DNA of 64,000 nt from Bacteroidota bacterium (GTDB lineage: Bacteria; Bacteroidota; Bacteroidia; AKYH767-A; OLB10), in the NCBI GenBank assembly GCA_024643795.1, contig JAHEMF010000006.1, positions 22,112-86,111 on the forward strand. The letters run 5' to 3'. The position numbers and the translations under genes are program-made. This document shows positions 1 to 64,000 of the stretch, one piece after another; the first letter of the stretch is position 1; the number at the start of each line of letters is the position of its first letter. The notes under the pieces are model-generated. The model made no database searches and had not been told where the DNA came from. It worked only from the letters and a program-made list of their open reading frames with translations.

Positions 1-1961
1 TTAAAAATATTCTTGAACTGCTGGACTCCGATAAGAATTTATCACCGGTGTTGATCAATACAGTTCCTTCAGCATTGAAGGAATTACTGGATGCAGGTGC
101 AAAAATCCCGGACTCGGTAACAACTGTTAATCTGGCAGGCGAACCATTGTCTGAACAATTTGCTGATGAGCTGAATGGCATCAGTCACATCCAAAAAGTT
201 TATGATCTGTATGGTCCCTCAGAAGATACAACGTACTCAACATTCACCCTCAGAAAAGTGGGCGATAGGGCCAATATTGGAAAAGTTCTTCCCAACAGTA
301 AATTATATTTGCTTGATAAGTCTGGCAACCTGGTAGCTCCCGGACTTCCCGGTGAAATTGCATTGGGAGGTGATAAGGTTGCAATGGGATATCTCAACAA
401 AGAACATATTACAAAAGAGAAATTTGTTGAAGACAGGTTTGCCGGAAAGGGCAGAATGTATCTTACCGGTGATCTGGGAAAATTTGACGCTAACGGTAAT
501 CTTATTTACCTGGGACGTAATGATAACCAGGTAAAAGTACGAGGTTACAGAATAGAACTTAGTGAAATAGATCATGTGATCCATGAATTTGCAGGTGTTG
601 CAGATTGTATCAGTAATACATTCCGTTCAAACGAAGGATTCTGGTCAATAGCATCCTACATTGTTTGGGAGAAAGATCAACAGGGCGATAAAAACGCATT
701 GAAAAAATACCTGTCGTCACGACTTCCCGGTTACATGGTACCATCTTACTTTGTAGAACTTGATCAGATCCCGTTAAGTCCAAACGGAAAGGTTGACCGA
801 AAGAAACTGCCTGTGCCTTTGAATGATACACCGCATCTTATTACTACTTATGAAGAGCCTGAAGGTCCATATGAAGAAGCACTGTCAATTATTTTCAGCG
901 ATGTTTTAGGAGTTGAAAAAGTAGGCAGGAATGATAACTTCTTTGATTTGGGTGGTCATTCACTATTGGCGGTGCGTGTGTTCAATGAGATTGAAAAAAG
1001 ACTGGGGATCAAGGCTGCTTTGCCGTTGATATTCTCATCTCCAACCATCTCAAGATTAGCATCTGTTATTTCAGGGTCAGATTCTTCACAGCGATGGTCT
1101 TCTGTTGTGCCGTTTAAGTCGGGAACAGATGAACGGCCCTTGTTCTGCATCCACATGCACAATGGTAATATTCACAGGTGGAAGGTGATTGTAAAGCACA
1201 TGGAAGAATCGTTGCCTGTTTATGCTATTCAGCCTAAAGGGCTTGATCCTAAACAAGAGCCACATCATAGTATAGAAGAGATGGCCGAATATTATGTGGA
1301 ACAAATTCAAAAAGTTCAGCCTCAAGGTCCTTACAGATTAGTGGGATTATGTTTTAGTGGAATGGTAGTATTCGAAATGGCAGTGATACTTCAAAATAAA
1401 GGTGAGCAGGTTGAATTTCTTGCCATGGTAAATAATTACGCTCCCCCTGAAAACCCAACCATGTACAAAATGAAAAGTGAACTGAACAAATTCATGAAAC
1501 TCGAGCTAGGTGAGAAATTTCAATATGCATTGGAAAAAAATGTCAGTCTGGGTAAGAAGCTGTTTGCCCGGTCTGGTAATTTAAGAACAGATGAAGCATT
1601 AAACAAAAATGATTCCATTGGAAACGACCTGAGAACCATCCATTCTCTTGCACTTTTAAATTATCATCCCACACATACTTATGATGGTGATCTTATCATC
1701 ATCAGAACAGATGAGCCGATCGATCCATATTTTAATGACGTTTTGGGGTGGGACAGACTTATAAAAGGTAAGATCACCAGTTATGTTATTGCCGGCTGTG
1801 ATAATGATACCATCATAACTGATGCGCCATATAATATTGAGCTGGCTCAAATTGTGAGAGATCACCTTGCCGGGTCCGGTAAAAGCCAAACAGAGCAAAG
1901 TACAGCTTCCGGCCGCAAAAATAATAACCCCGGAAATACGGTTAATGCTGCCATTCTATGA
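1..1961 (+). CDS. Non-ribosomal peptide synthetase, C-terminal fragment (A domain C-terminal half, PCP, TE). 5'-partial: the frame is open to the window start.
   Basis: A-domain core motifs are present: YDLYGPSEDTTYST (A5), YLTGDLG (A7), GRNDNQVKVRGYRIELSEIDHV (A8) and NGKVDRKKLP (A10). The PCP motif FFDLGGHSLLAVRV is present. The TE region (PLFCIHMHNG... GPYRLVGLCFSG...) follows. No in-frame stop lies upstream of the GTG at 48. Confidence 0.85.
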   Translation, partial: KNILELLDSDKNLSPVLINTVPSALKELLDAGAKIPDSVTTVNLAGEPLSEQFADELNGISHIQKVYDLYGPSEDTTYSTFTLRKVGDRANIGKVLPNSKLYLLDKSGNLVAPGLPGEIALGGDKVAMGYLNKEHITKEKFVEDRFAGKGRMYLTGDLGKFDANGNLIYLGRNDNQVKVRGYRIELSEIDHVIHEFAGVADCISNTFRSNEGFWSIASYIVWEKDQQGDKNALKKYLSSRLPGYMVPSYFVELDQIPLSPNGKVDRKKLPVPLNDTPHLITTYEEPEGPYEEALSIIFSDVLGVEKVGRNDNFFDLGGHSLLAVRVFNEIEKRLGIKAALPLIFSSPTISRLASVISGSDSSQRWSSVVPFKSGTDERPLFCIHMHNGNIHRWKVIVKHMEESLPVYAIQPKGLDPKQEPHHSIEEMAEYYVEQIQKVQPQGPYRLVGLCFSGMVVFEMAVILQNKGEQVEFLAMVNNYAPPENPTMYKMKSELNKFMKLELGEKFQYALEKNVSLGKKLFARSGNLRTDEALNKNDSIGNDLRTIHSLALLNYHPTHTYDGDLIIIRTDEPIDPYFNDVLGWDRLIKGKITSYVIAGCDNDTIITDAPYNIELAQIVRDHLAGSGKSQTEQSTASGRKNNNPGNTVNAAIL

Positions 1962-1989
1962 TAATGTTTTACCTTCGTAGCAGGTAAAT

Positions 1990-2781
1990 ATGAGTTCACA
2001 AAATAAGCTCCCCATGAACCTGCACTTCCATGAGCTGAAAAGTACATCACGGGAATCATCACCCACTCAGGATGGTCCTTCGCCGGGCGAAATACATATA
2101 TGGGCTCATGCTATTACTCATGCCGATCCTTTCATTGGTCATGCCCGATTCGTATTATCGGCCGAGGAACTGGAAAAAGCCTCCAAATACCATTTTGAAA
2201 AGGACAAAAGAGCCTATGAGGCCGGTCATGTATTTATTAGAAGAGTGCTTTCTCGCTATACCCAAATAGACCCCGTATCCCTTGAGATCACTGTAAACGA
2301 TCGTAATAAGCCTCAATTAGCCAATTCGCCGTTTCCGATACATTTTAACATAAGCCATTCTGAGAACCTGATATTGCTTGCCATCAGCTTCGATGGTGAA
2401 GTTGGTGCAGATACAGAATTCATTTTGCCTGACTTCGATACCGACGGATTTGCCGAAGCTAATTATCACCCTAACGAACTTGCTCAATTTCAGGCTGTTT
2501 CCGGAACTGCTCAAACCGACTTATTCTATAAGATATGGACTCTGAAAGAAGCTTTTTTAAAGCTCACAGGTGAAGGGGTGAACGACCACCTGAAGGATCT
2601 GGATTTTTCAGGTAAAAACAGCTCAATAAAACATTCAAAAGGTTCACCAAAAGAACTGAATCTATACTCCTGGAAACGAAAAGACGATTACATTTGCTCC
2701 CTGGCAGCAGATATTGCTCCTGCCAAATTAAAATTTTATGACTCGGCACTTATAGAGCCAATTGTAAATGAAGACTTTTAA
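1990..2781 (+). CDS. Sfp-type 4'-phosphopantetheinyl transferase
   Basis: Carries the FNISHS, GADTEF and WTLKEAFLKLTGEG motifs (the PPTase G/FNxSHS and WxxKEAxxK signatures). Sits immediately downstream of the NRPS. Confidence 0.8.
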   Translation: MSSQNKLPMNLHFHELKSTSRESSPTQDGPSPGEIHIWAHAITHADPFIGHARFVLSAEELEKASKYHFEKDKRAYEAGHVFIRRVLSRYTQIDPVSLEITVNDRNKPQLANSPFPIHFNISHSENLILLAISFDGEVGADTEFILPDFDTDGFAEANYHPNELAQFQAVSGTAQTDLFYKIWTLKEAFLKLTGEGVNDHLKDLDFSGKNSSIKHSKGSPKELNLYSWKRKDDYICSLAADIAPAKLKFYDSALIEPIVNEDF

Positions 2782-2805
2782 TAAAATCAACCCGCCAAAT
2801 ATTTT

Positions 2806-4230
2806 ATGAAGAAAAAGATTTCTGAAGGAACAAAATTCCTTAATGATGTGCATTCAGCTTTTGACAAAGCCGCCAAATTCACTTCACATGACGATGGTCT
2901 GCTGAACCAGTTAAAGATCTGTAACAGTATTTATAAATTTTATTTTCCTGTTGAAATTGAAGGAAAAGTTGAAGTTGTGGAAGGTATCCGCGTTCAGCAT
3001 AGTCAGCACAAAAGTCCCACCAAAGGTGGTATTCGCTACAGCCGCATGGTTGATGAAGAAGAGGTAAAGGCCTTGGCAACACTTATGTCATTTAAGTGTG
3101 CTGTTGTTGATGTGCCTTTTGGAGGTGCTAAAGGTGGTATCAAGATCAGCCCCAGATTACAAAACGATAAAACCCTTGAGAAAGTAACCCGAAGGTTTAC
3201 CACCGAGTTGCTGAAGAAAAATCTTATTGGTCCGGGTTTCGATGTACCTGCTCCTGACTACGGTTCCGGCCCTAAGGAAATGGCATGGATAGCTGATACT
3301 TATGCGACCTTCCGCGGTGATGATATCAATGCATTGGGATGTGTTACCGGTAAACCTCTGGGCCAGGGCGGTATACAAGGTAGGACGGAAGCTACAGGGC
3401 TGGGAGTATATTATGGCGTAAGAGAAGCACTTGAGCAAAAAGATGACATGAAAAAACTCAAACTATCTACCGGAATGAATAACAAAAAGGTTATCGTTCA
3501 AGGGTTAGGTAACGTAGGATATCATTCAGCAAAATTTTGTCAGGAGGGTGGAGCTATCATTGTTGGTATTGCAGAGTGGGATGGTGGTTTATATAATGCT
3601 AAGGGACTTGACATTGAAAAATTGATAAAATTCAAACAAGAAACTGGGTCGATCAAAGGTTTCCCGGGTGGGAAAAATATTGCAAATTCCATGGAAGTTT
3701 TGGAAATGGATTGTGATGTTTTGATCCCTGCTGCTTTGGAGAATCAGATCACAGAAGAAAATGCACCCCGTATCAAGGCAAAGCTGATCGCCGAAGGTGC
3801 TAACGGCCCTGTTACAAAAGAAGCTGAAGAGATACTTGTAAGCAAAGGTGTTCTTATTATTCCTGACCTGTTCCTTAACGCAGGTGGAGTTACAGTTTCT
3901 TATTTCGAGTGGCTGAAAAATTTATCTCACGTACGATTTGGACGAATGGAAAAACGTTTCCAGGAGATACAGGCTACCAATTACATTGCTACTATAGAAA
4001 AAAACACCGGCAAAAAAATAGATGCCAAAGCCAGAAAGATCCTGGTGCACGGTGCCGATGAAAGAGACCTGGTTTATTCAGGACTGGAAGAGACCATGAT
4101 TCATGCTTACAATGAGATCCGTGAAATAATGTTAAGTACAAAAGGTATCACTGATCTTCGTACAGCAGCATTTGTAAGCGGTATTAACAAGCTAGCTGCC
4201 AGTTATAAAACACTGGGTGTGTGGCCTTGA
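2806..4230 (+). CDS. gdhA: Glutamate dehydrogenase (Glu/Leu/Phe/Val dehydrogenase family)
   Basis: Has the VPFGGAKGGIKISP catalytic glycine-rich motif and a Rossmann GLGNVG motif. The 474 aa length fits the family. Confidence 0.85.
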   Translation: MKKKISEGTKFLNDVHSAFDKAAKFTSHDDGLLNQLKICNSIYKFYFPVEIEGKVEVVEGIRVQHSQHKSPTKGGIRYSRMVDEEEVKALATLMSFKCAVVDVPFGGAKGGIKISPRLQNDKTLEKVTRRFTTELLKKNLIGPGFDVPAPDYGSGPKEMAWIADTYATFRGDDINALGCVTGKPLGQGGIQGRTEATGLGVYYGVREALEQKDDMKKLKLSTGMNNKKVIVQGLGNVGYHSAKFCQEGGAIIVGIAEWDGGLYNAKGLDIEKLIKFKQETGSIKGFPGGKNIANSMEVLEMDCDVLIPAALENQITEENAPRIKAKLIAEGANGPVTKEAEEILVSKGVLIIPDLFLNAGGVTVSYFEWLKNLSHVRFGRMEKRFQEIQATNYIATIEKNTGKKIDAKARKILVHGADERDLVYSGLEETMIHAYNEIREIMLSTKGITDLRTAAFVSGINKLAASYKTLGVWP

Positions 4231-4245
4231 TCTGCTACAGAGAAT

Positions 4246-4632
4246 TCAACCGGTTATAACTGCGGTAGCTTCAATTTCTACCAGCAGATCCGGATCAACA
4301 AGCCTGCTGACTTCCACCATGGTTGCGGCAGGCTTGATCTTTTTGAATACCTCGCCATGAGCTTTGCCCACTTCCTGCCATTTACTGATATCACATACAT
4401 ATATCCTGGTCCGAACAACATTGGCCATGGTTGCGCCGGCTTCAATCAGCACAGCTTCTATTATTTCCAGAATATGTTTGCTCTGTTTGTAGTAATCACC
4501 TTTGCCCACAATTTCATTATTCTTCACAGCTGTGGTACCTGATACTTCAATCACGTTGCCCGTTTTTACGGCTCTGGAATATCCAACAATATCTTCCCAC
4601 ATGGCTCCTGAACTGAATAATTGCTTTTTCAT
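4246..4632 (-). CDS. RidA/YjgF/TdcF-family reactive-intermediate deaminase
   Basis: A 128 aa protein with the typical YjgF fold sequence (…GATMANVVRTRIYV…KPAATMVEV). Confidence 0.75.
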   Translation of the reverse strand: MKKQLFSSGAMWEDIVGYSRAVKTGNVIEVSGTTAVKNNEIVGKGDYYKQSKHILEIIEAVLIEAGATMANVVRTRIYVCDISKWQEVGKAHGEVFKKIKPAATMVEVSRLVDPDLLVEIEATAVITG

Positions 4633-4692
4633 AATTAATTTTGATTTTGAATAACAGGGTTAAAGTACTCAACCTGGTTTAATTTGCGATAG

Positions 4693-5385
4693 TTACTTTC
4701 CGGACTCAACCATTGCTTTTCCGTGAACGGGACAAACTCCTTCTTCCACGCTTATTCCCCGGTATATCAACAACAGTGCAAGTAATATCATCAGAATGGG
4801 TGCAGCTTTTGTAAACATATTACGTGCCTTGATACTGGCTACTTTACCGAATACTGCCACAAGCATCATAGCCGGTACTGTTCCTAAGCCGAACATGATC
4901 ATATATAATGCGCCATGCAAAGGCATTTGTGTAATAGCTGCACCTGCCATTGCAAAGTACACAAAACCGCAGGGAAGAATTCCATTGGCCAGTCCGCCAA
5001 CGAATAATGAAGCTTTACTTCTTTTCTTAAGTACATCAGAAAACAACCTCCTCAAAAAAGTATTGAGACGCAAGGTGTATTTGCTTGTTGCCTTTACACC
5101 GGGAAGGTAGTTTACTACAAGTACCGATAGTAAAATAAAGATCCCCACTCCAATTGAAACACTTTTCTGAAAGCCTGCTATGAGGAACATGTGTCCCAGA
5201 AACCCCGCTATGAGCCCCAGTATTGCATAGGTTACTATACGCCCCAGGTTATAAATACCTCTGGAAAAAAGGTAACTGGTTGTTGATGAGCTTGAACCGG
5301 AGAATGCAAGAACTATAGGACCACACATTGCAACGCAATGGAAACTTCCCATAAATCCAATTGCAATTGCTGATAATTCATACAT
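4693..5385 (-). CDS. Polytopic membrane protein with an HCVAMCGP motif (TauE/SafE- or DsbD_2-like), last gene of the cco accessory cluster
   Basis: Multiple TM segments and the N-terminal FHCVAMCGPI motif. This family commonly follows FixH/CcoH in Bacteroidota. Confidence 0.5.
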   Translation of the reverse strand: MYELSAIAIGFMGSFHCVAMCGPIVLAFSGSSSSTTSYLFSRGIYNLGRIVTYAILGLIAGFLGHMFLIAGFQKSVSIGVGIFILLSVLVVNYLPGVKATSKYTLRLNTFLRRLFSDVLKKRSKASLFVGGLANGILPCGFVYFAMAGAAITQMPLHGALYMIMFGLGTVPAMMLVAVFGKVASIKARNMFTKAAPILMILLALLLIYRGISVEEGVCPVHGKAMVESGK

Positions 5386-5389
5386 GTAA

Positions 5390-5836
5390 TTAAGGGATCA
5401 CCAGTTGATTTTCGGAATAAAAATCTTCGCCATTCATACTGTATTCAACCTTCACATTGTAAAGCCCGCTTTTGAATTGACCTGCATCAATTTTCTGAAC
5501 ACCGGATGAATCACTTGCAACTGAAAATTCTTTATCTAGTTCGCTGTCTGAGGGTCTGAAAAAAGTGATGGTTCCTTCAAGGTTGTTGATCGATGGTTTG
5601 TTGGGGTACTCAAATATCACCGTCTGATCCTTTAACTCAATTTTAACGGCTCCATTGTTCTCAGTGGTTCTGTTCATCTTGTCAATGTGGTCCTGGTACT
5701 TCAATTCCTGAGCATAGTAATCATCAGCCACCAGATCTACTTTCTGCTTCATGCTGCCAATAACAAGGATAGCTATAAGGCCCATAAAGCCTGCGTAAAG
5801 TATGATGATCCTGTAGCCCCAATTCATTTTATTCAA
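5390..5836 (-). CDS. ccoH: FixH/CcoH family cbb3 oxidase assembly protein
   Basis: An N-terminal TM anchor followed by a periplasmic domain. Located downstream of ccoG with a 8-nt overlap. Confidence 0.65.
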   Translation of the reverse strand: MNKMNWGYRIIILYAGFMGLIAILVIGSMKQKVDLVADDYYAQELKYQDHIDKMNRTTENNGAVKIELKDQTVIFEYPNKPSINNLEGTITFFRPSDSELDKEFSVASDSSGVQKIDAGQFKSGLYNVKVEYSMNGEDFYSENQLVIP

Positions 5837-7253
5837 ATGCTTTTTTATCTCCTTTGTAAACAGGACCCATAAAGTTGGTATTCACAGTCTCTATTTTCTC
5901 TTCACCTGAATAAACCCCGATCTTGATTTTAGTCTTCCTATCCTGAATAAGTTTGGCATCCAATTTAATAAAAAATTCTCCTTCGGTGATTCCCTCTTTA
6001 GCTGCTTGTATGTTTTCGGTACCAATCAAAACAATGGTGCCTTCTTTCGATTCCAGTTTAAATTGCACCGGAAATGCTTTGGTGGTTTTGTTCACTATCT
6101 TGTAGTTGTACAGGTTGCTGATGGTGCTGTCAGGTTGCTTTTGGTATAACATACCGGGGGTTCTGAGGATGGTGGTCTCCGTGTCAGACCGGAATGCAAG
6201 TCCGAATGATAATCCGGTGAGTAACACTACTAACAAAACAGAGTACCCCATTATACGGGGTGTGAAACGAAGAGGTTTGCTTTTTGCAATCCCATCTTCT
6301 GATGCATAGCGGATCAATCCTTTAGGTAATCCTACCCCATCCATCATATGGTTACACACATCAATACATGCTGTGCAATTTACACACTCCAGCTGAGTAC
6401 CATTTCTGATGTCAATTCCGGTAGGACAAACTTTCACGCACTGATGGCAGTCTATACAGTCTCCGGCCCTTCGTTCTTCATTCTTGTGAAAATGCTGGCG
6501 GGGTTCACCACGAACATAATCATACGCCACTACTATGGAATTCTTGTCTAACAGTACACCTTGTAATCTGCCATACGGACAAACAACCAGACAAACCTGC
6601 TCTCTGAAATGACCAAAAACTCCATAAAAAACTCCTGAAAAAATAATAATTGCCATAAATCCACCCATGTGCATGGCAACAGGTTCAGTGGCTATTTTCT
6701 CAAGCATATCAATGCCGATTATGTAGGCCAGAAAAGTATTGGCTATGATAAAGGAGATGATGTAAAATATAATGTGCTTGCTTCCTTTCTTTATCAATTT
6801 GTCTGTGGTCCACGGAGCCTTTGCCAGTGCTTTTTGTTTACTGGCGTCGCCTTCAATAAAGTATTCGATCTTCCTGAATACCATCTCCATGAAAATGGTC
6901 TGCGGGCAGGTCCATCCACACCAAAGCCTTCCAAATACAGAAGTGAACAAAACAATGAACACAACAAAAGTTAACATGGTAAGTCCAAACAGGAAGAAAT
7001 CCTGCGGCCAGAACACCAGTCCGAAAATGATGAATTTTCGCTCAATAACATTCAATAACAACAAAGGATTGCCATTCACTTCTATGAATGGAATGCCGAA
7101 TAAAAGAACCAGGCAAATAATGCTTACCCACGTCCGTGCATTGTAAAGAGGTCCTTTGGGTTTTTGAGGAAAGATCCAGACCCTCTTACCTTTTTTATCT
7201 ATGGTAGATACAGAATCTCTGAACGATTCAGAGTTAGCTTGATTTGAATCCAT
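5829..7253 (-). CDS. ccoG: Cytochrome c oxidase accessory protein CcoG/FixG (polyferredoxin)
   Basis: Has the CGWTCPQT, CVVCPYG, CIDCHQCVKVCP and CVNCTACIDVC cysteine clusters plus TM helices. Confidence 0.9.
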   Translation of the reverse strand: MDSNQANSESFRDSVSTIDKKGKRVWIFPQKPKGPLYNARTWVSIICLVLLFGIPFIEVNGNPLLLLNVIERKFIIFGLVFWPQDFFLFGLTMLTFVVFIVLFTSVFGRLWCGWTCPQTIFMEMVFRKIEYFIEGDASKQKALAKAPWTTDKLIKKGSKHIIFYIISFIIANTFLAYIIGIDMLEKIATEPVAMHMGGFMAIIIFSGVFYGVFGHFREQVCLVVCPYGRLQGVLLDKNSIVVAYDYVRGEPRQHFHKNEERRAGDCIDCHQCVKVCPTGIDIRNGTQLECVNCTACIDVCNHMMDGVGLPKGLIRYASEDGIAKSKPLRFTPRIMGYSVLLVVLLTGLSFGLAFRSDTETTILRTPGMLYQKQPDSTISNLYNYKIVNKTTKAFPVQFKLESKEGTIVLIGTENIQAAKEGITEGEFFIKLDAKLIQDRKTKIKIGVYSGEEKIETVNTNFMGPVYKGDKKAFE

Positions 7254-7324
7254 GAATATGACTGAAGATCAAAGTTCAGATTTTAAACGTGAACTTCAGT
7301 TTTTAATGTTTTGTGAGTAGTATT

Positions 7325-8344
7325 TTACTCTGATACTGTTTCGGCAGATGGCTCAGCAGATGCAGTTACTGTTGAATCTGCAGGTGCTGTTTCCTGATTC
7401 TCCTGGTAAAGGTCGCCTTGAGGTTCTTTCGGATTAGGTGGATTGGTGCCATGCAGCGTCTTTATGTAACTTGCCACCTCCTGTATTTCTGTCGGCTTAA
7501 GCTGTGTCTGCCATGATATCATTCCCTTTTGAGGTACACCATATTTAATCACTTTAAAAACATCATTGATACTTCCACCATGGATCCAGTAATCATCCGT
7601 CATATTCGGACCTACTCCACCTTCACCCAGTTTGCCATGGCAAACCACACACTTCTCGTCATATATTTTTTTGCCTGAGGCAAGTTCAGCTTCAGCTGTA
7701 GCAAGTGTTACCGTGTTCTCATCTACCTGTGCAGCGGCTGACTTTAAGCGTTCGGCTTTCGCCTGTTCAGCATCGGCCAGCTGCTCTTCATATTCTGCTA
7801 TTTGTAATTTTCCAGACCCTATTACATGATAGTTTAATAAATAAAGCACCGCAAAAACTATGGTCAGATAAAACCCATAGATCCACCAGGGTGGTAAACT
7901 GTTATCTAGTTCTTTAATACCATCATAATCGTGGTCGAGCATGATGTCAGCTTCTTTCTCAATAGGCACTGCATCGGTGAGCTTTCTGTCAAGCCTCTGC
8001 CACCATGGTAATCGCTCTTTACCTGGTTCTTCTGATGTAACAGGCTTCACAACTTTTTTAGGTTTACCTGCTTCACTGTTCACCAGCCCTCTTATAACTT
8101 TTGCCATTACCGCAATGGTCACAAGAAGTATCAGAATAGTAAAGATTATCAGGTAATTGAGCGGATTGAAAAAATTGGCTGATGGTCCTGCCTGTGCTTC
8201 CTGAGCAAATGCACCCGTTGTTACCAACACTCCTGAGACCAGCAGTGCAGTCATATATAGTTTTTTAGAATTGCTGTTAGTTAAGCGTGCCATATGTTCC
8301 ACTGTTTGCTGTTTAGTTTTTAGTTTCAATTGTATCATCCTCAA
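7325..8344 (-). CDS. ccoP: cbb3-type cytochrome c oxidase subunit III-like (CcoP), monoheme. The true start may be the internal Met at 8293 (MARLTN…), which would remove the overlap with ccoQ.
   Basis: Has the MLDHDYDGIKELDNSLPPWW CcoP N-terminal domain and a single CVVCHG haem-c site. Confidence 0.75.
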   Translation of the reverse strand: MRMIQLKLKTKQQTVEHMARLTNSNSKKLYMTALLVSGVLVTTGAFAQEAQAGPSANFFNPLNYLIIFTILILLVTIAVMAKVIRGLVNSEAGKPKKVVKPVTSEEPGKERLPWWQRLDRKLTDAVPIEKEADIMLDHDYDGIKELDNSLPPWWIYGFYLTIVFAVLYLLNYHVIGSGKLQIAEYEEQLADAEQAKAERLKSAAAQVDENTVTLATAEAELASGKKIYDEKCVVCHGKLGEGGVGPNMTDDYWIHGGSINDVFKVIKYGVPQKGMISWQTQLKPTEIQEVASYIKTLHGTNPPNPKEPQGDLYQENQETAPADSTVTASAEPSAETVSE

Positions 8345-8495
8345 GAGGGAGGTTGTTCATGTGGTTCAAATAACTTTTATCCATAAAAGCCACCACAAAC
8401 CCCAGCCCTACAAAAAATGTAAAGAAGATCATGAGTGATATCATCGGAAAAATTCCGATCCCTGATATCGAATCCAGATAATTTATAAATTTCAT
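8313..8495 (-). CDS. ccoQ: CcoQ/FixQ-like small membrane subunit
   Basis: A 60 aa single-TM protein lying between ccoNO and ccoP. Confidence 0.5.
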   Translation of the reverse strand: MKFINYLDSISGIGIFPMISLMIFFTFFVGLGFVVAFMDKSYLNHMNNLPLEDDTIETKN

Positions 8496-8500
8496 AAGGT

Positions 8501-10627
8501 TTAGTTTGATGCGGTTTTAACGTTTGCTTTTATATCTGTTCCTAATCGCTGTAAATAGGCAATGAGTGCAACTATTTCACGGTCGCTCATCACTTCAATA
8601 CCATCGCCGGCAAGGTTAGCGGCTATCTTTTCAGCCTGAGCTTTAAGATCATCCACCGCCTTTTGGTCATAACCCTCAGGATACGGAACACCTAAGGTTT
8701 GCATAGCTCGTATCTTGCCCGGAGTATTACTTATATCAAGTGCATCATCAATGAGCCATGGGTAAGCAGGCATAATAGATCCCGGCGACATGGTGGTTGG
8801 GTCTTCCATATGATTGAAGTGCCATGAGTCAGGATATTTTCCTCCAACCCGGTGAAGATCCGGACCGGTACGTTTTGAACCCCACTGGAACGGGTGGTCA
8901 TATACAAATTCTCCGGCCTTTGAATATTCTCCATACCTCTCAGTCTCACTTCTGAAAGGACGTATCATCTGTGAATGACAGGTATAACAACCTTCTCTCA
9001 CATATATATCGCGACCTTCTAGCTCTAACGGAGTATAAGGCTTTACACTTGATATGGTTGGGATATTTGATTTGATAAGGAATGTGGGAACCAGCTCCAC
9101 AACACCTCCGATAAGGATCACGATCAGGCTTCCAACCAACATCTGTACAGGACGACGTTCCAATTTCCTGTGCCACCCTTCACCGGGGTTATGTATTGCA
9201 ACCGGCATAGCAGGTGCTTCAGCAGCCTCGTCAGCAACAAGTTGTCCTGATTTTACAGTCTTTATAAGGTTGTAAACCATCACAATAACACCTGTCAGAT
9301 ACAAGACGCCTCCCAGCACACGTAATTTATACATTGGCAGGATCTGGGTCACAGTCTCCAAAAAGTTAGGGTAACGCAGGAATCCGTCTTCGGTGAATTC
9401 TTTCCACATCAAACTCTGGGTAAAACCGGCCCAATACATAGGAATTGCATAGAATAATATTCCCAGTGTACCTATCCAGAAATGGAAACTGGCAAGCTTT
9501 TGTGAGTGAAGCTGAGTGTTGAATATTCTTGGTAACAGCCAGTATAGCATACCAAAAGTCAGGAACCCATTCCATCCCAGAGCACCAACGTGAACGTGTG
9601 CAATGGTCCAGTCGGTAAAGTGACTGATAGCATTTACATTTTTCAACGAAAGCATCGGACCTTCAAATGTGGCCATACCGTATGCTGTTACGGCAACCAC
9701 CAGAAACTTCAAAACAATACTATCACGCACCCGATCCCACGCACCGCGTAAGGTCAGTAGTCCGTTTATCATACCTCCCCATGATGGAGCTATAAGCATT
9801 ATAGAAAATACAACACCTAAACTCTGTGCCCAGTCGGGCAGTGAAGTATATAACAGATGGTGTGGTCCTGCCCATATATAAATAAATATAAGTGCCCAGA
9901 AGTGAATGATAGAAAGGCGGTACGAATACACTGGCCTGTTAGCAGCTTTAGGAACAAAGTAATACATAAGTCCCAGGTAAGGCGTTGTAAGAAAGAAAGC
10001 AACGGCATTATGTCCGTACCACCACTGCACCAACGCATCCTGCACCCCGGCATATACCGGATAGCTCTTGAATAAAGAAACCGGAAGTTCAACAGAGTTC
10101 ACAATGTGCAGTACCGCCACGGTAACAAACGTTGCAATGTAGAACCAAATGGCAACATACAGGTGCTTCTCGCGGCGACGTAAAATGGTGCCGAACATGT
10201 TTATACCAAAAACAACCCATATCAGCGCAACCGCTATATCAATAGGCCACTCCAGTTCAGCATATTCTTTACTGGTGGTTATACCAAGCGGAAGCGTCAC
10301 TGCTGCTGCAACTATTATCAGCTGCCATCCCCAAAAGTTTATACTGCTCAGTGTGTCACTGAACATCCTTGCTTTACAAAGTCGCTGTAACGAATAATAT
10401 AATCCGGTAAAAATGCCGTTACCTACAAAGGCAAATATCACCGCATTGGTATGCAATGGCCTTATTCGTCCAAAGCTAGTGTAGGCAAGATCAAGGTTGA
10501 ACACCGGCCATACAAGCTGAAGTGCCGCCAAAAGTCCAACCGTCATTCCCACTACTCCCCAAAGGATCGTAGCATAGGCAAAATTTTTAACGATCTTGTT
10601 GTCATAATAAAACTTTTCCAGTTCCAT
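8501..10627 (-). CDS. ccoNO: cbb3-type cytochrome c oxidase, fused subunits I+II (CcoNO)
   Basis: A 12-TM haem-copper oxidase core with His ligands, followed by a CcoO domain with CYTCHSQ. The 708 aa fused form is typical of Bacteroidota. Confidence 0.9.
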   Translation of the reverse strand: MELEKFYYDNKIVKNFAYATILWGVVGMTVGLLAALQLVWPVFNLDLAYTSFGRIRPLHTNAVIFAFVGNGIFTGLYYSLQRLCKARMFSDTLSSINFWGWQLIIVAAAVTLPLGITTSKEYAELEWPIDIAVALIWVVFGINMFGTILRRREKHLYVAIWFYIATFVTVAVLHIVNSVELPVSLFKSYPVYAGVQDALVQWWYGHNAVAFFLTTPYLGLMYYFVPKAANRPVYSYRLSIIHFWALIFIYIWAGPHHLLYTSLPDWAQSLGVVFSIMLIAPSWGGMINGLLTLRGAWDRVRDSIVLKFLVVAVTAYGMATFEGPMLSLKNVNAISHFTDWTIAHVHVGALGWNGFLTFGMLYWLLPRIFNTQLHSQKLASFHFWIGTLGILFYAIPMYWAGFTQSLMWKEFTEDGFLRYPNFLETVTQILPMYKLRVLGGVLYLTGVIVMVYNLIKTVKSGQLVADEAAEAPAMPVAIHNPGEGWHRKLERRPVQMLVGSLIVILIGGVVELVPTFLIKSNIPTISSVKPYTPLELEGRDIYVREGCYTCHSQMIRPFRSETERYGEYSKAGEFVYDHPFQWGSKRTGPDLHRVGGKYPDSWHFNHMEDPTTMSPGSIMPAYPWLIDDALDISNTPGKIRAMQTLGVPYPEGYDQKAVDDLKAQAEKIAANLAGDGIEVMSDREIVALIAYLQRLGTDIKANVKTASN

Positions 10628-10633
10628 AGGTTC

Positions 10634-10798
10634 TTATTGATTGTTATCGTTTTTGGATTTATTATCGTCGAAAAGCATGCGCACCGAAGGGGTATACTCA
10701 TCCTCGTACTGGCCTCGTTTCACCGACCAGATAAAGGCTACCAGGAAAAAACAGGCAACTAACAAACTGATTATCACCAGAAGAAAGAGTGCGCTCAT
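10634..10798 (-). CDS. ccoS: cbb3 oxidase maturation protein CcoS (54 aa; not in the supplied ORF track)
   Basis: My own translation of the minus strand gives MSALFLLVIISLLVACFFLVAFIWSVKRGQYEDEYTPSVRMLFDDNKSKNDNNQ*. This is a single TM followed by the …SGQFDD…P…R-like tail characteristic of CcoS. It ends 7 nt upstream of the ccoNO start. Confidence 0.75.
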   Translation of the reverse strand: MSALFLLVIISLLVACFFLVAFIWSVKRGQYEDEYTPSVRMLFDDNKSKNDNNQ

Positions 10799-10815
10799 AG
10801 CTGAATTAAAGGTAC

Positions 10816-10840
10816 CAAATTTACCCGCACTACCAAATGG
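10816..10840 (-). promoter_or_regulatory. Candidate Bacteroidota sigma-A promoter for ccoS-ccoNO
   Basis: The minus strand reads TAAATTTG (a TAnnTTTG -7 element) about 22 nt upstream of the ccoS ATG. A TTTG (-33-like) lies about 19 nt further upstream. Confidence 0.3.
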
Positions 10841-10860
10841 GGCGTATGATAAGCATCACA

Positions 10861-11030
10861 CCAATAACTGACTTTTGTCAGGCTCCGGTATTTGGGCGTT
10901 CCCCCGCCTTCCGCCACACGGATAGGCAGCTGCAGGTTAAGAGGGTCCTATCCGCCGAAATCCTTACGACGAAGGCGGGGTCGGGCTATCGTGCGCCGGA
11001 GGCTGCACTCTATCCCTAACGCGGGGCAGA
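10861..11030. other. GC-rich (about 60%) highly structured element between ccoI and ccoS; candidate small RNA or cis-regulatory element
   Basis: There is a perfect 10-bp inverted repeat CCCCGCCTTC…GAAGGCGGGG. It encloses a 7-bp stem GGATAGG…CCTATCC with a CAGCTGCAG core. A further stem GTGC…GCAC lies downstream. GC content contrasts sharply with the AT-rich flanks. No ORF is present. Confidence 0.3.
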
Positions 11031-11070
11031 GATCAGATATCAGAAATCAGATATCGGATATCAGAAATAG
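11031..11070. repeat. Short tandem repeat (AGATATCAGAAATC / AGATATCGGATATCAGAAATAG)
   Basis: Direct repeats of GATATCAGAAAT are visible in the sequence. Confidence 0.5.
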
Positions 11071-11164
11071 TCCAGGCATAACATTTACCTATTATTCACT
11101 GAATACCCTCCAGAACTTCGTTTATTAAATAATTGAATAATTAAATAATCAGATGTATCAATTT

Positions 11165-11202
11165 GCACTAACACATTAGCACATTATTTAATTAGCACAT
11201 TA
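11165..11202. repeat. Three imperfect direct copies of (T)TAGCACATTA immediately 3' of ccoI
   Basis: gcactaacacatta / ttagcacatta / ttagcacatta, read directly from the sequence. Confidence 0.45.
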
Positions 11203-11208
11203 GAAAAT

Positions 11209-13620
11209 TCATTTTTTAAAAACAACCTTCCCCATCAGTGCGCTCCCTGCCGTTGCAAGTGTAATAATAGTGATGGTACTCAAAGGCATGATAATGGCAG
11301 CAACAAGTGGCGAAAGCATCCCTTGCACGGCAAACCACAACCCTGCAACATTGTATAATAGTGAGATCAAGTAGCTGAAGTAAACAACACCCATTGAAGC
11401 CTTGCTGTATCGCATAAGCTGAGGTATTAATTTAAAGGCCTGTGCATCCATGATGATATCACTGGCCGGCGAAAAGTTGTTCGTGTCGTCCGATATGGCA
11501 ATGCCGGTATCACTTTGCTTCAATGCACCGGCATCATTCAGCCCGTCACCGATCATCAGTACCTGCTTGCCCCCCTTTTGAAGCTCCTTTACACGATCAA
11601 GCTTATCGGCAGGAGACTGGTTGTAACGTTGGTCATTGAACAATGTAGCGAAAGTGGTTCGTTCCGCGTCATGATCTCCTGACAACAACTCGGTTGAATA
11701 ATGCTGTGATAAACTACCCGTCACTTCTTTCAATCCTTCGCGATATGCTGACTCGATTTCGAAATACCCTTTTGGTTCATCATCAAAAGTTATGCAAACT
11801 ACTGAATGATTTTTTTCTGAATTTGAAATGTTCATTCCTGTAAATGCAGGAGAACCAATTTTAACTTTTACTCCTTCAGTTACTGCTTCAACTCCTTGTC
11901 CGGCTGTTTCCCTGAAATCTGATAAGGTTATCCTGGGTACGGTGCCAAACTGTTGCGAAATGATCTTGCTCAACGGGTGCAATGAAGCAGCAGTCAAATT
12001 TGCAACATAAACTTTTTCTGCGCCACTAAGGTCCTTTCCGTTGTATACACATAGTTTTGATCTGCCACGGGTGAGTGTTCCAGTTTTATCAAAAATAATG
12101 TGGGTTATTCTGGAAAGCTGTTCTATTACCACGGTGTTCTTGAGATAGAATTTCTTTTTGCCAAGTATCCGCATCGCATTACCAAGTGTAAAAGGGTAGG
12201 AGAGCGACAAGGCACAGGGGCAGGTGATAATGAGTACTGCAGTGAACACCTGAAATGCCATGCGCGATGATCCGTTGAAATAATGATAGATGAAAGCTGT
12301 GAAGGCTATCAGCAATACCACAGTTGTAAAATATTTACTGAGTGTGTTTACTACAGTAGAAACATGTTTGTTATCAGGTTCAGAATAGTTGTGCTCATTC
12401 CATAATTGTGTTAAACGGCTTTGTGATACTTTTTTCAAAACCTCCAGTTCTATGGGAGAACCGGTTTGCTTTCCTCCTGCGAATATCTTATCACCTGTAA
12501 CTTTTTCCACCGGGTTGTTTTCTCCCGTCACAAAACTGTAGTCAATACTTCCTTTTCCATTGGTAATAACACTATCAACCGGTATAAGCTCTTCATTATG
12601 TATCACTATCCTGTCGCCGGGCTTGAGTTCACTCACCGGACAGGTGGTTTCTTTTTCCTGCGTTATTATGGTAACTGCCACCGGAAAGTACGACCGGTAG
12701 TCGCGGTCAAATGAAAGTCGCTGATACGTTTTGTCCTGAAATACCCTTCCCGTAAGCATAAAAAATACCAGTCCCGCAAAAGTGTCCATATAACCCGGCC
12801 CCGTTCCACTGATTATCTCATAAAGACTTTGTGAATACATTACAATTATTCCCAGTGAGATGGGTACATCCATATTCAGCCCCTTGTGTTTTATTCCATT
12901 CCAGGCTGATCTGAAAAAATCAGTGTCTGCATAAAGCAATACCGGCAATGATAGGATGATACTAAGTATTCCGAAAAGTTCCCTGAATCCATTTTCATCG
13001 GTTATGGTAAGTCCGAAGTATTCCGGAAAGCTCAATAGCATGATGTTGCCAAAACAAAAAAATGCCACACCCATTTTGTAGTATGTGCGTTTATTGGAGG
13101 TTACTTTTTTTGCCGACTCAACACTGTCAAGGTTAATCACAGGTTCGTATCCCAAGCGGGCGAGTATTTCCACTACTTTACGCAAAGTGGTCTTGCCTGT
13201 GCTGAAACTGAGTGATATCTCACGCTTCAAAAAATTGACCCTCGATTGGGTTATGGCAGGGTCTATCCTGTAAAGCTGTTCAAGCAACCAGATGCATGAA
13301 CTGCAATGAATATTAGGAATATATAAGGTGAGGTTTGTAATGTTGTCATCAGTGAAATCGATCAACCGTGAAACAACAGTTTCATTATCGAGGTAAGCGT
13401 ATTTTTCTACATTTAATTTCTTATCACTGCTGGTACCCGGTGCCAGGTTCATAGTGTAGTAATCGCAAAGTCCGTTCTCCTCCAATACCTGATATACAGT
13501 TTTGCATCCTTCGCAACAAAAGATCTTTTCATCAAGAGCGATGGAGATGTTCTTACATGCATCACCACAATGAAAACATGCAATTTTTTTTCGGTTTTCT
13601 GTCTTCAAGCCATCATTCAT
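11209..13620 (-). CDS. ccoI: Copper-translocating P1B-type ATPase (CcoI/FixI-type)
   Basis: Has N-terminal CFHCGDAC and CCEGCK metal-binding motifs, a CPC transmembrane motif (ITCPCALS), the DKTGTLT phosphorylation site and the GDGLNDAGAL hinge. Confidence 0.9.
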   Translation of the reverse strand: MNDGLKTENRKKIACFHCGDACKNISIALDEKIFCCEGCKTVYQVLEENGLCDYYTMNLAPGTSSDKKLNVEKYAYLDNETVVSRLIDFTDDNITNLTLYIPNIHCSSCIWLLEQLYRIDPAITQSRVNFLKREISLSFSTGKTTLRKVVEILARLGYEPVINLDSVESAKKVTSNKRTYYKMGVAFFCFGNIMLLSFPEYFGLTITDENGFRELFGILSIILSLPVLLYADTDFFRSAWNGIKHKGLNMDVPISLGIIVMYSQSLYEIISGTGPGYMDTFAGLVFFMLTGRVFQDKTYQRLSFDRDYRSYFPVAVTIITQEKETTCPVSELKPGDRIVIHNEELIPVDSVITNGKGSIDYSFVTGENNPVEKVTGDKIFAGGKQTGSPIELEVLKKVSQSRLTQLWNEHNYSEPDNKHVSTVVNTLSKYFTTVVLLIAFTAFIYHYFNGSSRMAFQVFTAVLIITCPCALSLSYPFTLGNAMRILGKKKFYLKNTVVIEQLSRITHIIFDKTGTLTRGRSKLCVYNGKDLSGAEKVYVANLTAASLHPLSKIISQQFGTVPRITLSDFRETAGQGVEAVTEGVKVKIGSPAFTGMNISNSEKNHSVVCITFDDEPKGYFEIESAYREGLKEVTGSLSQHYSTELLSGDHDAERTTFATLFNDQRYNQSPADKLDRVKELQKGGKQVLMIGDGLNDAGALKQSDTGIAISDDTNNFSPASDIIMDAQAFKLIPQLMRYSKASMGVVYFSYLISLLYNVAGLWFAVQGMLSPLVAAIIMPLSTITIITLATAGSALMGKVVFKK

Positions 13621-13687
13621 CAGGTTTCAAAAGTACGACCCGTGAGCATAAATTAAAGCTGATAGATGTTAGATTTTGTTAAATCAG

Positions 13688-15607
13688 TCAGTGATTCGAC
13701 TGATCCAGGGCCACGGCACCACCCGTATACAGTTGTTTGCGGTATTTTTTTGAGGGCGACTCAATAAATGGCCCAAGGCCCAGTTTGTCCCATATCTCAT
13801 CGATCCGTGAAATGGTCTGCTGGTCTGATGCAAGTATGTTAGGCCAGTCTCTCGTGAAGCCGTCGAATTCTTTGTTTTTACGTGTGCCGTCAAATACCAC
13901 ATGGCCTGACTCACCATCTCTGGCAGGTTCAATTATAAAATGATCGCGTTTGGGATCAACGTTATTGGCAAACCGCCATACAGCATCCGCAAGATCACTA
14001 ACATCAAGTGTGTGTTCCAGAAAAATCAAAACCTTCACATCTGAAAAAGATTCCAGTTCAAATAATTTGGGCGCGATCTCCTTAATGTGACCTTTTTTGT
14101 TTTTTTCGATAGATATAAACACTATGGAGATGTTTCTCTGCATCAAAGTGTTATTTATTCCTCTGATCTCAGGGAATTTTTCTATTACTCCGGTAATTTC
14201 TGTTGATGTACCATGTTGTGTGGAAAGCGATGCTCTTCCTGCCAGTTCTTCCGGTAATTTTTTCGTTGCATCAATTCCCAGTTTACCTCCGAATGCCATG
14301 GTAGAACAGGAATGATCCAGCACATCGGTAGGACCCTGAGTGAATACCAGGTCATTCAACGGATCTGTATTCTCTGAAATATATTGTGCCACTTCCAGGT
14401 TATTATGAATATCAACTTCACCATCCACAACTATCATCATTTTGGTGAACATCATCTGACCGGCACCCCACAATGAGTTCATCACCTTGAGTGCCTGTCC
14501 GGGATAATCTTTTTTGATCTTTACAATACACAGGTTATGAAACACTCCTTCAACCGGCAACACCATGTCAACGATCTCCGGTACCATGGTCATCTTTATA
14601 GGTGCTAAGAATATTCGTTCGGTTGCTTTTCCTATCCATGCATCTTCCTGTGGGGGTATGCCTACAATGGTTGCAGGGTAAATGGCATCTTTCCTGTGTG
14701 TGATGGCCGTTATATGAAATTTTGGATAATAATCAGCGAGTGAATAGTACCCGGTATGATCTCCGAAAGGCCCTTCAAGAATGAACTCTTCTTGCGGGTC
14801 AATGTATCCTTCAATAATGATATCCGCATCAGCCGGAACATACATATCCTGTGTTAAACACTTAACCAGCTCAACCCTTTTCTTACGGATAAAACCTGCC
14901 AGCATAAATTCATCAACACCGTCGGGTAATGGTGCCGTTGCTGAATATGCGTATGACGGATCGCCTCCTAATGAAACAACCACGGGCATTCGTTTTCCCA
15001 GCTTTTTATACTCGTTAAAATGACGGGCCGATACTTTGTGCCGGTGCCAGTGCATAGCAGTAAGTTTAGGTCCGAATACCTGCATCCTGTATAATCCAAC
15101 ATTTCGTTGTCCTGTGTTCGGGTCTTTGGTTTGTATTACAGGAAGAGTTAAAAATGGTCCGCCATCTTCGGGCCAGCACTTCAATATCGGAAACCTGGTG
15201 ATGTCCGGATCCTTCATAACTACTTCCTGACAGGCACCTTTCCCTGAAATGGTTTTCGGCATCCAGGAGGCTACTTCACCAAGTTGAGGAAGCAACTTCA
15301 GTTTATCAATAAAAGAATTTTTGGGCGATGTAAAAGTTTGAAATAATTGTTCAATCTGTCCCGCAAGGTCATCCAGTTTCTCTACTCCCAGTGCCATGGC
15401 CATCCTCTTCTCTGTGCCCATGGAATTAATGAGCAATGGAAACTCCTTGCCGGTGTTCTCGAATAGCAGAGCAGGGCCATATTGTTTTGAAATTCTGTCA
15501 GTGATCTCAGTGATCTCCAGTTCAGGATTTACATATTCCTTTATCCTGACAAGTTCTCCTGCCCGTTCAAGTACTTCAATGAAATGATTTTGATCTTTGT
15601 AAGCCAC
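13688..15607 (-). CDS. UbiD-family (prenylated-FMN dependent) decarboxylase
   Basis: Has the EGPFGDHTGYY motif and overall UbiD-like architecture. At 639 aa it is longer than classic UbiD. Confidence 0.75.
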   Translation of the reverse strand: MAYKDQNHFIEVLERAGELVRIKEYVNPELEITEITDRISKQYGPALLFENTGKEFPLLINSMGTEKRMAMALGVEKLDDLAGQIEQLFQTFTSPKNSFIDKLKLLPQLGEVASWMPKTISGKGACQEVVMKDPDITRFPILKCWPEDGGPFLTLPVIQTKDPNTGQRNVGLYRMQVFGPKLTAMHWHRHKVSARHFNEYKKLGKRMPVVVSLGGDPSYAYSATAPLPDGVDEFMLAGFIRKKRVELVKCLTQDMYVPADADIIIEGYIDPQEEFILEGPFGDHTGYYSLADYYPKFHITAITHRKDAIYPATIVGIPPQEDAWIGKATERIFLAPIKMTMVPEIVDMVLPVEGVFHNLCIVKIKKDYPGQALKVMNSLWGAGQMMFTKMMIVVDGEVDIHNNLEVAQYISENTDPLNDLVFTQGPTDVLDHSCSTMAFGGKLGIDATKKLPEELAGRASLSTQHGTSTEITGVIEKFPEIRGINNTLMQRNISIVFISIEKNKKGHIKEIAPKLFELESFSDVKVLIFLEHTLDVSDLADAVWRFANNVDPKRDHFIIEPARDGESGHVVFDGTRKNKEFDGFTRDWPNILASDQQTISRIDEIWDKLGLGPFIESPSKKYRKQLYTGGAVALDQSNH

Positions 15608-15716
15608 TGGATTAAAGTTAGAAAATTATAACAACCGGATGTCCAGATTCGTTTTGATGTGTCCGGTATTAATTTGTACAGCAAATAAAAAGGGATCTTA
15701 ACAGACCCCTTTATGC

Positions 15717-17030
15717 TTAAGCTTCAACCTGATTTTGGATCTTGTTTTTGATCCACTCAGTGGTTACAGAGCCCGGTCGTTCAATAGGCACTCCCAGTGC
15801 ACGATCCCACAACAGCGAAGTAAGTACGCCAATGGCACGTGATACACCGAACAATACAGTGTAAAAGTCATACTCTACCAACCCATAATGGATCAATAGT
15901 ATTCCTGAGTGAGCATCTACATTAGGCCATGGGTTCTTAACCTTGCCTGTTGCTTTTAACATCTCCGGCGTTACCTCATACAGCAATTGAACGATCTTGA
16001 ATAGTTCATCATCAGCCATGTTGGCTTTTGCAAATTCCTGCTGGGCAATGTATCGCGGATCTGTTTTTCTGAGCACGGCGTGTCCGTAACCGGGTATCAC
16101 ACGCCCTTCGGCAAGTGTTTCTTTGATGTATGATTCTATCTGTTCTTTGGTTGGTACACCACCGAATTTTTCTCTCAGATCAAGGATCCATCTTGCTACT
16201 TCCTGAGCAGCCAGTCCGTGAAGAGGACCTGCAAGGCCGTTCATGCCGGCAGCAAGTGAAAGATAAGGATCAGATAATGCTGAGCCTACCAGGTGAGTTG
16301 TATGTGCTGAAACATTACCACCTTCATGGTCTACGTGAATGCTTAAATACAAACGCATAAGCTTCCTGAAGTCAAGATCTTCAAACCCTAACATATGAGC
16401 AAAGTTGCCTGCCCAGTCCAGCTTTGGATTTGGTTCTATATGAACACTGTCTTTATAAGTCTTTCTGTAAATGTATGCGGCAATCCGGGGAAGCCTTGCG
16501 ATAAGATTCATGATATCCTCGTACATCGGATCCCAGTATTCTTTTTTATGGATGCCTTCCCTGTAACGTTGTGTAAATACTGACTCAGTCTGCAACGCCA
16601 TGATGGCCATGCTGAACTGGGTCATAGGATGAGTTTTGGGTGGTAACATATCCAGCATGTCAAACACATGTTTAGGTACGTTGGCACGCTTCATCCACTC
16701 ATTGTTCACATGAACAACATCTTCCATGGTTGGAATTTCACCTGTTAACAACAGATAAAACATACCTTCAGGTAATGGTTCAGGTCCTTCTTTAGAGGTA
16801 GGCAGTTTTTGACGTATCTCCGGAATGGAATAACCTCTGAATCTTATCCCTTCTTCAGGATCCAGCTTGGAGGTTTCTGTTACCATTCCTATCATACCCT
16901 TCATGCCGGAATAAACCTGCTCAACAGTATACTGACCCAGAACAAAATTACCATGTTCTTTCACCAACGACTTTATCTCACCTGTCAGGGGGAGTGCCTT
17001 TTCCGCGAATTTTTCTTTAAGACTATCCAT
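15717..17030 (-). CDS. gltA: Citrate synthase
   Basis: A 437 aa protein with the HEGGNVSAHTTHLVGSALSDPY active-site region. Confidence 0.9.
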   Translation of the reverse strand: MDSLKEKFAEKALPLTGEIKSLVKEHGNFVLGQYTVEQVYSGMKGMIGMVTETSKLDPEEGIRFRGYSIPEIRQKLPTSKEGPEPLPEGMFYLLLTGEIPTMEDVVHVNNEWMKRANVPKHVFDMLDMLPPKTHPMTQFSMAIMALQTESVFTQRYREGIHKKEYWDPMYEDIMNLIARLPRIAAYIYRKTYKDSVHIEPNPKLDWAGNFAHMLGFEDLDFRKLMRLYLSIHVDHEGGNVSAHTTHLVGSALSDPYLSLAAGMNGLAGPLHGLAAQEVARWILDLREKFGGVPTKEQIESYIKETLAEGRVIPGYGHAVLRKTDPRYIAQQEFAKANMADDELFKIVQLLYEVTPEMLKATGKVKNPWPNVDAHSGILLIHYGLVEYDFYTVLFGVSRAIGVLTSLLWDRALGVPIERPGSVTTEWIKNKIQNQVEA

Positions 17031-17158
17031 AATGTTATAAAAAGTTGCCTGTTATCTTATTGCTATGGTTTGGTTCCAATGCATGTAGTGCGAATTTATA
17101 AATCTTGAGGCTCAGGTGCAAACATGCATGTAAGGAATTTTGTTTTGCCATTAACCTC

Positions 17159-17494
17159 TTAGTAATCAGCCGAACGGGTGCTTTTCTTCTGTTTTTGTTT
17201 GAATTTCTTATCACTGATGTCCAATTGAACTATCATAATGATAAGGCTGATCACAAATCCGGCTATTATTAATATCCAAAAGGCCTTTTCAGCATACTTC
17301 TTGACCTTCTTCTTTTGGTTGGGCTTTTTCTTGATCCTTACCCTTTTCCTCACCTTTATTCGTCTGCGTACCCGGGGAGGTCCATCACTATTGGACCCTT
17401 CCTTTTTTATTTCCTGGTAATGCCCCGGATCACCACCTTTTGGTGTAAGGTCTGATGATTGATCATCTTTTGACATCGATTCCTCAGGTTCCAT
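17159..17494 (-). CDS. Hypothetical Lys/Arg-rich protein with a C-terminal TM segment
   Basis: An ORF with a KKKPNQKKKVKK basic stretch followed by a hydrophobic helix. No recognisable domain. Confidence 0.35.
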   Translation of the reverse strand: MEPEESMSKDDQSSDLTPKGGDPGHYQEIKKEGSNSDGPPRVRRRIKVRKRVRIKKKPNQKKKVKKYAEKAFWILIIAGFVISLIIMIVQLDISDKKFKQKQKKSTRSADY

Positions 17495-17521
17495 GCTTTC
17501 TTGGTTTCTAGCTCCGGCTTA

Positions 17522-18817
<1,296 letters not shown>

Positions 18818-18952
18818 TTATTGAAAGTCAGTTTGTTATAAATAAAGGATTTTCCTGCTGCAAAGTTAAGATATTCAATGCCATTGCACTACTTAAAGCT
18901 CATAAAATATTCATTTTCAATAACTATTTTTGTATCTCAGCGTAAATAAAAC

Positions 18953-19369
18953 ATGCTTTTGAAACTGATACATAGCAAAGCTCTCTTATTCATTCTGTTG
19001 GGGTCTATGATCTTGTCTACCACAGGAGTAGCTTCTGTTTCTCATGTATGCCTCATGAAAATGAATTCCGGCTCAGGTAGTTCTTGTGAAATGCCTGCCA
19101 ATTGTTGTAATAAGCAGCAAAAGCATGATGATGGCAAAGGGTGCTGCTCAAATGATATTGTGTATTTCCGCGCCGACCTTGATCCTGCGATCAATGTTAG
19201 TGATACAGATAATCTGATCAATGCCAGTATCACTTTTTGCACTGTAAATACATCATTTTTAAAAACTTCTGTTGATGAAACTAACTTAATTCATTGTTCT
19301 TCAGAAGTAAGAATTCCATTCCCCCGGTCTGTAGATTATCAGGCATTCATTATGACTTTTCTTATCTGA
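18953..19369 (+). CDS. Small secreted Cys-rich protein (SHVC…CEMPANCC…GCCSND…PFP), encoded just upstream of a TonB-dependent receptor
   Basis: Has a signal peptide and HxC / CC / CC / PFP motifs. It resembles the small Cys-rich proteins often found beside TBDR genes in Bacteroidota. Confidence 0.5.
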   Translation: MLLKLIHSKALLFILLGSMILSTTGVASVSHVCLMKMNSGSGSSCEMPANCCNKQQKHDDGKGCCSNDIVYFRADLDPAINVSDTDNLINASITFCTVNTSFLKTSVDETNLIHCSSEVRIPFPRSVDYQAFIMTFLI

Positions 19370-19419
19370 GAACAGCGGTTCAAAACCGTGTTTTTTATTC
19401 TCAGTAAAAGAAATGATTA

Positions 19420-21651
19420 ATGAAAAAGTTAAGTCTATTATTTGTTATAATATTATTTGCCTTCAATTCTGCTAATTCTCAAAAGTTATTAAGTGGAATA
19501 GTATATGACGGTTCGTCCAAAAAAGATCGAGTTACCCTGGTAGGAGCAAATGTTTATTGGCAGGAGAACTTATCCGGCGTGTCAACAAACGAAAAAGGTG
19601 AATTTGAATTGCCTGTTACTGTTGAATTGCCTTCAACACTCATTATAAGTTTTGTTGGCTTTCACAATGATTCAATTCTCATCAACCCCTCGACCAACAG
19701 CTTGAAAATTACTTTAGAACCTTCAGTAAGCATTGAAGAGGTAAAGGTTGAAGCAAAGAGGAACTCAACCGAGATATCAACGCTTAAACCACAAAATGTT
19801 GAGGAGTTGGGAACAGGTGAATTGTTAAAGGCGGCATGCTGTAATTTATCTGAGAGTTTTGAAACCAACCCGTCGGTGAACGTTGCATATACCGATGCCA
19901 TAACCGGAGCAAAAGATATTCAAATGCTGGGTCTGTCAGGTATCTACTCACAGATCATGACCGAGAACATTCCAAATTTAAAGGGGTTGGCGGCGCCTTA
20001 TGGGTTGGCCTATGTTCCAGGACCCTGGATGGAGTCGATTCAAATAACCAAAGGTTCGGGTAGTGTTGCCAATGGGTTTGAATCTACCACCGGTCAGATC
20101 AATATTGAATTCATAAAACCTGAAAAGGCCGATCCGTTTTACCTGAATCTTTATGGATCTGACAGAGGACGTTTTGAGATCAATGCGCATCAGCTCATCC
20201 CTGCAAGTGATAAATTAAAAGGAATGCTATTTGTCCATGGAGAATCAATGCAAAATAAAATGGATAGGCAAAATGACGGATTCCTGGATCAGCCATTGGT
20301 GAATCAGGCTAATGTTTACAACAGGTGGCAGTATCACTCAGGCAAAAACTTTGAAGGACAGTTTGGAATAAAATACCTTACTGAGGAACGAAATGGGGGG
20401 CAGGTAGATTTTAATAAAGGCTCAGACCTGGGCACAAAAAATCATTACGGAGTGGGCGTCAAAACACAAAGGATTGAACTTTATTCTAAAACCGGACTGG
20501 TATTTCCCGAAACTCCCTGGAAAAGTGCAGGGCTCATATTAAATGCATCTTTGCATGACATGAACTCATATTTTGGTTTAAAAACCTATGATGCAGATCA
20601 GAAAAGTATGTATGGTTCATTGATCTATATGACCATTATCGGATCAACTAATCATAAAATTAAATCAGGCATTGATTTCAGGTATGATCATTTTAATGAA
20701 ACCTATAATCTTGCAAACCAGAAAAGAGAACAAATTGTGCCGGGTGGTTACATCGAATATACATTGAGCGATGTAGGTAACCTGGGAGTGGTTGCAGGTA
20801 TTAGGGCGGATCATCTCAACAATTATGGAACCACGGTAAACCCCCGTTTACATATAAAGTATAATCTGAAGCCTGAAATTATATTCCGGGCATCTGCCGG
20901 ACGTAGTTTGAGAACTGCTAATGTTTATGCTGAAAATATTTCAGCCATGGCCACTTCCCGGGAATTTTTCTTCAAGGAATCACTTAACCCTGAAATAGCA
21001 TGGAATTACGGATTGAATGCCACTGCCAGATTTCGGCTCGATTATCGTGAGGGGTCAGTAAGTGTAGATTATTATTCAACACAATTTCAAAACCAGGTGG
21101 TTGTAGATATGTATAGTTCTAAAACGCAAGTTGGAATCTATAACTTGTCAGGTAAATCCTATTCAAATAGTTTTCAGGTTGCATTGAACTACGAATTGTT
21201 GAAGAGACTGGATATAAGACTAGCCTGGAAAATGGATGATGTGGTTACTACTTATGGGCTTGAAACCATCAATAAGCCACTTGTGCCCAAATACCGTGCA
21301 CTATTTAATGTTGCATATGCCACCAAAGGTGAAAATTGGATCTTTGATCTTACGCTGCAGTATGAAGGTGAAAAAAAGTTAGGGTTGGCTGATAGTGAAC
21401 TGATTAGTGATAGTCAGGTTACCAATGGAAGCACGCCGGAATTTTTGATTGTAAATTCGCAGATCACAAGGAAATGGAATCGCTGGCAGTTTTATGCAGG
21501 ATGTGAAAATGTATTTGACTTCGTACAAAAAAATGTGATCATTGGAGCTCAGGATCCGTTTGGCCCGGAGTTTGATGCTACTAATATTTGGGGCCCGGTA
21601 GTGGGTAGGAATATATATTTAGGTTTGAGATATACAATAAATAAAAAATAA
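19420..21651 (+). CDS. TonB-dependent outer-membrane receptor (N-terminal carboxypeptidase-regulatory-like domain, plug, barrel)
   Basis: Has a signal peptide, a CarbopepD_reg-like segment (LSGIVYDGSS…), a TonB-box-like IEEVKVEA, and plug and β-barrel-length sequence. Confidence 0.7.
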   Translation: MKKLSLLFVIILFAFNSANSQKLLSGIVYDGSSKKDRVTLVGANVYWQENLSGVSTNEKGEFELPVTVELPSTLIISFVGFHNDSILINPSTNSLKITLEPSVSIEEVKVEAKRNSTEISTLKPQNVEELGTGELLKAACCNLSESFETNPSVNVAYTDAITGAKDIQMLGLSGIYSQIMTENIPNLKGLAAPYGLAYVPGPWMESIQITKGSGSVANGFESTTGQINIEFIKPEKADPFYLNLYGSDRGRFEINAHQLIPASDKLKGMLFVHGESMQNKMDRQNDGFLDQPLVNQANVYNRWQYHSGKNFEGQFGIKYLTEERNGGQVDFNKGSDLGTKNHYGVGVKTQRIELYSKTGLVFPETPWKSAGLILNASLHDMNSYFGLKTYDADQKSMYGSLIYMTIIGSTNHKIKSGIDFRYDHFNETYNLANQKREQIVPGGYIEYTLSDVGNLGVVAGIRADHLNNYGTTVNPRLHIKYNLKPEIIFRASAGRSLRTANVYAENISAMATSREFFFKESLNPEIAWNYGLNATARFRLDYREGSVSVDYYSTQFQNQVVVDMYSSKTQVGIYNLSGKSYSNSFQVALNYELLKRLDIRLAWKMDDVVTTYGLETINKPLVPKYRALFNVAYATKGENWIFDLTLQYEGEKKLGLADSELISDSQVTNGSTPEFLIVNSQITRKWNRWQFYAGCENVFDFVQKNVIIGAQDPFGPEFDATNIWGPVVGRNIYLGLRYTINKK

Positions 21652-21657
21652 AATAAA

Positions 21658-22008
21658 ATGAAACAGATAATGAATCTTATGCTCGTTGCTTTTATAGCTC
21701 TTTTTTCATTGAAAGCAACTGCACAGTCAACAGAAATAATCATTAAAACCAGTGCTCAGTGTAAAGAGTGCAAGGAAACCCTTGAAGCTAAGGTGATAGA
21801 TTGCAAGGGTGTTAAGTTTGTTGAGCTTGACATGGAATCTAAAAACCTGAAAGTTGTTTACAACTCCAAAAAAACAAATCCTGAGTTGATCAGAAAGTAT
21901 ATTTCTGATATCGGATATAATGCTGATGATGTTGCTGCCAATCCGGAAGCTGTGGAGAAGTTAAGCCCTTGTTGCCGTCCTGATGGTAGCCATTCTCATG
22001 ACGAATGA
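21658..22008 (+). CDS. Periplasmic heavy-metal-associated (HMA) domain protein with an extra CC…HSHDE tail
   Basis: Has a signal peptide, an AQCKEC (xCxxC) motif with a ferredoxin-like fold length, and a C-terminal SPCCRPDGSHSHDE. Confidence 0.7.
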   Translation: MKQIMNLMLVAFIALFSLKATAQSTEIIIKTSAQCKECKETLEAKVIDCKGVKFVELDMESKNLKVVYNSKKTNPELIRKYISDIGYNADDVAANPEAVEKLSPCCRPDGSHSHDE

Positions 22009-23406
22009 TCATTGAGGTGTTTGCTCTGTCAAGTCAACAGAGTCAAGTTCGTTAATCGGAGTTGCAGGTTTTTTATTTGACTTGTTAAATACAAAGTTAA
22101 TCCCGGCTCTGAATCCGGTTACATTGGCATTTCTATAATTTACCAGCCCAATAATGTTATCAGAGGCAAAGTAAAAATGTCCTCCGGGAAATTTCACAGA
22201 TACACCTGCTCCTATATTCCCTTGACTTTTATTGATGCTGCTGTAGCCGATGGAATAATCGAGCCATTTTTTAATTGAGTTGGTGTAATGTAAATTATAA
22301 CTTATCATGCTTCCTGACGGTGTTTCCCGCCAGTGTAAAACAAGGCCTGTTTTGCCCTTTTTACCTGTCAGGTATTCAACGGAAGTATAAATTTGAGTTG
22401 GCAAACTACTTGAGAATGATTCATAACTTTCCTGAACATTAAATCCATCATAGATAGAGTCTAACATATTTTCTAAAAAGGCCTCAGAGCTGTTACCCTG
22501 ATTGATGAACTCATCCAGATTTAGTCCTTGATAAATCACAGGGCCATCAGATGTAACAGTTGTATAATTCAGGTTGTTGCTTTTCCAGTTTATCTTACCC
22601 AGATCCAATACAGATAGTCCTACTGTAAATTTTTTCCCTGCGTTAATATTTATGCCAAGATCTGCTCCCCATCCGGTATTGTTCCTTTTGAATAAATATT
22701 CACCAGCTGTTAATCCATCGAATGAATCGCTTGAAATACCTGACGTGTATAAACTATATTCGGAATAACCATACAAAGTGAAATCATTCGGGTCAGTATA
22801 TAAATTCACACCCATGCCCTCGCTGTGAATATGTTCCATTCCGTACAAATACTTTATTCTCACTCCCATGCTTATGCTGCTCAATATCTGTCGTGACCAT
22901 GTTAAACCATATTCTCTGTAATGTGAGGCGTCAATTCCGGGATTAATGTTTGCTGAGGTTCCTTGATACGATCCATTGCCATAGTAAAGAAATTCCATCA
23001 TATTTTTTGAAAAAGTTATATCACCGGATATCTTTTCAGTAACATTAATGGTAAAGCAATTATTACCTGCATTGAATCCAAGCCATATCAGATCATTCTC
23101 GGCTGTAACACGCACAGAATTTGTTGTATTCAACTTTTCAATAGTGCCTTCAATGTCCCATATCAAACTATCATTTGATCCTTTATGAATCAGATCGGAG
23201 TAGGTGAATCCATTGTTCTGATACCCAAACATTATGGATGAGGTGAGTGGAAATCCTGCAAAGATCTTTGAATCTGTCATGTAAGCAGGATTTATTTTAT
23301 TTGATTGAGGTGTACCCTGTAAAGTCTGCATCATGAACTCCTGAGCAGGTGAAGTATGGAAGAACATTCCTGACAGAGAAATAGTAAGTAGAATAATCTT
23401 TTTCAT
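22009..23406 (-). CDS. Hypothetical outer-membrane β-barrel-like protein (G/N/S/Y-rich, signal peptide)
   Basis: Has a signal peptide and alternating amphipathic strands. It is the last gene of a three-gene co-oriented cluster. Confidence 0.4.
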   Translation of the reverse strand: MKKIILLTISLSGMFFHTSPAQEFMMQTLQGTPQSNKINPAYMTDSKIFAGFPLTSSIMFGYQNNGFTYSDLIHKGSNDSLIWDIEGTIEKLNTTNSVRVTAENDLIWLGFNAGNNCFTINVTEKISGDITFSKNMMEFLYYGNGSYQGTSANINPGIDASHYREYGLTWSRQILSSISMGVRIKYLYGMEHIHSEGMGVNLYTDPNDFTLYGYSEYSLYTSGISSDSFDGLTAGEYLFKRNNTGWGADLGININAGKKFTVGLSVLDLGKINWKSNNLNYTTVTSDGPVIYQGLNLDEFINQGNSSEAFLENMLDSIYDGFNVQESYESFSSSLPTQIYTSVEYLTGKKGKTGLVLHWRETPSGSMISYNLHYTNSIKKWLDYSIGYSSINKSQGNIGAGVSVKFPGGHFYFASDNIIGLVNYRNANVTGFRAGINFVFNKSNKKPATPINELDSVDLTEQTPQ

Positions 23407-23417
23407 TTCAAATGGAG

Positions 23418-25049
23418 CTATTGGACCTTGATCTTTGCCTTCGCGCCGATCTTTACTTTCAATTTATAATCGGCAAAAAGTTTGATGTTTGTATTGCCAT
23501 CATTTGTGCTGGTTGCAATTCCTGTAATAATTATGTGTTTTGCTAACATCAGATCATTCAGCATTTGTTTTGTAAGGATGTTAGCTGCACTCCTTTTCCC
23601 GGGAATAGTTACTCTTTCTGTAACCGGATCAACTGTGCCGCCGGGAACCTGGATCTCGTTAGAGCTGAAAAGAGTATCTATCGGAGAGTAGTTCTCGTCA
23701 GTAAATACTACTTCAATATTTGAAGACAGAGGGAAGCCGTTGGTTACATCAGTCCTCAGCTCCAGATATTCTACATTTTTCAGGTCATCATAACTGAAGG
23801 GTAATGTGTCACGGATCTTGAAATTTTGAATAGTTCCATAAAGAGGCATCTCTACTGCAACATCAATACTTAGATTTCCTGTACGGGTTAAAAAGTTTTG
23901 AGCTGTTCCATTTGGATTTGTAACTACCCTGCTTTGTGTAAATAAATATCGTGGCTGTTGATTAATTATGCTGCTGACATTACTGTTCTGGTTGCTTAAA
24001 ACGAATCCGGTCAGCTTTGCTTGTCCCAACTCCGGCAATGATGGTGATTGAGTAGGGATAGGGTTAGGAATTCCTGAAACCGGATTAGGATTTGAATTAC
24101 CCAATGCAACCAATTCGGGAAGTGTAATTTCAAGTGGAAGCCCCAGTGAATTATTCAGTTTGAACTCCACTTTTGGGTCTACAATTGTAAATGCACCCAG
24201 GCTTAAAGAGTTGTTAAAAATTGATATTGATAGGGTGTCACGTGGATTGATGAAAGAATTTTGCCCAAAATACCCATACAGAGTTTCATATTCCAGTTTT
24301 TTGATGTCATGGATCATGGTGATCGTTTGACCTGGTGCTATAGTACCGTTTAAATTATTGATGGTAATATTAAAATCAACCAACAATTTATTACCTCCTG
24401 GACCTGCCTTTGTAAAATCAAAATCATATCCGGAAATGGATGTGATTGTGAGTGAAGAATTGTCAGGTTGTATTATTTCATTCGTACCATTTAGTTTTGT
24501 GTTGTTAAGGTGCACATCAGGAAATTCAAATTGCAAATGAATGTCAGCCGGCAGGTTGGTCTGAAGGGACACATCTAATTCACCATTCCAAAACGTTGAA
24601 GAGTCAATTCTGGTACCGGGTGCAAGGTTTAACTCTAAAAGCATTGAACCAGGTATTGTAATTGACCCTAAAGTATTTAATGCAAGAATTTGGCTAGAAG
24701 TGAGTGAAATTGACTCAATAATTCGTTGATCAGGTATTTCGGTCACCATACTTGCGTTCAAACTTGTTGCAGTCCCCCTGTAAACCAAAGTGCAGAACTG
24801 ATTAGGGTCTGTAACCAATACGGTGCCTGAGCCATCAACATGCATGAGGTCTGTTATCTCTAATTCGCTGTATGCCAGTGGAAATGCCAGCTCCGGGGAC
24901 CATTCGGGCTTCCCGAGTGTTGAGAAATCATCTTTTTGGCACGATTGAAACAATATTACCGCCATGAACAGGGGAAAGAGTGTTTTCCATAGGATTCTTG
25001 ATGCTTGATGTATCATTTTCCGGATTATTGGGTTCCGGATATTGTACAA
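23418..25049 (-). CDS. Hypothetical lipoprotein (543 aa)
   Basis: Has a signal peptide with an LFQSC lipobox. No recognisable catalytic motif. Confidence 0.4.
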   Translation of the reverse strand: MYNIRNPIIRKMIHQASRILWKTLFPLFMAVILFQSCQKDDFSTLGKPEWSPELAFPLAYSELEITDLMHVDGSGTVLVTDPNQFCTLVYRGTATSLNASMVTEIPDQRIIESISLTSSQILALNTLGSITIPGSMLLELNLAPGTRIDSSTFWNGELDVSLQTNLPADIHLQFEFPDVHLNNTKLNGTNEIIQPDNSSLTITSISGYDFDFTKAGPGGNKLLVDFNITINNLNGTIAPGQTITMIHDIKKLEYETLYGYFGQNSFINPRDTLSISIFNNSLSLGAFTIVDPKVEFKLNNSLGLPLEITLPELVALGNSNPNPVSGIPNPIPTQSPSLPELGQAKLTGFVLSNQNSNVSSIINQQPRYLFTQSRVVTNPNGTAQNFLTRTGNLSIDVAVEMPLYGTIQNFKIRDTLPFSYDDLKNVEYLELRTDVTNGFPLSSNIEVVFTDENYSPIDTLFSSNEIQVPGGTVDPVTERVTIPGKRSAANILTKQMLNDLMLAKHIIITGIATSTNDGNTNIKLFADYKLKVKIGAKAKIKVQ

Positions 25050-25122
25050 GCTAAAGTGAATGAAAGTTGAACCCTACTGATTCAAAAGTTCAGTTTGTAA
25101 GATTTTATTATAAATGTGATGA

Positions 25123-25716
25123 TTATTGATAGGATACTTTCTCAAAGGTGCCGTTGCTTACAACAATTGAGTCACCTGATCCGGATGTGCTAAAAGCTTT
25201 AAAATTAAATGATCCTTCAACAATGTTCCGAAATTTATCCCACTTGCTAAACGAAATGTTGCCATCATTTGAAATGTATGTTTCGTTTGTACCAAGTACA
25301 GTGTATATAGCTGATCCGATGTTATAGCTGCCTACCTGCTGTGAGCCATCATGAATTATTGAAATGTCTGACCCTCCTGATGAACCGGAAATAAGTAACT
25401 GTTGACTGGTAGTGTTAAGGATGGATGTAACAGTACCTGACGAACTCCAGTTTGTGCTACTTACTAAAGCAGTCATTTTGCTAACACAAGGTGGGCATGG
25501 TCCTCCACAATCAACCAATAGTTCACCTTGATTTAAAATTCCATCGTTACAACTTTCTTCTTCAATAATAGGAACAGGGTCATTACTGTTGCAGGAAGTA
25601 ATCACAACAGTAAAAATCAAAAGAAAAAGGATATTAATAAACCCAAAACCAATAGTCCGTTGATGGGAATTCATATTTTTGTTATCTGCAATAAAATTAA
25701 GGAATATTTTAAACAT
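25123..25716 (-). CDS. Hypothetical lipoprotein with a CNDG…DCGGPCPPC Cys-rich module. The start is probably the internal Met (MNSHQ…).
   Basis: Has a signal peptide with a VITSC lipobox and a four-Cys cluster. Confidence 0.4.
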   Translation of the reverse strand: MFKIFLNFIADNKNMNSHQRTIGFGFINILFLLIFTVVITSCNSNDPVPIIEEESCNDGILNQGELLVDCGGPCPPCVSKMTALVSSTNWSSSGTVTSILNTTSQQLLISGSSGGSDISIIHDGSQQVGSYNIGSAIYTVLGTNETYISNDGNISFSKWDKFRNIVEGSFNFKAFSTSGSGDSIVVSNGTFEKVSYQ

Positions 25717-25723
25717 ATGAGAA

Positions 25724-27628
25724 ATGAATAAATTCAGGATAGGATCAATGGAGGATTATGAAAAAGCCTACAAATCGAGTATAGATGATCCTGAAGGCTT
25801 CTGGTCCGCAATCGCAAAGAATTTTCTTTGGGATAAGGAGTGGGATAAAGTATTGGAATGGGACTTTGACAAGTTCGATGTAAAGTGGTTTAAAGGAGGG
25901 AAGCTCAATATCACTGCTAATTGTCTCGACAGAAACCTGAAAGACAGGGCTGAGCAAATTGCAATTCAGTGGGAGCCGAACGATCCTGTTCAGGTTGGTA
26001 GAACTTTGACTTATCGGCAACTATTCATTGAGGTTTGTAAGTTTTCAAATGTGCTTAAATCATTAGGCGTAACGAAAGGTGATAGGATCTGTATATACAT
26101 GCCTATGGTTCCTGAGCTTGCAATTTCTTTGCTGGCATGCGCTCGAATCGGAGCAATTCATTCTGTGGTATTTGCAGGTTTTTCTTCCAATTCATTAAGA
26201 GATCGTATCAATGATTCTGAATGTAGTGTTCTTCTAACATCAGATGGTTCGTTTCGCGGAGATAAAAAGATCGACTTAAAATCCATTGCTGATGAAGCCT
26301 TGGAAGAATGCCCAACCATAAGAAACACGGTTGTATTTAAACGCACCGGAGACCATGTTACCATGCAATCAGGAAGAGATCATTGGTGGCACGAACTTAT
26401 GCAAGCTGCTGATAGCAAATGTGATTATGAAATTATGGATGCTGAGGATATGTTGTTCATACTCTACACCTCTGGCAGCACCGGAAAACCAAAAGGGGTA
26501 GTACATACCACCGGAGGTTATATGGTATTTTCATGGTATACCTTTCTCAATGTGTTTCAATATAATGAGAGGGAAATGTACTGGTGTACAGCGGATATCG
26601 GATGGATCACCGGCCACTCATATATTGTTTACGGACCGTTGCTTGCAGGTGCAACAACTTTAATGTTTGAAGGTGTGCCAACCTGGCCAACTCCTGAAAG
26701 GTTCTGGCAGGTGGTTGAGAAGTATAAAGTAAACATATTTTATACGGCTCCAACAGCAATAAGAGCGCTGGAAGCATATGGTGTTGATCATGTAAAAAAA
26801 TATAAAATGGATAGCCTCAGGGTACTGGGCACCGTTGGTGAACCCATAAATAAAGAAGCATGGGACTGGTATAATGTTCACGTGGGTAAGGAACGTTGCC
26901 CGATAGTTGATACTTGGTGGCAGACAGAAACAGGTGGGATCATGATATCTCCATTAGCAGGTATAACACCGCTTAAACCAGGGTACGCTACCTTACCTTT
27001 GCCAGGTATCAGGCCCGTCCTAGTTGACAATGACGGTAAGTTACTGGAAGGTAATAACGTTGATGGCATTCTTTGTTTTGATTTTCCATGGCCTGGTATA
27101 CTGAGGACTACTTTTGGTGATCATGAACGATGCAGGAATACCTACTTTTCAACGTATAAGAATTTATATTTTACAGGAGATGGTTGTAAACGGGATGAGG
27201 ATGGGTTTTACAGAATCAGCGGCAGAGTAGATGATGTTATAAATGTGTCAGGCCACAGGTTGGGTACCGCAGAGATTGAAAACGCTATAAATGAGCATCC
27301 GATGGTGGTAGAGTCTGCAGTTGTTGGTTACCAGCACCCAATAAAAGGACAGGGAATATATGCATATGTTATATGTGATAGTAAACATGGTAATGATGAA
27401 AGCCTGATCAGTGAAATCAAGGCGGTTGTGAATCGGATAATCGGACCTATCGCCAAACCAGATATTATACAGATCGTTCCCGGGCTTCCTAAAACACGTT
27501 CAGGGAAAATAATGAGAAGGATCTTGAGAAAAATTGCAGGGAATGAAACAGATAATCTGGGTGATACATCTACTTTGCTCGACCCATCTATTGTTGAAAC
27601 CATAAAAGCGGGTGCTATCAATAAATAA
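25724..27628 (+). CDS. acs: Acetyl-CoA synthetase (acetate--CoA ligase)
   Basis: Has a full-length ANL-superfamily pattern: YTSGSTGKPKG, the Acs-specific N-terminal DPEGFW, and a C-terminal PKTRSGKIMRR. Confidence 0.9.
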   Translation: MNKFRIGSMEDYEKAYKSSIDDPEGFWSAIAKNFLWDKEWDKVLEWDFDKFDVKWFKGGKLNITANCLDRNLKDRAEQIAIQWEPNDPVQVGRTLTYRQLFIEVCKFSNVLKSLGVTKGDRICIYMPMVPELAISLLACARIGAIHSVVFAGFSSNSLRDRINDSECSVLLTSDGSFRGDKKIDLKSIADEALEECPTIRNTVVFKRTGDHVTMQSGRDHWWHELMQAADSKCDYEIMDAEDMLFILYTSGSTGKPKGVVHTTGGYMVFSWYTFLNVFQYNEREMYWCTADIGWITGHSYIVYGPLLAGATTLMFEGVPTWPTPERFWQVVEKYKVNIFYTAPTAIRALEAYGVDHVKKYKMDSLRVLGTVGEPINKEAWDWYNVHVGKERCPIVDTWWQTETGGIMISPLAGITPLKPGYATLPLPGIRPVLVDNDGKLLEGNNVDGILCFDFPWPGILRTTFGDHERCRNTYFSTYKNLYFTGDGCKRDEDGFYRISGRVDDVINVSGHRLGTAEIENAINEHPMVVESAVVGYQHPIKGQGIYAYVICDSKHGNDESLISEIKAVVNRIIGPIAKPDIIQIVPGLPKTRSGKIMRRILRKIAGNETDNLGDTSTLLDPSIVETIKAGAINK

Positions 27629-27648
27629 CATACTTCAGAAGAATAATT

Positions 27649-28902
27649 ATGAGTGAGAGATCCTTTGTTTATGAATTGGATAATGGGATGCGGTTGGTAT
27701 ACGCTTACGCGGATAGTCCTGTGTCACATTGTGGTTTGTTGATAGATGCCGGTACAAGAGATGAGCCCCAGGGTAAAGAAGGTATAGCGCACTTTTTGGA
27801 GCATGTTTTTTTTAAAGGAACCGGCAAAAGAAAAGCATACCAGATACTTAATAGAATGGAAACGGTAGGAGGTGAGATCAACGCTTTCACAACTCGGGAA
27901 GAAACATGTATCCACGCCTCATTCATGAATGGATTTTTTGATCGCGCCACTGAGCTGATAAGTGATATAGTTTTTAATTCAACCTTTCCTGAAAAAGAAA
28001 TTGAAAAGGAAAAGGATGTTGTGATTGATGAAATAAACTCCTATTTGGATAATCCGATGGAACAAATATTGGACGATTTTGAAAGTCAGGTATTCAGAGG
28101 AAACCCATTAGGAAACCCAATATTGGGTACCCATCAAACTGTTCGCTCTTTTAGAAGATCTGACCTAGTGAGATTCATCAGAGATAATTATTATTTAGAT
28201 CGTATGGTTTTTTCCTACTGCGGTGCATTGCCTTTTGAGGAAGTAAAAAAAATATTCATCAAATATTTTTCTGAAAAAAATGACCGTAAAGGCAACAATA
28301 TGACCAGACTCAAATTCAAGTCAAGACGTGCAGAAGTGATAAAGCTGAATAAACCATCAGTTCAGGCGCATTATATCTTAGGAGGTACTGCATTTTCTGC
28401 TAAAAGTAATAGACGCATTTCCATGTACCTTCTTAACAATATCCTTGGAGGCCCTGGCCTGAATTCCAGATTAAATATGAATGTGCGCGAAAAACATGGA
28501 TATACTTATAACATCGAATCGTCATATACTCCATTTTCAGACACAGGCTTATTTTACATTTACCTTTCCACCGAACCTAAATTTCTTTCAAAATCAATTA
28601 GTCTGGTGATTCAGGAACTTAAGAAATTAAGGTCTGTTAAAATTTCTGACAGACAAGTTATGCAATACCAAAATCAATTGATAGGCCAAATATCAATTGG
28701 TATGGAAAACAAGTCTAATGTCATGATCAACAATGCAAGGAGTGTTATTTCTTATAACAAACCGGTGCATTTTGATGAAACAGTTAAAAAGATAAAGGAA
28801 GTAAGTAGCTCAGATCTGTTGGAAGTAGCAAACAGGTTGTTGCTTGAAGACAAGCTCGGAAGTTTAACGTTTATGCCGTTAGAAGCGGTATCCTATAGTT
28901 AG
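27649..28902 (+). CDS. M16-family (pitrilysin-like) zinc peptidase
   Basis: Has the HFLEH inverted zincin motif plus a downstream E. Confidence 0.85.
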   Translation: MSERSFVYELDNGMRLVYAYADSPVSHCGLLIDAGTRDEPQGKEGIAHFLEHVFFKGTGKRKAYQILNRMETVGGEINAFTTREETCIHASFMNGFFDRATELISDIVFNSTFPEKEIEKEKDVVIDEINSYLDNPMEQILDDFESQVFRGNPLGNPILGTHQTVRSFRRSDLVRFIRDNYYLDRMVFSYCGALPFEEVKKIFIKYFSEKNDRKGNNMTRLKFKSRRAEVIKLNKPSVQAHYILGGTAFSAKSNRRISMYLLNNILGGPGLNSRLNMNVREKHGYTYNIESSYTPFSDTGLFYIYLSTEPKFLSKSISLVIQELKKLRSVKISDRQVMQYQNQLIGQISIGMENKSNVMINNARSVISYNKPVHFDETVKKIKEVSSSDLLEVANRLLLEDKLGSLTFMPLEAVSYS

Positions 28903-30375
28903 CATGAACCTGTGATCTTGTCGGCGGGTAACACTATAAGGCACCGCTTCATTTACCAGTGAATAGGCTTGGTAATACTCGTTTCTTCTGGAATATGAAT
29001 AACCAAGGTCTATTTTTAGATTTTTTTCTCGAAACCCAATTCCACCACACAAACTTTCAACATGCTGATCAAAACTTTCATCAGTGAAATCACTTTTAAA
29101 AGGGGATGTATAATATGCAGCTCCTGCTCGTAGTGAAATATCTTTTATCCTGATTTCAGCTCCTGCCCTCAATGTGTGATTGTTATTTGTATAGAGCGTT
29201 CTGATGTTGTTGTTCTCTGAAGTAAAATTATAGTCTCCGGCTTTTAATTTCATGGTTGTGTAGTCTGAATATTCATAATCTACACTCAGCAAGCCTGACT
29301 TCCCAAATACAAAACCTAAGCTTCCTACAAATTTGAATGGGGTATTTAAGCTGTATGAATAGAACCCGTCCGGAGAGCTCATAGAATACTGATTTCCATT
29401 AACCACAGAGCGCATGGATGAGAAATACTTGTCATTCATATTGTACCAGGTAGGTGAGTGAATGGCAGCGCCAAGCCTTATACCATTGGTCACTCGTACG
29501 ATCATCCCGAATTTCAGATTAAAACCATTACCACTGGTTTCAAGATATTGATTGTATCGCAAGCTTTTGAAGTCGGCAGAAGAATCGGGGTTGATGATAG
29601 TATTATCTACATCCGTTTCTTCAAAGATCGTTTCTTCTTCATATTTGATATTGGGGAAATTGAATGATAAGCCGAGATTGATCCTGTCGTTATAATTAGC
29701 CCCAAACCCGAACGAGAATTCACCTTGATTACCTTTTGATGAAAAACTCCTGCTTTGTAAAACGTTGCCATTGGGTATGATTGACATGTAATCTCCGGCA
29801 GTGTTTGGTACAGGGTCAATAAGATATGTTTGATAGGCAAGGTTAGCATCAAAAGGATAATAAACAGCCAGTTCAGATACTGAAGCTCCTCCATCAAGAT
29901 TAACTGTTTCTGCAAAATAATCAGTTATTGAATTATTAGGATTTATACCCTGATAATAAGAATTGGTACCCAGATCGTTGGTTCTGTTGTTACCTATTGC
30001 AAATGAGATCTGTTTCCAGTTCGATTGCGACTTATCAATTGGTTTTGCAAGCACAAGGCCAATATTTCCAATGGTGATATTGAATTTGCTGTCATCAAAT
30101 TTTCGGCCTTGGAATTCGCTTTCTGTGAGACGTGATATCCCACCTAATGAAAATGAGAATTCAGAACTTCTGTATACTGCTATTCCTGCCGGGTTCACTG
30201 ACATGGTTGAATAATCCCCTCCTAAAGCTCCGAAAGCTCCTGCCAGACCCATCGACCGGGCCGTGGGACCATAAATACTCTGTGAGTATCTAAGGGCATC
30301 TACTTCATTTTGTGCAAATAAACTCAGAGGAAAAAATAGGCATGTACAAAACATGCCTAAAATGATCTTATTCAT
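28879..30375 (-). CDS. FadL/OmpP1-like (or PorV-like) outer-membrane β-barrel protein
   Basis: Has a signal peptide followed by DALRYSQ…GTARSMGLAGAFGALGGD…NPAG, the N-terminal hatch motif pattern of FadL-like transporters. Length is 498 aa. Confidence 0.5.
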   Translation of the reverse strand: MNKIILGMFCTCLFFPLSLFAQNEVDALRYSQSIYGPTARSMGLAGAFGALGGDYSTMSVNPAGIAVYRSSEFSFSLGGISRLTESEFQGRKFDDSKFNITIGNIGLVLAKPIDKSQSNWKQISFAIGNNRTNDLGTNSYYQGINPNNSITDYFAETVNLDGGASVSELAVYYPFDANLAYQTYLIDPVPNTAGDYMSIIPNGNVLQSRSFSSKGNQGEFSFGFGANYNDRINLGLSFNFPNIKYEEETIFEETDVDNTIINPDSSADFKSLRYNQYLETSGNGFNLKFGMIVRVTNGIRLGAAIHSPTWYNMNDKYFSSMRSVVNGNQYSMSSPDGFYSYSLNTPFKFVGSLGFVFGKSGLLSVDYEYSDYTTMKLKAGDYNFTSENNNIRTLYTNNNHTLRAGAEIRIKDISLRAGAAYYTSPFKSDFTDESFDQHVESLCGGIGFREKNLKIDLGYSYSRRNEYYQAYSLVNEAVPYSVTRRQDHRFMLTIGYRF

Positions 30376-30389
30376 AATTCTGAATTATA

Positions 30390-31979
30390 TTATGGTCTGG
30401 TTCTTCCTGTTGAATTGCTCACATTACCTCTTGAGTTAGATGAGCTGTTTCCACTTTGGTATGAACTTCCTGAGCTCCTGGGACTACTATTTGAACCACC
30501 TACGGAGCTACGACCCGGTTTTGAATTAGAACCATAATTGGAATTACTTGGTCTCGGAGAGCTTTGGTAATTGCCTTTTGGTGCTGAAGGTCGTGGGTTG
30601 CTATTATAACTGCTACCGTTACTTCCTTTAGGATTCACACTGGACCTTGGTTTATTCTGTGTCGGACTACTCTTTGAAGGGGTAGTACTTCTGGGAGTAG
30701 ACTGATAGCTTGGTTGTCCGCTTTTTGAAGGACTGCTGCTTCTTGGTTTGGATTGGTAAGAAGGAGTAGAACTCTTACTAGGCTGAGTAGTGCTCTTAGG
30801 ACGTGGAGTTGACTGGTAGTTATTGCCTTTATCATTTTCAGATTCACTACCTGAAGGTCTGGGGCTGCTAGTGTAAGAATTACTCTTCACAGGAGCAGAA
30901 GAATTCCCTTTCACATCTTTAGATCCGGAATTAGAGGGGCGTGGAGATGATGTATAATTGCCATCCTTATCCTTACTCTCTCCTGAAGTAGAAGAAGGTC
31001 TTGGAGTAGATGTATGATTAGAATTATCATCTCCTTTGTTAACTCCTGTGTTTGCAGGACGAGGTGTTGAAACACTGGATCCTCTTGGACTCTCATTTGC
31101 TGCAGGATTCATTGGTCTGGGATCAGAACTATGGCTGGATATTGCCGCACGCTCGCCCCTGTCAGCAATAACAGTTTGCTGATAAAGTTGTCCTACACCA
31201 GCTGTAGAGTATGGTGAGTAAAAAGTATTTGATCCACCTGAGCTGCCGCCACTGTTTCTGGGCCCATAGTAATAACTGTGGTTATCATAACTATTGAAAT
31301 AGTATGGGTTATTATACCAATTACTATAATAGCCATTATAATAACCTGCATTGTAACCGGCGTAGTATCCGTTATTATAACCGTTCCAATATGAATTGTA
31401 ATATCCGCCACCACCATAACAGCTGTTGCTGCCATACCAAGGATTGTAACTGTATCCACATGGGTTATAACAATAGTTATAATATGGTGTGTAATAAGTA
31501 GGTGTCCACCAGTTATAGGATAAGTATATACTTACACCATACGAATATGGGTTGTAGTTGTACCAGTATGAATTTGTGAACCATCCGTCATAGTAACCAA
31601 ATCCAAGGCTAACGTTTGTGTGAAAACGTCTCAGCCGTGATGAGTATGCATAATCATAGTAATCATCTTCATCATAGTAGTAGTTGTTGGTCACATAGGT
31701 ATTGCCTGCTCCATCCTGTTCTGTGGTTACATTGTCAGGTTGATCATCATATCCGAACCTATCATTATTTTGTTCGGCGGAAGAATAATTCTCAGCTTGA
31801 GTTTGATTTTGTCCTTCATCTCCGTACAAAGCTTCCGGATCCCGGGAACTTTGATTATCATTTGATGAATAATAGACATCGTCATAGTTCTCACTGTTTC
31901 TTGCCATCTTGTTAGAAGATGAACATGAACTGATGGTCACGGCTGACACAGCGATAAGAATAATTGATAAAGCTTTCAT
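30390..31979 (-). CDS. Extreme low-complexity lipoprotein. Domains, N to C: signal peptide/lipobox, an acidic/Q-rich segment, a Tyr/Asn/Gly-rich prion-like segment, and a Ser/Pro/Arg-rich tail with about 10 degenerate (S/T)(S/T)PRP repeats.
   Basis: Sequence features are MKALSIILIAVSAVTISSC, …YYNSYWNGYNNGYYAGYNAGYYNGYY… and STPRP/SSPRP/QSTPRP/NSNPRP repeats. It is co-oriented with, and 15 nt upstream of, the FadL-like gene. Confidence 0.55.
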   Translation of the reverse strand: MKALSIILIAVSAVTISSCSSSNKMARNSENYDDVYYSSNDNQSSRDPEALYGDEGQNQTQAENYSSAEQNNDRFGYDDQPDNVTTEQDGAGNTYVTNNYYYDEDDYYDYAYSSRLRRFHTNVSLGFGYYDGWFTNSYWYNYNPYSYGVSIYLSYNWWTPTYYTPYYNYCYNPCGYSYNPWYGSNSCYGGGGYYNSYWNGYNNGYYAGYNAGYYNGYYSNWYNNPYYFNSYDNHSYYYGPRNSGGSSGGSNTFYSPYSTAGVGQLYQQTVIADRGERAAISSHSSDPRPMNPAANESPRGSSVSTPRPANTGVNKGDDNSNHTSTPRPSSTSGESKDKDGNYTSSPRPSNSGSKDVKGNSSAPVKSNSYTSSPRPSGSESENDKGNNYQSTPRPKSTTQPSKSSTPSYQSKPRSSSPSKSGQPSYQSTPRSTTPSKSSPTQNKPRSSVNPKGSNGSSYNSNPRPSAPKGNYQSSPRPSNSNYGSNSKPGRSSVGGSNSSPRSSGSSYQSGNSSSNSRGNVSNSTGRTRP

Positions 31980-32116
31980 AACTGCCGTTTTTAAATTTGA
32001 CTCATTTAATTTCCAATGGTTTAGCGATAGATTGCTAATATTAGATAACTTTCACAATTTTGTCGCTGATTATGAAATAAACAAATATCATACCAACTTC
32101 TTTTCAAAGTTAATCA

Positions 32117-33592
32117 ATGGCAAAACAACTTACAACGCGCGAACAGAACTACTCTGAATGGTATCAAGACCTTGTGATCAAGGCGGACATGGCTGAGAAT
32201 TCAGCTGTTAGAGGCTGCATGGTCATCAAGCCCTATGGATTTGCAATATGGGAAAAGATGCAGAGTGCACTTGATCAAATGTTCAAAGATACCGGTCATG
32301 TAAACGCATATTTTCCACTTTTTATTCCAAAATCCTTTTTTAGCAAGGAAGCGGCTCATATTGAGGGCTTTGCGAAAGAATGTGCAGTGGTAACACATTA
32401 CAGACTGAAGAATACACCAGATGGGAAGGGAATAGAAGTTGACCCCGAGGCAAAGCTGGAAGAAGAGCTTATTGTACGTCCTACTTCTGAAACTATTATA
32501 TGGAACACCTACAGAAACTGGATCCAATCTTATCGTGATCTCCCAATACTTTGTAATCAATGGGCAAACGTGGTGCGCTGGGAGATGCGAACGCGCTTGT
32601 TTCTCAGAACCGCCGAATTTCTTTGGCAGGAAGGCCACACTGCCCATGCCACAGAAAAGGAAGCCAGAGAAGAAACAATGAAAATGCTTGATGTTTATGG
32701 AACATTCGCAGAAGAGTTCATGGCAATGCCGGTTCTGAAAGGTGTAAAAACAGCCAATGAACGTTTTGCCGGTGCCATCGATACCTTTTGTATTGAAGCA
32801 CTGATGCAGGATGGTAAGGCACTCCAGGCAGGTACTTCCCATTTTCTGGGTCAAAATTTCGCTAAGGCATTTGATGTAAAGTTCACTACCAAAGAAGGTG
32901 TTCAGGAACATGTTTGGGCTACCTCCTGGGGAGTATCAACCAGATTGATCGGAGCCCTTATCATGGCTCATTCAGATGATAATGGTTTAATATTACCTCC
33001 TAAACTGGCACCTATTCAGGTAGTGATCGTGCCAATTTATAAGAATGAAGAGCAACTGGCTCAAATTAGTGAAGTTGCCGGAAAGATTACCTCAGAGCTT
33101 AAAAGCAAGGGCATATCTGTTAAATATGACGACCGTGACACTCATAAACCCGGCTGGAAATTCAGTGAATATGAATTAAAAGGAGTCCCGGTTCGGATTG
33201 CAATTGGTCCCAGAGATATAGAAAATGGTACAGTAGAAGTGGCCAGAAGGGATACGATGGAAAAGACTACTTATCAGCTTATGGATCTGTCATTGAAAAT
33301 TGAACACCTTCTGGATAAGATCCAGCAAAATATTTATACTAAAGCTCTTGAATTCAGAGACGAAACTACACATGTGGCTGATAGTTTTGATGAGTTTAAG
33401 AAGTTGCTTGATACCAAAGGCGGATTCATCAGAGCACATTGGGATGGTACTACAGATACTGAGCTGAAGATCAAAGAGTTAACTAAAGCAACCATCCGTT
33501 GTATACCTTTAAATGAGAAACCTGAAGCAGGCAAATGTATCTTAACGGGAAATCCAAGTATTCAAAGAGTGGTTTTTGCACGTGCATATTGA
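32117..33592 (+). CDS. proS: Proline--tRNA ligase (archaeal/eukaryotic-type ProRS)
   Basis: A 491 aa class II aaRS with a C-terminal zinc-binding-like region, typical of Bacteroidota ProRS. Confidence 0.9.
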
Positions 33593-33607
33593 TTTGTTAC
33601 CTTTAAA

Positions 33608-34306
33608 GTGATGTCAGAACCTTCATCTACACACGAGCAAATAATGAAATCTCTCATTGAAAAAGGGGGATTGAAACTTGATGTTTTTAAAAATACTCAG
33701 TTAGCATTTGGTTGGCTTAAATCAAGTTTAAGGGATCTTGAGCTTTCACTTAGGAAGGAAATGCAGAAGATTGATAAACGGGTAGTTATCAAGTATATAG
33801 ATAGGGGCCCCTTTAGTGCAGAATTTAGAATCTCAGATGACGTACTCATCTTTAATATGCACACCAATATCTTCACTTTTCATGAAAGCCATTCAATATG
33901 GCGCACATCTTATGTACAAGATCAGAACCTGCGCACATTCAGTGGTATGATCTCTATTTATAATTTCCTGACAGATTCTCTGAACCTGAACAGGTCTAAT
34001 GATGTTGGATACCTGATTGCTCGGATTTTTGTCAATAAAGAGATGCATTACTTCATGGAAGGCAAGAAGCAGCTGGGTTTTTTATTCAATGATTTTGGAC
34101 ATGAAGTGATAAACGAACTGAAAATTAAGGCAATTGTGGAATCTGCTGTAGCGTATTGCCTTAATTTTGACATATATACACCGCCATTTGATAAAGTGAA
34201 TGTAATATCGGTTCAGGAGGTTACCGAAAGCAGCCTTTCAAATCTGACCGCAACAGGTAAACGACTGGGTTTCAAACTCCAATCAGACTCAGATCTGATA
34301 GAATGA
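33608..34306 (+). CDS. Hypothetical protein (232 aa), 15 nt downstream of proS
   Basis: An ORF with good coding character. No recognisable motifs. Confidence 0.4.
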   Translation: MMSEPSSTHEQIMKSLIEKGGLKLDVFKNTQLAFGWLKSSLRDLELSLRKEMQKIDKRVVIKYIDRGPFSAEFRISDDVLIFNMHTNIFTFHESHSIWRTSYVQDQNLRTFSGMISIYNFLTDSLNLNRSNDVGYLIARIFVNKEMHYFMEGKKQLGFLFNDFGHEVINELKIKAIVESAVAYCLNFDIYTPPFDKVNVISVQEVTESSLSNLTATGKRLGFKLQSDSDLIE

Positions 34307-34388
34307 CCAAGAATTTTCTTCTCAATCTATGTTGGGAATCAATTCCATTTTCTTTACCTTTGCGAACTCTTTTCGAAGAGCTAGATTC

Positions 34389-34461
34389 GGCCCGTTCGTC
34401 TAGGGGTCTAGGACATCTCCCTTTCACGGAGGAAACACGGGTTCGATTCCCGTACGGGCTA
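34389..34461 (+). tRNA. tRNA-Glu (anticodon UUC); CCA not encoded
   Basis: I folded a cloverleaf by hand. It has a 7-bp acceptor stem GGCCCGT/ACGGGCT, a T-arm ACGGG-TTCGATT-CCCGT, and an anticodon stem TCTCC/GGAGG with loop CTTTCAC. Confidence 0.85.
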
Positions 34462-34513
34462 CTAACATTAATACAGTTTTTTCTAAACAGAGAAACTAAA
34501 ATATCATAAGAAA

Positions 34514-34768
34514 ATGGCTAACCATAAGTCAGCAATTAAAAGAATCAGATCAAACGAGGCCAAGCAGGTCAGAAATCGTTATCAGGCTAAAACTATGCGC
34601 AATGCTCTTAAGAAAATGAGAGAATTGAATGATAAAAGTGAGTTGACCAAACAACTGCCTGAAATGATGTCAATGCTAGATACATTGGCTAAGAAAAATG
34701 TGATCCACAAGAAGAAAGCTGCAAACCTTAAATCAGGCTTGATGAAAAGGGTCAATGCCTCTGCTTGA
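34514..34768 (+). CDS. rpsT: 30S ribosomal protein S20
   Basis: Has the MANHKSAIKRIRSNEAKQVRNR… N-terminus. Confidence 0.9.
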   Translation: MANHKSAIKRIRSNEAKQVRNRYQAKTMRNALKKMRELNDKSELTKQLPEMMSMLDTLAKKNVIHKKKAANLKSGLMKRVNASA

Positions 34769-34789
34769 TTTTTTGATCTACTAGTATTT

Positions 34790-34818
34790 ATACCCTTCTC
34801 CGGAAGGGTATTTTGTTT
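34790..34818 (+). terminator. Rho-independent terminator after rpsT
   Basis: A 9-bp stem ATACCCTTC/GAAGGGTAT with loop TCCG, followed by TTTGTTT. Confidence 0.5.
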
Positions 34819-34835
34819 AACACACTTTTCATAAT

Positions 34836-35543
34836 GTGCTTTTTATCTTTTTTTCAATGGAAAAACCAACCATCAAACACTGGTCAGAAGATGACCGGCC
34901 AAGAGAAAAACTTTTTAGATTGGGTCGGCACAATTTAGCTAATGCTGAATTGATAGCTTTATTGATAAGAACCGGAAGTGGTTCAGAGACCGCCATGGAC
35001 TTAGCTTACAAGATCTTGTACCACTGCAACAATGACCTGCACAAACTATCAAGGTTAAATGCAAATGAGTTGGGAAGGTTTAAAGGAATGGGTGCAACTA
35101 AGGCTGCATGTATTTTGGCAGCACTGGAATTGGGAAAAAGAAGCATAAGTTCAATTCCGAAAAATATTGAACGAATTACTTCAAGCAGTGAAGCATCTTC
35201 CTTACTTTTTTCTCATTTGTCAGACCTTCCACATGAAGAATTCTGGCTCTTGTTGTTAGACAGGTCCAATAATATAATCAGCAAAATACAGTTAAGCAAA
35301 GGTGGGGTATCCGGAACACTGGTTGATCCTAAATTGGTATTTAAATCCGCAGTAGACAACCTGGCATCGGGGATAATTTTGTTTCATAATCACCCAAGTG
35401 GTAACTTAAAGCCCAGTGAATCGGATATCAAGCTAACCACAAAATTGAAAAATGCCGGAAGTGTTTTAGAAATTGCTGTATTAGACCATATAATAATAAG
35501 TTCAAAGGGTTATTTTAGTTTTGCTGATGAGGGGATAATGTGA
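34836..35543 (+). CDS. radC: RadC-family JAB/MPN domain protein
   Basis: Has the HNHPSGNLKPSESD JAMM motif and an N-terminal HhH-like region. The start is probably the internal MEKPT…. Confidence 0.85.
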   Translation: MLFIFFSMEKPTIKHWSEDDRPREKLFRLGRHNLANAELIALLIRTGSGSETAMDLAYKILYHCNNDLHKLSRLNANELGRFKGMGATKAACILAALELGKRSISSIPKNIERITSSSEASSLLFSHLSDLPHEEFWLLLLDRSNNIISKIQLSKGGVSGTLVDPKLVFKSAVDNLASGIILFHNHPSGNLKPSESDIKLTTKLKNAGSVLEIAVLDHIIISSKGYFSFADEGIM

Positions 35544-35578
35544 AAATCTGCCACGAATCAATAAATTAGTGGAGTCAA

Positions 35579-36895
35579 ATGGAAGATCAAAGATTACTTG
35601 TTTCTGTGAAAAGGGTAACCACCCGACTGAGATATACTTTTGATCTTATCTTTAAGGATATTCTGGGAATTGAATATAGTTTTGAGACGGATAAAGATCT
35701 GTTTATTCAATCAAAACAACCTAAGATCACGTATGATGTTCACCCGATTGGAGATGAGTTGTTTTTTTATTCAGCCGGTATCCTCTTTGAAAAGGGCATA
35801 GAGGATCAGAACCTTGCAGTGATTGATTGGGCAGGAACAAAAGGATTGTTTGCGACACATCCTAAATATGTAATTCCGTTTGACCCGTTTGCCGCATCAT
35901 TTTACATGATATCCAGATATGAAGAGTATTTACCACATCACCGGGATATCCACAACAGATACGATGCTACAGAAAGTATTGCATTCAAGAAAGACTTTTT
36001 ACATCAACCTGTAATAGACATATATGCACATGCAATCAGAGACCTGATAACTTCCAGATATCCTCATTTTATTTTTCCAGAGCGGAAATATAAATTCACA
36101 TCTACTATTGACATTGATAATGCATGGGCGTATCTTGAAAAAGGGATACTCAGAACCATAGGTGCTTTTGGTAAGTCTTTGATCAATTTAGATACTGAAG
36201 AGGCCGTAGAGAGGCTAAAAGTCTTATTAAAGATGAAAGCGGATCCATATGATACCTATGACTTCCAGTTAGAGCTTCAGAAGGAGTTGAAATTTAAGGT
36301 CATCTACTTTTTTCTTTTAGGGGAATATGGGACTAATGACAGGAACGTGCCCGTTGACTCCAGAAAGTTACATTCATTGATTAAATCATTGGCCGATTAT
36401 GCAGACACGGGGATACACCCTTCATACGGTTCCAATTCTAATCCGGAAAGGTTAAGGAAGGAACTCCGGATCCTGAACCAGATCTTAAAGCGGGAGGTCC
36501 ATAATAGCCGGCAGCATTTCCTGGTATTAAGGATTCCTGAAACTTATCGCAATTTGATCGACCTCGACATTACCGATGACTATACCATGGGATATGCTAT
36601 CAGACCAGGATTCAGGGCAGGAACCTGCACGCCATTTAAATTCTATGATCTTGATAATGAAGTCAAGACCAACCTGACCATTCATCCATTTGCTGTGATG
36701 GATGCAACATTAAAATTCTATATGAAACTTGAACCATCTGAGGCGATGAGCATAATCGGTCCTTTGATCAGTGAAGTTAAGAAGGTAAGCGGGAACTTTA
36801 TCAGCTTATGGCATAATGAATCGCTAAGTGAAAACAAGATCTGGAATGGTTGGAAAGCGGTATATGAACAACTTGTAAGAGAAGCTGTAGAATGA
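35579..36895 (+). CDS. Hypothetical protein, possibly a divergent polysaccharide-deacetylase (CE4)-like fold
   Basis: Has TIDIDNAW, GIHPSYGS and RQHFL segments reminiscent of NodB motifs. The assignment is weak. Confidence 0.35.
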   Translation: MEDQRLLVSVKRVTTRLRYTFDLIFKDILGIEYSFETDKDLFIQSKQPKITYDVHPIGDELFFYSAGILFEKGIEDQNLAVIDWAGTKGLFATHPKYVIPFDPFAASFYMISRYEEYLPHHRDIHNRYDATESIAFKKDFLHQPVIDIYAHAIRDLITSRYPHFIFPERKYKFTSTIDIDNAWAYLEKGILRTIGAFGKSLINLDTEEAVERLKVLLKMKADPYDTYDFQLELQKELKFKVIYFFLLGEYGTNDRNVPVDSRKLHSLIKSLADYADTGIHPSYGSNSNPERLRKELRILNQILKREVHNSRQHFLVLRIPETYRNLIDLDITDDYTMGYAIRPGFRAGTCTPFKFYDLDNEVKTNLTIHPFAVMDATLKFYMKLEPSEAMSIIGPLISEVKKVSGNFISLWHNESLSENKIWNGWKAVYEQLVREAVE

Positions 36896-37803
36896 TAAAA
36901 TATATCAATCATACAGATATTGATAAAGGCAAGTGGGATAACGCGATTTCAGAAGCGAAAAATGGGACCATTTGTGCATATTCATGGTATCTGGATATTG
37001 TTTCACCAGGGTGGGATGCTTTGATAACAGATGATTACAGTGAAATATTTCCAGTTACTAAAGCAAAAAAATATGGTATAGAGTACTTAAGACAACCTCT
37101 TTTTACGCAGCAACTGGGTTTAATAACATGCCGGTCAAGTAGTGAACCGGATTGTAGTGAACAGCTTGAGATTTTACGGAAAAAGTTTAAGCTTATTGAG
37201 ATCAATCTCAGATATAATAATGTTTTTTTTCATGATAAATATATTCGGACAGACAGGCCTAACAGTGAATTAAATATTTCATTAAGGTATGAGCACATCT
37301 ATGATGGATATAGTGAGAATATCAAACGTAATATTAAGAAAGCAATAAAAGCAGAGTTGTCAGTTTCAAACAAAGGTGACCTGCATGATGTAATAGCACT
37401 TTTCAGAAATAATAGAGGAAAAACAATTCAAGGATTTTCAGAATCATCTTATATTTTGTTAAGACGTATTGTTGACCAGGCAATACAAAAGGGTTGTGGA
37501 GAAATCTATATTACGATCGACAAAAACTCGATGCCATGTGCCGGTGCAGTTATTCTCAAAGGGCATGGCATTTGTCTTTTTTTATTCTCCGGGTTAAATT
37601 CAAGAGGTAAAAGCCTGGGTGCAATGCCTTTTTTGATTGATAAAATCATACAAAATAATTGTGAAAAATTCGAAAAATTCGACTTTGAAGGATCACGAGA
37701 TATGAATCTTGCAAGGTTTTATAATTCTTTTGGTTCCCATGAAAGTGTATATTTACATATCAGGTATAATAAATTACCATATCCTTTCAGGTGGTTTAAA
37801 TAA
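36892..37803 (+). CDS. FemAB-like / BioF2-like GNAT-fold acyl(aminoacyl)transferase family protein
   Basis: The N-terminal KWDNAISEAKNGTICAYSWYLD pattern is typical of Acetyltransf_6-type proteins. It overlaps the upstream gene by 4 nt (ATGA). Confidence 0.4.
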   Translation: MIKYINHTDIDKGKWDNAISEAKNGTICAYSWYLDIVSPGWDALITDDYSEIFPVTKAKKYGIEYLRQPLFTQQLGLITCRSSSEPDCSEQLEILRKKFKLIEINLRYNNVFFHDKYIRTDRPNSELNISLRYEHIYDGYSENIKRNIKKAIKAELSVSNKGDLHDVIALFRNNRGKTIQGFSESSYILLRRIVDQAIQKGCGEIYITIDKNSMPCAGAVILKGHGICLFLFSGLNSRGKSLGAMPFLIDKIIQNNCEKFEKFDFEGSRDMNLARFYNSFGSHESVYLHIRYNKLPYPFRWFK

Positions 37804-37815
37804 ATTCATCAAATT

Positions 37816-38463
37816 ATGGTTCACAACTTAAGTAAGCAGAATTCACTCATGACTGAATTCATTTCAGAAATTAGAAATGCAGATATTCAAAAAGACCGCA
37901 TGAGATTCAGGAGGAATATGGAACGAATAGGTGAAATCGCGGCATATGAAATAAGTAAGAAGTTTAATTACCGGAATTCTGAAGTTGTGACCCCATTAGG
38001 AATTTCGAACATGAATGTGCTTGTTGAGCAACCGGTGGTTGCCACAATATTACGTGCTGGATTACCCCTGCATCAAGGGGTGTTGAACTATTTTGACAGA
38101 GCAGATAATGCTTTCATCTCTGCATACAGACGGCATCATAAAGATGGCAGTTTTGATATTCATCTTGAATATGTGGCCAGCCCTGACCTGGAGAATAGGA
38201 ATCTGATTCTTTGCGACCCTATGCTAGCCACAGGTCAATCAATGGTGATGACCTACAGATCTATTTTGCAAAAAGGTAAACCTAAAAGCACACATATTGT
38301 TTGTGCTATAGCTTGTACTCAAGGTATTGAATATGTTAAGAGAAACTTACCCACTGGTATTGAAATTTGGGTAGGTGCAATTGATGAGGAACTAACAGCT
38401 CAGGCTTATATAGTACCCGGTTTGGGTGATGCAGGAGATCTGGCATTCGGAGATAAGAGTTAA
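37816..38463 (+). CDS. upp: Uracil phosphoribosyltransferase
   Basis: A 215 aa protein with a PRTase fold and a UPRT-type N-terminus. Confidence 0.85.
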   Translation: MVHNLSKQNSLMTEFISEIRNADIQKDRMRFRRNMERIGEIAAYEISKKFNYRNSEVVTPLGISNMNVLVEQPVVATILRAGLPLHQGVLNYFDRADNAFISAYRRHHKDGSFDIHLEYVASPDLENRNLILCDPMLATGQSMVMTYRSILQKGKPKSTHIVCAIACTQGIEYVKRNLPTGIEIWVGAIDEELTAQAYIVPGLGDAGDLAFGDKS

Positions 38464-38527
38464 CCCGGGTTAATAATACCAACATTTGCTTAAATATTTA
38501 ATTTTAAGATGCTAAGTCTTCATACCA

Positions 38528-39103
38528 TTGAGTGAGTTTGTCAAAATATTACTCATTATCCTGCTTAGCAGTGTGAAGTTTGTTGCAGGTCCGCCTTTTG
38601 CCTACTTTGATGAGCGTTACGATTTCAGTTTTTTTGAAACTGTGCTTTACTGTGTGATAGGAGGGATGCTGGGAGTATGGGTATTTACTTTTTTCAGCCT
38701 TGAAATTCAACTAACATGGGATTGGATCAAACACAGATTCAAAAAGATGGTTAATTACCGGCCTGTGTTCTCCAAACCTAAGGCAACTGAATCGGGGATC
38801 AGCATCAATTATACCTATGTTGAAAATCCAAAGGCTATAGTTAAAAAGGTATTCAGTCCCAGATCAAGAAAAATTGTTAAGTTATGGAAGAAGTATGGTC
38901 TCATAGGTATAGCATTCCTTACTCCTGTATTAATATCTATACCTATTGGTACAATAATAGCTAACACTTTTGAAAGCAATAAAGCGCGAATCTTTCTTTA
39001 TATGTTCATATCCATAGTATTTTGGTCAATAACTTTTACTTCTGTTTTTGAAATACTCCATGTTGTTAACATTCACCAATTAAAAGAACGACTTATAGGA
39101 TGA
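38528..39103 (+). CDS. Hypothetical membrane protein
   Basis: An ORF with 4 predicted TM helices. No recognisable motifs. Confidence 0.4.
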   Translation: MSEFVKILLIILLSSVKFVAGPPFAYFDERYDFSFFETVLYCVIGGMLGVWVFTFFSLEIQLTWDWIKHRFKKMVNYRPVFSKPKATESGISINYTYVENPKAIVKKVFSPRSRKIVKLWKKYGLIGIAFLTPVLISIPIGTIIANTFESNKARIFLYMFISIVFWSITFTSVFEILHVVNIHQLKERLIG

Positions 39104-39795
39104 GTGGAACAGATGTAATTTTTTTTGATCTGGACCATACACTTTGGGATTTCGACAGAAATAGTCGTGAAACGCTTCATGAATTATTTATTGATTTTAA
39201 ATTATGGGATCAAGGTATTGGCGACCTTGAAGCCTTTATTAACGAATATATCCGTATCAACCATGAAATGTGGAATGGTTACCATACCGGAACTGTTCAG
39301 AAAAGTGAACTGCGCGTTGGAAGATTCATGAAAGCACTACAAACCCAAGGTGTATCTGATGATAAGTTGGCAAACAATATGTCTGAAGCATACCTGGAGA
39401 GGTGTCCGGACAAAAAACATTTATTTCCAGGAGCAACTGAAACTCTTAGTTACCTGCGTACCAAGTACTCATTACATCTCATCACAAATGGATTTAAAGA
39501 AACTCAATTTCGAAAACTGAATGGTTCGGGTTTGGCACACTATTTTGACGGAATTCATATTTCAGAGGTGGTTGGGTTTAACAAACCACACAAGGGTATA
39601 TTCGACCATGCCGTGCTATCTGCAAGTACATCTCCTTCAAAATGTGTGATGGTTGGTGATAACCTTGAAGCAGATATTAAAGGTGCTATGAACTCCGGAA
39701 TAAAGGCCATACTCTTTGATCCTGAAAACAAAAGTATTTCAGGATACGCACATACCACCATTAGTCATTTAGAACAACTTACGCTTATCCTATAA
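39100..39795 (+). CDS. HAD-IA family hydrolase (YjjG-like nucleotidase/phosphatase)
   Basis: Has the FFDLDHTLWDFD motif I plus downstream HAD motifs. Confidence 0.8.
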   Translation: MSGTDVIFFDLDHTLWDFDRNSRETLHELFIDFKLWDQGIGDLEAFINEYIRINHEMWNGYHTGTVQKSELRVGRFMKALQTQGVSDDKLANNMSEAYLERCPDKKHLFPGATETLSYLRTKYSLHLITNGFKETQFRKLNGSGLAHYFDGIHISEVVGFNKPHKGIFDHAVLSASTSPSKCVMVGDNLEADIKGAMNSGIKAILFDPENKSISGYAHTTISHLEQLTLIL

Positions 39796-39883
39796 TGCAA
39801 AAATCCCGGAGTTACCGGGATCTTTGCAGCAAGCGATGATTAAAAGATTAAACTTAATTCAACAATTATAAAGAACTATAAAA

Positions 39884-40192
39884 TTAATTTTCTTCGGACT
39901 TCATTTCATTGTTCATTTTACCGTGCCCTGCGCAAGCTGTTTTGCTTTTCTTTCCCTTTGAGCAGCAGCTTTTATTAGCCGACTTTTTACTATCACAGCA
40001 TGATTTTGATTTGGTTCCTTCTGGAGCCATTTTCATTTCGTAACCTACTTCTTCTGACTCAGTTGAAGATTTAGCTTTTACCTGAACGGCTTGTGTTTCA
40101 TCTGTTTTGGAAGTTTGCTTGGTAGATTGGGCTGAAGCCATTACAGTACTTGCAAGGAGGCCGGCAGCCACCAGAACTAATAATTTTCTCAT
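39884..40192 (-). CDS. Small secreted Lys/Ser/Cys-rich protein (…SKSCCDSKKSANKSCCSKGKKSKTACAGHG…)
   Basis: Has a signal peptide, and a C-terminal cluster of CC pairs, one further Cys and a His embedded in Lys-rich sequence. Confidence 0.45.
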   Translation of the reverse strand: MRKLLVLVAAGLLASTVMASAQSTKQTSKTDETQAVQVKAKSSTESEEVGYEMKMAPEGTKSKSCCDSKKSANKSCCSKGKKSKTACAGHGKMNNEMKSEEN

Positions 40193-40308
40193 AACTTATT
40201 GTTATTAAACATTTGTATTACACAATTATAGTAAATTCATCATTAAGTTTGGATGAATTTTTAACGCTGATGTCTCATTTTCATGGTTTCAATGTAATTT
40301 AATCGAAA

Positions 40309-41544
40309 ATGACAGGAAAAGAGAATTTGAAGATCGCCTTAGGTGCAATTCAGGCGCAGTTATTACGAACTGTACTTACCGCGTTAATAATTGCGATCGG
40401 AATTATGGCTCTTGTGGGTATTCTTACTGCTACTGATGCTATTGAGTCTTCTATTAGTTCCAACTTTTCAAGCATGGGTGCTAACTCATTCACTGTTAGG
40501 AATTCAGGTATGGGTATAAGAATTGGCAGAGAGGGAGTTAAGCCTAAGCGATACCAACGGATAACTTTTAATGAAGCCACCAGATTCAAACAGAGGTTGA
40601 ATTATCCTTCTATCATATCCATTTCAACATTTGCAACACAAATAGGAGTTGCTAAGTACCAGCAAATAGAAAGTAATCCTAACATAATGGTATTAGGAGC
40701 TGATGAAGAGTACCTCAATGTTTCAGGATATAAACTTAAAACAGGGCGTAACTTTTCTCATCAGGAATTAGACCTGGGTCAGGGAGTTGTTATCTTGGGG
40801 AGTGAAGTCGCCTCTTTGTTATTTGAAAGTGATCAGGAGGCGATAGATAAGATTATTGGAATAGGGATCAACAAGTATAGAGTGATCGGAGTGCTCGAAG
40901 AAAAAGGGTCCAGCATGGGTTTTGCAAACGATCGGATATGTATAGTACCCGTACAAAATGTAAAGGTCAGGTTTGGAGACCAAAACCGGAGTTATACAAT
41001 CACAGTTATGGTTACTGATGTTCTTGCTCTTGAAACGGCTTCAAGTGAAACCACCGGTTTATTCAGAGTGATTCGGGGCGACAGACCCGGAATGGAAAAT
41101 TCATTCGAAATTGTTAAAAGTGATAGTCTTGCTAATATATTGATAAGCCAACTTGATTATGTAACCATAGCAGCCACAATAATTGGAATCATAACGCTTT
41201 TAGGTGCAGCAATTGGACTCATGAACATCATGTTGGTTTCAGTAACCGAACGAACCAGGGAAATAGGGATAAGGAAAAGCACGGGTGCAAAACGATCTGA
41301 TATAAGAAATCAGTTTTTAACTGAAGCGATCCTTATATGCCAAATAGGTGGAATTGCCGGAATAATTTTAGGTATAACAATAGGTAACCTTATGGGGATG
41401 TCAATGAATGCAGCATTTGTAATTCCCTGGATCTGGATATTTTCAGGTGTTTTTCTATGTCTATTGGTAGGTGTCATTTCAGGTCTTTACCCTGCTGTTA
41501 AAGCTTCGAGGCTTGATCCTATAGAGGCACTCAGGTACGAGTGA
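40309..41544 (+). CDS. ABC transporter permease, FtsX/MacB-like
   Basis: Has an N-terminal TM, a periplasmic domain and a C-terminal three-TM FtsX domain (…[16 protein letters not shown]…). Confidence 0.8.
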
Positions 41545-41692
41545 TCTCATAAATAATTGATATTCAGCAAGATGTAAATTTATTTAAGTATTAGGTGATG
41601 TGAGTAAGATTTTAACTCCCTAATTGTCTGTTTCACATACATTTTGTACATTTGCCGTCCCTTAAAAGGAGTCTAATTAATTAAATAAAAGC

Positions 41693-42061
41693 ATGTTAAA
41701 ACAGTACGAAACGGTCTTTATCATGAATCCTGTATTATCGCAGGAGCAGGTAATTGACACGGTCGACAAATTCAGAAAAATCCTCACCGACAGCGGTACC
41801 GAAATTGTTCACGAGAACAACTGGGGATTGAGAAAGCTGGCTTACCCAATCCAGAAAAAAACTACGGGTTTCTATTATCTGATCGAGTTTAAATCATCAG
41901 GCGAACTGATTAATAAACTTGAGATTGAATTTAAAAGGGATGAAAGGATCATGCGATTCCTGACAATCCTGTTGGATAAGCACGCTGTTGCTTACAACGA
42001 AAAGAAAAGGAAAAATGCCACTATTAAAAAGGCAGAAGAAGAATCTTTAACTCAATCATGA
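41693..42061 (+). CDS. rpsF: 30S ribosomal protein S6
   Basis: Has the [13 protein letters not shown]… N-terminus. Confidence 0.9.
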
Positions 42062-42068
42062 TCAGAAA

Positions 42069-42332
42069 ATGGCTAACAACGAAGTAAGATATCTCAATCC
42101 TCCGGCAGTAGAGGTCAGTAAAAAGAAATACTGCAGATTCAAAAAGATTGGCATCAAGTACATTGATTACAAGGATGCCACATTTCTAACCAAGTTTGTA
42201 AACGATCAAGGTAAGCTATTGCCTCGCAGACTAACAGGAACATCACTGAAATTTCAGAGAAAAGTTTCTCAGGCTGTTAAGAGAGCTCGTCATCTTGCTT
42301 TGATGCCGTATGTTACAGATTTATTAAAGTAA
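42069..42332 (+). CDS. rpsR: 30S ribosomal protein S18
   Basis: Has the …[29 protein letters not shown] segment. Confidence 0.9.
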
Positions 42333-42344
42333 GGAGGTAAAGAA

Positions 42345-42791
42345 ATGGATATTATATTAAAACAAGACATCAAGAACCTTGGCTACGCACATGATGTGGT
42401 AAAAGTTCGTAATGGATATGGTTTGAACTACCTTATTCCTAAAGGATACGCGGTCATCGCTAATGAAGCCAATATTAAGATCAATGAAGAGGTCTTACGT
42501 CAAAGGGCACATAAGCTTGAAAAGCTTAAAGGTGATGCTGAATCTGCAAGATCAGCAATTGAAAATGTTGTGCTTACTATCACTGCCAAGGCTGGTGAGA
42601 ACGGTAAACTATTTGGTTCTGTAACCACACAGCAAATTGCTGATGTGTTGAAGAAAATGGGACATATTGTTGATAAGAAACAGATTTCAATCAAAGAAGA
42701 TCACATTAAAACTCTTGGTACTTATACAGCAGAGATCCAGCTTCACAGGGAGGTGACCTTCCCGGTTACTTTCGAAGTTGTGGCATCATAA
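42345..42791 (+). CDS. rplI: 50S ribosomal protein L9
   Basis: Has the MDIILKQDIKNLGY… N-terminus. It follows S6 and S18. Confidence 0.9.
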   Translation: MDIILKQDIKNLGYAHDVVKVRNGYGLNYLIPKGYAVIANEANIKINEEVLRQRAHKLEKLKGDAESARSAIENVVLTITAKAGENGKLFGSVTTQQIADVLKKMGHIVDKKQISIKEDHIKTLGTYTAEIQLHREVTFPVTFEVVAS

Positions 42792-42810
42792 TGTAAACGA
42801 GTTCAGATAA

Positions 42811-42846
42811 AAGGCAGCGCAAATAACAAGCGTTGCCTTTTTCATT
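42811..42846 (+). terminator. Rho-independent terminator after rplI
   Basis: A 10-bp stem AAGGCAGCGC/GCGTTGCCTT followed by a T-run. Confidence 0.55.
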
Positions 42847-42871
42847 TAAACTAAATAAGAAAAGGTAAATA

Positions 42872-43432
42872 ATGGCAAATACAGGTGATATCAATGTGGG
42901 TTCAGTTATCCGGTACAACGGTGAATTATGTCAGATCATAGAATATCAACACCGTACACCGGGTAATCTAAGAGCATTTTATCAGGCCAAGATGCGAAAC
43001 CTGAAAACCGGTAAGCTGGCAGAATGCAGGTTCAGAGCCGGAGAAGCTGTAGAATTGGCCAGAGTAGAATACAAGGAGTTACAGTTCATATTCAAGGAAG
43101 GAGATAATCTGGTGTTAATGGATAGTGAAACTTTTGACCAGGTGTATATTCCTGAGGAAATGTTTGGTTCAAGTGCTAAATTCCTCAAAGAAGAAATGGT
43201 TGTAAAGGTTGCATTTGAAAATGATAATCCTATTTTGGCTGAGCCCCCTACTTTTGTTGAGCTTGAGATAACCTATGCCGAACCTGGCGTTAAGGGGGAT
43301 ACAGCCACCAATACATTAAAGCCTGCTACTCTTGAAACAGGAGCAATTATCAACGTCCCGCTTTTTGTTAATCAGGGAGAAAAGATCAAGGTTGATACAC
43401 GCACCGAATCATATGTTGAGAGAGTAAAGTAA
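42872..43432 (+). CDS. efp: Elongation factor P
   Basis: A 186 aa protein with the KPGKG-equivalent region and an EF-P fold sequence. Confidence 0.9.
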   Translation: MANTGDINVGSVIRYNGELCQIIEYQHRTPGNLRAFYQAKMRNLKTGKLAECRFRAGEAVELARVEYKELQFIFKEGDNLVLMDSETFDQVYIPEEMFGSSAKFLKEEMVVKVAFENDNPILAEPPTFVELEITYAEPGVKGDTATNTLKPATLETGAIINVPLFVNQGEKIKVDTRTESYVERVK

Positions 43433-43501
43433 TACATAGAATTTATTGATGATAATAATAAAGTTTGCGTCTCGAATCCTTTTTTTGAAACCTCACGTAA
43501 T

Positions 43502-43906
43502 TTGAAGTATCTCACTTTTGCCTTGCTGTTACTGGTTCTTATTTCGTGTAACTATGAGAATAAACCAGGGAAGTACTATTACAGTGATCAACAATACGAT
43601 TCAAGTGAAGATATGGTAGATGTTGTTGACCCATACAATGATTCAGAGGTGCATGAGTTTTTAAATAATAAAGTGTTGAGCTATAAAAACTATAGATTAA
43701 CTATTGATGATTCATTGCATGCAGACTTAAAAAAGGATGGTAACAATATAAATAGTGGTTATTTTCAGATTAAGCCCTACATGTTAAGTGAAGAAAGAAT
43801 GCTGATTTTACATGATACTATAACTAACAAAGAAGTAAACTTCACATTATCAGAAAAAGGCAGACTGACAGATCGGTCGAGTTATATTATTTACTCCCCT
43901 GAATAA
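43502..43906 (+). CDS. Hypothetical lipoprotein
   Basis: Has a signal peptide with an LISC lipobox. Confidence 0.4.
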   Translation: MKYLTFALLLLVLISCNYENKPGKYYYSDQQYDSSEDMVDVVDPYNDSEVHEFLNNKVLSYKNYRLTIDDSLHADLKKDGNNINSGYFQIKPYMLSEERMLILHDTITNKEVNFTLSEKGRLTDRSSYIIYSPE

Positions 43907-43909
43907 GTA

Positions 43910-45718
43910 TCAGGCCATCACTTTCTTGGTCTGTCTTTTCCTTTCGTTCTCATCCAGATAGATTTTTCTGATACGAATTGATTTTGGAGTCAATTCAACA
44001 TACTCATCCCATTCAATATATTCAAGTGCTTCTTCCAGCGACATATCAATTCTGGGAGCGATCCGAACGTTGTCATCACTTCCTGCAGCTCGGAAATTTG
44101 TAAGTTGCTTTGCGCGGGTAATATTGATCACAAGGTCTCCTGGTCTGATATGTTCTCCAACCACCTGGCCTCCATACACCTCATCTCCGGGTGCTATGAA
44201 AAATCGTCCCCTATCCTGCATTTTATCAATGGCATAGGGTGTTGAAGTGCCTTTTTCCATGGATATCAACACTCCATTGATCCTTCCGGCTATTGTGCCC
44301 TTCCAAGGTTCATATGACTTGAATCGATGCGCCATGATAGCTTCACCGGCTGTTGCGGTAAGTATTTGATTTCTTAACCCTATAAGACCTCTGGCCGGGA
44401 TCTCAAATTCGAGATGTTGCATATCTCCTTTAGGCTCCATGATAAGCAGTTCGCCCTTCTTTTGAGTTACAAGTTCTATGACCTTGCCAGCAACAGATTC
44501 GGGGGTATCAATTGCCAATACTTCAACGGGCTCACATTTAGTGCCATTTATCTCCTTGGTAATAACTTTTGGTTGGCCAACCTGTAATTCATATCCTTCC
44601 CGGCGCATTGTTTCGATAAGAATAGATAAGTGTAGTATACCTCTGCCATAAACCAGATATGAATCAGGTGAGGATGTCTCTTCTACCCTCAAAGCCAGAT
44701 TCTTTTCAAGCTCTTTAAAAAGTCGTTCTCTTATATGCCTGGATGTTACGAACTTTCCTTCTTTACCAAAAAAAGGACTGTTGTTAATTGTGAAAAGCAT
44801 ATTCATTGTTGGCTCATCAACAGCTATAGGCTGAAGTTGTTCCGGAGTTTCTGCATCTGCAATTGTATCACCAATATCAAAATCTTCTATTCCGGTAATT
44901 GCACAAATGTCACCGGAAGGAACTTCTGTGGTCTTTGTTCTTCCTAGACCTTCAAAAACGAATAGCTCTCGAATCTTTGATTTGATCTTACTGCCATCTT
45001 TTTTCATTAATGTTACCGGCATATTCTCACGCAAGGTTCCTCTGGAAACCCTTCCAATTGCTATTCTTCCCAAAAAGGATGAATAATCTAAAGAAGTAAT
45101 AAGTAGCTGAGGTGTGCCCTCTCTTATCGGGGCAGGAGGAACCACATCAATAATTGTATCAAGCAAAGATGTTATATCAGAGGTTTCGTTCTTCCAGTCG
45201 GTTGACATCCAGCCGTGTTTTGATGAGCCGTAAAGTGTTGGGAAGTCTAACTGTTCTTCAGTAGCATCCAGATTAAAGAACAGATCAAATACCTGCTCAT
45301 GAACAATATCGGGTCTGCAATTTTCTTTATCAACCTTATTAATGACCAATATTGGTTTCAAACCTGCCTGAAGTGCCTTTTGAAGTACAAATCGCGTTTG
45401 AGGCATCGGTCCTTCAAATGCATCTACCAGAAGTAAAACACCATCAGCCATGGTAAGCACCCTTTCAACCTCACCGCCAAAATCTGCGTGGCCCGGCGTG
45501 TCAATTATATTGATCTTTACATCATTGTAAGTAACTGATACGTTCTTGGCAACAATGGTAATACCTCTTTCACGTTCAAGGTCATTGTTATCCAAAATTA
45601 ATTCGCCCATTTGCTGGTTATCTCTGAATAGTCTTGATTGATGTAATATTTTATCAACCAAAGTGGTTTTGCCATGGTCAACGTGCGCTATGATCGCAAT
45701 ATTTCTGATCGATTGCAT
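43910..45718 (-). CDS. typA: Translational GTPase TypA/BipA
   Basis: Has the [16 protein letters not shown]1 motif. The 602 aa length fits. Confidence 0.95.
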
Positions 45719-45960
45719 TTCTTAAAATTGAAGCGCAAAGGTACGGCTTTATTGGTCATGATGTATCAAACCCATTTGCTGTTATTCATCAAACCAGCTT
45801 CAAATATAAAAGTTATAATAACTTGATAATCAGGTATATATAATAATACACTGATTTTATTTCCAGTTTGCTGTAATAATTGTGCAAATGTTGAATAGAT
45901 CACGGCACCATATATATTATCCGCTCATCTAATTATTAAATTTGTAACGAGCCAATTCTT

Positions 45961-46902
45961 ATGAAACTATCTCAGCCTGTCTTGTTGGAGGAATTAGCAC
46001 AACTGTGCAATTCCAAAATAATGGGTGATCCAAGGTCAATGGTCACGGGAATTAATGAAATTCATATGGTTGAGAAGGGTGATCTCACTTTTGTAGATCA
46101 TCCCAAGTATTATGAAAAAGCACTCAACTCAGCCGCTACGTTTATTATTATTAATAAGGAAGTCACACCACCTGAGGGTAAAGGATTGTTGATATCTGAT
46201 GATCCGTTCCGTGATTATGTGAAATTGGTGAAATATTATCGACCATTTGAAAGTGCTGGTAAAATGATCTCCGCTTCAAGTTCGATAGGAGAAAATACAC
46301 AACTTCAACCGGGAGTGTTTGTTGGAAACCATGTCAAAATTGGAAATAATTGTATCATTCATCCGGGAGTTGTAATATATGACCATTGCAAGGTTGGTGA
46401 TAATGTTATCATTCATGCAAATACGGTGATAGGAGCTGATGCTTTTTATTTTAAGCGCCGCCCATCTATGTATGATAAGATGGAGTCGTGTGGTGCAGTT
46501 ATAATTGAAGATAATGTTGAGATAGGAGCATCGTGTACTATTGATAAGGGTGTGTCAGGCAATACAATTATTGGGTGGGGCACTAAAATGGATAATCACA
46601 TACATGTTGGTCATGATACAGTAATAGGCAAAAATTGCCTGATTGCAGCACAGGCCGGAATTGCTGGTGTGGTAAAAATTGAGGATGATGTTATTATTTG
46701 GGGACAGGTCGGCGTTCAAAAGGATCTTGTGATAGGCAAAGGCGCAGTGATCTTCGGACAGTCCGGAGTTTCTAAATCTTTGAAGGGTGATGCAGAGTAT
46801 TTTGGTAGTCCTGCCCGGGAAGCCCGGGAAGCCATGAAAGATATTTTCAACTTACGTATGCTCCCAAGAATTCTTGAGGATTTTAAAAAAGATAAATCGT
46901 GA
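45961..46902 (+). CDS. lpxD: UDP-3-O-(3-hydroxyacyl)glucosamine N-acyltransferase
   Basis: Has left-handed β-helix hexapeptide repeats and an LpxD-type N-terminal domain. Confidence 0.8.
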   Translation: MKLSQPVLLEELAQLCNSKIMGDPRSMVTGINEIHMVEKGDLTFVDHPKYYEKALNSAATFIIINKEVTPPEGKGLLISDDPFRDYVKLVKYYRPFESAGKMISASSSIGENTQLQPGVFVGNHVKIGNNCIIHPGVVIYDHCKVGDNVIIHANTVIGADAFYFKRRPSMYDKMESCGAVIIEDNVEIGASCTIDKGVSGNTIIGWGTKMDNHIHVGHDTVIGKNCLIAAQAGIAGVVKIEDDVIIWGQVGVQKDLVIGKGAVIFGQSGVSKSLKGDAEYFGSPAREAREAMKDIFNLRMLPRILEDFKKDKS

Positions 46903-48128
46903 AGGAGATCACTAAACAATCAGACGGACAGGATCTGGAGTTGCAAAAACTTCAGTTGTATTGGCTATTGCAGATCACAAAGGCGATCAATTACAATATA
47001 CCGGCTTCCGGTTTGTATGAGATATATCAGAAAGTTACACGTGATCATTTGAAAATTGAATGTCTGTCACTCATTGTTAAGGGTGAAGTGTGGAAACAAG
47101 AGATCGGTTATGGATTGAGCTTGCCAATGGAACAAGATCATATCACGGAATACATTGAACATGCCGGACTCTTTGGAGATTTGGATGCTGAGCTGCCGGA
47201 GTGGTTAGGTCAATTTGATACAATCATCCCTGTACTGCATAAGGACAAGCCTCTTGCCTATGCTTTTATTGGAAAGCTTGACCATTCGGTTTTCCAAAAT
47301 CGAAGAGATGCGTCTTCTTTTTTACATACAATCACTAATGTTATCACCGTTGCAATTGAGAACAAGCGTTTAGTAAAAGAAAGCCTTCAGCAAGCTGCAG
47401 TGCAGCGTGAGCTTGAACTTGCTGCTCAAATGCAATCTATGCTTTTCCCTTCTGATCTTCATCTGAATGGGTTTATGGATATTGCAGCCACCTATATTCC
47501 ACATCAGCAGATAGGAGGAGACTACTATGATTTTATTAAGCTTAACGAAGATGAAGCCATATTATGCATGGCGGACGTCTCAGGTAAAGGTGTTTCTGCA
47601 GCGTTGTTGATGTCGAATTTTCAGGCTAACCTCCATGCACTTGTTAAGTATGAAAGTTCGCTGACCGAAATAGTTGATCAATTGAATGCATGTGTAAATA
47701 AGTCAGCAAAAGGTGAAAAATTCATCACCTTTTTTATTGCAAAAGTTAATCGCATCACCCGAGAGTTGATTTATATCAATGCAGGTCACCACCCCCCTGC
47801 AATTGTGATGAATAATAAGACTGAGTCACTTGATGTAGGTACTACCGGACTCGGAATGTTCGAGGAGTTGCCATTTTTAAATGAAGGAAAAGTTCATTTT
47901 CCTGCCGGCTCAATACTTTTTTTATATACTGACGGAATTCCTGAAATGGAAAATAATGAAGGACAAGCTTTTGGAAATGACTTGTTAATGAACCTGCTTA
48001 CAAACAACCTTAACATCGAAAGTATGAATCATTTGCACCACGCAATGATTGATGAGTTCAACAGGTTCAGGGAAGACAGGGATTTTACAGACGATGTAAC
48101 ATTTTTAAGCTGTAGACTTTTCCTGTAG
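46899..48128 (+). CDS. PP2C/SpoIIE-family serine phosphatase with an N-terminal sensor (GAF-like) region
   Basis: Has the DVSGKGVSAALLMS motif and a C-terminal TDG…D metal-binding pattern. Confidence 0.75.
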   Translation: MKEITKQSDGQDLELQKLQLYWLLQITKAINYNIPASGLYEIYQKVTRDHLKIECLSLIVKGEVWKQEIGYGLSLPMEQDHITEYIEHAGLFGDLDAELPEWLGQFDTIIPVLHKDKPLAYAFIGKLDHSVFQNRRDASSFLHTITNVITVAIENKRLVKESLQQAAVQRELELAAQMQSMLFPSDLHLNGFMDIAATYIPHQQIGGDYYDFIKLNEDEAILCMADVSGKGVSAALLMSNFQANLHALVKYESSLTEIVDQLNACVNKSAKGEKFITFFIAKVNRITRELIYINAGHHPPAIVMNNKTESLDVGTTGLGMFEELPFLNEGKVHFPAGSILFLYTDGIPEMENNEGQAFGNDLLMNLLTNNLNIESMNHLHHAMIDEFNRFREDRDFTDDVTFLSCRLFL

Positions 48129-49562
48129 TTTTTCAGATTTTGATCCATAAATATCCAGGGCGGTTATAATTGCAATAAATCCCCAGAACGGCAATGATGC
48201 TTTTTCGGTATCAAGAAAATTGTTCAACATGCCATGTACCCAGTAGGTCACCAATCCTAGCAGGAGGGCTTTAACTAAATTTCTTTGTCTGTTATCGATA
48301 CAGTTTATTATAAACTTTGACGCTGTCATAATAACAGCCACGCCTATGAGGATAAATAATACCGGTCCGGGTATTCCTTGTTCTGCCAAAGGACCAATAT
48401 ACTCACTATGGGCATTGCCACCTTCTCCAAAGTTTGTACTTATTATGGTTTTTTCATCGATCTTTTGAAACGGCGCATATTGAAACATATAGGTACCTGG
48501 TCCCCAGCCAAAAACAGGTTTTTGTGCAAACATTCTGAATGCCGAATTCCATCTGTTCAACCGTTCAACATTTGATGCATCTGTTGTGATATTGGAAGCG
48601 GACTGAATATGTGATGCATAGTCTGAGGATGATTCTTCATCATTTCGTTCCAACTCCATTGTAATAGTAGTTTGAAATGCGAGATAAAGTAAAATGATGC
48701 TAAAAAATCCAGTTATGACGACCCATGTTTTAACCCTGAACACAAGAACCAGATAACATAATAAAGCAGCAAGCAAACTAACCCAAGAAGCACGTGTATA
48801 GGATAAGATCAGGCTTATGATAAAAATAATCATCACAATTCCAGATGACCACCGCATTACTGAACTGTACCCTTTGTCGAAAGTGAACATGATCAAAAGA
48901 GGAAGATACATGGCTGCAGCTGCGGCATATGCTGTATGGTCATTATAAAATGGAACCATAGAAACATGTGCCGCTTTTTCTGTAAAACCAGCAGAAGCAT
49001 GGTTGAATATTGTAAAAGCTATTACGCCTGTGAATGCAATAATGTATAACCAGATAAATTTTCTCGCTTTGCTAAGATCTTTGAAAACTTGACTTCCCAA
49101 GTAAAAGAATACCATAACAAAGGAAAATCTTGCAACCGTCTGCTTGATAGATACAACAGGCATTGTACTTGTGAATGAAGTTATAAACATCCAAATCAAA
49201 TGAAGCATGATGGTTAAACTGATAGGATGGTACAAAAGCTTCTTATCAATCCCACCATCATGCAATAGCTTTAAAATGTATACTAACATGATCCCAAAAA
49301 TTATGGGTTCAGAAGGTAAGCTAACCCCAATACCCAGTCCTGTCTTTGCAAGGTTAATGGAAAATGGTGTGATCAGACCTGTGAACAGGAGCATCAGATC
49401 TAACCTGGTTAAAGAAGTAAAAACTAACAGGATAAGAATAGGAGCAATAAAAAAAAGCAACCATTCATTGGCTAGTGCTACCACTGAAAGTAATAGATAC
49501 GCGGAAACCAGACCATACAATAAGTATGGCTTGCTGTTTTCTATTGTGCCTTTAAGTGGCAT
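48105..49562 (-). CDS. O-antigen ligase / Wzy-family polymerase-like membrane protein
   Basis: Has about 11 TM helices, a Wzy_C-like SYTRASW motif and a periplasmic loop with GWGPGTY…NAHSEY. Confidence 0.65.
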   Translation of the reverse strand: MPLKGTIENSKPYLLYGLVSAYLLLSVVALANEWLLFFIAPILILLVFTSLTRLDLMLLFTGLITPFSINLAKTGLGIGVSLPSEPIIFGIMLVYILKLLHDGGIDKKLLYHPISLTIMLHLIWMFITSFTSTMPVVSIKQTVARFSFVMVFFYLGSQVFKDLSKARKFIWLYIIAFTGVIAFTIFNHASAGFTEKAAHVSMVPFYNDHTAYAAAAAMYLPLLIMFTFDKGYSSVMRWSSGIVMIIFIISLILSYTRASWVSLLAALLCYLVLVFRVKTWVVITGFFSIILLYLAFQTTITMELERNDEESSSDYASHIQSASNITTDASNVERLNRWNSAFRMFAQKPVFGWGPGTYMFQYAPFQKIDEKTIISTNFGEGGNAHSEYIGPLAEQGIPGPVLFILIGVAVIMTASKFIINCIDNRQRNLVKALLLGLVTYWVHGMLNNFLDTEKASLPFWGFIAIITALDIYGSKSEKLQEKSTA

Positions 49563-50543
49563 TTAATTGGCAGCATTAGTCCTGATAGACCTGAGTCTTT
49601 GGAAATTTTCAAAAATAATAACACTGATAAGGGTGAACAATAAGACTGAAACGGTGAATATAATAACGATAAGACTTCTTACAGGATAAGACTTCTTTTC
49701 AGCAGGGACAGGCTTGGTAACTATATTGCTGTAGGTTAACACTTTTGTCAGATCTTTTAAGGCGTCTTCGTATTGGAGTTTTACATCATTGTAGGTCCCT
49801 CGTATCCTCCATAAATGTTCTTTCAATGCCATAGCCTCGCCACCCTTCAGCTGCATGTTATGCATGATCTTATCCATTGGCCTGTTTCCGGAACCGGCAG
49901 CGCCATCCTTTACAGCCGTATAGTATATTCTGGAAAAAGAATTCATCTGTTCTTCAAAATCAAGTATACCATAATCCATTCTGATATCCTTAAGTGCATT
50001 TTCCATAGAATCCATTTGGAACTTATAGTAATCAAGTTGATTCTTGAAAATAACAACTACCTCCTGTGATTTTTCACGTTGCAAAGACCTTGCCTTCTGA
50101 TCATGTTTGGATATTATTGAATCCACAAGATTACTTGCAACTTTCGGATCCTTATCTTTTACAATAATCTGAACTGATTCAAACCTTGTTTTATCGATAG
50201 TTATATTTTCCTTAAAAATATTATGAAGAATGGTTAAAGGGTATTTTTGTGTACTGTCAACTTCATAATGTTGCATCAGACCAAAATCTTCAATCAACGC
50301 ATCTCGAATATCATTTGATTCGAATAACTGAAGCATTTGTTCTGTTGGTGATTCGGTAGAGTATGGAATTAGGTTCTGCGGGTAAACAATAGCTTCCGAC
50401 TTGAACATAGGTGTTATGAAGAATGAAGAAGAAAATACCACAGCCAGAATGATCGAAGCAATGGCAGTAATAAGGAAGAACTTCATATACTTTTGTGCAA
50501 TCCTTAAAAGGAATAAAGAGTCGAATCTGGGTTCTGTACTCAT
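49563..50543 (-). CDS. Wzz/GumC-like polysaccharide chain-length determinant
   Basis: Has an N-terminal TM plus …EAIVYPQN…, a coiled-coil region and a C-terminal TM. Confidence 0.55.
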   Translation of the reverse strand: MSTEPRFDSLFLLRIAQKYMKFFLITAIASIILAVVFSSSFFITPMFKSEAIVYPQNLIPYSTESPTEQMLQLFESNDIRDALIEDFGLMQHYEVDSTQKYPLTILHNIFKENITIDKTRFESVQIIVKDKDPKVASNLVDSIISKHDQKARSLQREKSQEVVVIFKNQLDYYKFQMDSMENALKDIRMDYGILDFEEQMNSFSRIYYTAVKDGAAGSGNRPMDKIMHNMQLKGGEAMALKEHLWRIRGTYNDVKLQYEDALKDLTKVLTYSNIVTKPVPAEKKSYPVRSLIVIIFTVSVLLFTLISVIIFENFQRLRSIRTNAAN

Positions 50544-50643
50544 AAATATCTGTTTCTAACTAATTAATTTACAGCCGCCAAAAGTAGCAGTTTTCCTTTT
50601 TGCAGCTTATTTATAAAGGTGAAGAATTCATTTATATTGATAA

Positions 50644-52110
50644 TCAATCAATTGGGTCGTTCTTTACTATCAGATAAATAGCCTTAAGGCTGATCATTTT
50701 AGTTATAAATGCCATGATGATCATGATTAAGAAAGAAAGAGTGAGGGCAATAAGTCCATTTTCAATAAGCGCCGAGGTCGTATAACAAGTTCCAATCGCC
50801 AGTACTATAAATGCAAAAAACCTGAATATATTATTAAGATCAATATTTAATTTAAGGATTTTATAACATAAAAATACCTGAATAAAAGCAGCCAGGTATT
50901 GTGTGATCAAACTTGCAATAGAAGCTCCAAATGCTTGGTACTGAGGAATGAGATAGTAATTCAAAATGATATTTGACATCATTGAAAATGCTGCCATAAT
51001 ATTTAGCTGCTTCATATTATTATTGGCAGTTAATAATGTTCCGTAGATATAAGTTGCAGACATGGCAAAGAAGCTGATCATCAAAACAGTAAAAATTGCA
51101 GAAGATTCAACAGTATATTCAACATATAGCAACTCCATAATAACATTGCCATAAAAGATTGATATTATCCCTGCTGATAAACTTATTGAACTTATCAATG
51201 AAAATGCTAATTGTAAAAGTGGTTGAATTTTGGTTCTCTGTTTCAGCATGTGTGAGAACATAGGCAGTAGTAGTCCTGCAAATAAGTAGGCAATCATATT
51301 TGAAGCGTCAAGTAGCCGGTAGGCCTGAGCATATATGCCTGCCTGAGACTTCCCGTCTGATAACATCCTTTCAATCATAACAGAATCAATTCTGTTATAA
51401 AACGACATCAACAAAAAAAGTAAAGCAAATGGATAGCTTTTTTTTAGAATAACAAGAAAGAAAAGTTTGTTAAAGTTTAAAGTAGTGAACTTTGATCTTT
51501 TAAATAAAATTATTAAAGCAAATATTGTGGTTGCCAGATACGCAATGGTTTGTGCTAAAATAAACCATTCTATCTTAAATTTGCTGTCGGTGATATTTCC
51601 CCAAAGCAAAACAGAACATATCAGTATCATGATAAAACGGTCCAATACCGAAATAATACTGTCTGTTTTAAAAAGTTGAATGCCCGAAATATTTGATCTT
51701 AAATAAAGAATGAATGATGCTAATATTTGATTAAAGAGTAATATCCACAATAGTTTCAGGTCTGTAATATCATAACCTATCAGCAGACCGAATGCGGTAC
51801 TGATAATTATAAATATAAAAGCGAGAAAGATCCTCAGTGAAATTATTCCAGATAGGTGTTTATTCAGTAGGTGCCTGTTCTGAGCGATATTGCGATTATT
51901 GAAGTTGGTAATGCCAAAGTCCAGAACTATATTTAGTAAAAATGAAAAGTTGAACAGAGCGTAATAATGACCATAGGCTTCAGCACCAACACTATTTTGA
52001 ACAGCCCTATCAATACCTAATAGCCAAAATGGCTTTACCAGGATATTCAGGAATAGCAGAAATGCCAGATTAGTAATAAATTTACGCTGCATGCATGAAA
52101 AGTTCCTCAA
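50644..52110 (-). CDS. Wzx-type oligosaccharide flippase (MOP superfamily)
   Basis: A 488 aa protein with 12+ TM helices and flippase-like topology. Confidence 0.7.
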   Translation of the reverse strand: MRNFSCMQRKFITNLAFLLFLNILVKPFWLLGIDRAVQNSVGAEAYGHYYALFNFSFLLNIVLDFGITNFNNRNIAQNRHLLNKHLSGIISLRIFLAFIFIIISTAFGLLIGYDITDLKLLWILLFNQILASFILYLRSNISGIQLFKTDSIISVLDRFIMILICSVLLWGNITDSKFKIEWFILAQTIAYLATTIFALIILFKRSKFTTLNFNKLFFLVILKKSYPFALLFLLMSFYNRIDSVMIERMLSDGKSQAGIYAQAYRLLDASNMIAYLFAGLLLPMFSHMLKQRTKIQPLLQLAFSLISSISLSAGIISIFYGNVIMELLYVEYTVESSAIFTVLMISFFAMSATYIYGTLLTANNNMKQLNIMAAFSMMSNIILNYYLIPQYQAFGASIASLITQYLAAFIQVFLCYKILKLNIDLNNIFRFFAFIVLAIGTCYTTSALIENGLIALTLSFLIMIIMAFITKMISLKAIYLIVKNDPID

Positions 52111-52154
52111 ATTTAGATGTTCTCATCCAATAAGAATTGAAAGTTAGCTAATAT

Positions 52155-52754
52155 ATGACGCTTTTAACTGATTATGGTACAAATGAGTTTACTGCCGGAT
52201 GTGATGAGGCTGGCAGAGGGTGTCTGGCAGGTCCGGTTTTCGCTGCTTCAGTGATACTTCCTGTGGGATACAATCCTGAGGGTTTGAATGATTCAAAAAA
52301 GTTATCGCCAACTCAGAGAGAACTGCTACGTGCCGAAATTTTAGATAAGGCGGTTGCCTGGGCGGTAGCAAAATGTGACCTGAATGAGATAGATAGACTT
52401 AATATCCTTTGGGCTTCAATTGAGGCAATGCATAAATCGTTGGGGCTATTAAATCCTCAACCACAATTCATACTGGTTGATGGTAATAAATTTAAAAAGT
52501 ATAAAAACTTGAATCATAAATGTATTGTGGGCGGAGATGGAAAATTTGCTTGTATTGCTGCTGCTTCAATATTGGCAAAGACCTTCAGAGATGATTATAT
52601 GAATCAAATAGGATCAGAGTTTCCACAGTATGGCTGGGATAAGAATAAAGGATACGGCACAGCGTCACATATGAAGGCTTTAAAAGCACATGGACCTTCT
52701 AAGCATCACAGAAAGAGTTTCAAGCCAATCAAACAATTTCAGTTTGATTTGTGA
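52155..52754 (+). CDS. rnhB: Ribonuclease HII
   Basis: Has the GCDEAGRGCLAGPV active-site motif. Confidence 0.9.
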   Translation: MTLLTDYGTNEFTAGCDEAGRGCLAGPVFAASVILPVGYNPEGLNDSKKLSPTQRELLRAEILDKAVAWAVAKCDLNEIDRLNILWASIEAMHKSLGLLNPQPQFILVDGNKFKKYKNLNHKCIVGGDGKFACIAAASILAKTFRDDYMNQIGSEFPQYGWDKNKGYGTASHMKALKAHGPSKHHRKSFKPIKQFQFDL

Positions 52755-52872
52755 AATCATTCCCTTATCAACATATTTATGTAAATAAATAACCCTTCTA
52801 TTTCAAGGGAACTACGCCAGTCTTAGTAGCTTTGATTAAAATTAACGGTTCTAATAATCCCGACCCGGAAGA

Positions 52873-55575
52873 ATGAAAAAAATAATTTCTGCAGCTGTTA
52901 TCACTCTTGTTATAGTGCTTTTGGGGGTTGGGTTATTCTATTATTTGGATGATTTTTCATTTTCATCCCGAGATCCGCTTGAGTCGATCCCCTCAGATGC
53001 TATAGCGGTATTGTGTATTGAAAACAATGCCAATTCATTGAATGAAATAAAAGATCATGAATTTTGGAGTTACTTCAGAGTGTCGGAGTATATTTCAGGT
53101 ATTCATAATGATCTTGCTGCCTTTTCGGAACTCCTGTCAACAATAGGCGCTGAAATATTCAAGGAGCGTATCTACGCTTCTCTGCATATAACCGGGTCTG
53201 GTTCATTCGACCTCTTATATTCAACAAAAATAAGTGCAGATATTACGGATCAGCAGTTAATATATTTCTTTGGAGAAATAGATACAGCCAACACTCTCTC
53301 ATTTACAACCAGGGAATACGAAGCGAGCAAAGTTTATGAATTCAAGTTTGCGAATGGTCGAACTTTTGCTGCAACTATATCTCAGGGAATATTTCTGGGA
53401 AGTTTCACTTCATTTCTTGTAGATGATGGGTTAAGGAAGTTAGCGATCAAAGTTCCTCAAAAAAACGCAGAAGATTTTAGTAAATATTTAGAGGATGGAA
53501 ATTCAATAGTAGTATTTCCTTCTTATTTAAGCAGACTAATTTCTGTTTTTGAAGCGCCGGACAAGAAACTTCCGTTTCCGCTTTTAAATAATTTATCGGG
53601 TCCTGTTTTTGCAGGATTTGAGATCCGGAGTGATGCATTAAAGCTAGCTGGTAGCGTAGAAACCGGTTCCCGAAAAGATTTTATCGACTGCTTCAAAGGT
53701 CAAGGTCCGGTAGCATCACAGGCAACCAATATTTTACCTGCAAATACAGCTTTCTACATTGCTTATAATATCAATTCACCTAAAAAGTTTGCAGCTAATT
53801 TGTCAAGCTATATCAAATCGGAGTTTTCTGATGCTACCTATGATCAAATAAGATCTGCTAAGGATCTTTATAATGTTGACCTTGAAAAGCAGATATATAG
53901 CTGGCTGGGTGGGCAGATCATTATGTCTATTGTAGAACCACCCGGAACGCGATACACAAATAATGTGGTAGGGATGATCCAAACCATAAATGTTGAAAAA
54001 GCTCAGGATAGTCTAGCCGAGCTGATCAAACTGATCGATAATAAGCTTGGTTCTAAAACGCCAACAGAGTCATATAAAGGTCATAGGATAAGATTAATTA
54101 AGTTGCCCGGGTTAATGAGACTGGCGTACGGACCAATCTTTGATAACCTGAATGACACATACTATACATTTATTAATGACTATATGGTTTTTGCAAACAG
54201 GCCTTCTATGTTGAGAAATGTTATCGATTATTATGAGAAGGGTAGTGTGCTTAGTAAAAGTAAAACGTATAAAAAGTTAACTGAAAACCTTTCCAGTTTA
54301 TCAAATATCGTTGTCTATTCTGATTTTACCCGTTCACAGAACATTCTGGCCAATATATCTTCACCTAAATGGGATATCAGTAAATATGCGGGTTCCGGAA
54401 GTAAATTTGTTGGGGCTGCATCTCAATTTATAATTGTTGACTCAACGCGTGCTGACTTTGAAGCATCGTTTTGTTTTGGTCAGGAAAGAGGCAAAAGTTC
54501 TAACTTGCTTTATGCAACTGAATTGGATGCTCCGGTTAGTGGTAATCCCAAAGTTTTTAAAGACCCGGCGAAACGAGGCTATCAAATTCTGGTTCAGGAT
54601 ATCGAAAACACATTGTATCTGATTGATGAAAATGGAAATATAAAGTGGAAAAATCAAGTGGGTGAAAAAATAATAAGTGAAATCTATCAGATCGACCTTT
54701 TCAGGAATAATGTAAACCAGTTTATTTTCAATACAAAAACTTATATGCATGTTTTAGACCTGAATGGAAGACCTATGGGTAATTATCCTATTCGTTTACC
54801 CGCACAGGCTGCAGCCTCTTTAAGCATTTTCAAAAATAATACAGGGACCCAATTCAATATTTATGTCCCTTGCACTAATAATCGCGTGTATGCTTACCAA
54901 TTGGATGGCAGACCACTACCGGGTTGGAATTACAGTTCAGTATCTGGTGAGCTCTATAAAAAGATTGATATTATTGATATAAAACAACAATCAAGATTGG
55001 TTATCAGCGATAATGGAGGTAGTCAAACTTTAGCAAATTTTTTAGGTGAAAAGATCCTTGTTAGCAAAGGTCAGATCGTAGAACCTGATGCGAGTATTTA
55101 TAGTATTGAAAAGTATGATCCGCAAATGCTTTGGGTTTCTGTTTCTACTTCCGGTAATTTGATCAAATGTAATGCCAGCGGAACTGCAGAGCTAATTCCT
55201 TTGAGCCTGAAAAATGATAAGTTTGGATTTATTTATAACGACTTAGATAATGATGGCATTAATGAATTTGTGATAACTGATGGGACAGAGGTGCAAGTTT
55301 ACACTTATGAATTGGCATCACTTTTTAATGTGGACCTGAAAACAGAATTAACAAATTCAATTCAAGTACTTCATTCTATTAAAAATGAAACTTATATCGC
55401 AATTCATTCAACCGATAATCAAACATGGTTGTTGGATCGGGAAGGCAAAATTTTAAATGGATTTCCTGTGAAAGGTAATAGAGGTTGCGAACTGATTGAA
55501 GGAGATTCAGGCCAGCAATCGCTGCTTGTTATCGGAGATAAAGACGGGGTGATTTATACTTATTCCTTGGAATAG
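52873..55575 (+). CDS. Large hypothetical membrane-anchored protein (900 aa); the C-terminal third has β-propeller-like repeats
   Basis: Has an N-terminal TM and repeated …G.P..GWNY… segments. Confidence 0.4.
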   Translation: MKKIISAAVITLVIVLLGVGLFYYLDDFSFSSRDPLESIPSDAIAVLCIENNANSLNEIKDHEFWSYFRVSEYISGIHNDLAAFSELLSTIGAEIFKERIYASLHITGSGSFDLLYSTKISADITDQQLIYFFGEIDTANTLSFTTREYEASKVYEFKFANGRTFAATISQGIFLGSFTSFLVDDGLRKLAIKVPQKNAEDFSKYLEDGNSIVVFPSYLSRLISVFEAPDKKLPFPLLNNLSGPVFAGFEIRSDALKLAGSVETGSRKDFIDCFKGQGPVASQATNILPANTAFYIAYNINSPKKFAANLSSYIKSEFSDATYDQIRSAKDLYNVDLEKQIYSWLGGQIIMSIVEPPGTRYTNNVVGMIQTINVEKAQDSLAELIKLIDNKLGSKTPTESYKGHRIRLIKLPGLMRLAYGPIFDNLNDTYYTFINDYMVFANRPSMLRNVIDYYEKGSVLSKSKTYKKLTENLSSLSNIVVYSDFTRSQNILANISSPKWDISKYAGSGSKFVGAASQFIIVDSTRADFEASFCFGQERGKSSNLLYATELDAPVSGNPKVFKDPAKRGYQILVQDIENTLYLIDENGNIKWKNQVGEKIISEIYQIDLFRNNVNQFIFNTKTYMHVLDLNGRPMGNYPIRLPAQAAASLSIFKNNTGTQFNIYVPCTNNRVYAYQLDGRPLPGWNYSSVSGELYKKIDIIDIKQQSRLVISDNGGSQTLANFLGEKILVSKGQIVEPDASIYSIEKYDPQMLWVSVSTSGNLIKCNASGTAELIPLSLKNDKFGFIYNDLDNDGINEFVITDGTEVQVYTYELASLFNVDLKTELTNSIQVLHSIKNETYIAIHSTDNQTWLLDREGKILNGFPVKGNRGCELIEGDSGQQSLLVIGDKDGVIYTYSLE

Positions 55576-55577
55576 GG

Positions 55578-56597
55578 TCACTTCAATCTCAAGCGTGTTC
55601 CTGGTTCAGGCATCACACCTGCTTCAATTTTATTTAACTTGTAAAGTTTCCTGAGTTTGATACCATAGATCTGTGATACCTCACGCATAGACTGTCCTGG
55701 TGTTAACACATGATATTCACTGGCTGGTTTACCTCGCTTAGGTTTCAGATATACTACTTCACCTTCATGTAACAGATCATCCTTACCAGCTTCATTATAT
55801 TTTAATATTTGCCAAAACATCATATCATGTTCGTTGGCAACAGAGAAGTAGGTGTCTCCTTTTTCCGCAACAACGTACGGGATGCCATTCGCGTTTGTTT
55901 CATACTGGAGACTTTCTGATAGCTGCTTTGGAGTAGTATTTGGTTTTTGCAAGTTGGTTGCAACCGGATATTCAGGTGATTTGGAAAGGGGTACCTTCTT
56001 ACCACCTCTGTCATATTGATGCAAATGATGCTGTTCTATTATTCTAATGAGGTGGTCAGCATATTTTGGATTGGTAGCATACCCGGCTTTTTTTAAGCCT
56101 CTTGCCCAGGCTTTATAATCACTTGTTTTATAATCAAATAAAAAGGCATATCGTGAACGCTCCCTTAAAAACCTGCTATGGTCATTATATGATGCTATAA
56201 CATCAGGATATTTCCGGAAACATTCATCTTTTGCATCATCGTCTTTGTAAATCCTTTCACCTCGCCAATCGTTGTGACACTTGATCCCGAAATGGTTGTT
56301 GGCCTCTCTTGCGAGAGTTGAATTTCCACTTTCTGACTCCAAAATTCCCTGCGCCAAAGTTATACTTGCGGGAACCCCGGTTAGCATCATATCTTTTACT
56401 GCGTCATTCTTATAAGTTTCAATATACTCCTGAGGTGTTGTTTTACGCTGCGGCTGAGCAGGTAATGCAAAACTACAGTTCAATACCAGTAGGATGATCA
56501 AAATAAGATAATGGCTCTTTTTCATAATTGAACTGCTATGCTTGAACGTGCTAAATAAATCAAAATCATTGGTTTGTCGGGCTGTTGCAAAGCTCAT
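55578..56597 (-). CDS. Glucosaminidase (FlgJ-like, GH73) with two C-terminal LysM domains. The start is probably the internal MKKSHYL…
   Basis: Has a mannosyl-glycoprotein endo-β-N-acetylglucosaminidase-like region (…GYATNPKYADHLI…) and LysM repeats (GDTYFSVA…, LTPGQSMREVSQIYG…). Confidence 0.8.
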   Translation of the reverse strand: MSFATARQTNDFDLFSTFKHSSSIMKKSHYLILIILLVLNCSFALPAQPQRKTTPQEYIETYKNDAVKDMMLTGVPASITLAQGILESESGNSTLAREANNHFGIKCHNDWRGERIYKDDDAKDECFRKYPDVIASYNDHSRFLRERSRYAFLFDYKTSDYKAWARGLKKAGYATNPKYADHLIRIIEQHHLHQYDRGGKKVPLSKSPEYPVATNLQKPNTTPKQLSESLQYETNANGIPYVVAEKGDTYFSVANEHDMMFWQILKYNEAGKDDLLHEGEVVYLKPKRGKPASEYHVLTPGQSMREVSQIYGIKLRKLYKLNKIEAGVMPEPGTRLRLK

Positions 56598-56647
56598 CTA
56601 TTAACATACATATGTTAATTATGGCACCATGAGATATTAGCTAAATA

Positions 56648-57529
56648 TTAAGTGCCCGAAATCAGAGAATTTTGGTTAAGGTATTGTAAACCACCGGTGT
56701 GTATAATCAGAATTCTGCTGTTCTTTTCAATATCGCCTTTTCTAAGCATATCATAGACCCCATATAAAGTTTTACCTGTATAAACCGGTTCAATAGGAAC
56801 ACCTGTTCTGGTGGTAAACTCTGAAATAAAATTCTGCAGTTCGCTATTTTGTTTTGCATAACCGCCAAAGGTGTATGAGAAGTTTATTTTTGTCTTTACT
56901 CTCACATCATCTTCCAGCTGTTCATCCAATAACGTATTGATGCCATCCATATTTTTCAATATGGCAATACCATTAATAATCTGATTTCCCTTGCTGCTCT
57001 TTGCAATACCTGCCAAAGTACCCCCCGTAGCGCAAGCGCAAAAAACATGATCAAAAGATTTATCCTCATCAGTAAGTATCTCTTCACAACCTTTTATTCC
57101 CTCCTCATTAGTTCCCCCTTCAGGAATTACATAGGCAGGCCCGTATTCATCCAGTAGTGATTTAATGTATTCCGGCTCGGTTCTTCTTCTATAATCCGAC
57201 CTGGTCACAAAATGTAGTTTCATGCCATTTGCCTTAGCTTCAAGCAATGTTTTTGAAAGAGCAATTGGTTCTTCACCCCTGACAATACCTATGCAATTAA
57301 TACCCGCTTTTAAACAGGCGAATGCAGTAGCAGCTATATGGTTAGAATAAGCTCCTCCGAATGTCAGCACAGTAGGGGATCCGGAATTTTGAGCCTTTTG
57401 TAAATTATATCTCAATTTGAAATGTTTATTTCCTCCATCATACACTCCTAACTTATCTAATCTTTTGATACTGATTCTCAAGTCATTACCAAAATATTTT
57501 AAATAAGGGTCATTAAGCAGCTCATTCAT
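56648..57529 (-). CDS. PLP-dependent ACC deaminase / D-cysteine desulfhydrase family enzyme
   Basis: A 293 aa protein with tryptophan-synthase-β-like fold motifs (…GGNKHFKL…, GG…SNH). Confidence 0.75.
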   Translation of the reverse strand: MNELLNDPYLKYFGNDLRISIKRLDKLGVYDGGNKHFKLRYNLQKAQNSGSPTVLTFGGAYSNHIAATAFACLKAGINCIGIVRGEEPIALSKTLLEAKANGMKLHFVTRSDYRRRTEPEYIKSLLDEYGPAYVIPEGGTNEEGIKGCEEILTDEDKSFDHVFCACATGGTLAGIAKSSKGNQIINGIAILKNMDGINTLLDEQLEDDVRVKTKINFSYTFGGYAKQNSELQNFISEFTTRTGVPIEPVYTGKTLYGVYDMLRKGDIEKNSRILIIHTGGLQYLNQNSLISGT

Positions 57530-57587
57530 ACCAATAGTTCAAACAATACCTTATGTTCAACTGTTAAACCCCGAAATTAGCCTAAAT

Positions 57588-57776
57588 TTGCAGATGTCTT
57601 TTACTGATAAATTCTCAAAAGAAGACTATTACCTCACAGATGAGGGATACATAGTTTTTACCGAAGCCTATCATCTCAAGAGGGGATATTGTTGTCAAAG
57701 CCATTGCCGGCATTGTCCCTGGGAGTTCGGAAAAAAGCACAAGAACACAAATAGTGATCAGAAAAAAGGAAAGTAA
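57588..57776 (+). CDS. Small cysteine-rich protein (YCCQSHCRHCPWEF)
   Basis: An ORF with a CCxxxCxxC cluster. It may be translationally coupled to hutU. Confidence 0.35.
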   Translation: MQMSFTDKFSKEDYYLTDEGYIVFTEAYHLKRGYCCQSHCRHCPWEFGKKHKNTNSDQKKGK

Positions 57777-57788
57777 AAAGTTCAAAAT

Positions 57789-59465
57789 ATGGATTTAGTA
57801 TCTGAAAAGCTTGATTTAAAAGAATTGATAACGCCAACAGGTAGCAAACTAAATTGTAAAGGATGGGTTCAGGAAGCTGCATTAAGGATGTTGTACAATA
57901 ATCTTGACCCAGATGTTGCTGAGAGACCTGAGGACTTGATAGTTTATGGAGGAAGGGGCAAGGCAGCACGTAATGTGGAATCATTTCACATGATTGTAAA
58001 GGCATTGAAAGATCTTGAAGATAATGAGACACTGTTGATCCAAAGTGGCAAGCCTGTTGCCATAATGCCTACTCATAAAGATGCTCCAAGAGTGATCATC
58101 AGCAATTCCCAGTTGGTGCCAAAATGGGCAACCTGGGAAGTTTTTGATGAGCTGGAAAAAAAGGGGTTGATGATGTATGGTCAAATGACTGCAGGATCGT
58201 GGATCTATATCGGTTCACAAGGAATTGTTCAGGGAACTTATGAGACCTTCAATGCAGTGGCAGACAAGCATTTCAATGGTAGCTTAAAAGGGAAATTGTG
58301 TGTTACAGCAGGCCTTGGCGGGATGGGCGGAGCTCAACCTTTGGCCATAACAATGGCAGATGGAGTTTGTTTGGCTGCTGAAGTGGAAACCTGGAGAGCA
58401 GAAAAAAGGATCGAAACTAAATACCTCGATTTTATGGAGCATGATATCGACAAAGCGATAGACCTTGCTTTAGAATGCAAATCGAAAGGAGAAAATAAAT
58501 CTATAGGTGTGATCTGCACTGCTGTGCAACTCCTGAACAGACTCAAAGAACGTAAAATAGTTCCTGATGTGTTAACCGATCAAACTTCAGCGCATGACCC
58601 ACTTGTTGGTTACCATCCTGAAGGATTATCAGTTGAAGAGGCTAAGGTGTTAAGGGAGACTGATCCCAAAAAATATATTGAAATGAGCTACGATTCCATG
58701 GCTATTCATGTGAAACTTATGCTTTATTTTCAGCAACAGGGTTCTGTAACATTTGATTATGGTAATAACTTGCGTGCAAGAGCAGAGGAACGGGGTGTTA
58801 CTAATGCGTTTGATTTTCCGGGCTTTGTCCCTGCTTATATCCGCGATCTTTTTTGTGAAGGTAAAGGACCATTCAGGTGGGCAGCCCTTTCAGGTGACCC
58901 AGAAGATATCAAGGTCACAGATCAGGTAATTCTGGATTTATTTCCTGATGATGCAGGATTGCACCGATGGATAAAAATGGCCCAGGACCGCATTGCATTT
59001 CAAGGATTACCTGCCAGAATATGCTGGATAGGTCAAGGTGAAAGAGAAAAGGCAGGCCTTGCTTTTAATGAGCTGGTAAGAACAGGTAAAGTAAAAGCTC
59101 CGATTGTTATAGGCAGGGATCATTTAGATACAGGCTCTGTTGCTTCTCCTAACAGAGAAACAGAATCTATGCTTGATGGATCTGATGCAGTAGCCGACTG
59201 GCCAATATTAAATGCATTGGTGAGTACTGCTGGGGGAGCCAGCTGGGTCAGCCTGCACCACGGAGGAGGGGTAGGAATGGGGTATTCAATTCATGCAGGA
59301 ATGGTGATAGTAGCTGACGGTACTGAAGATGCTGCCAAACGATTAAGCAGGGTATTGCATAATGACCCGGCTATGGGTGTGATCAGGCACATGGATGCAG
59401 GCTACACATTAGCTCATGAAACAGCAAAGAAACATAACCTTGATATTAATGATAGGTTGAGCTGA
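57789..59465 (+). CDS. hutU: Urocanate hydratase
   Basis: A 558 aa protein with urocanase-conserved blocks (…[24 protein letters not shown]…). Confidence 0.9.
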
Positions 59466-59474
59466 CTTCGTAAT

Positions 59475-59912
59475 GTGGTACGCTTTTTGCCAATAAAAAA
59501 TATGCTTTATAAAAATCAGAAAACAAGGTTCGTAGGCCCAATGATGGCTTTGTTGTTACTTATAACATCATGTGCCAAGGATGATGAGAATCAACCCTCA
59601 TCCAATGATGACCGTGATAAATTTCTGGGCACATGGCTTTGTACTGAAACTGTAAAGGGTGGGCCTACTACTGCTTTTACAATAAATATTCAGTCGGTCG
59701 GTTCTGATGATACGATCCGGATCGTTAACTTCAATAATCTTGGAACACCATATGCTGCTACCGCCATTGTTTCAGGATCTTCATTTGTAATTCCTAACCA
59801 GGATATCACTCAAGTGATAATAAACGGTACCGGTATTTATACTTCGCAGAGTAAGATCAGTATGAATTATACCGCAGACTCAGATACCTTAACGGCTGTA
59901 TGTACTAAATAA
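59475..59912 (+). CDS. Hypothetical lipoprotein
   Basis: Has a signal peptide with an LITSC lipobox. Confidence 0.4.
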   Translation: MVRFLPIKNMLYKNQKTRFVGPMMALLLLITSCAKDDENQPSSNDDRDKFLGTWLCTETVKGGPTTAFTINIQSVGSDDTIRIVNFNNLGTPYAATAIVSGSSFVIPNQDITQVIINGTGIYTSQSKISMNYTADSDTLTAVCTK

Positions 59913-59932
59913 TGGGGGAAATTAAAAAGTAG

Positions 59933-60598
59933 TTACTCGTTCTCAAGTACTGCTAACACTGTAATTGCGCCTGTCACTTTTTGCCCGATCTTTACATTTA
60001 TACCGGCATCCAGCGGAACAAAGACATCTACCCGGGAACCGAATTTTATAAATCCCAATTCAGCTCCTTGTCTTACCATATCGCCTTCGTGAGGATAGTA
60101 AACAATTCGGTTTGCCAGTGCGCCTGCTATCTGTCTTAACAAAATTTGCACTTTCCCACCTTTTGATATCACTACAGTTGTTCTTTCGTTTTCTGTTGAT
60201 GATTTTGGATGCCATGCTACGAGCTTGCGACCTTCATGATAACGTAAAAAGGAGATCTGACCACTGATAGGGTACCAGTTTGCATGTACATTAATAGGCG
60301 ACATAAAAATGCTTATCTGCCTTCTCTTATCCTTGAAGTACTCAGTTTCTTCAACCTCTTCAATTGCAACGACTTTTCCATCGGCAGGAGCAATGACATA
60401 ATTCTCATTTCGTGAAACATCACGTTTAGGATACCTGAAAAACTGCAACACGAGAAGGAAAAGTACAAGCGTTACTGTTATAACTATAACATTATTAATG
60501 GGATTATCAGGAATATTGTACAGTACAATAACATCAAGTATGAATAAAATAACAACTGTGATGATTAGAATGGTTGTACCCTCTCTGTGGATTCTCAT
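59933..60598 (-). CDS. psd: Phosphatidylserine decarboxylase family protein
   Basis: Has a C-terminal …GFIKFGSRVDVF… proenzyme cleavage region and an N-terminal TM. Confidence 0.85.
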   Translation of the reverse strand: MRIHREGTTILIITVVILFILDVIVLYNIPDNPINNVIVITVTLVLFLLVLQFFRYPKRDVSRNENYVIAPADGKVVAIEEVEETEYFKDKRRQISIFMSPINVHANWYPISGQISFLRYHEGRKLVAWHPKSSTENERTTVVISKGGKVQILLRQIAGALANRIVYYPHEGDMVRQGAELGFIKFGSRVDVFVPLDAGINVKIGQKVTGAITVLAVLENE

Positions 60599-60780
60599 GT
60601 ATTGCTGTGTCAGTTAAGCGGGGGTAAAAATAATAGGTTAACTCATAAAAATGCAGAAAATCATTAAATACTGGATAAATACAAGTAAAGTGTCCATCTT
60701 AATACCTGTTCAGGAACGGTTATAGTCTCAAATGAAGCTTCGGGATTCACTAATTACACTATTTTCTATAAATTTAGAGG

Positions 60781-63183
60781 ATGAAATCAAATCGTGCAAA
60801 AGTACTGACATACCTTTCGCTTCTCTTTATCACTCATATTTTTGGAACTGCTCTGGCTCAAATACCTGCCGGCACGAATGAATCAAATGGAGAATTAGTC
60901 GTTAAGGCACCCTTGCTGTATGATATCTCACATTATAATATAAATATTGACTCTATCAATTTTAGTGCATTTACTATTAAAGCCAACACTAAAGCACGTA
61001 TAGTTGCAAAACAGGCAATTGTTTCTCAAGTAACTTTTGATTTACTAAAATTCACTGTTGATTCAATATTAAGTGGTGGATCAATATGTGCTTACACCTA
61101 TAACGATACATTGTTGACTGTTACCCTTCCAACACCATTGCCAGCAAATGACAGTATTGATGTGGAAGTGTTTTACAATGGTAGTCCTTCTGTTGATGGT
61201 AGCGGATGGGGCGGATTTTATTTTTCAGGATCATTTGCATTTAATCTGGGGGTAGGCTTTGCTGCTAATCCACATAACTATGGTAGAGCATGGTATCCAT
61301 GCTCAGATACGTTTGACTCTAAAAGCCGGTACGATTTTTTCATCACTACTTCTTCGTCTGCAAAAGCTTTTTGCAACGGTTTTCTGGTGCAGCAAATCGC
61401 AAATCCAAATGGTACTATAACCTGGCACTGGAAAATGAATGATCCTATACCAAGCTATCTGGTAAGCATGGCTGTAGGGCCTTATCATACTGTTACCAAC
61501 ACATTGTCCGGAATACCTGTAGAGATCGCATGTCTTGCATCTGATACCAACAATGTGAACGCTACATTTAGCAATCTTGACACAACCCTTACTAAGTTTA
61601 TTGATTCATATGGACCGTACCCATTTGATAAGGTAGGGTATTGCCTTGTTCCATTCAATTCAGGAGCCATGGAACATGCCGCAAGTATTCATATAGGCAG
61701 AGTGTTTGTGAATGGATCGCAATCATATGCTACTTTATGGGCTCATGAACTTTCGCATATGTGGTGGGGTGATAAGGTAACTTGTAAAACAGCTGAAGAT
61801 ATGTGGCTGAATGAGGGCTTTGCGTCATTCAATGAGGCTCTCTATACTCAAAATATATCCGGAGATGTTGCTTACACGAATTGGATCCGGTCCAATCATC
61901 GAAAAGTTTTACAGTTTGCACATACACCGGCAGGTGACGGATCTTATCTCACTTTAAACAATATTCCACACGATTACACATATGGTCAGCATGTTTATAA
62001 TAAAGGTGCCAGCATTGCTCACTCACTTCGTGGAATGCTTGGAGATTCGGCATTCTTCGCTGGTTGTAAGATTTATATGGACAACCATGCCTATGGAAAT
62101 GCAGATAGTTATGATCTGAAAAACGATTTTAATTCCATGCCTACAGTTGATGTTACCAGATTTTTTGATGATTGGGTATTTACTCCCGGATTCCCTCATT
62201 TTTCAGTTGATTCTGTGGCAATTTACATTGGTGCCTTCGATCATGTATATGTGCATACCAGACAAAGAAATGTTGGTAATTCCAACCATCTATATAAGAT
62301 GCCTGTTGAAATTAATCTCACCGATGGAAATAACGACACAACTTTCACGGTGTTGATCGATTCGGTTACAAATGTATTTCACTTCCCGTTGTTGTTCACA
62401 CCAACAATGGTGACCATTGACCGTGATCTGAAAATTACCGATGCTGTGGTTGATTATGAAAAAAATATCAACAGCACTGGCAATAACATCATGTATGAAA
62501 CCAATGTATCTTTAAATGTTCAGGATCCTGGTATTAACGGATCTACGATTAGAGTAGAACATAATTATGTAGAACCTGACGGATTCAAACAATCAAATCC
62601 AGGAATAAGGTTATCAGATTATCATTACTGGACTGTGAAAGGGTTGCTTTCATCAGGTTTTGAGTCTTCTGCCAACTTTACTTATGATGGATCCAACAGT
62701 TCAGTATCCGGTTTTCTGGATAATACCCTTATAACCGGAGTGGAAGATAGTATTGTAATGATGTACAGGGAGGGGTCATGGGATGACTGGAGTCCTGTGA
62801 ACGGTTTCACACTCAATAAAGGAGCCAATTCAATGGATAAACGTGGTAGTGTTATTGTTGACTCCCTTAAAGCAGGTGAATATTGTTTAGGCTATTTTGA
62901 TCATCTGGTTGGGTTGTCTGCAGAGCTAGAATTGAAAAAAATAAAGATTTTTCCTAATCCTGCAAATGAAAAACTGACAGTAGAAATAAACTCTGAGAAC
63001 AAATCTGACCTAAACATTCAGATAACAGATACACGGGGATCTGTTATACTCTATCAAAGAATTTCAAAAAATAGCAGGGAATTTATTTGGGATTCTTCAG
63101 ATGTACAAAGCGGGATGTATCATGTTATTCTTGTTAATAACCAAGAAGCAATAGGTTATGCAAAAGTTATCATTCAAAAATAG
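60781..63183 (+). CDS. M1-family aminopeptidase (aminopeptidase N-like) with a C-terminal T9SS type-A sorting domain
   Basis: Has an HELSHMWWGD…E zinc site and a GAMEH exopeptidase motif. The C-terminus is KIFPNPANEKLTVEI…, a Por secretion tail. Confidence 0.85.
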   Translation: MKSNRAKVLTYLSLLFITHIFGTALAQIPAGTNESNGELVVKAPLLYDISHYNINIDSINFSAFTIKANTKARIVAKQAIVSQVTFDLLKFTVDSILSGGSICAYTYNDTLLTVTLPTPLPANDSIDVEVFYNGSPSVDGSGWGGFYFSGSFAFNLGVGFAANPHNYGRAWYPCSDTFDSKSRYDFFITTSSSAKAFCNGFLVQQIANPNGTITWHWKMNDPIPSYLVSMAVGPYHTVTNTLSGIPVEIACLASDTNNVNATFSNLDTTLTKFIDSYGPYPFDKVGYCLVPFNSGAMEHAASIHIGRVFVNGSQSYATLWAHELSHMWWGDKVTCKTAEDMWLNEGFASFNEALYTQNISGDVAYTNWIRSNHRKVLQFAHTPAGDGSYLTLNNIPHDYTYGQHVYNKGASIAHSLRGMLGDSAFFAGCKIYMDNHAYGNADSYDLKNDFNSMPTVDVTRFFDDWVFTPGFPHFSVDSVAIYIGAFDHVYVHTRQRNVGNSNHLYKMPVEINLTDGNNDTTFTVLIDSVTNVFHFPLLFTPTMVTIDRDLKITDAVVDYEKNINSTGNNIMYETNVSLNVQDPGINGSTIRVEHNYVEPDGFKQSNPGIRLSDYHYWTVKGLLSSGFESSANFTYDGSNSSVSGFLDNTLITGVEDSIVMMYREGSWDDWSPVNGFTLNKGANSMDKRGSVIVDSLKAGEYCLGYFDHLVGLSAELELKKIKIFPNPANEKLTVEINSENKSDLNIQITDTRGSVILYQRISKNSREFIWDSSDVQSGMYHVILVNNQEAIGYAKVIIQK

Positions 63184-63192
63184 CAGCAATTA

Positions 63193-64000
63193 TCAGGCAT
63201 TTATTTTTTCCTGCTGAGCTTCTTTAGAAAAAGTTCTTAGTTTTAGATCGTAACCATTTCCTTTGGTCATGATATGAACTTTCAGGTTCTCAATGCTGAT
63301 AGGTGATCCTTCCGGCAGATCACTTACATTTGAATGTTGTATATCATAACCATCAACTATGGTAACAATTCTTGACCCGATCACTTCCATGTATCGCCCT
63401 TCTGATATAAGAACACCTGTATCTTCTCCAAGACCGATCCCAATACAACCCGGGTTGCAAGCTATAGCCTGAGCCACCCTGCCAAACCGACCTCTTTTAT
63501 TGAAATGAGAATCTATAATAACATCTTTAATGAATGCAAGGCCGGTTGTAAGTTTTACTTCTCCTTTTAGCAAGGCACCGGCACTACTGCCTTGATAAAT
63601 CATTGTGTTTGACATTGCCATAGCCCCGGCACTTGTACCTGCAATTAAAAAATTCTCGTTCATATACCTGTCCTGCAGGATGTCAAGAAGCTCGGTGCCT
63701 CCAAAAATTGAACTTAGTCTGAGCTGGTTTCCTCCCGTGAACATTACTCCATCACATTCTCTCAGTCGTTTTGCAAATTCAGGATTTTTTGTTTCCTCAC
63801 GGTTTCCAATATGCATGGCTGTTACATGTGTGTTGCCAAGCTTTCCAAACGCTTGAATATATGCATCTCCCACTTCTTCCGGGATCCTGCTGGCGCTGGT
63901 AATGACTTCAACTCGGGAATCCTTATGACCTTTTATCTCAGAAAGTATTCTGCTAAGGATCTGTAATTCAAAAAAGTTGATATTGTTTTTTTCTTCGTAA
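63193..64000 (-). CDS. Peptidase S51 family (cyanophycinase-like); N-terminus lies beyond the window end
   Basis: Has the AGTSAGAMAMS nucleophile motif. The frame stays open upstream of the GTG at 63873 all the way to position 64000. Confidence 0.7.
   Translation of the reverse strand, partial: YEEKNNINFFELQILSRILSEIKGHKDSRVEVITSASRIPEEVGDAYIQAFGKLGNTHVTAMHIGNREETKNPEFAKRLRECDGVMFTGGNQLRLSSIFGGTELLDILQDRYMNENFLIAGTSAGAMAMSNTMIYQGSSAGALLKGEVKLTTGLAFIKDVIIDSHFNKRGRFGRVAQAIACNPGCIGIGLGEDTGVLISEGRYMEVIGSRIVTIVDGYDIQHSNVSDLPEGSPISIENLKVHIMTKGNGYDLKLRTFSKEAQQEKINA

Follow-up and report, generated by a model that had tools for sequence, protein, structure and literature searches.

The GC-rich island between ccoI and ccoS (about positions 10891-11026) is very probably a divergent copy of a dispersed, multi-copy Bacteroidota repeat, the long arm of which is the Rfam family Flavo-1 (RF01705), rather than a regulator specific to the cbb3 oxidase. 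The full unit would be Y-shaped: on the Flavo-1 strand, a closing helix P1 of 5-6 bp (GCGUU/AACGC) followed by a CCAAA tail, with a variable hairpin P2 and the Flavo-1 arm P3, which carries purine-rich internal loops, making up the remainder. In this lineage a copy appears to have been inserted or expanded within the ccoI-ccoS spacer, in a position 10 nt upstream of the distal CRP/FNR-type box that would have left the ccoS promoter intact, and its subsequent drift would have enlarged and partly duplicated P2 and truncated P3.

Within the window, by which we mean the whole 64-kb stretch of DNA analysed, ccoI, ccoS and ccoNO all lie on the minus strand (Table 1). The ccoI-ccoS gap occupies 10799-11208 and is 410 nt long, as the initial annotation had it, but it is not free of ORFs as had also been stated: two mechanical ORFs of 60 and 78 aa overlap the GC island, and neither gave a Pfam match. 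The island of about 170 nt, described at 10861-11030, is indeed GC-rich in AT-rich surroundings, with 60.6% GC compared with 31.7% in the remaining gap and 39.4% in the window as a whole, and it forms the top 100-nt GC peak of the 64 kb (0.65; window mean 0.39, s.d. 0.056). Its left edge did not hold, however. The CTGAC...GTCAG hairpin found there (10868-10881) is a conserved palindromic ccoS promoter box that lies outside the GC-rich element; the GC content of the stretch 10894-11026 is 65.4%, and the CCAAA tail carries the element's boundary to 10891. The sole terminator-like call of the region was this same promoter box.

Table 1. Genes, promoter elements and parts of the structured element in the ccoI-ccoS region (positions in the window).
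Feature	Positions	Strand	Basis or remarks
ccoI	11209-13620	minus	homologues with PF12156 / E1-E2 ATPase
ccoS	10634-10798	minus	FixS match, 77 bits
ccoNO	8501-10627	minus	COX1 + FixO
Tandem heptamer CAGATAT, about 5.6 copies	11027-11068		abuts the element; Tandem Repeats Finder
Whole Y-shaped (three-way-junction) element, probable Flavo-1-family copy	10891-11026	minus	R1 and R2 covariance models, minus-strand MFE fold, CCAAA tail
P1 closing helix, one strand	10896-10900	minus	GCGTT on plus, AACGC on minus; pairs with 11018-11022
P1 closing helix, partner	11018-11022	minus	AACGC on plus, GCGUU on minus; inside the Flavo-1 5' motif GCGUUAGGGAUAG
P2, unusually long hairpin	10901-10980	minus	outer stem 10902-10911/10971-10980, inner stem 10919-10926/10947-10954; CAGCTGCAG in loop
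P3, arm corresponding to the Rfam Flavo-1 hairpin, truncated	10983-11016	minus	minus strand GGGAUAG-A-GUGC AGCCUCCGGC GCAC-GAUAGCCC
Distal palindromic box TGACAAAAGTCA, CRP/FNR-type	10869-10880		ccoS promoter; outside the repeat
Proximal palindromic box TGATGCTTATCA, read on the minus strand	10847-10858		most orthologous loci have it at -60 to -65
Bacteroidota-type -7 promoter motif TAAATTTG of ccoS-ccoNOQP	10816-10823	minus	direct reading; TAnnTTTG

The minimum-free-energy structure of the minus strand is a three-way junction formed by the same three helices P1, P2 and P3. Against shuffled sequences the minus strand folded with z = -2.24, compared with z = -0.72 for the plus strand. The minus strand assigned to the element in Table 1 is the Rfam Flavo-1 orientation, which is also the sense of ccoI and ccoS, and is not a call of the functional strand. 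On the minus strand, the conserved CCAAA tail (10895-10891) comes after P1. The outer stem of P2 is a perfect 10-bp inverted repeat, CCCCGCCTTC / GAAGGCGGGG, in which 10 of 10 positions pair; of 300 dinucleotide-shuffled versions of the island, just 2 had a perfect inverted repeat of at least 10 bp. The inner stem, CGGATAGG / CCTATCCG, pairs at 8 of 8 positions around a loop that contains CAGCTGCAG, and a GTGC / GCAC hairpin is formed by 10991-10994 and 11005-11008. No U- or T-tract follows any of the island stems on either strand, so that none of them has the form of an intrinsic terminator. The initial annotation thus read the local structure correctly in each of these respects, namely the perfect inverted repeat, the nested stem around a palindromic core, the further hairpin and the main stem lacking a T-tract; its view that the whole is a multi-stem structure and no simple terminator is likewise supported by the three-way-junction fold and by covariation in 46 related copies, described below.

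The proportions of the arms set this copy apart from the rest of the family. P2 measures 79 nt (family median 13.5 nt) and is the longest among the 46 copies, and P3, with 34 nt (median 60.5 nt), is the shortest. The interior of P2, AGGGTC-CTATCCGCCGAAATCCTT, is similar to the family junction motif AGGGTCGGGCTATCCGCTGCAATCTTT, with a local alignment score of 24 that is reached by 0.5% of shuffles; this similarity suggests some internal duplication. The hairpin foot of P3, GGGAUAG...GAUAGCCC, matches the Flavo-1 consensus and seeds letter for letter, as does the 3' GACC. By sequence comparison with Flavo-1, the 2-bp GC/GC helix has become UG/CA, both pairs having changed, within the 4-bp GUGC/GCAC helix, the first internal loop has shrunk to tandem GA/GA, and there is neither a second loop nor a distal helix.

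The family was found by way of an island 17-mer, CTATCCCTAACGCGGGG, which led to 47 metagenome loci on low-GC contigs. About 35 of these loci have the full block order of the window copy, which runs P1 (GCGTT/AACGC), variable hairpin P2, TCGGGCTATCCGCT, long arm P3, CTATCCCTAACGC. In the window the extended unit reads GGCGTT - P2 - TCGGGCTATC - P3 - CTATCCCTAACGC with P1 paired, and the copy matches three separate conserved blocks exactly, in the correct order and with the correct helices between them.

The Rfam Flavo-1 model matched the P3 arm of metagenome copies, in one case (L126) at 61.8 bits, where the gathering score is 42, and in five others (L117, L109, L138, L116 and L136) below threshold, at 25-30 bits, but at the same coordinates. 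As judged by these sequence matches, P3 of the metagenome copies is the Rfam family Flavo-1. The window copy itself gave no Flavo-1 match at the gathering threshold (42 bits) in a search of the whole window, and none up to E 10 on 10600-11400 or on 10975-11035. The window copy is an outlier that combines the longest P2 with the shortest P3, and it is therefore missed by Rfam itself; its assignment to the family comes from the models built in this analysis and from the common conserved blocks. The Rfam check that the initial annotation had proposed as a way of recognizing a known family consequently failed on the window copy and succeeded on its homologues, which makes the family a known one by an indirect route. 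All other matches from Rfam scans of the window were chance matches, among them a weak one to the Yersinia pestis sRNA sR084 over the promoter boxes.

On its minus strand the window copy reads GCGUUAGGGAUAG...GAUAGCCCGACC, and its foot, GGG-A-UA...UA-G-CCC with GCGUUA on the 5' side and GACC on the 3' side, is that of the 'GCGUUA' subtype. The Flavo-1 alignment of Weinberg et al. from 2010 has the same termini, includes the GCGUUA/GCGUGA motif and contains many copies per genome; these authors graded Flavo-1 a probable RNA with covariation (PMC2864571). In the flanks of the Weinberg sequences, P2 and the P1 partner were present in all five cases inspected. The window copy and Flavo-1 (PMC2864571) thus have in common the foot GGGAUAG...GAUAGCCC, the A/G mismatch, the UA/UA pairs, the 5' GCGUUA and the 3' GACC, and both are intergenic, GC-rich Bacteroidota sequences with distal stems of variable length. 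Unlike Flavo-1, the window copy has neither a distal helix nor a second internal loop (GGA/GUA); its P3 is only 34 nt long and gives no Rfam match, and its dominant arm is P2 rather than P3. The Rfam model corresponds to one arm, to which the unit described here adds the covarying P1, the hairpin P2 and the CCAAA tail.

Two covariance models recognized the island, each as its only credible match in the 64 kb. The match of R1 (10895-11026; 38.4 bits, E 4.6e-6) has an inflated score because the training sequences of that model were picked for carrying the window's 17-mer. The match of R2 (32.2 bits, E 1.8e-6) comes from viral-contig copies chosen by a different motif but aligned with R1, so that the R1 bias is lowered and not removed.

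The nearest CcoI relative is only 57% identical, so that covariation could not be drawn from true orthologous spacers; it was analysed in 46 copies of the family. In these, 93.9% of cells were paired and both sides changed in 15 of 18 pairs, values reached by none of 500 shuffles, and slid controls gave 28-48% pairing. P1 was paired in 99.6%, with two-sided changes in four of its five pairs and the variants GCGTG/CACGC, GGCTT/AAGCC, GGCTC/GAGCC, GTGTT/AACAC, GCATT/AATGC and GCGCA/TGCGC. The trinucleotide CCA came directly after P1 in 23 of 44 copies compared with a background of 0.9%. The fold of the family is kept by compensatory changes. Where related phage-like contigs carry the element at orthologous sites, it was 91% identical amid flanks that were 44-65% identical, and the differences within it were compensatory; such identity amid diverged flanks is some evidence for a real function rather than selfish spread.

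These data bear on another account of the island, namely a stretch that is GC-rich by chance, or left over from foreign DNA, with fortuitous inverted repeats. Consistent with that account, the window contains one copy of the element (no second was found by exact, 3-mismatch or short-word BLAST search), a BLAST search of plasmids and phages with the island returned nothing relevant, and translated-pattern scans of genomes turned up no relative; for a 55-aa translated reading of the island searched against genomes and metagenomes, none was confirmed among the matches listed, the peptides having missed the conserved 3' block. Against it stand two covariance models with E about 1e-6, the three blocks matched exactly and in order with helices between them, and the rarity of the 10-bp perfect inverted repeat in shuffles. 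We give this account almost no credence, and regard it as effectively refuted by the family architecture, the covariation and both models. Separately, the outer-stem pattern CCCCGCCTTC-N-GAAGGCGGGG had eight matches in viral contigs, all of them in unrelated GC-rich sequence.

The initial annotation expected the element to be present in orthologous ccoI-ccoS spacers, but R1 found it in none of 61 orthologous cco loci (314 kb). Orthologous ccoI-ccoS gaps are typically -4 to 170 nt, most being shorter than 170 nt, compared with 410 nt in the window, and in the closest relatives (L002 and L003) the gap is 122-124 nt and contains promoter boxes only. The other long ccoI-ccoS gaps (L015, L016, L031, L046, L068 and L069) proved to contain inserted ORFs or other repeats and not the element.

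A cis-acting RNA of the cco operon, be it a 3'-UTR structure of ccoI, a processing site or a riboregulator coupling ccoI to ccoS-ccoNOQP, would be in keeping with the location of the element between ccoI and ccoS, with a Flavo-1 orientation that is the sense of both genes, with the better fold of the minus strand relative to the plus strand, and with a gap in which no other obvious ccoI terminator was found. That explanation is nevertheless improbable, given the absence of the element from all 61 loci, the short, boxes-only gaps of L002 and L003, the dozens of unrelated contexts and orientations in which the same element occurs, and the lack of a U-tract after it. The element also lies upstream of the ccoS promoter boxes and hence not in the ccoS leader, in agreement with the initial annotation, which had held that it was not simply the ccoS 5' leader. 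Between the 61 cco loci and the mixed neighbours of the other copies, there is no consistent position or orientation relative to a homologous gene set of the kind that marks a cis-regulatory RNA.

The conserved sequences upstream of ccoS are of another kind. A TGAY-N4-RTCA box is present upstream of ccoS in 27 of the 29 loci having a ccoI-ccoS gap, and the window, like L001, L003, L017, L035 and L041, has a second box 22 nt farther upstream. The proximal box of the window begins 60 nt before the ccoS ATG and 35 nt before the -7 motif. The latter, a TAnnTTTG sequence, was located correctly by the initial annotation, and many orthologous loci have one at -23 to -30. Together with the CcoI homologues, this TAnnTTTG promoter supports a Bacteroidota origin for the window. 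Both boxes either fall outside the GC island or just touch its margin, and they are intact beside the insert. In Proteobacteria, FNR/FixK-type boxes TTGAT-N4-ATCAA lie upstream of ccoN/fixN. The boxes TGACAAAAGTCA and TGATGCTTATCA resemble such operators in standing at a fixed distance upstream of the ccoS-ccoN promoter (27 of 29 loci), a likeness that is limited to 10847-10880 and does not extend to the GC island. The candidate oxygen-responsive protein-binding sites at this locus are probably these two TGAY-N4-RTCA boxes.

The initial annotation had also raised the possibility of a part in oxygen- or copper-responsive control of the cbb3 oxidase, and this suggestion did not survive the absence of the element from 61 orthologous loci and its presence in unrelated contexts in both orientations; the element would lie outside such control. 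One form of the idea, a double-stranded DNA site within the island for an oxygen- or copper-responsive regulator of the oxidase, could draw on the proximity of the ccoS promoter and on the palindromes inside the island. It seems very improbable, since the palindromes conserved upstream of ccoS, in 27 of 29 loci, belong to the AT-rich TGAY-N4-RTCA boxes, which keep a constant distance from the -7 motif, and not to the GC island, the conserved blocks of which are those of a dispersed family without cco association.

Copies of the family occupy unrelated intergenic contexts in many Bacteroidota-like and phage-like contigs, and second copies on the same contig exist, in both orientations. Relative to neighbouring genes, 20 copies had the same orientation and 11 the opposite one, and in unidirectionally coded viral contigs the division was about 4 to 4 independent groups. 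The copies therefore lie either way round relative to genes. In the F. psychrophilum transcriptome, Flavo-1 matches were likewise sense, antisense or outside transcribed regions (PMC9723704). Folding energy was slightly better on the Flavo-1 strand (26 of 37 copies, p = 0.014), and the count of G-U against A-C cells, 16 to 9, leaned the same way. The strand tests conflict and are weak.

An independent functional Flavo-1 ncRNA gene on the minus strand, unrelated to cco and possibly tRNA-like (an acceptor-like P1 followed by CCA), would account for the rating as a probable RNA with covariation given by Weinberg et al., for the strand preferences in folding energy and in G-U cells, for the purine-rich internal loops on the Flavo-1 strand (GAA/GGA; tandem GA in the window copy), for the conservation of the CCAAA tail after P1, and for the preservation of the element, with compensatory changes, at the phage-contig sites. 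We nevertheless consider such a gene rather unlikely. Neither a conserved promoter nor a conserved terminator is present beside the copies, many of which come directly after the terminator of another gene and on the opposite-sense strand, and even in unidirectional viral contigs they run both with and against transcription. Moreover, a ratio of G-U to A-C of 16 to 9 is far below that usual for true RNAs, and the published transcriptome has no consistent expression (PMC9723704).

The dispersed repeat that we favour has counterparts among known bacterial families, with differences from each. The element may be mobile. Inspection of the flanks of 44 copies revealed no direct repeats or target-site duplication and, instead, a conserved asymmetric tail; a search for empty versions of two phage-contig insertion sites gave no matches, and no mobilising enzyme was found. 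MITEs differ in having terminal inverted repeats of ~10 bp or more, compared with ends that here consist only of the 5-6 bp P1, and with no target-site duplication seen the element does not qualify as one. The BOX elements of Streptococcus, ERIC/IRU of Enterobacteria and Correia elements of Neisseria are structured, dispersed, orientation-independent sequences of about 100-150 nt with modular arms, and their function is largely unknown or incidental. The present element is like them in size, structure, dispersal and variable arms, but has no sequence relationship to them.

REP/BIME sequences associated with RAYT (TnpA-REP) proteins, including Bacteroidetes subclass 2.6, are likewise extragenic palindromes, GC-rich and multi-copy, that are scattered in both orientations (PMC6006769, PMC3733652), and their copies too often cluster with other repeats. 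A short unpaired CCA tail like that of the element is present in several REP families. Unlike a REP, the element has no GT[AG]G or CGTC foot, and it is a three-way junction of 75-190 nt rather than a hairpin of 20-40 nt, so that it falls outside the definition. The REPs of Bacteroidetes RAYT 2.6, which are short GCTAG/GCTGG hairpins, have no similarity to it (PMC6006769). The incidental roles proposed for REP/BIME sequences are stabilisation of mRNA 3' ends and termination (PMC6006769, PMC3733652).

By analogy with REP, BOX and ERIC, the unit might work or spread as a single-stranded nucleic-acid structure bound by a protein; the family would then not be a gene-specific riboregulator, and any effect at the cco locus would be incidental at most. 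Given read-through from ccoI, a stable Y-structure in the ccoI 3' region could stop 3' exonucleases; alternatively, it could insulate ccoI from the ccoS promoter. For the cco locus, the dispersed-repeat explanation removes a tempting lead to a cbb3 riboregulator and leaves the two conserved CRP/FNR-type boxes alongside as the real candidate control sites.

A broader proposal, which we put forward tentatively and with more doubt than confidence, is that Flavo-1, which entered the catalogue in 2010 as a single hairpin, is one arm of a larger Y-shaped functional structured nucleic acid of Bacteroidota and phage-like contigs, the cco copy being a lineage-specific, remodelled insertion. The CCAAA tail has an appearance that could be called acceptor-stem-like or REP-tail-like. 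If the proposal is true, the Y-shaped unit might be either an RNA that is processed at P1/CCA or a single-stranded DNA recognition structure for an HUH-type or other enzyme. In 15 years no function has been assigned to this abundant family; its covarying closing helix, CCAAA tail and compensatory evolution in situ would offer handles on whether it is an RNA or a mobile single-stranded DNA structure. Divergent Flavo-1-type repeats probably slip past Rfam because its model spans one arm only, and a full three-way-junction model would be expected to catch more copies, in Bacteroidota well beyond Flavobacteria and in their phages. Other copies of the family are, like the one in the window with its abutting heptamer array, flanked by short tandem repeats (e.g., L099, L116 and L127).

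The GC-rich island between ccoI and ccoS (10861-11030) is a remodelled, divergent copy of Flavo-1 (Rfam RF01705), an already known and abundant Bacteroidota element. Its GC content is 60.6%, compared with 39.4% for the window and 31.7% for the remainder of the gap, and it is the top GC peak of the whole 64 kb; this enrichment and the three inverted repeats described in the initial annotation were all found where they had been placed. When the island was dinucleotide-shuffled 300 times, a perfect 10-bp inverted repeat appeared only twice. The predicted minus-strand fold is a closing helix with two hairpins (-68.1 kcal/mol, z = -2.24), and the plus-strand fold is less distinctive (z = -0.72).

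An Rfam scan of the window gave no match to the island, no second copy was found within the window, no relatives were found in plasmid or phage collections, and a translated-pattern scan of species-representative genomes gave no match. Scanning metagenomes with a plus-strand 17-mer, CTATCCCTAACGCGGGG (11010-11026), returned 47 loci, about 35 of which, on contigs of 29-55% GC, have the window's complete plus-strand architecture: (T-rich) G-GCGTT, CC..hairpin..GG, TCGGGCTATCCGCT, variable hairpin(s), and TCCGCTNCTATCCC-T-AACGC. Flavo-1 matches the long arm of the metagenome copies on the strand opposite to the 17-mer, scoring 61.8 bits in one copy (L126) against a gathering score of 42, and 25-30 bits in five others. 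The Weinberg 2010 Flavo-1 alignment (PMC2864571) has the same termini, GCGUUAGGGAUAG...GAUAGCCCGACC, and represents the F. johnsoniae and F. psychrophilum genomes by numerous copies each. In all five flanked sequences read from it, a second hairpin comes next, followed by a complement to the 5' GCGUKA, GCGUGA pairing with UCACGC and GCGUUA with UAACGC. Rfam Flavo-1 is thus a single arm (P3) of a three-way junction that is closed by a helix, P1, and carries a second arm, P2. The closing helix, the second arm and a CCAAA tail lie outside the Rfam model, and the four papers citing Flavo-1 in the library searched do not mention them.

Membership was examined with two covariance models. R1, trained on 16 metagenome copies with helices P1, P2 and P3a-c specified by hand, matches the window once (10895-11026, 38.4 bits, E 4.6e-6). 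Because its training copies had been picked by the window's own 17-mer, R2 was built from an independent set of viral-contig copies carrying the central motif GGTCGGGCTATCCGCT, of which the window has 12 of 16 bases; R2 likewise gave a sole match (32.2 bits, E 1.8e-6). R1 also detects further, non-ascertained copies on copy-bearing contigs, in both orientations. Across 46 copies, in an alignment fitted to the model, 93.9% of cells of the proposed structure are paired and 15 of 18 pairs show both-side changes, values reached by none of 500 shuffles; pairing in a slid-partner control was 28-48%. P1 occurs as GCGTT/AACGC, GCGTG/CACGC, GGCTT/AAGCC, GGCTC/GAGCC, GTGTT/AACAC, GCATT/AATGC and GCGCA/TGCGC. 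On the Flavo-1 strand (minus in the window), the conserved CCAAA tail directly follows P1; CCA stands there in 23 of 44 copies (background 0.9%), and the window carries the tail at 10895-10891. Read on the opposite strand, the tail is a T-rich TTTGG lead, often fused to an upstream terminator's T-run.

The window copy was missed by Rfam because its P2 is the longest (79 nt; median 13.5) and its P3 the shortest (34 nt; median 60.5) among the 46 copies, P3 having lost the second internal loop and distal helix of Flavo-1. The Flavo-1 foot (GGG-A-UA...UA-G-CCC) and tandem GA loop are retained, and the covarying 2-bp helix is UG/CA inside GUGC/GCAC. The main and nested stems of the initial annotation constitute P2, and what is left of the Flavo-1 arm is its GTGC...GCAC hairpin. 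The P2 interior (10912-10970) contains a degenerate second junction motif (AGGGTC-CTATCCGCCGAAATCCTT vs AGGGTCGGGCTATCCGCTGCAATCTTT; score reached in 0.5% of shuffles), suggesting that part of the unit was duplicated internally or that two units are nested.

Family copies are intergenic, and many of them follow the end of a gene by 5-70 nt, immediately after a hairpin and T-run. With copies read on the GGGCGTT strand, 20 upstream genes run in the same direction and 11 in the opposite one; where viral contigs are coded in one direction throughout, about four independent groups are sense and about four antisense. A published F. psychrophilum transcriptome (PMC9723704) reported Flavo-1 matches in sense, in antisense or away from transcribed regions. 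These distributions favor a dispersed repeat over an RNA linked to particular genes. Tests of strand gave weak and partly inconsistent results: the Flavo-1 strand is the better folder for 26 of the 37 copies compared (p = 0.014) and is favored by G-U versus A-C cells (16 to 9). Between RNA and single-stranded DNA as the working form of the family, we lean slightly toward a REP/BOX-like repeat recognised as structure and consider a bona fide RNA unlikely. In six related phage-like IMG/VR contigs (L140, L148, L160, L156, L144, L162) the element occupies the same site, in Flavo-1 sense, ~27 nt before a 465-aa gene starts. For the most diverged pair, identity is 91% in the element versus 44-65% for the flanks, and differences in the distal stem and P1 are compensatory (TTCGC/GCGAA vs TGCCC/GGGCA; GTGTT/AACAC), so that the fold seems to be under selection. 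Further conserved hairpins adjoin the element in related phage-like contigs, and two contigs from different samples (L111, L123) share a motif, GTCATTGCGAGGA, 3' of it, a hint that several repeat families may be combined in mosaics.

No mobilising enzyme was found for the family, its copies show neither terminal inverted repeats beyond P1 nor target duplication, and searches at two phage-contig insertion sites found no empty sites. A link to RAYT subclass 2.6 found no support, the REPs published for this Bacteroidetes subclass (PMC6006769; PMC3733652) being short hairpins unrelated to the Flavo-1-type element.

Features around the ccoI-ccoS gap
Feature	Position	Strand	Basis
UbiD-like	13688-15607	minus	Pfam UbiD
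ccoI	11209-13620	minus	P-type ATPase with PF12156
ccoI-ccoS gap (410 nt)	10799-11208
Distal palindromic box	10869-10880
Proximal palindromic box	10847-10858
TAnnTTTG motif	10816-10823		TAAATTTG
ccoS	10634-10798	minus	Pfam FixS, 77 bits
ccoNO	8501-10627	minus	Pfam COX1 + FixO
ccoQ-like	8313-8495	minus	small ORF
ccoP	7325-8344	minus	Pfam FixP
ccoG	5829-7253	minus	Pfam FixG

Every gene near the island is on the minus strand. Among billions of proteins, the one nearest to the window's CcoI apart from itself shares 57% identity, and the source organism seems to belong to a deep-branching lineage of Bacteroidota. The orthologous set comprised the loci of the two nearest CcoI proteins looked up, P0003 and P0008 (55-56% identical), plus 80 genome loci. 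In loci with ccoS next after ccoI, the two genes are mostly separated by -4 to 170 nt (122-124 nt at the P0003 and P0008 loci), so the window has ~290 nt extra. The proposed cbb3 connection found no support: R1 had no match in 61 orthologous cco loci (314 kb), and no evidence connects the family with cbb3 oxidase. Judged from these loci, the island's presence here is lineage-specific. Should ccoI be read through, a very stable Y-shaped fold would form in its 3' region; any local consequence is most likely structural.

The few long ccoI-ccoS gaps among orthologues are filled by inserted ORFs or other repeats. Four loci (L016, L031, L046, L068) have whole extra ORFs in gaps of 493-1268 nt. The 827-nt gap of Thermobacterium salinum (L069, 3891-4719) holds an opposite-strand ORF bordered by a different GC-rich palindrome family, e.g. 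GCCCCCTCTTTGAAGAGGGGGTTGGGGGAGATGTCAAT, another repeat-associated insertion at the same position. The spacer is, on this comparative reading, a recurrent insertion site across Bacteroidota.

The TAnnTTTG motif proposed as the ccoS promoter is present. At most orthologous loci, a TGAY-N4-RTCA box begins at -60 to -65 relative to the ccoS ATG and precedes TAnnTTTG by ~35 nt; such a box occurs in 27 of 29 Bacteroidota-type loci with a ccoI-ccoS gap, and the window and five other loci have a second box 22 nt further upstream. Their consensus suggests that the boxes are a conserved operator of the CRP/FNR type for the cbb3 operon. Given this conservation, the CTGAC...GTCAG hairpin at the island's annotated left edge is a candidate operator outside the GC-rich island proper. 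The repeat element lies 10 nt upstream of the distal box, and the ccoS promoter is otherwise canonical.

The spacer directly 3' of the ccoI stop (11124-11208; ~26-28% GC) has no counterpart in any relative compared. It contains a repeat with a period of 8 nt at 11172-11203, made up of four copies of CACATTAG (minus-strand reading TAATGTGCTAAT), and an AT-only perfect 12-bp inverted repeat (11138-11149 with 11183-11194). A tandem heptamer, CAGATAT (~5.6 copies, 11027-11068, also readable as two copies of a 21-mer), abuts the repeat element, and a 19-nt stretch at 21900-21918 matches this array at 95%. Other family copies are also abutted by short tandem repeats (L099, L116, L127, L108).
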